DNA of 13,970 bases from Theionarchaea archaeon (GTDB taxonomy: Archaea > Methanobacteriota_B > Thermococci > Methanofastidiosales > SZ-28-30): positions 1 to 13,970 of the forward strand of contig JACVGT010000020.1 of the NCBI GenBank assembly GCA_018992685.1, given 5' to 3'. This document shows positions 1 to 13,970 of this stretch, one piece after another. Positions within the stretch are counted from its first letter, which is position 1. Each line of letters opens with the position of its first letter. Below the pieces are notes generated by a model. That model was not told where the DNA came from. It made no database searches and worked only from the letters and a program-made list of their open reading frames with translations. The translations under genes were made by a program, and so were the position numbers.

Positions 1-453
1 GGGTCGAGAGTTCAATACAGGGACAATATCTGTGGAATTGGTCCCACAGTCTATCACCAGACCATCCTCAAACAGGTTCAAGTAGGACGTCAAATAGCAG
101 GTGGCGACCCAGTTCCTGCAGGCTACGTTCAAGTAGTGCTCTCTGGCTTCTGAAGCTGTGTACAGACGAGAAGAAAGACCCAGGTATCGCACCCTGTCGC
201 CAAACAACCGTTCAGTCACATCAATAATGTAATGGGTCCCCTCCCTTGCAGAAGAAAATAATTGACGACTGATACACAATGTCTGGGTGACGACAACAAA
301 ATCAGGAGAGCCAATGGAGAAAATGAGAGTTTCAATCATTTTTCCCTCACTGAGAAAGGGGATGGACATGGATTTTACATCCAGCCGGGTTTCTGTGAAG
401 TTCAGTTGTGTGAGCTTGACATTTGCTCCTCCAATGTCGACACCAGCAATCAC
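1..453 (-). CDS. Hydantoinase/oxoprolinase-family (ASKHA fold) protein, divergent MfnF-like (H4MPT/methanofuran-linked C1 pathway family); partial, runs off the left edge
   Basis: Manual translation from GTG at 453 is open to position 1: MIAGVDIGGANVKL...VVVTQTLCISRQLFSSAREGTHYIID...VACRNWVATC...LVIDCGTNSTDIVPVLNSRP. The motif order matches MfnF-family GxDIGGANxK / EGxxxI / NWxAT / DxGxTxTDIxP. An in-frame TAA at 478-480 limits the start. Confidence 0.8.
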   Translation of the reverse strand, partial: MIAGVDIGGANVKLTQLNFTETRLDVKSMSIPFLSEGKMIETLIFSIGSPDFVVVTQTLCISRQLFSSAREGTHYIIDVTERLFGDRVRYLGLSSRLYTASEAREHYLNVACRNWVATCYLTSYLNLFEDGLVIDCGTNSTDIVPVLNSRP

Positions 454-475
454 ACATGAGTTTGAAGGATGAAGC

Positions 476-485
476 TTTTAAATAT
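476..485 (-). promoter_or_regulatory. Putative archaeal TATA box for the MfnF-like gene (probably leaderless mRNA)
   Basis: ATATTTAAAA on the - strand about 25 nt upstream of GTG 453; no obvious SD. Confidence 0.45.
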
Positions 486-703
486 GACTGAGGCGGAAGA
501 TCTGCCACTACGATATCGTGAGGTAAGACAAAATCTGGAGCCTCATAGTGCGGAGAAGACATGGGATTTTCGCCTCGGTGCTTCTTCCACCCGAAATGCC
601 AAAAAAAGTGTTCATCCTATCCTTTGTGGAGTACACCCGAATACTGGCAGTGAAGATAAAAGACATGAGAATGAGGGCGCCTGGTTTCTGTATGGCTTTG
701 AGT

Positions 704-717
704 CGAAAACCTTATAT
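704..717 (+). promoter_or_regulatory. Putative BRE+TATA promoter of the radical SAM operon
   Basis: CGAAAACCTTATAT about 60 nt upstream of GTG 776; closely resembles CGAAAACTATATA at 8328-8340. Confidence 0.55.
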
Positions 718-775
718 GATCTCTGATTCTCATTGCATAGAAGAGAAGGAATCAAGAGATGTCGAGGAGGTGTCC

Positions 776-2071
776 GTGAAGTCATCATATTACAACCTGT
801 TCTTTCCTCATGACGGGAAATTCATATTGTTCAATGCGTTGAGAGGGCCCATCTTCGTGGTTGATTCTGAAATCAAGCGCATCCTTGAGAAAAACGAGAT
901 ATCGTTCTTAGATGAGGAGCTTATTCATACGTTCGCAGACAATGACATAATCGTTGAAGATGAATTGAATGAGCAGGATGTGTACCGACTCCTCTTCGAA
1001 CGTTCGAAATACAGTACCGTTTCAACAACTGTGGAGGTTGTCACGACATATGCCTGTAATCTGGCGTGCACGTACTGTTATGAAGGAAAGGGTGAGCTCG
1101 AAAGCAAGAAGATGGATGAAAGGACAGTAGAATGTGCTTTAGAATTCATAAAAGGACTGGTGAGCGGCAATAACAGTACGGAGCTGAAAGTAACACTGTT
1201 CGGTGGTGAGCCGTTGCTGAACATGCCAGCGAATGTACTGCTTGCGGAGGAATTATGCCGATGGTGTGAGGAAAATAGTAGAGACTTTTTCATCAATGCA
1301 GTGACCAATGGAACACTCCTTGCTGAGGAGACCGTTGAAGACTTGGCTCAATACAACTGTGGCTTTCTGGTGGTCCTAGACGGCCCCCGAAAAATCCACG
1401 ATCAACGAAGAATGTACAAGAATGGAGAAGGAACCTTTGACGATATCTGTGAGGGGTTACATCGTGTTACTGATCATGGGTTAAGAATCAATATTCGGAT
1501 AAACTTGGATCAAACAAACAGAGACCACATTGTGTCTTTCTTCGAATTCTTGAAGCAAGAAGGCCTCACTGATATATCACTTAATATTACACCAGTTTTC
1601 AAGACGTCCCCTGCGTGTTCATCGTACAGCTATTGCATGACAGACATGGAGGGAGCTCTTGCTGCAACAGATCTCTACAATGTGGCCCGATCTATGAATA
1701 TTACGGTGGGGAGAAAGGACAGACCTTCGTGTCAAGGTGCGTGCAGAGCCCAAAAATACTCGAACTTCATCATAGATCCTTTTCTTAGGCTATTCAAGTG
1801 TAATATCCAGCTGCCCTTTTCGAAAAATGCAGTGGGCAGAATCAATCCGGAGAATTCAGAGCCGGAATTCAACCAGCTCTACTTTGATTTAATGCTACGA
1901 GATCCTTTTTCAGTTCAGGAATGTAGAATCTGCAGGCTTCTCCCCCTGTGTCGGGGAGGCTGCCTTGCCAAGGAATTTGAGAACATGGGTTCTGCCCGCG
2001 AGAAGATGTGCAGAAAACAACCGGTCTATGAAACACTGCAGGAGGATCTCAGAGCCTTCGTCAAAAAGTGA
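776..2071 (+). CDS. Radical SAM/SPASM-domain protein 1 (peptide maturase-like, N-terminal RRE-like extension), 431 aa
   Basis: CNLACTYC (Cx3Cx2C), FGGEPLL, TNGTL, LDG; SPASM C-x18-C...Cx2Cx5Cx3C-x15-C. Start reassigned from 548 to GTG 776 (SD GGAGGTG at 766-772; N-terminus MKSSYYN parallels MKESVYN of the paralog). Confidence 0.92.
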   Translation: MKSSYYNLFFPHDGKFILFNALRGPIFVVDSEIKRILEKNEISFLDEELIHTFADNDIIVEDELNEQDVYRLLFERSKYSTVSTTVEVVTTYACNLACTYCYEGKGELESKKMDERTVECALEFIKGLVSGNNSTELKVTLFGGEPLLNMPANVLLAEELCRWCEENSRDFFINAVTNGTLLAEETVEDLAQYNCGFLVVLDGPRKIHDQRRMYKNGEGTFDDICEGLHRVTDHGLRINIRINLDQTNRDHIVSFFEFLKQEGLTDISLNITPVFKTSPACSSYSYCMTDMEGALAATDLYNVARSMNITVGRKDRPSCQGACRAQKYSNFIIDPFLRLFKCNIQLPFSKNAVGRINPENSEPEFNQLYFDLMLRDPFSVQECRICRLLPLCRGGCLAKEFENMGSAREKMCRKQPVYETLQEDLRAFVKK

Positions 2072-2084
2072 GGAAGGTGATGAT

Positions 2085-2138
2085 ATGGCCAGCCCCAAAG
2101 GCGCCGTATCCTCTCCAGCAATGAAGGTGACTCTATGA
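2085..2138 (+). CDS. Candidate small peptide, 17 aa (MASPKGAVSSPAMKVTL); possible RiPP precursor or translational-coupling peptide
   Basis: Preceded by GAAGGTGA + 4 nt + ATG, the same SD and spacing as the rSAM2 start; its TGA overlaps the rSAM2 ATG (ATGA, 2135-2138). Confidence 0.4.
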   Translation: MASPKGAVSSPAMKVTL

Positions 2139-3463
2139 AAGAATCCGTATACAACGTGTATCTTCTGGATAAAGAAGGAGCGGATTGTCTGGTGTACAAT
2201 GTCCTGCACAGATCATTACTCCGTATTGACAATGAAGTCTTTCAGCTGATGAGATTGAGAAGAATTGACTGCATTGATGATGGAGTTCTGAAGGTACTCA
2301 AGAATGAAGGAATTGTCGTTGACGATGGTCTCAATGAATCTGACATGTTGAAGATCAGATTCAACAGAGCCAAGTACAGTGCAACCTCTCGAGGATTCAC
2401 CATCATTCCAACTCATGCCTGTAATCTGGCATGTAAGTACTGCTATCAGGGGCACGGTGACGTGCTGAGTGCCACGATGAATACAAAGACTGTGGAGCGG
2501 ACCATTGAATTCATCAAGAAGAATGTGACAGGATGTAAGAATCTGGACGTGAATTTCTACGGGGGGGAGCCCTTACTAGTTCCAGACATTGTGTTCAGGG
2601 TGGTGGAGGAGTTGCAGCATTTTGCAGATGAATCAGGTATTCATTTCTCAGCCTCCTTCACTTCCAATGGTACTCTTTTCACAGAAAGCATAATCGCAAG
2701 ACTCAAAGACTACAACTGCAGGGTGCAGATCACGTTCTGCGGTCCGAGGGAGGTGCATGATAGTATACGCGTTGATAAGCGAGGAAACGGCACATATGAC
2801 AAACTCATCAGTGTTCTCACACTGTTCAAAAAGCATGATATGGCGTTCCACATACGTGTGGATGTTGATCAAGATAATCTCGCAACAATCGATTCGCTGC
2901 TGAGAGACTTGAATGAAAAGGGATTCGGAGGCCTCTACATTGCATTTTGCTCTATAAGTAAGGATATTTGCTATACTGAACCTGACTGGGATTTAGAAGA
3001 AGTGAATGTGAAAGAACTGGCTCTTCTGTGTAAGAAGGCCCAGGATATGGGATTCACGACATTCCCAGTATATATACATAATTTCGTTGAAAAGTGCAGC
3101 GCCCTACCGGACAGGTATTTTGCCATTGATCCCAAGGGAGACATATACAAATGTATTGCGGCTTCGGGGTATCCTGAACACAGACTTGGGACGTTGAACG
3201 AGAAGGGTGAAATTGTGGATATGGACTATGAGGCCTACTGCACATGGACACTGAGAGATCCGCTTTTGATAAAAGAGTGCGCAGCATGCAAGTTCGCACC
3301 TCTCTGTGGCGGCGGATGTTCTCTGGTGGCATACCAGAAATATGGTTCAATAAATGCAGCAGGATGCAAAGAAAAGGAGCTGGGAGAAATTGTACTCACT
3401 GTTGTCAAGCTCAGATACCCGGAATTATTTGAGGGGCATCACTACGAAATCGTTGAACTCTAA
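2135..3463 (+). CDS. Radical SAM/SPASM-domain protein 2 (peptide maturase-like, N-terminal RRE-like extension), 442 aa
   Basis: CNLACKYC, YGGEPLL, SNGTL; SPASM CSALPDRYFAIDPKGDIYKC...CAACKFAPLCGGGC-x15-C; SD GAAGGTGA 4 nt before ATG. Confidence 0.93.
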   Translation: MKESVYNVYLLDKEGADCLVYNVLHRSLLRIDNEVFQLMRLRRIDCIDDGVLKVLKNEGIVVDDGLNESDMLKIRFNRAKYSATSRGFTIIPTHACNLACKYCYQGHGDVLSATMNTKTVERTIEFIKKNVTGCKNLDVNFYGGEPLLVPDIVFRVVEELQHFADESGIHFSASFTSNGTLFTESIIARLKDYNCRVQITFCGPREVHDSIRVDKRGNGTYDKLISVLTLFKKHDMAFHIRVDVDQDNLATIDSLLRDLNEKGFGGLYIAFCSISKDICYTEPDWDLEEVNVKELALLCKKAQDMGFTTFPVYIHNFVEKCSALPDRYFAIDPKGDIYKCIAASGYPEHRLGTLNEKGEIVDMDYEAYCTWTLRDPLLIKECAACKFAPLCGGGCSLVAYQKYGSINAAGCKEKELGEIVLTVVKLRYPELFEGHHYEIVEL

Positions 3464-3689
3464 AATTGTTTTTCATAGGGGGATCCTGCCGAGAATCCGG
3501 GAACAATGTGTGACCAGGAAATTACCTCATCAGCAATGTGGCCCTCCCGTAGTCTTCATGATGATCCTGGGCTTTCTGTTCTGAATCTGAAGTCGTTCCC
3601 AGTAGAGTGAGAGGTAGCAAATGATAGAGTTCAACCAGCACCTTTATGGGCAGGACGTGCGAATGGTACCTGGAGATGTGGTGAGAATA

Positions 3690-4361
3690 ATGACGACGTC
3701 CCCACAAGAAATCAGCAGAGTGACACGATCAAAGGAAGAAGCCCGCAGAAGTTATGACAGAATGAGCACATGGTATGATTTCCTGGCAGGCTCTGAGAGA
3801 AGGCATACACATGAAGGCTTGCAGAAACTCAACGTGAGAGACGGTGAGACGGTCCTGGAGGTTGGATTTGGCACAGGTGAAAGTATTGTTTCACTGGCTC
3901 ATTCAGTGGGTTCTTCAGGTGCAGTCTATGGGATTGACATATCCTCGGGAATGTTCTATGCTGCCATAGAAAGAGTACGAAGGGCAGGGCTCCAGGATAG
4001 CGTGGGGCTGATCTTGGGTGATGGTGCACACCTTCCTTTCAAGACGCATATCTTTGATGCTGTATTCATGAGCTTCACGTTAGAACTCTTCGATACTCCA
4101 GAGATTCAGGTTGTGCTTACTGAGTGCAGGAGAGTTCTCGTGGAAGGTGGTCGTATTGGTGTGGTGGCAATGTCCAAAAGGGGAAGGCAGGGTATCATGG
4201 TAGACCTGTACGAGTGGGCGCACAGGACTTTTCCTCAGTACGTGGACTGTCGGCCCATTTATGTTCGAAATGCACTGGAAGAGGGTCAGTTTCATATTGT
4301 TGATGATACAGCTATGTCCATGTGGGGATTGCCTGTGGAGATCGTTGTGGCACAGACCTGA
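3690..4361 (+). CDS. Class I SAM-dependent methyltransferase (UbiE/COQ5-like)
   Basis: Motif I VLEVGFGTG, YGIDIS, GDGAHLPF, FDAVF, ECRRVLVEGG. Start ATG 3690 preferred (GGTGA at 3680-3684); the alternative ATG 3621 has GAGGT upstream. Confidence 0.88.
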   Translation: MTTSPQEISRVTRSKEEARRSYDRMSTWYDFLAGSERRHTHEGLQKLNVRDGETVLEVGFGTGESIVSLAHSVGSSGAVYGIDISSGMFYAAIERVRRAGLQDSVGLILGDGAHLPFKTHIFDAVFMSFTLELFDTPEIQVVLTECRRVLVEGGRIGVVAMSKRGRQGIMVDLYEWAHRTFPQYVDCRPIYVRNALEEGQFHIVDDTAMSMWGLPVEIVVAQT

Positions 4362-4426
4362 TCATCAAGAGAGCCACGTTCACTCACAATTACTCATAAA
4401 TGCTCACTTACAGGATTACTGAGTAA

Positions 4427-4450
4427 GAACCTACAGGTTCCTTTTTCTTC
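4427..4450 (+). terminator. Possible terminator after the methyltransferase
   Basis: Short hairpin GAACC-TACA-GGTTC followed by the pyrimidine run CTTTTTCTTC. Confidence 0.35.
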
Positions 4451-4578
4451 ACGTTGATTGGTCTTATTTATCCACCGAGTTTCAAATATGATATTTAGAC
4501 ACGATCACAGCACAGTCGATGAAACCCTTCGTGACGTGGCGGAGAATACTCTATAAACTGGTGCGTTGAAGGTCACTC

Positions 4579-5319
4579 ATGAGGCATGAAGGTGATGAAA
4601 GCAACAGATATTCCACAAAAGAGACCCGCTGTAGACGAGCCTGTAAATATGTGATATTTGACCTGGATGATACACTGTGCGACTATAAGAAGGCAAAATC
4701 AAATGCGATTACTCATCTGAACAAGGTCTTAAAGGGCAAAGGGATAGATTCACAGCGATTCTGGGAGGATTACGAGAATCTTGAACCTATTCTGTGGCGT
4801 CAGTTCCTGGACAAGGAAGTTACCAAGGAAGAATATCGAACTCGCCGCTTTGCTGAACCTCTCAGCCATGTGTCTGATGTCCCGAAGGAACTGGCATGCG
4901 AGCTAAATCAGATTTACATGGAAGATGCCAACCATGTCATTACCCTCTTCGACGACGTCATCCCACTTTTTGCATTTCTGAAGGAGAGAGGTATTGTCCC
5001 TGTCATTTCTACATCTGGACCTTCAGATGGTCAGAGAGGCAAGATTTCAGCACTTTCTCTTGAGAAGGCCACCCGGCATATCTATATCAGTGACGAAATT
5101 GGCGTGGCAAAGCCTTCTCCACGTGCGTTTGAGATAATTCTGCAGGATTTACATGCACATCCAGATGAGGTGGTCATGGTGGGGGATTCGCTTGAAGATG
5201 ATATTGAAGGAGCCGAAAAAGCGGGGATAAGAGCAATCCTCCTTGATCGGGAGCAGAAATACCCAAGATATACTGGTGAGAAGATAGAGAATCTCCAGGA
5301 ACTGGTGGTTCTCCTTTGA
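4579..5319 (+). CDS. HAD-superfamily hydrolase, subfamily IA (YjjG-like nucleotidase/phosphatase)
   Basis: Motif I IFDLDDTL, motif II STSG, motif III KP (GVAKPSP), motif IV VGDSLEDDIEGA; GAAGGTCA upstream of the ATG. Confidence 0.9.
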   Translation: MRHEGDESNRYSTKETRCRRACKYVIFDLDDTLCDYKKAKSNAITHLNKVLKGKGIDSQRFWEDYENLEPILWRQFLDKEVTKEEYRTRRFAEPLSHVSDVPKELACELNQIYMEDANHVITLFDDVIPLFAFLKERGIVPVISTSGPSDGQRGKISALSLEKATRHIYISDEIGVAKPSPRAFEIILQDLHAHPDEVVMVGDSLEDDIEGAEKAGIRAILLDREQKYPRYTGEKIENLQELVVLL

Positions 5320-5479
5320 TTAGATTTTGTGATATGTGATTCCGTTTCATGATCTGGCATGTCAGTGCTTTCGGGGAGAAACGGGGCATATAAGACGTGC
5401 AACAGATCGCCAGCAGATAGCTATGTCATTCTCATCCCAAGAGAATCAAGGAGACCACAAGAAAGTGCCTTGGTAACAG

Positions 5480-5563
5480 TGCGGAGGAAGGGATTTGAAC
5501 CCTCGGATCCCTACGGAACAAGGCCCTCAACCTTGCGCCTTTTCCAAGCTCGGCAACCTCCGC
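5480..5563 (-). tRNA. tRNA-Leu (anticodon GAG), no intron, CCA not encoded
   Basis: Reverse complement GCGGAGGTTGCCGAGCTTGGAAAAGGCGCAAGGTTGAGGGCCTTGTTCCGTAGGGATCCGAGGGTTCAAATCCCTTCCTCCGCA. Acceptor stem GCGGAGG/CCTCCGC, anticodon stem CAAGG/CCTTG with loop TTGAGGG, long variable arm, T-loop TTCAAAT, discriminator A. Confidence 0.96.
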
Positions 5564-5585
5564 TTTCACAGTCCTTTTCTGCCAA

Positions 5586-5600
5586 ATATAAAAAGCTTTC
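5586..5600 (-). promoter_or_regulatory. BRE+TATA promoter of tRNA-Leu
   Basis: GAAAGCTTTTTATAT on the - strand about 25 nt upstream of the tRNA 5' end. Confidence 0.6.
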
Positions 5601-5840
5601 TGTAACCCGATTCACATAGTATCTGTACACACGGTGAGCTGTCAGTATACAGAACCAATCCTCAGTCAATGGAATGGAGCAGGACCCCTATTCACTCCCC
5701 ATTCCACGTTCTATCACTCCAACTGAAGGAATTTGACTCTCACTACATTCACCACGTCCAACCCTACCAATCCAGCGTGTCTTGGAATCCCCCCATCTGA
5801 GTCCTTCTCCACAAATCAGCCCACAACCTTCACAGTAATC

Positions 5841-5874
5841 TTTTTAAACATTTCACGCTATAAACAGAGGGTGA
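5841..5874 (+). promoter_or_regulatory. Putative TATA box and SD for the 5879-8228 operon
   Basis: TTTTTAAA at 5841-5848; GAGGGTGA at 5867-5874, 4 nt before ATG 5879. Confidence 0.45.
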
Positions 5875-5878
5875 TTTC

Positions 5879-6400
5879 ATGACCACTATTAGGCAAGAAA
5901 TAACAAGCTTTCTGGATGGCCTGGTTATCGGGTTTCTCATAGCATCCATTCTCCTGTTCCTGTTGCTGTACGCCGATTTCGTACCCGCCTACTCGTATCT
6001 GCTAGCCCTTCTTGTTGGAGGATGTGTTGCAGGTCTTATAGCGAGAGGCCTGTGGAAAGGAGGAGTTTCAGCCTTTTTCTCAGGATTCTTTGCACTATTC
6101 CTCTTTCAAGTAACGAGGGAATTCCTTTCTCTTGAATACGAGTTCTCCCTGTACCAAATCATGGTTGGGTTTGTGGCTGTCATTGTCGGAGGATGTGTCG
6201 GAGGATTTCTTACCCGACCCACTGTCATTGTCCTTGCTCAGCAAAAAGGAGAACCCCAGAAAGTGTATGTATGTCCCCAGTGTTCGGCAGAGATCCCCCT
6301 GAAAACCAAGTACTGTCCTGAGTGTGGAGCACGGCTTCAGAAAGTACCTCTAACAGAGAAAATACAGAAGATCACCAGGACAGGAGGGGAAGAGTCGTGA
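5879..6400 (+). CDS. Membrane protein (about 4 TM helices) with C-terminal zinc ribbon
   Basis: Four Gly-rich hydrophobic segments followed by CPQC-x10-CPEC; good SD. Confidence 0.85.
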   Translation: MTTIRQEITSFLDGLVIGFLIASILLFLLLYADFVPAYSYLLALLVGGCVAGLIARGLWKGGVSAFFSGFFALFLFQVTREFLSLEYEFSLYQIMVGFVAVIVGGCVGGFLTRPTVIVLAQQKGEPQKVYVCPQCSAEIPLKTKYCPECGARLQKVPLTEKIQKITRTGGEES

Positions 6401-7188
6401 ACAGAAAGCTCCTGGCTACCCTTGGTGTTATTCTCATTTTCATCATTTCCTTTATTTATATTACAGCATCAGGGATATCACAACTGTCCAATGAGACAAT
6501 CCTTTTTCTCTTTCTGGATGAAACCAGGGGAGATCAAGGCACAGTAGAAGTAGCCAGCATTGCTCTCTTCAAAGATGCCCATCTACAGGGAAGTCTCATC
6601 AAGGTTAGCCCTCTCTCGTCTACAGAGGCCCTCAAGTCTCAGGGGGTTTACTTGTCTGACACCTTGGTCAAATCTTCCAGCCTGGCAGAAGGGTTACAGA
6701 ATGCCCAGGACATCGTTGAGACGACAGCTCAGATGAAGGTGGACAGAGTGGTACTCATTAATGCCGTCGCTCTGAAATCTGTGATAGATGCAGTCCATCC
6801 CATTCCTGTGGACATCTACGTGACCCCTCAGGTGCTTGACCGGCGATTCAGTTTTCCCATCAACACCTCCGTGACAGGACAACAGGCAGAACAATGCATC
6901 CGGGGTCAGTTCTATCCCGGGGTTACTGATGAAACCCTCCTATCCATGCCTGAAGACTATCTATGGGAAGTAAAGGCTGACATCATCAACAGTGTCACCC
7001 AGACACTCTTTGACTTCTCTGCCTATACCCCTGAAGAACAGAAGAGTCTGGCCCACGTCTCAGTGGAGCAATTCAGGTCTGATCTCATTTACGTGCACCA
7101 CAGGAACACCGTTCTCACCCTGGTGTACCATCTCCCAGAATCTGTGGCCAAGTACATTGTGAACTTCGCAGTGAGACGAATTGCATGA
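6397..7188 (+). CDS. Membrane-anchored hypothetical protein, remotely LCP (LytR-CpsA-Psr)/DUF4012-like, 263 aa
   Basis: Start reassigned to GTG 6397 (GTGA overlap with the upstream stop, SD GGAGGGG). N-terminal signal/anchor NRKLLATLGVILIFIISFIYI. VDRVVLINAVALKSVIDAVHPIPV and VTGQQAEQCIRG resemble LCP segments. The CDS itself is confident; the family call is tentative. Confidence 0.65.
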   Translation: MNRKLLATLGVILIFIISFIYITASGISQLSNETILFLFLDETRGDQGTVEVASIALFKDAHLQGSLIKVSPLSSTEALKSQGVYLSDTLVKSSSLAEGLQNAQDIVETTAQMKVDRVVLINAVALKSVIDAVHPIPVDIYVTPQVLDRRFSFPINTSVTGQQAEQCIRGQFYPGVTDETLLSMPEDYLWEVKADIINSVTQTLFDFSAYTPEEQKSLAHVSVEQFRSDLIYVHHRNTVLTLVYHLPESVAKYIVNFAVRRIA

Positions 7189-8228
7189 CAGACAAACCGT
7201 CCTTTCTCTATACTGATGAATTTCTCAGTTATGATTTTACCGGCATGCATCCACTAAAACCCATTCGATTGAAACTCACTTATGACACCATGAAGGTGAG
7301 GAAAACAGTGGATGAATTCGATATCGTTGAGCCCCGTCCAGCCACAGAAGAGGAATTGTTGCAGGTTCACACTCCAGATTATGTCAATGCAGTGAAGCAG
7401 GCAGACAAAGGAATTCCCCAGTTCAAATACGGACTGGGGACCTCTGACAATCCCTTGTTTCCCGGAATGTATCACAGCTCCCTGATCTACACGGGTGCCT
7501 CCATCTGTGCAGCAGAACATCTGAAGCGGAAGGACATGGCGGTCAATATTTCTGGGGGGCTGCATCACGCCCACCCTGCACAAGCAGCTGGATTCTGCAT
7601 TTTCAATGATCCGGGACTGGCCATTGCCACACTCCTCAAGACCCATGAGAAGATAGCGTATGTTGATATTGATGCTCATCACGGAGATGGAGTCCAGGAG
7701 ATTTTCTACCGATCCAACAGGGTATTAACCATTTCCCTCCATGAATCTGGCCAGTTTCTGTTCCCCGGGACGGGATTTCCTGATGAAATCGGGGAAGGTG
7801 AAGGGAAGGGCTACAGCGTCAACATCCCCTTCAATCCATATACGGCAGCTGATGTGTATATTGAGAGCTTTCTGGAGGTAGTTCCCCCCTTGATCACAGC
7901 ATTTCAGCCCGATGTCCTGGTGTGTCAGCTGGGAGTGGACACCAATACTGATGATCCCTTGGCTGACTTTCGACTGAGTATCCAGGGATATTTAAAGGTC
8001 GTGGAACTGATCAAGAACCTTCATCCCAGGAGAGTTGTTCTGGGTGGCGGGGGGTACAACTTGAATGTGGTTCCCAAGGCATGGTCCATGGCAATGGCAG
8101 TACTTGTAGGCCATAACCTGGATATCCCCTTCGAGTCTACGTATACAACGTCAGATAACGGAAGAGAGTACGCTGAATCCATGGTGAAAGAGGTTAAGCG
8201 GCTGGTGTTTCCATTTCACGGACTTTAG
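7185..8228 (+). CDS. acuC: Zn-dependent histone deacetylase-family protein (acetoin utilization AcuC-like)
   Basis: HPLKPIR, GGLHHA, GFCIFND, YVDIDAHHGDG, SLHE, FPGTG, GVDT-x3-DPL, GGGGY; ATGA overlap with the upstream gene. Confidence 0.93.
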   Translation: MTDKPSFLYTDEFLSYDFTGMHPLKPIRLKLTYDTMKVRKTVDEFDIVEPRPATEEELLQVHTPDYVNAVKQADKGIPQFKYGLGTSDNPLFPGMYHSSLIYTGASICAAEHLKRKDMAVNISGGLHHAHPAQAAGFCIFNDPGLAIATLLKTHEKIAYVDIDAHHGDGVQEIFYRSNRVLTISLHESGQFLFPGTGFPDEIGEGEGKGYSVNIPFNPYTAADVYIESFLEVVPPLITAFQPDVLVCQLGVDTNTDDPLADFRLSIQGYLKVVELIKNLHPRRVVLGGGGYNLNVVPKAWSMAMAVLVGHNLDIPFESTYTTSDNGREYAESMVKEVKRLVFPFHGL

Positions 8229-8327
8229 GATTTTATCGATGTAGAGATGTCATTTTTTTGTAGCAGTGAAGAATTAATTCTTATGTATGGATTCTTTCCA
8301 GGCAAAACCATTCAGAAATTTCAGAAC

Positions 8328-8340
8328 CGAAAACTATATA
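8328..8340 (+). promoter_or_regulatory. Putative BRE+TATA promoter of the polyprenyl synthase
   Basis: CGAAAACTATATA about 36 nt upstream of ATG 8376; TTCAGAA occurs twice just upstream (8311-8317, 8320-8326). Confidence 0.55.
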
Positions 8341-8375
8341 ATATCTATTCAAAAAGGAGGGCAGAAGGTGTACGA

Positions 8376-9284
8376 ATGAGTATTCCAGTAATTTTCCATG
8401 AGTACATGGAGCTGATCAACAGGAAGATAGACGAAATCTTCCAAGAAGACGATCCTTCCATCAGAGATATTGCACTGTACCACATCAGAGCTGGAGGAAA
8501 GAGGGCGAGACCCATATTGTCAGTATTGACCTGCCAGGGACTTGGAGGCACACTTGAGGACGTTCTCCCCTCTGCACTAGCTCTCGAAATCCTGCACAAT
8601 GTCTCATTGATATACGACGACATGATCGATGGGAACGTACTGAGGAGGGGACAGGAACCTCTCCACGTCAAATTTGGCCACAAAAACGCACTGCTCGCAG
8701 CAAGTTATCTTACCTGGAAGGCTCTGGAGGTTTTCTCAGAGAATGTGAAGCCTGCTGCCTTGAAGGAACTGGCCTATGCTGCCCGCATGACCACACTGGG
8801 CGAGAAGCTGGATATTGACTTTTCCCGGGTGACAGAAGAGGACTACATGCGTATTTGCGAGGCTAAAACCTCCTATCAGTTCAGTGTTTCCACATTTCTT
8901 GGTGCAATTGCTGCTACTGACGATGAGGCGATCCTGCAAGAATCCCGGCGTTTTGGAAAAAATCTGGGACTCGCTTTCCAGATAAGAGACGATATCCTCA
9001 ATATAGTGGGGAAAGAATCCGTGTTTGGAAAACCTGTGGGGACAGACCTTCTACAAGGCCGACCCAATTTTGTTGTTGTGAAAGCACTTGAGAAAGTAGG
9101 AGACACCCTGTACGAGGGTGACACAGCACAGAAGATAATGGAAAGTGGCGCGGTTGAGGAAGCAACCAGGACGGCTGAAGACTATCTGGAGAAGGCCAGG
9201 CAGTTCCTCGATATGTTTACAGTGGACAAGTACAGGGAGATGTTGGATGTGATGGTTCAGTTCATCATCAGGAGAACGCTCTAG
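8376..9284 (+). CDS. Trans-polyprenyl diphosphate synthase (IspA/IdsA family), 302 aa
   Basis: GGKRARP, first Asp-rich motif DDMID followed by LRRG, KT, LGLAFQIRDDILN, GKPVGTDL. Start reassigned from 8247 to ATG 8376 (SD GAAGGTG, promoter upstream). Confidence 0.92.
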   Translation: MSIPVIFHEYMELINRKIDEIFQEDDPSIRDIALYHIRAGGKRARPILSVLTCQGLGGTLEDVLPSALALEILHNVSLIYDDMIDGNVLRRGQEPLHVKFGHKNALLAASYLTWKALEVFSENVKPAALKELAYAARMTTLGEKLDIDFSRVTEEDYMRICEAKTSYQFSVSTFLGAIAATDDEAILQESRRFGKNLGLAFQIRDDILNIVGKESVFGKPVGTDLLQGRPNFVVVKALEKVGDTLYEGDTAQKIMESGAVEEATRTAEDYLEKARQFLDMFTVDKYREMLDVMVQFIIRRTL

Positions 9285-12200
9285 CAAATCGAGTGTCTTT
9301 GGTTGGTCTCCCATTGATGGTGCGGATTGATATGTGTTCTGAAGGTAGTTTTACTAGGATTGTTCCCCAGTAGTCCTTATACTCTCTAAACAGATAGAGG
9401 TCAGCTTGATTGTCCTCAGTGGTGTAGTACCCTGCGGGAACTCCATTTACCAGAATGATTGTCCCTTTCAAAGGCCATTCCTGGCGGTGGAGAAGACAAT
9501 AGGGATCTGTATCAGGGAGGAAGAGTATGGAATCTTCTTCTGGAGACTCTTCCTCTGGAGACTCTTCTTCGGGAGGCAGAGCGTAAAACACCTCATTCTG
9601 GTGGAATACCTTCTGCCCTGTTTCATCAAGCAGGGCCTCAATGATGTACAGTTCTTCATCCACCAGTTCCTGTACCTGGAAAGGGGACACGACTCCAAAG
9701 GATTTCAGTATCCGCTTCACCAGCTCTGGTACATCAGGGTCTGTGTATAGGTGTGCATCTTCAGGGAGGCAGACGTATTCTGTGTCATGATAGGAGACGG
9801 TCACCGCCTTTCCAGTCTGGAGCAGGTTCTGTACGTCCTCTGTGGTCCTCTTCTGGACTGATTTCACATTCAGAAAAGGCAGCTGGAGGGCAGTGGCAGC
9901 AGGATTCATGCTCAACAGGGACTGCAGTCTCAGCTGGGATTTGTAGACATGGTGCAGTTCTTCTGGTAGGGGTGGTGCTTCCACCAGGATTTCATTCACA
10001 AGAGGGACACCTGCACGTTCAGCTATTTTTTTCAAGGACTCTGGCTTCACCGTAATGTTTCTGGCTCCCTGGCACCTGTAAAACCGGTAGACCCTCATAA
10101 CCTCCTCCAGCAGCTCATGTGGAGATACTGAATCGTGGAGCTCCAACGCTTCCACACAGAAGGTATCACCCACAGTGAAGAGAATCCCTCCCGCCAGGTG
10201 TCCGTCAGCCAGAATTGGTGAGAAGGAATCCCCCAGCTCAGAAGAGCTCTCGTGCCTGATCTTGTCATAGAGGGGGTCAGTATGATCAATGATTCTGATT
10301 CCTGCAGGAAGCTCCGCTTTCATAACCTGAAAGTCTTCTTCTGTACAGTACATCTCTTGAACGATGCGAGAAAACACGGTGACCTTTCTGAACTCTTCAA
10401 GGACTGGATCCAGATCATCTGAGAAGCCCGTATGGTATAAGATCTCTTCCCTGGATACAGGACCACACGAACGTATGTATCTCCTGATAATTTCTCTTCT
10501 TGCTTCTTCAGGGGAGGTGCTTTCTGCATCTAATGGATAGAATCTGTTGTGTTCATCGCGATAGACATACAGGTGCTCCTCCAGCCCGTTGAAATACGAT
10601 CCACACGCGTCAACAATATCCCTTTTTTTCAGTCCGGGATGTTCCCGGATGAACTTCAATATGTGAACTTCTCCAGAAGGTATGTCCTGTCTGTAGGCTG
10701 AAACAAAGAGGGATTTGTGTTCAGGGAGGATGTAAACCAGTCTCCCTCTGACCTTGATCCTCACGAGTGTCTTTCTGAAAAATCCAATCCGATCATAGAT
10801 GGCCCTCCTTGATCTCATGTACCCATAAGCGTCAAATACTGCTTCCACAGAGGGATAGTCAAAGTGCTTCCGGGTTAAGAATTGATTAACAGTGCCAATT
10901 TCTATGCCTTCCCCATATTCAAGGTACCTCCTGTCCTTGATTAACATGTACTGCAGGACAGGGGCAGTGAAATATCCACAGGACACTTCGTTTTCCTCAA
11001 TGAGAGTATCAAGGACTTTCTCAGCCCTCTTTGCGTCAATATCAAGGTCAGACTGTATCTCTGTAGCCGTTCGTATCCCGGCGTACAGGATCGTCAGGAC
11101 AGCATCTTTCAATGCATCATCCGAAAGCGAGTCTCCCATGGGAAATGGGTCTTGTATCCGTTCTGCAAAATACTCTTCCACTGCTGAGAGAGAAAAAGCA
11201 GGAGTCTTTTCGATAATTCTCTCTGTAACTGCCTTCTGCATGTGCTGCAGGAATTCGCTGCGGTCTTTCAGGGTGATCACATCCTGGGCTCCTGTCATGA
11301 CAATGGATAGGGCAAAGGGTGATGGAATGGTGGTGTATTCAGATACCACCACCTCGATTTCCCCATTTTCAGTTTTCCTGAGAACCTCCAGTGCGTGGTT
11401 ACAATCCAGGGCGGAATACAGCACTTCATTGAAGGTCTCTTTAACCAGAGGGAAGTCGAAAGGCAGCTCTTTCAGCAACGAACGGGCCCTGAAGTACTGG
11501 GTACGGGGAGTGACAGACTTCCCTTTGTACCGTTTCAGGAGGAGGAACCCTCGTTCTGCACAGTGTCTGAATCGCTGACAGAAGAGTTCTGTTCCCCATA
11601 CAGAGGCTCTAATGACTTCAAGGAATTCCTCACTTCGTAGTATATCTGGGGAGAAATTGAGGGATTTCCTCGAATTGAGCATGAACCCATTGTCAGTCAC
11701 CGTAAAATCCAGGCAGGACAATTTCTGCCCATACCCTCTGGCCAGGGCTTCATTGACTCGTCTTCCAAAGGGACTGTGAAAGATCAGGTGGTAGGTGTGG
11801 TCCCCATCTATGTATCGTTCCACAAAGAGTACGTCTGCCGTGGGCATGATTCCTGTGGCTTTCTTCTGTTCCTCGATGTACTGCTGGATATCAGGATCAG
11901 CCCCTCCACAGAGCAATACCTCTTTTCTAAAGTCTGAGAGATCAGCCCCAAATTCATATGAACGCGAGAGTGCTTCTCCCCTCCAGGAGGGAACAGTGGG
12001 CTTTCCTCCCAGGGCATCTTTCACCACCACATACATTCCTTCAGTCCTGATAAATTCCAGAGAACGTCCTCCCAGAACGAATATGTCCTTGGCCTTCAGG
12101 TGGGAGACAAAGTGTTCTGATAGGGTACCCAGAGGAATGCCATCAAGAGCCACGGTGAAGGTGGCCTGTGACGGGATAGTCCCGCAGTTCAAAAAGTAGA

Positions 12201-13644
12201 GGTAGAGAGAACTCTTTACTCTCCCGAAATTCTGGCCATCAAACCACAACTTCCTGTACACATGTTTTTCCTCCAAATCTGCGTAGTACCCCCCCAGGTA
12301 TTCCAGAACAGTGAGAAAATCCTCGTATCCCAGGTCAGAAAAACAATAGGAACCCCGGATGACCCTGTATGCTTCGTTACTATCCCACACCTGTTCCAGG
12401 CTCATGCCAATGAGATGCTGGGCCAGGACATCAAGACAGTTGTGGGGGATTTCCACGGGCTCCAGCCTATAAGACAGGGCCTTTCTCTTGAGAATCTCCA
12501 GTTCCACCAGTTCATCTCTGTCCTGAGCAATCAACACCCCCTTGGAGACGGCATCCCTCCCATGTCCTGCCCTCCCCACCCGCTGCATGAGCTTCGCAGT
12601 ATTCTTAGGAGAGCCCAGCTGGACCACCAAATCTACATCCCCCACATCTATGCCTAATTCCAGGGATGTGGAGGTAATGACGGATTGGATGGAACCTTTC
12701 TTCAACAGGTGCTCAATTTCCTGCCGGGTTTCCTTACCCATGCTCCCGTGGTGAGCTGCCACCGAGTACAATTCGCGGTTCTTCAACTGGTAGACAATTC
12801 GTTCTGTCCGGGAACGTGTATTGGTGAAAACAATGGTAACATTGTGTGATTCAATGAGTTCTTTGAGGATATCATAGCTTTCGTCTATTGACTTCTCCAA
12901 GGAAAGAGAAGAAAGTGAGGCAGGCTTCACGATGGAGAGATCATACTTTTTTTCCTTTTCAGCTATGAGAACATGACAGGAACGGTTCGTCCCCACAAGG
13001 AATTTTCCAATCTCTTCTACTGGTGCCTGGGTGGCCGAAAGTCCAATCCTTACAAAGGGGCCGGCAATATTCTGGAGGCGTTCCAGTGATAATGAGAGAG
13101 ATACACCCCTCTTGGTATTGCATACGTCGTGAATTTCATCTATGATCACGTATTTGACCTTGGTCAATTTTTCTCTGAATTTGGGAGCATTCAAGATGAT
13201 TTGCAGGGTCTCGGGAGTGGTAATGAGAATGTGAGGGGGAGTTTTGAGCATTTTTGATCTTCTGTAGGATGAGGTATCTCCTGTCCGGACAACCACACGA
13301 ATATCTGCAAACGGAGCTTCCTTCTTGATCCCCTCCAGGGGAATCATCAAGTTCTTCTGTATGTCATTGGACAAGGCCCGCAGGGGGGATACATATATGA
13401 CGTAGACCATGTCCTCAAGCTGGGCCTTTTCTGCTTCGGAGACCAGATAGTCGATAGAAACCAGAAACCCTGCCAGTGTTTTTCCACTTCCTGTGGGAGA
13501 AAGGAGGAGGATGTTCTGATCGTCTTTGAGCAGGGGGAAGGCTAGTCTCTGGGGTTCTGTCAGGGAATGAAAGGACGAGGAGACCCATGCCCTGACTGCG
13601 GGATGAAACAGTGAGATGACGGAAGCGTCGCTATCCATGGGCAC
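9268..13644 (-). CDS. lhr: Lhr-family SF2 ATP-dependent helicase with long C-terminal extension, 1458 aa
   Basis: SPTGSGKT, YVSPLRALSND, ITTPETL, DEIH, GLSAT, HHGSM, TSTSLELGIDVG, QRVGRAGH, and Lhr-type LDVLAQH, GTIP, PSWRGE, HSPFGRRVN, PSPFA. Start is GTG 13644 (GGAGGA upstream) or ATG 13638. The 3' end overlaps the polyprenyl synthase by 17 nt. Confidence 0.95.
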   Translation of the reverse strand: MPMDSDASVISLFHPAVRAWVSSSFHSLTEPQRLAFPLLKDDQNILLLSPTGSGKTLAGFLVSIDYLVSEAEKAQLEDMVYVIYVSPLRALSNDIQKNLMIPLEGIKKEAPFADIRVVVRTGDTSSYRRSKMLKTPPHILITTPETLQIILNAPKFREKLTKVKYVIIDEIHDVCNTKRGVSLSLSLERLQNIAGPFVRIGLSATQAPVEEIGKFLVGTNRSCHVLIAEKEKKYDLSIVKPASLSSLSLEKSIDESYDILKELIESHNVTIVFTNTRSRTERIVYQLKNRELYSVAAHHGSMGKETRQEIEHLLKKGSIQSVITSTSLELGIDVGDVDLVVQLGSPKNTAKLMQRVGRAGHGRDAVSKGVLIAQDRDELVELEILKRKALSYRLEPVEIPHNCLDVLAQHLIGMSLEQVWDSNEAYRVIRGSYCFSDLGYEDFLTVLEYLGGYYADLEEKHVYRKLWFDGQNFGRVKSSLYLYFLNCGTIPSQATFTVALDGIPLGTLSEHFVSHLKAKDIFVLGGRSLEFIRTEGMYVVVKDALGGKPTVPSWRGEALSRSYEFGADLSDFRKEVLLCGGADPDIQQYIEEQKKATGIMPTADVLFVERYIDGDHTYHLIFHSPFGRRVNEALARGYGQKLSCLDFTVTDNGFMLNSRKSLNFSPDILRSEEFLEVIRASVWGTELFCQRFRHCAERGFLLLKRYKGKSVTPRTQYFRARSLLKELPFDFPLVKETFNEVLYSALDCNHALEVLRKTENGEIEVVVSEYTTIPSPFALSIVMTGAQDVITLKDRSEFLQHMQKAVTERIIEKTPAFSLSAVEEYFAERIQDPFPMGDSLSDDALKDAVLTILYAGIRTATEIQSDLDIDAKRAEKVLDTLIEENEVSCGYFTAPVLQYMLIKDRRYLEYGEGIEIGTVNQFLTRKHFDYPSVEAVFDAYGYMRSRRAIYDRIGFFRKTLVRIKVRGRLVYILPEHKSLFVSAYRQDIPSGEVHILKFIREHPGLKKRDIVDACGSYFNGLEEHLYVYRDEHNRFYPLDAESTSPEEARREIIRRYIRSCGPVSREEILYHTGFSDDLDPVLEEFRKVTVFSRIVQEMYCTEEDFQVMKAELPAGIRIIDHTDPLYDKIRHESSSELGDSFSPILADGHLAGGILFTVGDTFCVEALELHDSVSPHELLEEVMRVYRFYRCQGARNITVKPESLKKIAERAGVPLVNEILVEAPPLPEELHHVYKSQLRLQSLLSMNPAATALQLPFLNVKSVQKRTTEDVQNLLQTGKAVTVSYHDTEYVCLPEDAHLYTDPDVPELVKRILKSFGVVSPFQVQELVDEELYIIEALLDETGQKVFHQNEVFYALPPEEESPEEESPEEDSILFLPDTDPYCLLHRQEWPLKGTIILVNGVPAGYYTTEDNQADLYLFREYKDYWGTILVKLPSEHISIRTINGRPTKDTRFARAFS
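9533..9577. repeat. Three tandem 15-bp units within lhr encoding an acidic (S/P)PEE(E/D) linker
   Basis: TCTTCTTCTGGAGAC / TCTTCCTCTGGAGAC / TCTTCTTCGGGAGGC; protein PPEEESPEEESPEED. Confidence 0.85.
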
Positions 13645-13659
13645 ATATGCTCCTCCATG

Positions 13660-13667
13660 TTTTAAAA
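13660..13667 (-). promoter_or_regulatory. Putative TATA box for lhr
   Basis: TTTTAAAA about 22-29 nt upstream of ATG 13638. Confidence 0.4.
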
Positions 13668-13835
13668 GGTGATTGTGGGTTCAGGGGGTGAGAGGATGAC
13701 AGGAGTCAGACAGGGATGCAAGGTTGTCACCTTGAAGGTTCACCGGCTTGGCATGGGGCAGGACACAGGAGATACTTTCAGGGTAGGGGCTCATAAAAAT
13801 GTGCCCAAAGAGCGCGTCAGCAACCGATGTAATAT

Positions 13836-13881
13836 CACCAGACATGGGTGACACTTTTGACACCACACATAGGTAACACTT
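13836..13881. repeat. Two imperfect 21-bp direct repeats in the IS end (putative transposase-binding sites)
   Basis: CACCAGACATGGGTGACACTT (13836-13856) versus CACCACACATAGGTAACACTT (13861-13881); 18/21 identical, 25-bp period. Confidence 0.8.
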
Positions 13882-13891
13882 CTTATAAGTC

Positions 13892-13970
13892 TCATGGCAA
13901 CCGCTCCTCATATCTCGCGTGAGGCGTTGCACCGTTGATGCCCATGTGAGACCTTTCGTGATTGTAGTAG
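13892..13970 (-). CDS. C-terminus of an integrase-core (rve/DDE) transposase, IS481/IS3-like; partial
   Basis: Manual translation from 13969: YYNHERSHMGINGATPHARYEERLP*, matching the YNxxRxHxxLxxxTP signature. Confidence 0.8.
   Translation of the reverse strand, partial: YYNHERSHMGINGATPHARYEERLP

Follow-up and report, generated by a model that had tools for sequence, protein, structure and literature searches.

A co-encoded pair of radical SAM/SPASM enzymes with RRE-like N-termini in Theionarchaea-type archaea, with no recognisable precursor beside it

The window, that is, the whole stretch of Theionarchaea DNA analysed here and the entire contig of 13,970 bp, carries two adjacent genes, A and B, each encoding an RRE-like domain, a radical SAM core and a SPASM domain, followed by a methyltransferase gene. 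The features of this region are as follows.

701-716, + strand: putative archaeal BRE/TATA CGAAAACCTTATATGA, upstream of gene A
766-772, + strand: Shine-Dalgarno-like GGAGGTG, 3 nt 5' of the GTG start of gene A
776-2071, + strand: gene A (431 aa)
776-1021, + strand: predicted N-terminal RRE-like domain of A (residues 1-82)
1055-1078, + strand: radical SAM cluster motif CxxxCxxC of A (C94, C98, C101)
1742-2011, + strand: seven-cysteine SPASM region of A (C323 to C412)
2135-3463, + strand: gene B (442 aa)
2135-2386, + strand: predicted N-terminal RRE-like domain of B (residues 1-84)
2420-2443, + strand: radical SAM cluster motif CxxxCxxC of B (C96, C100, C103)
3095-3367, + strand: seven-cysteine SPASM region of B (C321 to C411)
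3464-3474, + strand: oligo-T run AATTGTTTTTC, immediately 3' of the gene B stop
3690-4361, + strand: class I SAM methyltransferase (UbiE-like; Pfam and NCBIfam)

In the ORF listing the reading frame of gene A is open over 548-2071, and GTG 776 is the most plausible start, because GGAGGTG lies just upstream and the contig's predicted protein (P0001) comprises 431 aa at 100% coverage; GGAGGTG also precedes the first gene of the pair in a related locus, L001. The putative BRE/TATA was recognised by eye against the archaeal consensus. Oligo-T runs serve as archaeal terminators, and the run at 3464-3474 likely marks the end of the A-B transcript. The methyltransferase frame is open from 3621, with a probable start at ATG 3690, since the contig's prediction (P0240) has 223 aa and relatives have ~225 aa. 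A and B share 29% identity over 430 aa (E 3e-67), in line with the co-oriented paralogous radical SAM pair reported in a preliminary description of this DNA. A DNA repeat (D1) common to both genes spans the CxxxCxxC motif of gene A.

The Pfam radical SAM model PF04055 matched A with 63.9 bits and B with 60.3 bits (gathering cut-off 29.5), which assigns both proteins to the superfamily. The SPASM subfamily is defined by the pattern C-x9-18-G/x-x4-C ... CxxCx5Cx3C ... C, for two auxiliary 4Fe-4S clusters. The seven-cysteine motif described earlier for each enzyme is complete (C323, C342, C383, C386, C392, C396 and C412 in A; C321, C340, C382, C385, C391, C395 and C411 in B) and invariant in 63 of 63 aligned sequences; together with a predicted fold matching CteB and anSME, it places A and B in the SPASM subfamily at the level of sequence and model. 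The Pfam SPASM model PF13186 was absent from the matches of both. An extra cysteine upstream (C281 in A, C279 in B) occurs in 57 of the 63 aligned sequences. This conserved eighth cysteine could supply the last ligand of auxiliary cluster I, which may set A and B apart from CteB and CrpC, whose open iron site supposedly binds a substrate cysteine.

An RRE comprises a three-stranded antiparallel sheet and three helices that bind a leader peptide. In the AF2 model of A (pLDDT 91.3), DSSP assigned strands to residues 7-12, 15-20 and 26-29 and helices to residues 31-38, 47-55 and 66-78, describing a beta3-alpha3 winged helix; the domain-only AF2 model of B (pLDDT 85) has the same order, with strands at 7-11, 17-22 and 27-32 and helices at 33-40, 49-57 and 68-81. 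This domain coincides with the ~85-aa MKxSxYN extension noted previously, in which K2, S4 and N7 are each conserved at a level of at least 90%, and the radical SAM core follows it, beginning at about residue 88-90. Foldseek analysis of the N-terminal domain of B alone ranked the N-terminus of TigE best (E 7e-3, TMq 0.67), with the stand-alone RRE TbiB1 next, and returned no match at E ≤ 0.001; Pfam PqqD/RRE models found no match in A or B (PqqD at E ≤ 1). When PDB sequences were searched with the family profile, position 3 of the profile aligned with residue 9 of TigE, of which residues 3-85 constitute the RRE according to the accessible part of PMC10878394. The beta3-alpha3 order of both models and the full-length alignments to CteB and TigE that include the domain fit the proposal of RRE-type N-termini, the domain-only match being weak.

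Among curated NCBIfam models, CefB (NF038107) matched both proteins best, over their full length including the N-terminal domain (315 bits for A and 284 for B; cut-off 600), and TIGR04463, the CrpC family, ranked among the three best for both (184 and 214 bits; cut-off 525). The Clo7bot (191 and 164 bits), geopeptide (163 and 151 bits) and PapB (141 and 155 bits) models were also matched, and the anSME model TIGR03942 yielded 86 and 112 bits (cut-off 349). None of the curated family cut-offs was reached by A or B, and the chemistry of these families is therefore not transferable to them with confidence. Against PDB sequences, the family profile matched CteB at 1.7e-46, TigE at 4.8e-30 (from profile position 3) and anSME at 3e-29 (core only), and the non-peptide enzymes BlsE at 4.6e-9 and tetraether synthase GDGT-MAS at 4e-4. 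Foldseek placed CteB (E 3e-19, TM 0.71) and TigE at the top for the model of A, with 436-479 aligned columns that include the N-terminal domain; anSME was aligned over ~380 columns. Sequence profiles and the predicted fold support the placement of A and B far nearer to thioether-type peptide maturases than to sulfatase maturases, consistent with the peptide-modifying branch proposed at the outset. In phylogenetic trees, A (support 99-100) and B (support 99) form separate clades, both outside true CefB sequences, which score 613-677 bits and constitute their own clade (support 99-100); A and B define two new subfamilies. Membership of CefB was rejected on the scores, on the position outside the true CefB clade and because a CefA-like peptide was not found; membership of TIGR04463 was likewise rejected, the scores lying far below 525 bits and a Cys-rich ORF being absent from the window and from the surroundings of the pair in L001. 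Three relatives within the A clade (P0054, P0056 and P0060; 43-46% identity) bear an N-terminal short-chain dehydrogenase domain, and these fusions hint at redox chemistry beyond a simple thioether.

In L001, orthologues of B (64% identity) and A (57%) are adjacent in swapped order and overlap, the start codon of A lying 20 nt ahead of the stop of B. For 13 of the 47 A-side clusters (P0002-P0048), the longest contig is exactly equal in size to that of a B-side cluster, and four of these 13 contigs measure only 3.0-5.2 kb, leaving little space for other genes; the remaining 34 have no size-matched B-side contig, 11 of them residing on contigs of at least 10 kb. Adjacency, read directly in L001 and suggested by equal contig sizes for 12 further contigs, indicates that the pair is kept together in Theionarchaea-type MAGs, as the expected synteny of the two enzymes had implied. 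The methyltransferase, whose synteny the preliminary description had named as a test of its proposal, is absent beside the pair in L001, the sole related locus that could be read. In the window, the oligo-T run and a gap of ~226 nt precede it, and it belongs to a family spread very widely through bacteria and archaea (6556 matches at E ≤ 0.001; the best 120, all with at least 59% identity, include bacterial records). Of the two roles originally allowed for it, that of unrelated neighbour fits these data better than that of tailoring enzyme. The conserved unit in Theionarchaea-type archaea is the A-B pair, not the methyltransferase, which is probably a neighbour rather than a part of the system and would be transcribed separately.

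Prediction of the A-B complex gave an ipSAE of 0.76 (0.76-0.77 in three runs), against 0.00 for the best control; the mark of 0.76 is attained by 116 of 157 solved complexes and by 2 of 215 mismatched pairs. Predicted contacts agreed between runs to at least 88%, with partner pLDDT values of at least 84. The predicted interface consists of homologous, similar residues on both chains and shows no more conservation than the remaining positions; the entropy of interface positions in A is 1.58 versus 1.16 elsewhere, i.e. more variable (p 0.03), and in B it is 1.07 versus 1.07. Homodimers are therefore equally possible, and the prediction supports A-B binding with heterodimer and homodimers not distinguished.

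A precursor candidate beside the pair was found in neither of the two loci, the whole window and L001. Enzyme genes aside, the window and L001 have no conserved small ORF in common, and none of the 25 small ORFs around the pair across both loci matches a precursor family. The largest upstream ORF, 469-726 (85 aa), had one borderline match (E 6.6e-4) among 1.84 billion representatives and overlaps a TATA-like TTTTAAATA at 476-484. As stated previously, no protease or exporter occurs among the 10 window ORFs scanned, nor does a sulfatase. With an adjacent precursor gene as the defining feature, the locus was rejected as a RiPP biosynthetic gene cluster, and the earlier notion of a self-contained cluster was not sustained.

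The reading that we consider fairly probable is that A and B constitute a precursor-less twin maturase pair, a two-gene operon of old paralogues of the CefB / TIGR04463 (CrpC) / Clo7bot / CteB-like branch, whose substrate would be a peptide or protein with its gene elsewhere. Since the substrate was not found, it is homology and fold that point to peptide modification. The N-terminal RRE of each enzyme would grip the leader or N-terminal part of a ribosomal peptide or protein, and SAM cleavage at the CxxxCxxC cluster would generate a 5'-deoxyadenosyl radical that takes a substrate hydrogen. The two SPASM clusters would then help to close a cross-link, most probably, judging from the nearest families, a Cys thioether (ranthionine or sactionine). 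A dimer is probable, in which the RRE alpha3 helix of each subunit would pack on the SPASM helix of the other. With its substrate encoded elsewhere in the genome, the pair would therefore be an orphan twin maturase, not a self-contained RiPP gene cluster. A more specific and tentative version, which we hold to be doubtful, is an obligate, pseudo-symmetric A-B heterodimer built on this alpha3-SPASM helix contact. Such a two-headed maturase, carrying six 4Fe-4S clusters and two different leader-binding sites, would be a housekeeping system retained throughout Theionarchaea-type archaea that cross-links a peptide or protein whose gene lies elsewhere, and not a natural-product cluster.

The HxsB/HxsC, ScmE/ScmF and TrnC/TrnD systems likewise encode two paralogous radical SAM enzymes together, although those clusters, unlike the A/B locus, include precursor genes; the HxsB and ScmE NCBIfam models matched A and B weakly, far under their cut-offs. 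The thioether-forming SCIFF maturase CteB (PDB 5WGG/5WHY) is the closest solved structure by profile and fold and combines an RRE with radical SAM and SPASM domains, as predicted for A and B, but it is a bacterial, single enzyme with 17-18% identity to A and B. CteB has an adjacent precursor, CteA. CefB, the Cys-every-fifth maturase, differs in forming a separate clade and in its 600-bit cut-off, well above the A and B scores. TigE (PDB 8VPO), a cyclopropylglycine synthase, is the best match to the N-terminal RRE-like domain and aligns with the profile over its full length, but it carries a GYW motif and, as described in the available portion of PMC10878394, performs a different chemistry on a repeat peptide. 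CrpC of Methanococcus voltae (TIGR04463) resembles A and B in being archaeal and in its layout, with an RRE (predicted in A and B) ahead of the radical SAM core and the seven-cysteine SPASM domain; according to the accessible part of PMC13692751 (2026), it installs ranthionine cross-links on a Cys-rich protein and, when alone, runs as monomer and dimer. Within what that source covers, CrpC is the nearest characterised archaeal relative of A and B and the sole characterised archaeal SPASM thioether enzyme found in the literature searched (PMC13692751). It is, however, a single enzyme beside its Cys-rich substrates CrpA and CrpB, whereas A and B are two paralogues without a Cys-rich neighbour.

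Among the alternatives, A and B might be peptide or protein maturases with a non-thioether chemistry (C-C cross-link, epimerisation, cyclopropyl formation or side-chain oxidation), at times with a dehydrogenase partner. The rank of TigE among the top structural and sequence matches, the dehydrogenase fusions in the A clade, the scores below all family cut-offs and the extra conserved cysteine are compatible with such a role, which we nevertheless regard as unlikely, because the best NCBIfam models (CefB, TIGR04463, Clo7bot, geopeptide, PapB) are named after Cys-rich targets or thioether products and because the GYW motif of TigE-type cyclopropyl synthases, as given in the accessible text of PMC10878394, was not found on reading the A and B sequences. 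Were the locus a self-contained RiPP gene cluster, with A and B working on a local precursor and the methyltransferase downstream tailoring the product, the co-orientation of all three genes would be accounted for, and radical SAM/SPASM-methyltransferase fusions, such as P0229, do occur among distant relatives. The methyltransferase domain of P0229 is, however, only generically similar (26%) to that of the window, and the flanking small ORFs, the borderline match of ORF 469-726 with its TATA-like overlap, and the position, wide distribution and absence from L001 of the methyltransferase render this arrangement quite improbable.

Still less probable is a non-peptide substrate (small molecule, lipid or cofactor precursor), with the N-terminal domain serving dimerisation. 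The missing local precursor, the apparently wide retention of the pair in the lineage, more housekeeping-like than a patchy natural-product cluster, the existence of dehydrogenase fusions and the part of the RRE alpha3 helix in the predicted dimer interface could be read in this way, but similarity to the non-peptide SPASM/twitch enzymes GDGT-MAS and BlsE is weak and the N-terminal domain is homologous to the peptide-binding ones of CteB and TigE. In anSME, an eighth cysteine ligates auxiliary cluster I, as the extra cysteine of A and B possibly could, and the core has a significant structural and sequence match to this enzyme. That A and B resemble anSME in oxidising a Cys or Ser of a target protein to formylglycine is, even so, highly improbable: the TIGR03942 scores lie far under 349 bits, anSME has no N-terminal domain, its alignments beginning at residue 94, and a sulfatase gene was found neither in the window nor in L001, in keeping with the weak argument from its absence made earlier.

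For annotation, the methyltransferase is not to be counted in a gene cluster with A and B. Archaeal radical-SAM RiPP clusters have been predicted yet remain unexplored, as far as the accessible part of PMC12144867 goes, and the A and B subfamilies stay paired throughout an uncultured lineage in which no substrate is visible. Should A and B prove to be a heterodimer with a distant protein target, they would be a concrete target for co-expression, and RiPP-like chemistry would extend to housekeeping protein modification in archaea.

The two neighbouring radical SAM/SPASM genes seen in the preliminary description were confirmed as co-oriented paralogues (29% identity, E 3e-67), encoding enzymes A and B of 431 and 442 aa, both of which score above the Pfam Radical_SAM cut-off and carry a CxxxCxxC motif. 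An alignment of 63 sequences has the seven SPASM cysteines of A and B in every one of them and an additional cysteine upstream of these seven in 57; both proteins share a conserved MKxSxYN start, with about 85 residues preceding the radical SAM core. Their named homologues belong to Theionarchaea and Methanofastidiosia MAGs. The best-placed start of A is GTG 776, which has GGAGGTG in front and agrees with the 431-aa database prediction. A BRE/TATA-like sequence, CGAAAACCTTATATGA, was recognized by eye at 701-716, the 63-nt spacer between A and B is devoid of oligo-T, and AATTGTTTTTC immediately follows the stop codon of B. The genes of the window, which spans the entire 13,970-bp contig, are listed below.

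Genes of the window (coordinates, strand, product)
1-453, minus strand, MfnF / H4MPT-pathway-like gene
776-2071, plus strand, radical SAM enzyme A
2135-3463, plus strand, radical SAM enzyme B
3621/3690-4361, plus strand, UbiE-like class I methyltransferase
4579-5319, plus strand, HAD phosphatase
5479-5563, minus strand, tRNA-Leu(GAG)
5879-6400, plus strand, membrane protein with zinc ribbon
6322-7188, plus strand, DUF4012-like ORF
7185-8228, plus strand, histone-deacetylase-family enzyme
8247-9284, plus strand, polyprenyl synthase
9268-13644, minus strand, Lhr-type helicase

As listed, the membrane/zinc-ribbon ORF (5879-6400) and the DUF4012-like ORF (6322-7188) overlap by 79 nt, and the real start of the latter is probably located further downstream. 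A TATA-like sequence, TTTTAAATA, near the archaeal consensus and likewise noted by eye, occupies positions 476-484. The divergent MfnF-like gene begins with a GTG at 453, 24-31 nt away; the box is well placed to drive this gene and suggests a leaderless transcript.

Peptide maturases were the top-ranked NCBIfam models for both enzymes, with full-length matches; A and B fall below every curated cut-off.

NCBIfam scores of enzymes A and B (bits for A; bits for B; cut-off)
CefB (NF038107): 315; 284; 600
TIGR04463 (CrpC): 184; 214; 525
Clo7bot: 191; 164; 600
Geopeptide maturase: 163; 151; 400
PapB: 141; 155; 340
Sulfatase maturase TIGR03942: 86; 112; 349

Searched against PDB sequences, the family profile matched the peptide maturases CteB (1.7e-46) and TigE (4.8e-30, aligned from profile position 3), the sulfatase maturase anSME over the core only, from position 94 (3e-29), and archaeal tetraether synthase at 4e-4. 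The AlphaFold model of A (pLDDT 91.3) matched CteB with E 3e-19 and TM 0.71, with CteB and TigE aligned over 436-479 columns and anSME over approximately 380. Taken together, the NCBIfam ranking, the PDB profile and the structural matches place A and B, as judged from sequence and predicted structure, in the peptide-modifying SPASM branch, and the initial recognition of the pair as twin enzymes, probably of the RRE type (RRE, RiPP recognition element), holds. In the models of both N-termini, three strands precede three helices, the same winged-helix layout as that of the TigE RRE, which spans residues 3-85 in the available text of PMC10878394. When residues 1-90 of B were modelled alone (pLDDT 85), the best PDB match was the TigE N-terminus (E 7e-3, TMq 0.67, 96 columns), followed by the stand-alone RRE TbiB1 (E 0.07) and PaaA (E 0.46); nothing in this structure search reached E 1e-3, and a Pfam scan of the N-termini alone gave nothing at E≤1. 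Judging from these models, the N-terminal domains of A and B likely adopt an RRE fold.

Both trees that were built resolve A (support 99-100) and B (99) as clades of their own, lying outside true CefB (99-100); the two are sisters in FastTree (support 89) but not in the IQ-TREE quick tree. A and B are old paralogues and not the product of a recent tandem duplication. A search of the ESM Atlas returned generic radical SAM clusters only. Theionarchaea-type genomes possess more CefB-like radical SAM/SPASM paralogues, falling into separate clades in the trees (clusters P0186, P0089, P0078, P0085 and P0096, the first two being Theionarchaea DG-70-1 and DG-70, respectively); with these additional paralogues beside A and B, such maturases therefore form an expanded set in this lineage.

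The search of genome contigs revealed one close locus, L001, on a contig of 11.8 kb from a MAG labelled Thermococci. Here the B orthologue (7195-8523, 64% identity) precedes that of A (8504-9805, 57% identity), so that the gene order is swapped with respect to the window and A starts 20 nt before the stop of B. In an all-against-all BLASTP comparison of the window and L001 ORFs, the two enzymes and shadow frames inside them were common to both loci, and nothing else. The synteny expected in relatives thus holds for the pair, which lies side by side in L001, but not for the methyltransferase, which is missing from beside it. The MfnF-like gene was also considered as a third conserved neighbour and discarded, its L001 counterpart (2160-2984) being a type II pantothenate kinase and not an orthologue. 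Indirect evidence for adjacency in further relatives is that, among the 47 clusters of A relatives (P0002-P0048), 13 have a longest contig of the same size as that of a cluster of B relatives (3006, 4589, 5127, 5245, 11813, 11956, 12687, 18900, 21874, 33662, 51579, 55245 and 88867 bp), a matching that considers solely the longest contig of each cluster. The other 34 of 47 have no such counterpart; many of them are on contigs too short for both genes, and 11 are on contigs of at least 10 kb, for which reason universal adjacency of A and B is not claimed.

Several other features of L001 were recorded. The pair is followed after 100 nt, in the same orientation, by an M29-family peptidase-like gene (9905-10849), and a gene for an OPT oligopeptide transporter (387-2114) lies about 5 kb upstream; since neither is present in the window, a connection of either with the pair lacks support. 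The intergenic DNA contains three copies of a perfect 16-nt palindrome, TGTTACACGTGTAACA, which may serve as an operator (3017-3032, 9829-9844 and 10871-10886), with one copy 24 nt past the stop of the A orthologue and upstream of the M29-peptidase-like gene; the window contains no copy of it, allowing up to three mismatches. Approximately 1.2 kb upstream of the pair, a 42-aa ORF (5868-5993) resembles the C-terminus of IS66 transposases (E 7e-4) and may be an insertion-sequence remnant.

The preliminary description had read 704..4361 as a candidate RiPP cluster consisting of the twin maturases and a methyltransferase, which claims more than the two loci bear out, as neither the window nor L001 holds a precursor candidate. 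No small ORF around the pair is conserved between the window and L001 (all-against-all BLASTP), and none of 25 small flanking ORFs matched an NCBIfam precursor family, the only weak matches being one at E 7e-4 to an IS66 fragment and one at E 0.078 to an integrase. An 85-aa ORF (469-726) had a single borderline match and no other relatives in a library of 1.84 billion proteins, and its overlap with the TATA-like TTTTAAATA argues against a real gene. The A-B spacer is filled by an 18-aa ORF (2068-2124, MRKVMIWPAPKAPYPLQQ), whose GTG overlaps the stop of A (GTGA) and whose stop codon directly adjoins the Shine-Dalgarno-like sequence of B; it has no counterpart in L001, where the genes overlap, and is probably due to chance. 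A 30-aa ORF with three cysteines (561-653) also has no L001 counterpart. The archaeal pair thus differs from CrpC, whose gene adjoins CrpA and CrpB (in the available text of PMC13692751), in having no candidate substrate beside it at either locus, and on the evidence of the window and L001 it is an orphan. The distant locus L002, from a Bacilli MAG, has a textbook-looking pairing of Cys-rich substrate and maturase: an extremely Cys-rich protein of 253 aa (6804-7565), which consists mostly of Cys-Gly-Ser repeats and matches no NCBIfam family, directly upstream of a radical SAM/SPASM gene (7899-9233); no such Cys-rich protein adjoins A-B.

The methyltransferase, proposed earlier as a possible tailoring enzyme, is most likely an unrelated neighbour. 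It is absent beside the L001 pair, where the M29-peptidase-like gene follows; its probable start at 3690 leaves about 226 nt after B; and its family is large, with 6556 matches at E≤0.001, the best 120 of which all show at least 59% identity and include bacterial records (Anaerolineae, Prolixibacteraceae). The methyltransferase and A/B lists have a single contig size in common, the 356,577 bp of a Theionarchaea contig with relatives of B and of the methyltransferase, and at such a length a shared contig does not imply adjacency. P0229, a distant protein in which a radical SAM enzyme is fused to a methyltransferase, was examined as support for the association and set aside, being only generically similar (26%). 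In its own right, the product of 3690-4361 (~225 aa) is a highly conserved enzyme, its family being 60-70% identical among records from bacteria and archaea, yet it scores below all NCBIfam cut-offs (best models MenG/UbiE, ~75 bits, and CpaM, 64 bits).

Complex prediction supports binding of A to B, with an ipSAE of 0.76 (0.76-0.77 in three runs) versus 0.00 for the best control; 116 of 157 solved complexes, and 2 of 215 mismatched pairs, attained this mark. Contacts agreed between runs to 88% or more, and the partner pLDDT was no lower than 84. The predicted interface is pseudo-symmetric, involving residues 61-82, 328 and 366-374 of A and 63-84, 326 and 363-373 of B. These contact residues are homologous and similar in both chains and are no better conserved than the rest of A or B, and CrpC alone occurs as monomer and dimer (same source, PMC13692751), so that homodimers are equally possible as the A-B heterodimer.

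In the mechanism we propose, each enzyme would be guided by its RRE in binding a ribosomal peptide or protein whose gene lies elsewhere, SAM would be cleaved reductively at the CxxxCxxC cluster, the resulting radical would take a hydrogen, and a cross-link would be closed with the help of two SPASM clusters. By family resemblance, this cross-link would most likely be a Cys thioether, as in CrpC and CteB. In clusters P0054, P0056 and P0060 (649-658 aa) and in the truncated P0052, a short-chain dehydrogenase (~1-195) is fused before the RRE/radical SAM/SPASM unit. These dehydrogenase-fused relatives within the A clade are 43-46% identical to A and suggest that, in a sister subclade, radical SAM catalysis is coupled to an NAD(P)-dependent step. 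The eighth conserved cysteine might fully ligate auxiliary cluster I. The fusions, found in three A-clade relatives, and the eighth cysteine therefore call for caution regarding thioether chemistry.

No description of the A-B pair was found in the literature searched, a search that did not extend to subscription journals and supplements. In the accessible text of PMC9635834, 'radical SAM' appears solely in reference titles on methyl-coenzyme M reductase modification and these genes are not treated, surveys covering archaeal ranthipeptide clusters merely count them in the portions available, and no heterodimeric SPASM maturase is named in the titles or abstract openings of the matching RiPP literature. 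The pair represents new subfamilies of a known enzyme type, and its possible heterodimer and missing substrate are the testable questions that it raises.
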